A stretch of DNA of 11,222 bases from the NCBI RefSeq assembly GCF_006345805.1, contig NW_021827040.1, positions 1 through 11,222 on the forward strand, given 5' to 3'. Below are positions 1 to 11,222 of the stretch, piece after piece (position 1 is the stretch's first letter; each line of letters starts with the position of its first letter). Origin of the DNA: Octopus sinensis (Eukaryota). Made by a program: the position numbers and the translations under genes. The notes below the pieces were generated by a model. That model saw nothing but the letters and a program-made list of their open reading frames with translations, had not been told where the DNA came from and did no database searches.

Positions 1-46
1 GCGCGTAGATGTATGTAAGAATGTGTGCGTATATGTATATACGAAA

Positions 47-135
47 CGATTGGTCAAAACGTTGATGACGTCACGCTACGCTGATTGACCACCTAACAGG
101 CATTATAAAACCGAACACTTCCAACTCATTAGAAC
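47..135 (+). promoter_or_regulatory. Putative RNA Pol II core/proximal promoter (reverse CCAAT box, CRE, TATA box)
   Basis: ATTGG at 49-53, perfect CRE palindrome TGACGTCA at 66-73, CTGATTGA at 81-88, TATAAAA at 104-110 and Inr-like TCATT at 126-130, in canonical order upstream of a Kozak ATG at 155. Confidence 0.55.
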
Positions 136-154
136 CACCCAGCGAACATCCACC

Positions 155-177
155 ATGGGTCATCACATTTGCTTAAG
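155..177 (+). CDS. Candidate first coding micro-exon MGHHICL(S/R), phase-2 donor; gene unidentified
   Basis: ccaccATGg Kozak context (ATG 155-157) about 45 nt after the TATA box; reads ATG GGT CAT CAC ATT TGC TTA AG|GTAAAA with donor GT at 178-179. No convincing downstream exon in the window. Confidence 0.45.
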
Positions 178-318
178 GTAAAATGAATTCCTCGCTCTTT
201 CGGAAACATCAATCTTCTGTATTGACCGCTTTCCACCACTTTGATCTGTTTTTTGTATTGAATACGTATCGCCACCGTGGGCCACTGCATCGAACTTTGA
301 ACATATACTTCAAACTAA

Positions 319-360
319 ATATCAACTATACATGAACTATATATCAACTCTACATGAACT
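319..360 (+). repeat. 22-bp-period tandem duplication (atatcaactMtacatgaact x2)
   Basis: 319-338 and 341-360 match at 19/20 positions. Confidence 0.8.
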
Positions 361-545
361 CTGAGATGTCTGACTCCGTTGTGTATTATAAATGAATTTC
401 TTGTGTTTGACGGCATGAGCTGTCTTTTTTTATATATAACTTTTTTTGGATAAGTTCATTTCAGGAACTGAAACATGTTATAATGTATATATAAAAATTA
501 AAAAATTGTATAATACAGCAGCATTTCGAACTTCATTTTTTACAA

Positions 546-621
546 ATATATATATATATATATATATATATCTATATATATATATATATATAGGCGTGTG
601 TGTGCGTGTGTGTGTGTGTGT
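546..621. repeat. Compound (TA)n/(GT)n microsatellite
   Basis: Direct reading; degenerate TATG-rich sequence continues to ~850. Confidence 0.95.
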
Positions 622-1249
622 ATTTAAAAATGCCTAAGTAGTGTTGGTATGTATGTTCATATTTACGTATTTATATATCCATGTATGTGTGCATAAGGGT
701 GCATATATGTATGTATTGTGTATGTGTATTTATACATCTGTATGCATAAATGTATGCGTTTAAATGCTTATGTACATATTTATATATATATACACGTACA
801 TACATAGGTACGTACATGTATGTATGTGTGTGTATGTGAATACGTATGTTGACAAATACGCTCCTATACCGACCGACATACGCCCAGTCACATGACAGTT
901 ATCTCACCAAATTGATGTAATATGTAGTTTAGCCTCGCCAGCACACGTCTACCCAATATGGCGTTACTGTCTGGACGCTGTGTCTCCGCTTTGGTCAACA
1001 AAATCAGTCGATCGTCTGGCGCCTTCCAGTTTCCCCAGCAGAGGACTTGACGATAAAGAGAGACCTTAGCCCCTTAATAGGTTTATCAAGAGTCATTTGG
1101 AAATTTTCGACTGTGTACATGCCCTACATCCTGCATCACTTAAACTAACGGTTTGGTACATTGGGCAGGTTCCGTATTGTTGTAACGTTTCTGTAATATT
1201 CACTGGCAGACGACAAGGAATCGTAAACGCGAATGTAGAAGAGAATGGG

Positions 1250-1256
1250 AGAAAGC

Positions 1257-1296
<40 letters not shown>

Positions 1297-1358
1297 ATGG
1301 AAGGAAGAATGAAAGAAAGAAAAGATGAAAGAAAGAAAGAAAGGCAGGAAAGAAAGAA

Positions 1359-1411
<53 letters not shown>

Positions 1412-1442
1412 AATGAAAAAGAAAGAGAAGAGAAAAGGATGA

Positions 1443-1481
<39 letters not shown>

Positions 1482-1700
1482 GAAGAAAGAAAGACTGAAT
1501 GAAAGAAAGAAAGGATGAAAGAAAGAAAGGATGAAAGAAAGGAAGAAGGAAAGAAAGGAAGATTGAAAGAAAGGAAGAATGAAAGAAAGGAAGAATGAAA
1601 GAAATAAAGGCAGGAAGGAAGGCAGACAATGAGGAAGGAAGGAAGGAAGGAAGGAAGGAAGGAAGGAAGGAAGGAAGATTGAAAGAGAGAAAAAGAAAAG
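1250..1700 (+). repeat. Polypurine (GAAA)n/(GGAA)n compound microsatellite, ~450 bp
   Basis: Almost entirely purine on the + strand; source of the spurious F/S/L-rich ORFs at 1093-1717. Confidence 0.95.
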
Positions 1701-1702
1701 AT

Positions 1703-2006
1703 CTCGCATCGCATCACTGCACTAGGATAGAACTATTTCACTTCAACTGGTCCTGCTCTCTTGAAGATAATGCCAAGACACATAAGAGAAGAAGACGATC
1801 CCTTAATATTTAAACGGTTTCTGGGCGAATATCTCCCTCCAACAAATTCCAGATAAACCGCTAACACCCGGATATATTTCTTCAAACAATAACATTTTAT
1901 TCACATGGGCAATGGTACCCAACGTATGACTATAACACGTTAAGTGCCATTCTTCGGATGGTGCTGTTAAATTAGTCATAACCAGAACTAATTCTATCTA
2001 AATATC
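1703..2006 (+). mobile_element. Decayed 3' end of CR1-like LINE (ORF2 C-terminus plus 3' UTR)
   Basis: Translates, with a stop and a frameshift, as ..NYFTSTGPALLKIMPRHIREEDDPLIFKRFLGEYL/QQIPDKPLTPGYISSNNNILFTW, homologous to the copy at 2963-3340; 3' UTR motif ggatggtgctgttaa..cataacc. Confidence 0.8.
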
Positions 2007-2016
2007 TTTGTAGTCT

Positions 2017-2064
2017 CTGCTGCTGAAGAGGAGATAATCACTCCGAAATGCATGCATCCCATAG
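2017..2064 (+). ncRNA. Minimal type I hammerhead ribozyme, copy 1 (predicted cut after C2058)
   Basis: CUGAAGA (2023-2029), helix II GGAG/CUCC with 7-nt loop, GAAA (2045-2048), palindromic helix III AUGCAUGCAU (2048-2057), AUC triplet; helix I CUGCUG/CCAUAG keeps 4 of 6 pairs. Confidence 0.65.
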
Positions 2065-2364
2065 TCTGGTTAGGTGAGGCCGTGAGTTAACTCGGTGTAT
2101 TTATACCTATTTGTCTACAACGAGAATTTTTCTCCATGACAAACTTCACTGGATGACTTTCATTCGGATCTGAATGATACGTCAAGCGTATTTGAACTGG
2201 TAATATGTTTGTATTTCTACACATCACTGCTTAGCACCGTCAGCCCCCGCTTCTTATTTACAGCAAACAGTTGCATAAACACAACCAGTCACTGAATGAT
2301 GACGGGAATATCATAAGCTGGACCTGTGTCTCATGTCAGCTGGTAGTGTATGTCTTTCTGGTCT

Positions 2365-2412
2365 CTGTTGCTGAAGAGGAAATAACCACTCTGAAATGCA
2401 TGCATCTACAAG
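2365..2412 (+). ncRNA. Minimal type I hammerhead ribozyme, copy 2 (predicted cut after C2406)
   Basis: CUGAAGA (2371-2377), helix II GGAA/CUCU (3 of 4 pairs including G-U), GAAA (2393-2396), AUGCAUGCAU then C; helix I CUGUUG/UACAAG keeps 4 of 6 pairs. Confidence 0.55.
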
Positions 2413-2666
2413 TCTGGTTAGGGAATGCTGTGAACTGACTTGGACTATTTCCACTTATTTGTCTAAAGTAAGAAATGCTCTCCATTACAAAATACAATGA
2501 ATGGCTTCCTTACGGGTCCAAATAAGCCTCAAGCATATTTGAACTGGCAACAAGCTTGTATTTATACACATATCTGGGCATATTATATGAGCTGGAATTT
2601 ATCGTAGCTCTTAACATAATTTCTGAACTTCTGCATATATCTCCAATACTTTGGGCTGCGAGTTTC

Positions 2667-2692
2667 CTCCGGTCTCTCCGGTCTCTCCGGTC
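2667..2692 (+). repeat. 9-bp tandem repeat (ctccggtct) x~3
   Basis: Direct reading. Confidence 0.85.
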
Positions 2693-2707
2693 ACAGTTGG
2701 TAATTAA

Positions 2708-2856
2708 CATTTCTAATTATAGCACAAGGCCAGCAATTTTTGAGGGGAGGGGGCAGTCAATTACATCGACCCCAGTGTGTAACCAGTTCTTATTTTCTTG
2801 GTTTCAAAAGTGCGCAGAAGAAAAGTAGACTGTGACGGCATTTAAATTCAGAACAC
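2708..2856 (-). mobile_element. Diverged SINE, family B (3' part)
   Basis: Reverse complement gives ttctgaatttaaatgccgtc...cactggggtcgatgtaattgactgccccctcccc..aaaattgctggccttgtgc, homologous to 5551-5701 and 8131-8309. Confidence 0.75.
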
Positions 2857-2925
2857 ACGGGCATTACCTCTGGATATCCTTGTTGTGCTTATTTTGATTA
2901 TATATGTATAGAATGTAATATATGT

Positions 2926-2928
<3 letters not shown>

Positions 2929-2962
<34 letters not shown>
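2929..2962. repeat. (TA)n microsatellite at the LINE 3' tail
   Basis: Direct reading. Confidence 0.9.
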
Positions 2963-2964
<2 letters not shown>

Positions 2965-3340
2965 TTTGATAGGTTTCGGCCATTATTGGCCCAGGCCATG
3001 TCTACTTAATAGCACCACCTGGTGAAGTCTTTCAGTCAGAATTTGGCACTATGGCCCACTCAAGTAGAGAGTATTGTTTACAGAGACATATCCGGGTGTA
3101 GGGGGTTTTCCGGGATTTCTTGAAGGAATCTGTCCAAAGACTTCTTGAACCCTATAGGGTCAGTTTCTGTTTTTTTAATGTGTTTTGGTGTAATGTTAAG
3201 AGAGCGGGGCCAATTGAGGTGAAATAATTGTGCCGTATTGTTGTTATGAGATGAGAGTGCGATTTTTGTTTTGGGCGGATGGCACGGGGCCCAAGCCTTG
3301 GTGTACCTTAAAGGTGATGCCAACATCATTTGGGCAATGT
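2963..3340 (-). mobile_element. 5'-truncated CR1-like LINE 3' end (frameshifted ORF2 C-terminus plus 3' UTR)
   Basis: Across frameshifts reads HCPNDVGITFKVH/RLGPRAIRPKQKSHSHLITTIRHNYFTSIGPAL/NITPKHIKKTETDPIGFKKSLDRFLQEIPENP/TPGY, matching the F..GP.LFN..P...FK..LD..L..IPD.P..PGY pattern of CR1-group ORF2 ends; tail ggtggtgctattaa..catggcctgggccaataatggccgaaac. Confidence 0.85.
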
Positions 3341-3342
3341 AG

Positions 3343-3478
3343 GTATGTATGTATGTAATATATATATATATATGGTGTGTGGTGTGTATATATAGATATA
3401 TAGATATATGTATTATGTATATTTATATGTAATATATGTATATATTTGTGTATATAAATGTGTGTGTGTATATATATA

Positions 3479-3520
<42 letters not shown>

Positions 3521-3650
3521 ATGCATATATATATATTTATAATGTATATATATATGTATGCTTATATATATATATATAATATATATATAATATATATATA
3601 TGTATGTATGTATGTATGTATTGATTGTTTGTATGCATGTATACATATAT
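3343..3650. repeat. Compound (TA)n/(TG)n/(TATG)n microsatellite
   Basis: Direct reading. Confidence 0.9.
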
Positions 3651-3919
3651 ACGCATGAAGATACGTGTGTTGGTGTGCGGGCGATTGTATGTCTATTTCA
3701 ATGAGAAGACAAAAAAAAAACAAAAAAGAAAGGGAAAGGAAAGGAAGGAAGGAAGAAGTACAAAACAATAAAAAACAACCCCTGTACTAACATAAAAAAA
3801 CAAGTGACATGGAGAAGAAGGTTTATTTGCTAAAGATACCAACAGATTCCTTCATTCTTGAAATTCCGAACCACAAGAATCATCACCAAACATCCAACAC
3901 CCCCAGGTTTTCAATAAAC

Positions 3920-3960
3920 ACCACCGCCACCACCTTCACCACCACCACCACCACCATTAA

Positions 3961-3993
<33 letters not shown>
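3920..3993 (+). repeat. (CCA)n-(CTA)n trinucleotide repeat
   Basis: Direct reading. Confidence 0.9.
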
Positions 3994-4187
3994 GGTATCA
4001 CAATGCCCAACGCCGGCGCCACACCGCAACCCAGGCCCTCCGTCCACCATGCCCACACTCACCCGCCCCCCCCTTCACTCAACGTTTCCAAACACCACCT
4101 GGAGGTGTTGACTAATACCACCTGATGCTGGTCACTAATCACAAGGATATGAGATCGGAGTGAGATCTGTCTCACTTTCACACATTT

Positions 4188-4257
4188 TCTCTCTCTCTCT
4201 TTCTCTCTGTCGCTTTGTTTTTCTGTGAGTGCTCATATATATATGTATAAATATATA

Positions 4258-4333
<76 letters not shown>

Positions 4334-4546
4334 ATACGCGCAACAAAAACTCAAGTTTATAATTACACGCATAAGTTTATATACATATAAGCATATATGT
4401 GTATATACATACATACATGCACACACATATATATATACAAACATACACACACATAAATATATATACATACATACATGCACACACACATACGTGCACATAC
4501 ACAAAAGCATATAAATGCATATATATATATATAATATATATATATA
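4188..4546. repeat. Compound (CT)n, (TA)n, (TG)n, (CA/TACA)n microsatellite block
   Basis: Direct reading. Confidence 0.9.
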
Positions 4547-4570
4547 TCCTTCCCTGTCATATTGTATGCA

Positions 4571-4577
4571 TGTAGTA

Positions 4578-4620
<43 letters not shown>

Positions 4621-4692
4621 AAGAAGAAGAAGAAGAAGAAGAAGAAAAAAAAGAAGAAGAAGAATGATAAAAAAAAGAAGAAGCAGAAGAAG
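4571..4692 (+). repeat. (TAG)n-(AAG)n trinucleotide repeat
   Basis: Direct reading. Confidence 0.9.
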
Positions 4693-4773
4693 ACTACAAG
4701 CCTACCCTTACTGTCCAGTAGCAAAGGAAACAGTAAATTGCGTTCTTAATATTGAAGAGGTCCCTTTGTGCAG

Positions 4774-4840
4774 GTGTGTGTGTGTGTGTGTTGTGTGTGT
4801 GTGTGTGTGGTGTGTGTGTGTGTGTGCGTGCGTGCGTGCG
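4774..4840 (+). repeat. (GT)n/(GCGT)n microsatellite
   Basis: Direct reading. Confidence 0.9.
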
Positions 4841-4922
4841 CCTGTACTTGGAAATCGCAATAGCAGCAGCGGTAGTAGTTAAACACCTGTGAACAAACAC
4901 TCGCTCTGAAGCAAAGTAAACA

Positions 4923-4948
4923 ATGGCGTCTCTAATAACCAGCGAAAG
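4923..4948 (+). CDS. Candidate alternative first coding micro-exon MASLITSE(S/R), phase-2 donor
   Basis: aaacaATGGCG start context; ATG GCG TCT CTA ATA ACC AGC GAA AG|GTGAGA, a good donor with GT at 4949-4950; same phase and terminal AG as the 155-177 exon. Confidence 0.4.
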
Positions 4949-5020
4949 GTGAGAGAGACATGGCCGGATTTGTACAGCCACCAATTACACGCGTTATGCT
5001 GTTTGGTTTCCTTCTTGCCA

Positions 5021-5062
5021 GTCCCGAGTTCAAATCACGTCGAGGTTCCAGTTTGCCTTTCA
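5021..5062 (+). mobile_element. Old SINE family B fragment (B-box region)
   Basis: gtcccgagttcaaatcacgtcgaggttccagtttgcctttca aligns with gttctgagttcaaattccgccgaggtcgactttgcctttca in the younger copies. Confidence 0.6.
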
Positions 5063-5109
5063 CAACTCGTCGACTTGCGAGTCAACAAGATGTCTACCGT
5101 TTTTACATA

Positions 5110-5476
5110 GGCGCTGGCGTGGCTGTTTGGTAAGAAGCTTGCTTCTTAACCACATGGTCCCAGGTTCAGTCCCTCTGCGTGGCCGACTAAAGCCTTGTGA
5201 GAGGATTTGGTATACGGAAACTGGAAGATGACCATCGTATATGTGTGTGTGTGCGCGAGCGCGAGTGTGTGAGCATTTGTCTCCCATCATCATTTGACAA
5301 CCGGTGTGGGTGTGATTACATCCCCGTAACTCTGCGGTTCGACAAAAGACACGATAGAATAAGTATCAGGTTTTAAGTGAAAAATGAGTACGAGTGTCTA
5401 TTCATTCGATTAAAACTTCTTCAAGATAGTGCCCCAGATTGGCCACAGTCTAGTGACCGAAACAATTAAAAAATGA
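5110..5476 (+). mobile_element. tRNA-derived SINE, family A, near full length
   Basis: A box tggctgtttgg (5120-5130), B box ggttcagtccc (5163-5173), internal (TG)n, tail ..gtgccccagattggccacagtctagtgaccgaaac; homologous to 6250-6605. Confidence 0.85.
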
Positions 5477-5496
5477 TATTACTGTGTGCTGAGACC

Positions 5497-6068
5497 TAAT
5501 TCAATGGACTATCAAATTTAATAGACTATACTGTTCTTGTATTAATGTAGTAACGTTCTGAGTTCAAATTCCGCCGAGGTCGACTTTGCTTTTCATCCTT
5601 CCGGGGTCGATAAATTAAGTACCAGTTGCGTACTGGAGTCGATCAAATCGACTGGCCGCCTCCCCCAAAATTTTGGGCCTTGTGCCTAGAGTAGAAAATA
5701 ATATTAATGTAGAATATTTCTCTTGTATTTAATTTAATGCTGCACTTTCATTCAATTTGAATAAATCGTTCAGTTAAATTTAATGGACGATATTGATCCT
5801 CCATTAAATTTAATAAACTAGAGTTTTCCTCTGTTAAATTTAATGCGCATTTCAGTTCCTTCATTATGTTTAATGGAGAATATTTCTCTACTATTAAATT
5901 TAATTGACTATACTGTTCCCCTACTAAATTTAATGGAATCTATTGGGCCTGTTAAATTTTATGGACTATTTTATCAAATTTTATAGACTATCTTTCTCGT
6001 CTATTAATTTAATAGGTTATCCTGCTATTTTACTAAATTTAATGGCCAATACTACTACAATTTAATTA
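5497..6068 (+). repeat. Degenerate 30-bp minisatellite with palindromic ttaaatttaa core, interrupted by a SINE
   Basis: Core (or close variant) recurs at 5774, 5804, 5834, 5864, 5894, 5924, an exact 30-bp phase, with looser units on both sides; consensus approx. aaatttaatggactatactgttcctctatt. Confidence 0.85.
5551..5701 (+). mobile_element. 5'-truncated SINE family B with 11-bp target-site duplication
   Basis: acgttctgagttcaaattccgccgaggtcgactttgc...ggccttgtgcctagagtagaaa flanked by tattaatgtag at 5540-5550 and 5702-5712. Confidence 0.9.
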
Positions 6069-6106
6069 ATTAGTTGCCAACGAAAATCGCCCTTACCTAA
6101 TCGCAT

Positions 6107-6200
6107 TGACTTACTAGAAAAAAACAACCATATCGCTTTCAAATCACTTTCTACTGTTTTGATCAAGAAGGTATTCATGGAATAATGTAACCCTAGATCC
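6107..6200 (+). repeat. Old interspersed repeat family D, copy 1 (5' half)
   Basis: ctagaaa..caaccatatcgctttcaaatcac resembles 6711-6896 and 6944-7126. Confidence 0.45.
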
Positions 6201-6249
6201 AATTGTCCTGGTGCCAAATTCTTCTTTGACTTGCGATAGACTAGTAAAT

Positions 6250-6605
6250 GTAAGAAGTTTGCTTCCTGGGTCCTGTCCCCTTGCGTGTCACCTTCTACTG
6301 TAGCCTAGGTCCAACCTTTGCCTTGTGAGTGGATTTGGTAGATGGAAATTGAAAGAAGCCCGTCGTGTATATTATATGTATATGTGTGTGTTTTTTTTGT
6401 GTGTGTGTATCTATGTGTGTGTCTTTGTATCTGTGTCTGTGCCCCACCCATCACCGCTTAACAACTGGTGTTGGTGTGTTTACGTCCCCGAACTTAACGG
6501 TTCGGCAAAAGAGACCTGGGATCGATTTGTTCGACTAAAACCCTTCAAGGCAGTGCTCCAGTATAGCTGTAGTCAAATGACTGAAACAAAACAATAAAAG
6601 AAAAA
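6250..6605 (+). mobile_element. tRNA-derived SINE, family A, with internal deletions
   Basis: gccttgtgagtggatttggtagatggaaattgaaagaagcccgtcgt...tacgtcccc..cggttcggcaaaagagacc...gtgctccag..gtcaaatgactgaaac aligns with 5110-5476. Confidence 0.85.
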
Positions 6606-6680
6606 GTACCAGCTGTATACTGGGGGACAATTCAACTGACTACATCTACCTCCAGTAAATACGCAGCTTTAGACCAATGT
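6604..6680 (+). mobile_element. Highly decayed SINE family B 3' fragment
   Basis: aagtaccagctgtatactggggga..actgact resembles aagtaccagttgcgtactggagtcgat..atcgact starting at 5617. Confidence 0.45.
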
Positions 6681-6710
6681 AACACTGGAAATAACTACGG
6701 GATCTGATGC

Positions 6711-6896
6711 TCAGCTTGCTAGATACAATAGTCAAACCTCCTTCAAATCTCACCAAGTTTTTCGAAAAAAAGAACGCGTCGAATTCTATAGATTTTGAAA
6801 TCAAAGATAAAAAAAAAACTGTATGGTCACGGTAGGAGCATATTTGATCATTACTAAGAGGAATCAGGCTATTGAAAACGACCTGAGACAAAACAA
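6711..6896 (+). repeat. Old interspersed repeat family D, copy 2
   Basis: Ordered motifs ctccttcaaatctcacc / atggtcacgg / tttgatcat / atcagg / aaacaat shared with 6944-7126. Confidence 0.5.
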
Positions 6897-6943
6897 TTAG
6901 AAGTGTTTAGTCATCGAAGGATCCTCTGTGAGACGATTTCCTT

Positions 6944-7126
6944 TCTGGGAAAGAAGCCAATGCTCTCTGAAATCACACCCCGGGTACCTCAAAACGAAAG
7001 AACATAGTAGTCAGTGTAAGACTTAATATATGAAAACGACGTGACGGTCAGATCTGGGACGCCTTTGATGATAGGCCTTACATAATATCAGGGCTGTTCG
7101 TGAGTTGGGTATGAGTTAAACAATAA
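6944..7126 (+). repeat. Old interspersed repeat family D, copy 3
   Basis: Ordered motifs ctctctgaaatcacacc / gacggtca / tttgatgat / atcaggg / aaacaat. Confidence 0.5.
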
Positions 7127-7507
7127 AAAGAACCTTGTAGATGATCTTTTCGGTTTCAAACCTTAGATCCTGGCTTTTCCAAAAATTTCTACAGTTACAA
7201 TTTTTTTATGACTATTATGAAAAGGATAATCATTGGGGGGGGGGGTTGAATACAAAATGAATATAAAAATTGAAACGTTTTGGAATTTCTGCCAATTAGA
7301 TGCAGCTATTTCCGTCGACCTGTGTATTGATAGACAGACAGACAGACAAATAGATAAGTTTCTATATTAGCCACACAAGGTCGATCACGGAGGGGGCAAA
7401 ATACAATGTAGAGCTTTTCTTTTCGAAAGAAAAGAAAAATAGGGAGGAGAAAATAAATTTCCGATCAAAGGGGATCGTGTAAAAAAATTAAAAAAGATAG
7501 ATAGAAG

Positions 7508-7745
7508 GATACATACATACATACATACATACATACATACATACATACATACATACATTGACAGACAGGGGGTCGAACTGACGGATGGACAGACACACAG
7601 GTAGGCAGGCAGACAGACAAACAAACAGACAGACAAACAGACAGACAAACAGACAGACAAACAGACAAACGGTCAGATATAGATAGATAGACAGACAGAC
7701 AGACAGACCGACAGGCAGACTGACAGGCAGAGAGGCAGACAGATA
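7508..7745 (+). repeat. (TACA)n followed by (CAGA/CAAA/GATA)n tetranucleotide repeats
   Basis: Direct reading. Confidence 0.9.
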
Positions 7746-8040
7746 GAATTTTTAATAACAATACTGTGACTGCTATTAATGACAGCAGCAGCAGTCGGGT
7801 TGGCAGTAACAAGTGTAACACCCCCCCCCCCCCCTGAGCCATTGTCGTTAAGGTGTGGCTGAGTGGACCGGAGACCCTGGTGGGGTGTGTGTATTTAAGA
7901 CATGTGGTTATATAGGTTACTGTGTTTTCTCACGGCAACACATTACAATCAAAGGGCTTTGTTCAATAATTGACTCCAGTCTTTGTGACCCTACCTCACC
8001 CCACCCCCCGCTGCTGCCTGGCCCCGCGTATCTATCGATT

Positions 8041-8053
8041 GGTCATCTTGACC
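8041..8053. promoter_or_regulatory. Perfect estrogen-response-element-type IR3 palindrome GGTCAtctTGACC
   Basis: Exact match to GGTCAnnnTGACC, overlapping ATTGG at 8038-8042, in non-repetitive sequence. Function not demonstrated. Confidence 0.35.
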
Positions 8054-8084
8054 TTTTCACTAAATGACAGCTGAGTTTACAGCT

Positions 8085-8479
8085 CGCCGAGCTGGCAGAA
8101 TCGCTAGCACGCCGGGCGAAATGCTTAGCCGTATTTCGTCTGCCGTTACGTTCTGAGTTCAAATTCCGCCGAGGTCGACTTTGCTTTCATCCTTTCGAGG
8201 CCGATTAAGTACCAGTTACGCACTGAGGTCGATGTAATCGACTTAATCCGTCTGTTTGTCCTTGTTTGTCCCCTCTATGTTTAGCCCCTTGTGGGCAAGA
8301 AAGAAACAGGTATTTCGTCTGCCGCTACATTCTGAGTTCAAATTCCGCCGAGGTCGACTTTGCCTTTCATCCTTTCGAGGCCAATTAAGTACCAGTTACG
8401 CACTGGGGTCGATGTAATCGACTTAATACCTATGTCTGTCCTATGCTTAGCCCCTTGTGGGTAGTAAAGAAATAGGTAT
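8085..8479 (+). mobile_element. tRNA-derived SINE family B with tandemly duplicated body
   Basis: Head gagctggcagaatcgctagcacgccgggcgaaatgcttagc, then unit 1 (8131-8309, 179 bp) and unit 2 (8310-8475, 166 bp), both starting gtatttcgtctgccg and containing B-box-like gagttcaaattcc. Confidence 0.9.
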
Positions 8480-8575
8480 GAGATCAGGGTAAGGATCTGT
8501 CCATCTATCAATTCATCTATCTATATCTCTGTGTGTTAGGTTTGGTGTACAGATATTGAACATTGAAAAAAAAAG

Positions 8576-8745
8576 GTCGACAGAATTTTGGAAAAAAATA
8601 TTTTTATTTATTCATTATTAATAGCGCTTTCTTCCGTTTCTGAAACTTGTCAAATAGAATTCTATTTGACAAGTTTGAGAAACGGAAGAAAGCGCTAATA
8701 ATAATGAATAAATATAAAGGGTTTTTTTCCCAAAATTCTGTCGAC
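8576..8745. repeat. 170-bp near-perfect spacerless palindrome (foldback/MITE-like)
   Basis: Axis 8659/8660; perfect over 8643-8676; 3 mismatches across 8601-8718; outer arms gtcgacagaattttgg / ccaaaattctgtcgac. Confidence 0.95.
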
Positions 8746-8756
8746 GGTTTTTCTTA

Positions 8757-8797
8757 ATATGTATATTTGTATGTATGTTTGTATGTATGTATGTATG

Positions 8798-8845
<48 letters not shown>
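8757..8845. repeat. (TATG)n-(TA)n microsatellite
   Basis: Direct reading. Confidence 0.9.
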
Positions 8846-8850
<5 letters not shown>

Positions 8851-8917
8851 TAAAACTCAAACGCATTACAAAGACATGCGTATGTACATATTATGTGTTC
8901 GAGTCTATATATATATA

Positions 8918-9077
8918 AACTTAGATAAACTTAGATATGTTTCGACCAGAGATTGGTCCAGGCCATGTGTAAATTAATAGCACCACCGGATAGGATTATT
9001 CGAATCCTGTTTAAGTCAAGTTTTGTTCAAGTAGTGAGTTCTTGTTGGGTGAGTTGTATCCAATTATGGGTGGCTTA
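8918..9077 (-). mobile_element. Short CR1-like LINE 3' end
   Basis: Minus strand encodes [21 protein letters not shown], then ggtggtgctattaatttacacatggcctggaccaatctctggtcgaaac and a (tatctaagtt)x2 tail; homologous to 2963-3100. Confidence 0.8.
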
Positions 9078-9091
9078 TATATGTATGTATG

Positions 9092-9192
9092 TATGGATGG
9101 ATGGATGGATGGATGGATGGATGGATGATGGATGGATGGATGGATGGATGGATGGATGGATGGATGGATTTGGATGGGTGGATGGGTGGATG
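9092..9192 (+). repeat. (GGAT)n microsatellite
   Basis: Direct reading. Confidence 0.95.
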
Positions 9193-9706
9193 GACTTGCA
9201 TTGAAGAATATGCATGCATACCTGGGTCTAGGAATTTGCTTATACCCAACTTGAATCAAAATATCTTGGACAATAACGATAAGATGTTCTTCTCCCCAGA
9301 AATGTCAAGTCCCAAGGACACAGGCATATTACAGTGTCTGGGGACGGAGGGAACATTCCAGTCCATTTGGGATTTTCCGTTCGTTAAAAGAAAACGAAAA
9401 GAAACAGTTAAGCTGTTGGATAAGACTTTCAACGGACATCAAAATAAGGAAGCGTTATCGAGTGGCCCTACGCTGCAAAGAGGAAGGGACAGAAAGAAAA
9501 AACTTGAGACAGATGAGGATACCAAATAGCCTTTTATTGTTTTTCGGTATTGTTCTTGGTAATTGTCTGCAGAGAAGTGAAGAAAAAGAATATCTTGGAA
9601 ACCAAAAAAAAAACTGAATCTATGGAAACTGAGATCAAGCGTTATGAGAGCCTCAACAACTAAGTGGAATGGCTGCCGTGTTTTGAGTCGGAAATGAGTT
9701 TCAGGC

Positions 9707-10275
<569 letters not shown>

Positions 10276-10470
10276 GTATAATTCGTATAAATGGACATTA
10301 AAAAAAAACCAAATAATACTCTAGCAGCACCATATAGAAGGGAATCAGATCTTTGTCCATTTCATTAGAAAGGTCAGCGGTTGACATTTTGTTTCACCAT
10401 CTCAAAGAAAATTAAGAACAACAAAAACACTGGAGTGAATAAAAAATAATAATTTTGAACATCATCCCTG

Positions 10471-10595
10471 CAACCACCACCACCCCCACAATGTTTGATG
10501 CCACTGCCAATAGCACCACCGCCACCAACACCACCACTACGAAACATCATTGCCAACAACGCCACCGCTACAAACAACAACAATAACACCACCAA
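10471..10595 (+). repeat. Degenerate (CCA/CAA)n tract, continuing at ~10896-11000 beyond the SINE
   Basis: Direct reading. Confidence 0.75.
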
Positions 10596-10597
10596 TT

Positions 10598-10893
10598 GAC
10601 CCTTCGTCGGTTACGACGACGAAGGTTCCAGTTGATCTGATCAACGGAACAGCGTTGAAATTAACGTGCAAGTGGCTGAGCACTCCACAGTTCTCAAGGA
10701 TATTCAGCATGACACATAATGTAACAAGGCTGGCCCATTAAATTACAGGTACAGCTCATTTTTTGTCAGCTGGGTGGACTGGAGAAACGTGAAATAAGGC
10801 CTCTTGCTCAAGGATACAACTCGCCGCCAGAATCGAACTCACGACTTTCCAATCGTGAGCCCCAAACCCCTAACCACTAAGCTATGCAGCTTC
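10598..10893 (-). mobile_element. tRNA-derived SINE, family C (CORE-like central motif), near full length
   Basis: Minus strand: A box tagcttagtgg (10874-10884), B box gagttcgattc (10830-10840), central ccttgagcaag..ctccagtccacccagctg..aaatgag, and twin hairpins at the 3' end. Confidence 0.8.
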
Positions 10894-11078
10894 ACTAACA
10901 CTACCAACACGACCCCCAACATAACTCCCGCTAATAACACCAATACCGACATAGTGACGACCAACACCACTACTACAAATAACAATAGCCTCAACAACAC
11001 TTATCCCCAAGAAACACGTGTCGGGTTGGAATTTGATGAGAAAGAATAATGATTTAATAAACAAAATTTGAAAACGTA

Positions 11079-11112
11079 TAATCTTCTCTACTCTAGGCAC
11101 AAGGCCCGAAAT

Positions 11113-11113
<1 letters not shown>
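11079..11113 (-). mobile_element. 3' tip of SINE family B, cut off by a microsatellite
   Basis: Reverse complement aatttcgggccttgtgcctagagtagagaaga matches 5669-5700. Confidence 0.8.
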
Positions 11114-11165
<52 letters not shown>

Positions 11166-11169
11166 TGTG

Positions 11170-11222
<53 letters not shown>
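11113..11222. repeat. (TA)n-(TG)n-(TA)n microsatellite
   Basis: Direct reading. Confidence 0.95.

Follow-up and report, generated by a model that had tools for sequence, protein, structure and literature searches.

A pair of type I hammerhead cores, spaced 348 bp, in what is probably an old and dead member of a non-LTR retrozyme family

Previous studies indicate that retrozymes form an established class with members in coral, mussel and amphibians (PMC7229834; bioRxiv 10.64898/2026.07.22.740005); about 5000 ribozymes are attributed to the mussel elements, and cleavage by retrozyme hammerheads is reported to proceed at 0.8/min in coral and 0.1/min in mussel (PMC7229834). A retrozyme cycle has been modelled (PMC7229834, PMC7761336, PMC6155905), and retrozymes have been linked to Penelope (bioRxiv 10.64898/2026.07.22.740005). 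Penelope-like elements (PLEs) have hammerheads of a minimal type, for which the published criteria are a helix II of 7-8 bp, an unpaired base separating position 9 from 10.1, and a palindromic 15.2-16.2 (PMC4209133).

The window, i.e., the whole stretch of 11,222 nucleotides analysed here, holds two complete type I hammerhead cores, at 2023-2058 and 2371-2406. Each core combines CUGAAGA (2023-2029 in copy 1 and 2371-2377 in copy 2) with GAA, a 10-nt palindrome and C (2045-2058 and 2393-2406, respectively). A complete core in each of two places 348 bp apart had been reported in the first-pass annotation of this DNA and is confirmed from the sequence; the spacing is exactly 348 bp and falls inside the retrozyme criterion of 150-450-bp head-to-tail units. 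We consider that the locus is probably an old copy, now dead, from a family of non-LTR retrozymes, made of ~1.6 units of a ~350 bp non-coding hammerhead repeat, with the following features.

About 2005..2571, plus strand: whole insertion, ~1.6 head-to-tail units, beginning immediately 5' of ribozyme 1, with unit 2 cut short at its 3' end (alignment, family depth)
2005..2074, plus strand: type I hammerhead copy 1 (sequence, descriptor, pairing analysis)
Helix I side of copy 1, plus strand: distal 5' strand 2005-2013, loop 2014-2016, helix I 2017-2022/2059-2064 (4/6 pairs)
Core and helix II of copy 1, plus strand: CUGAAGA 2023-2029, helix II 2030-2033/2041-2044 (4/4 pairs), GAA 2045-2047
Helix III and 3' side of copy 1, plus strand: helix III 2048-2050/2055-2057, C17 2058, U1.7 2065, distal 3' strand 2066-2074
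2058..2059, plus strand: predicted cleavage site 1, after AUC (from hammerhead numbering)
2075..2224, plus strand: unit body copy 1, non-coding (alignment, family coverage)
2225..2352, plus strand: spacer, present once in the window and belonging to the family unit (contig depth, loose ends)
2353..2422, plus strand: type I hammerhead copy 2, with the layout of copy 1 at +348 and U1.7 at 2413
2406..2407, plus strand: predicted cleavage site 2
2423..2571, plus strand: unit body copy 2, stopping at ~2571 (alignment, family contigs)
2002..2007, no strand: 6-bp direct repeat at the left border, weak candidate target-site duplication
2570..2575, no strand: 6-bp direct repeat at the right border, weak candidate target-site duplication

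The core and helix III are the same between the copies at 21/21 positions, in keeping with the first-pass description of a shared core with a palindromic helix III. Helix I has six positions, four of them paired in copy 1 and four in copy 2, and this earlier count is upheld by the pairing analysis. When the 5' strand of copy 2 is combined with the 3' strand of copy 1, the arrangement of the circle and of the inner site of a double hammerhead, helix I reaches 5/6 pairs, and for each of the six positions some cross-combination of the copies gives a pair. Helix II is complete in copy 1 (4/4 pairs) and damaged in copy 2 (3/4), where a G10.1-U11.1 wobble occupies the conserved first pair and the fourth pair is A x C. 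Helix III consists of 3 bp and a palindromic tetraloop. Beyond helix I lies an internal loop of 3 nt by 1 nt, followed by a distal helix, which in copy 1 pairs 2010-2013 with 2066-2069 and is extended by 2005-2007 with 2072-2074.

With a 6-bp helix I, an internal loop, a distal helix, a 4-bp helix II, a 3-bp helix III with a palindromic tetraloop and U1.7, the architecture is that of the canonical retrozyme type, as set against the minimal Penelope type. In the case of the Schistosoma Sm-alpha and amphibian satellite hammerheads, the 6-bp helix I, the 4-bp helix II and the short helix III with a palindromic loop are alike (PMC4209133), and so is internal loop 1. In the case of the minimal hammerheads of PLE pLTRs, the type I topology, the palindromic helix III region and the double-hammerhead potential are shared, but the motif here has a 4-bp helix II, no 9/10.1 bulge, a helix III that is present and a defined loop 1 (PMC4209133). 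The term 'minimal', used in the first-pass annotation, is therefore not borne out: the sizes of helices I and II are canonical, helix III is real, the bulge is missing and U1.7 is there. Nor is the obligate dimer that it had assumed, since hammerheads of canonical-type invertebrate retrozymes are reported to cleave as monomers (PMC7761336).

The single base on the 3' side of the internal loop, U1.7, is unpaired and loop 2 ends in A, and both are kept in 2/2 copies. They correspond to the partners of the Hoogsteen contact proposed for full hammerheads in a study whose own enzyme could dispense with U1.7 (PMC11875169). The mussel motifs, as described in PMC7229834, are without most conserved tertiary nucleotides, whereas U1.7 and the final loop 2 A are retained in the motif here. 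The cleavage triplet is AUC and N7 is A, unlike in the canonical Schistosoma and amphibian hammerheads; the S. douthitti motif shares the AUC triplet (PMC1636495). AUC is described as rare among natural hammerheads, with mispairing with CUGAU as the proposed reason, and type I topology is described as escaping this mispairing (PMC1636495). CUGAA in place of CUGAU would weaken the trap.

A strict descriptor with helix-pairing checks recovered just these two sites on both strands of the window, and at least one site in 10/1000 dinucleotide shuffles. A looser pattern without pairing checks stayed within chance, with at least two matches in 28/200 shuffles. The covariance models of the Rfam hammerhead families (Hammerhead_1, HH9 and HH10), proposed as a check in the first-pass annotation, gave no match up to E 10, either in the window or in 1900-2750. 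The Rfam result and the chance level of the loose pattern would suit a plain satellite or dispersed repeat in which the resemblance to a hammerhead is a coincidence or the motif never worked in the family, and so would the variants, with no compensatory changes or covariation among the 40 of 385 variant rows listed. However, strict sites are rare in the shuffles, the core and its three helices occur together with the distal helix, with U1.7 and with the palindrome, and the majority letters of the family repair pairs (below), which makes such a reading very improbable.

The two copies align at 2002-2224 versus 2350-2571, with 172/221 identical positions (78%; JC 0.26) and an alignment score of 182, against a shuffle maximum of 29. 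Between the copies, the ribozyme region is identical at 55/65 positions and the body at 110/153, a marginal difference (Fisher p 0.057). A second well-kept block of the unit lies at 2180-2228 versus 2527-2575 (40/49 identical), and family depth at 2536-2567 is as high as in the ribozyme; the block could be a promoter or RT-recognition site. The spacer (~2225-2350) occurs once in the window, and spacer-like sequence is absent from the upstream flank and after 2577 (local alignment scores 14 and 19). Because the spacer is single and the flanks are unlike it, the window contains ~1.6 units. Two 348-bp units had been proposed; the spacing stands, but in place of two full units there are ~1.6 units that are 78% alike. 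Similarly, of the proposed span 2005..2597, the start at ~2005 holds and the end has to be moved to near 2571. Target-site duplications of retrozymes, where present, should exceed 4 bp; as to the 6-bp repeat at the borders, chance alone would give one shared 6-mer over the ranges compared, and there is no empty site among the contigs.

The locus resembles the metazoan non-LTR retrozymes of PMC7229834 in having a type I hammerhead per unit, many copies, no ORF, a GC content below 50% (0.41-0.42 in the unit here) and a more-than-unit insertion. The units of Mytilus galloprovincialis measure 350-390 bp (PMC7229834), compared with 348 bp here. Unlike these retrozymes, the copy here is decayed and has 1.6 units, its circle is not predicted to be unusually self-paired, and the host is likely a cephalopod. 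Li et al. 2026 define their elements by a TRF tandem of at least two units with complete ribozymes (bioRxiv 10.64898/2026.07.22.740005). This locus falls outside that definition, as TRF, with parameters different from theirs, reported no 348-bp array in the window. Long tandem arrays were seen in none of the contigs, which cannot show them.

No RT or GIY-YIG ORF had been noticed nearby in the first-pass annotation, and a scan of 14 of the 71 listed ORFs likewise gave no such match; the 348 bp between the ribozymes contain neither. The unit's one long plus-strand frame (67 codons, 2235-2435) was considered as a remnant of a Penelope endonuclease and rejected. It has no Pfam match above the cut-off and no homologue among three candidates, and its five phmmer hits are summed weak matches in unrelated repeat proteins, the best domain reaching at most 10.3 bits. 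The unit is non-coding. The ribozymes of Penelope pLTRs are ~3 kb apart (PMC4209133), as against 348 bp without an ORF here.

We surveyed the family on 1800-2750 at an identity threshold of 80%, in contigs of three DNA runs (X2, X7 and X13) and of a fourth run, X23, guessed to be RNA; of the small-share runs, X13 was the one covered. The numbers of contigs were 2799, 1785, 2366 and 159, respectively, with those on a SINE end and on a LINE-like end counted in. The single-copy flanks are uncovered in X23, and no inference on expression is drawn from it. Most family contigs are less than 95% alike to the window, mostly 80-95%, and at position 2038 one shared alternative letter occurs in 111, 90 and 103 contigs of the three DNA runs. 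The summed depth at 2024-2055 is 27,234 (X2), 2,133 (X7) and 8,988 (X13), and the depth of single-copy flank bins is 42-47, 5.5-6.3 and 15-32, respectively; summed contig depth is not a copy number and serves as a rough sign only. The family probably comprises hundreds of old, diverged copies. Its core pattern had no match in metagenome, viral and prokaryote contigs. A signature of A-to-I editing was also considered and rejected, there being no excess of A>G (31 places) and T>C (38) over C>T (56) and G>A (48) in X2.

Family depth is found in the bins 1992-2599 and single-copy depth at 1928-1991 and 2600-2695, and the family sequence departs from that of the window before 2012 and after 2571. 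A link between the unit and the LINE-like end at 1800-1930 was rejected, as depth drops to single copy in between. In the left flank, one X2 contig has an 11-bp insertion at 1993, likely an allele.

The contigs also reveal how the parts of the unit are joined in other copies. Among the 24 of 1333 loose ends listed, those behind 2571 (49, 26 and 41 contigs) lead into spacer-like sequence and start like 2225, with the first 11 letters the same by eye. The loose end before 2012 (22 contigs) matches 2330-2359 at 22/30 letters, versus 11/30 for the real flank, again by eye. One joint leads from 2339 to 2013 through 21 letters, exactly as many as the 348 register requires, and another, from 2571 to 2304, crosses the spacer with 37 letters, in a variant ~42 bp shorter (two contigs in X2 and one in X7). 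From these listed loose ends and joints, the transitions from ribozyme to body, from body to spacer and from spacer to ribozyme all exist in other copies, where they close an ORF-free unit of ~350 bp. Spacer depth in X2 is ~2,000-2,300 at 2280-2343 and low at 2248-2279, versus ~45 in the flanks. Since spacer depth is several-fold below that of the ribozyme and body, and no contig listed covers the entire stretch between two ribozymes of a paralogous unit, some family members may extend into longer elements.

These joints bear on a second reading, in which the repeat is the pLTR of an autonomous Penelope-like element, the locus a partial tandem of truncated ends and the family mostly truncation debris. 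The hammerheads of PLE pLTRs are of type I, in some cases with a helix III that is small and palindromic (PMC4209133), and the family is like them in its partial tandems and some inverted joints: three of the 15 joints listed, out of 395, change strand, and inverted truncated copies are described as typical of PLEs (bioRxiv 10.1101/2021.04.23.441226). The same reading would accommodate an X23 contig with an inverted helix II fragment beside 2345, a second type of upstream sequence before 2023 (31 contigs, X13), and the loose ends behind 2235, with medians of 205-255 letters. However, the motif is without the minimal-PLE traits (7-8 bp helix II, 9/10.1 bulge, short helix I, no helix III), the family joints close a unit without an ORF, and an RT/endonuclease remnant is absent from the unit's one long plus-strand frame; we therefore judge truncation debris to be rather unlikely. 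The two readings are close, because Xenopus retrozymes are reported as relatives of pLTRs (bioRxiv 10.64898/2026.07.22.740005), and the sole difference between them is whether the unit amplified on its own.

Returning to the retrozyme family, five of the 40 variant rows listed, out of 385, fall in the ribozymes: three are pair-restoring majority changes, two are in loops and none is in the core. The pair-restoring majority letters are C at 2407 (~60% of depth), G at 2381 (70-80%) and C at 2353 (65-86%). The 5' side in the family is CCAG, a full match to CUGG, and CCAG is also kept in a second subfamily, the one with the different sequence upstream of 2023. One X23 loose end (three contigs, agreement 0.62) is the full complement of the helix I 5' strand of copy 2, and the repair of the middle helix I pairs depends on this single loose end; the distal helix is complete in the family. 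Other copies thus repair broken pairs, which supports the earlier suggestion that the two copies are decayed members of a multicopy, non-coding hammerhead family.

For intact members, a mechanism can be proposed in which every step is carried over from the retrozymes of coral, mussel and axolotl. Transcription of tandem units would yield a multimeric RNA, which would fold a canonical hammerhead in each unit, either as a monomer or as a double hammerhead through the 10-bp palindrome, and would cleave itself after AUC. A host ligase would then close the monomer into a circle, and a Penelope-like RT/endonuclease would copy the circle for more than one round and insert a more-than-unit cDNA. The ~1.6-unit insertion at this locus has the shape of such a cDNA. 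By analogy, Penelope-like elements likely mobilise the family, a link drawn from the Penelope-retrozyme literature (bioRxiv 10.64898/2026.07.22.740005), from the inversion of truncated copies that is typical in PLEs (bioRxiv 10.1101/2021.04.23.441226) and from the few opposite-strand joints here. It is unlikely, though worth stating, that the family is a living octopus retrozyme family with several subfamilies, ribozyme-cut circular RNAs and Penelope insertion with inversions, in which adjacent units were already different when inserted. If so, the differences between the units, with the core kept and the body 28% diverged, would be a record of selection acting on the ribozyme as RNA and of switches of template from one circle to another, and the family would offer a mollusc system for testing how retrozymes are linked to Penelope, along with the still unexplained heterogeneity of their circles.

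At the locus itself, RNA folding gives helix I pair probabilities of 0.00 in all arrangements, and the 10-bp inter-copy palindrome forms with a probability of 0.6-1.0 in the two-unit RNA. At 37 C the active fold lies above the MFE by 11.1 kcal/mol in copy 1, 14.2 in copy 2, 17.4 at the inner site and 25.7 in the double hammerhead, energies that leave out tertiary contacts, and the stability of the circle 2059-2406 does not exceed that of 150 shuffles (z +0.4). On account of helix I at 4/6 pairs, the helix II damage in copy 2, a fold cost of 11-26 kcal/mol and a circle equal to shuffles, the locus is predicted to be inactive and no longer to fold an active ribozyme. The release of a 348-nt monomer by cuts after 2058 and 2406, as foreseen in the first-pass annotation, is unlikely at this locus according to the folding, and its failure in the fold tests sets the locus apart from active retrozyme copies.

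An active or co-opted locus, with a transcript that adopts the double-hammerhead fold and is cleaved after 2058 and/or 2406, would be in line with the 21/21 identity of core and helix III beside a body that is 72% identical (p ~0.001 if neutral, post hoc), with the inter-copy palindrome and the 5/6 pairs of the inner site, and with the retention of the insertion in organism E. We nevertheless hold it to be highly improbable: the helix I probabilities and the energies of the active folds speak against it, identical runs of 12-14 nt exist outside the core too (2189-2200), the locus was picked for its intact cores, and 8/9 genomic Xenopus dimers tested are reported to have failed to cleave (bioRxiv 10.64898/2026.07.22.740005).

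Contigs of organism E cross both borders, at 1840-2125 with 17 differences and at 2482-2749 with 20, so that the insertion predates the ~6-7% species split. Assuming an Octopus host and units that were the same when inserted, the dead copy would be ~35 million years old, taking half of JC 0.26 on the calibration given in PMC13282606.

The family is likely a new member of the established retrozyme class. In the literature we found no hammerhead or retrozyme family of cephalopods or the octopus, and the supplement of PMC7229834 may already list cephalopods. The 2026 repeat annotation of Octopus vulgaris reports a genus with 190 annotated Penelope-like families, and the word 'ribozyme' is absent from its text and supplement (PMC13282606). 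If the host is an octopus, the range of hammerhead retrozymes would extend to cephalopods. A proposed mechanism is also given to a repeat family of probably hundreds of copies. As the class is established, in the mussel too, and the copy here is a fossil, what is gained is taxonomic and annotational, unless there are young members that are expressed.

Overall, the window is DNA of animal type, rich in microsatellites and carrying fragments that are SINE- and LINE-like. Three related fragments lie at 1800-1930 (plus strand), 2960-3340 (minus strand) and 8935-9050 (minus strand), with pairwise local scores of 50 and 62; their broken frames read like what we take to be the C-terminal end of a CR1-group LINE ORF. 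These LINE-like fragments have no Pfam match, and none of 18 candidates scored in the protein search with the frame 3081-3335; 1832-1895 is multicopy in the contigs. At 60-420 there is non-simple sequence with an 11/22-bp tandem at 304-360, which may be the end of another retroelement and in which the strict descriptor found no hammerhead motif. The tRNA search of the window found no tRNA. A near-perfect hairpin at 8564-8757, with arms of ~97 bp, is likely a foldback or MITE-like element, and its Rfam miRNA matches stay below the gathering score. A 30-bp minisatellite occupies 5774-5969 (6.6 copies, 64% matches). A very abundant SINE-like repeat is found at 5555-5705, 8145-8305 and 8310-8480 on the plus strand and at 2696-2790 on the minus strand (scores 46-200); the copies at 8145-8480 stand in tandem, the depth at 2696-2750 exceeds 400,000 in X2, and the repeat is presumably an Octopus SINE. 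A longer, second SINE-like repeat is represented by two diverged copies, at 5105-5460 and 6240-6605, with a score of 76.
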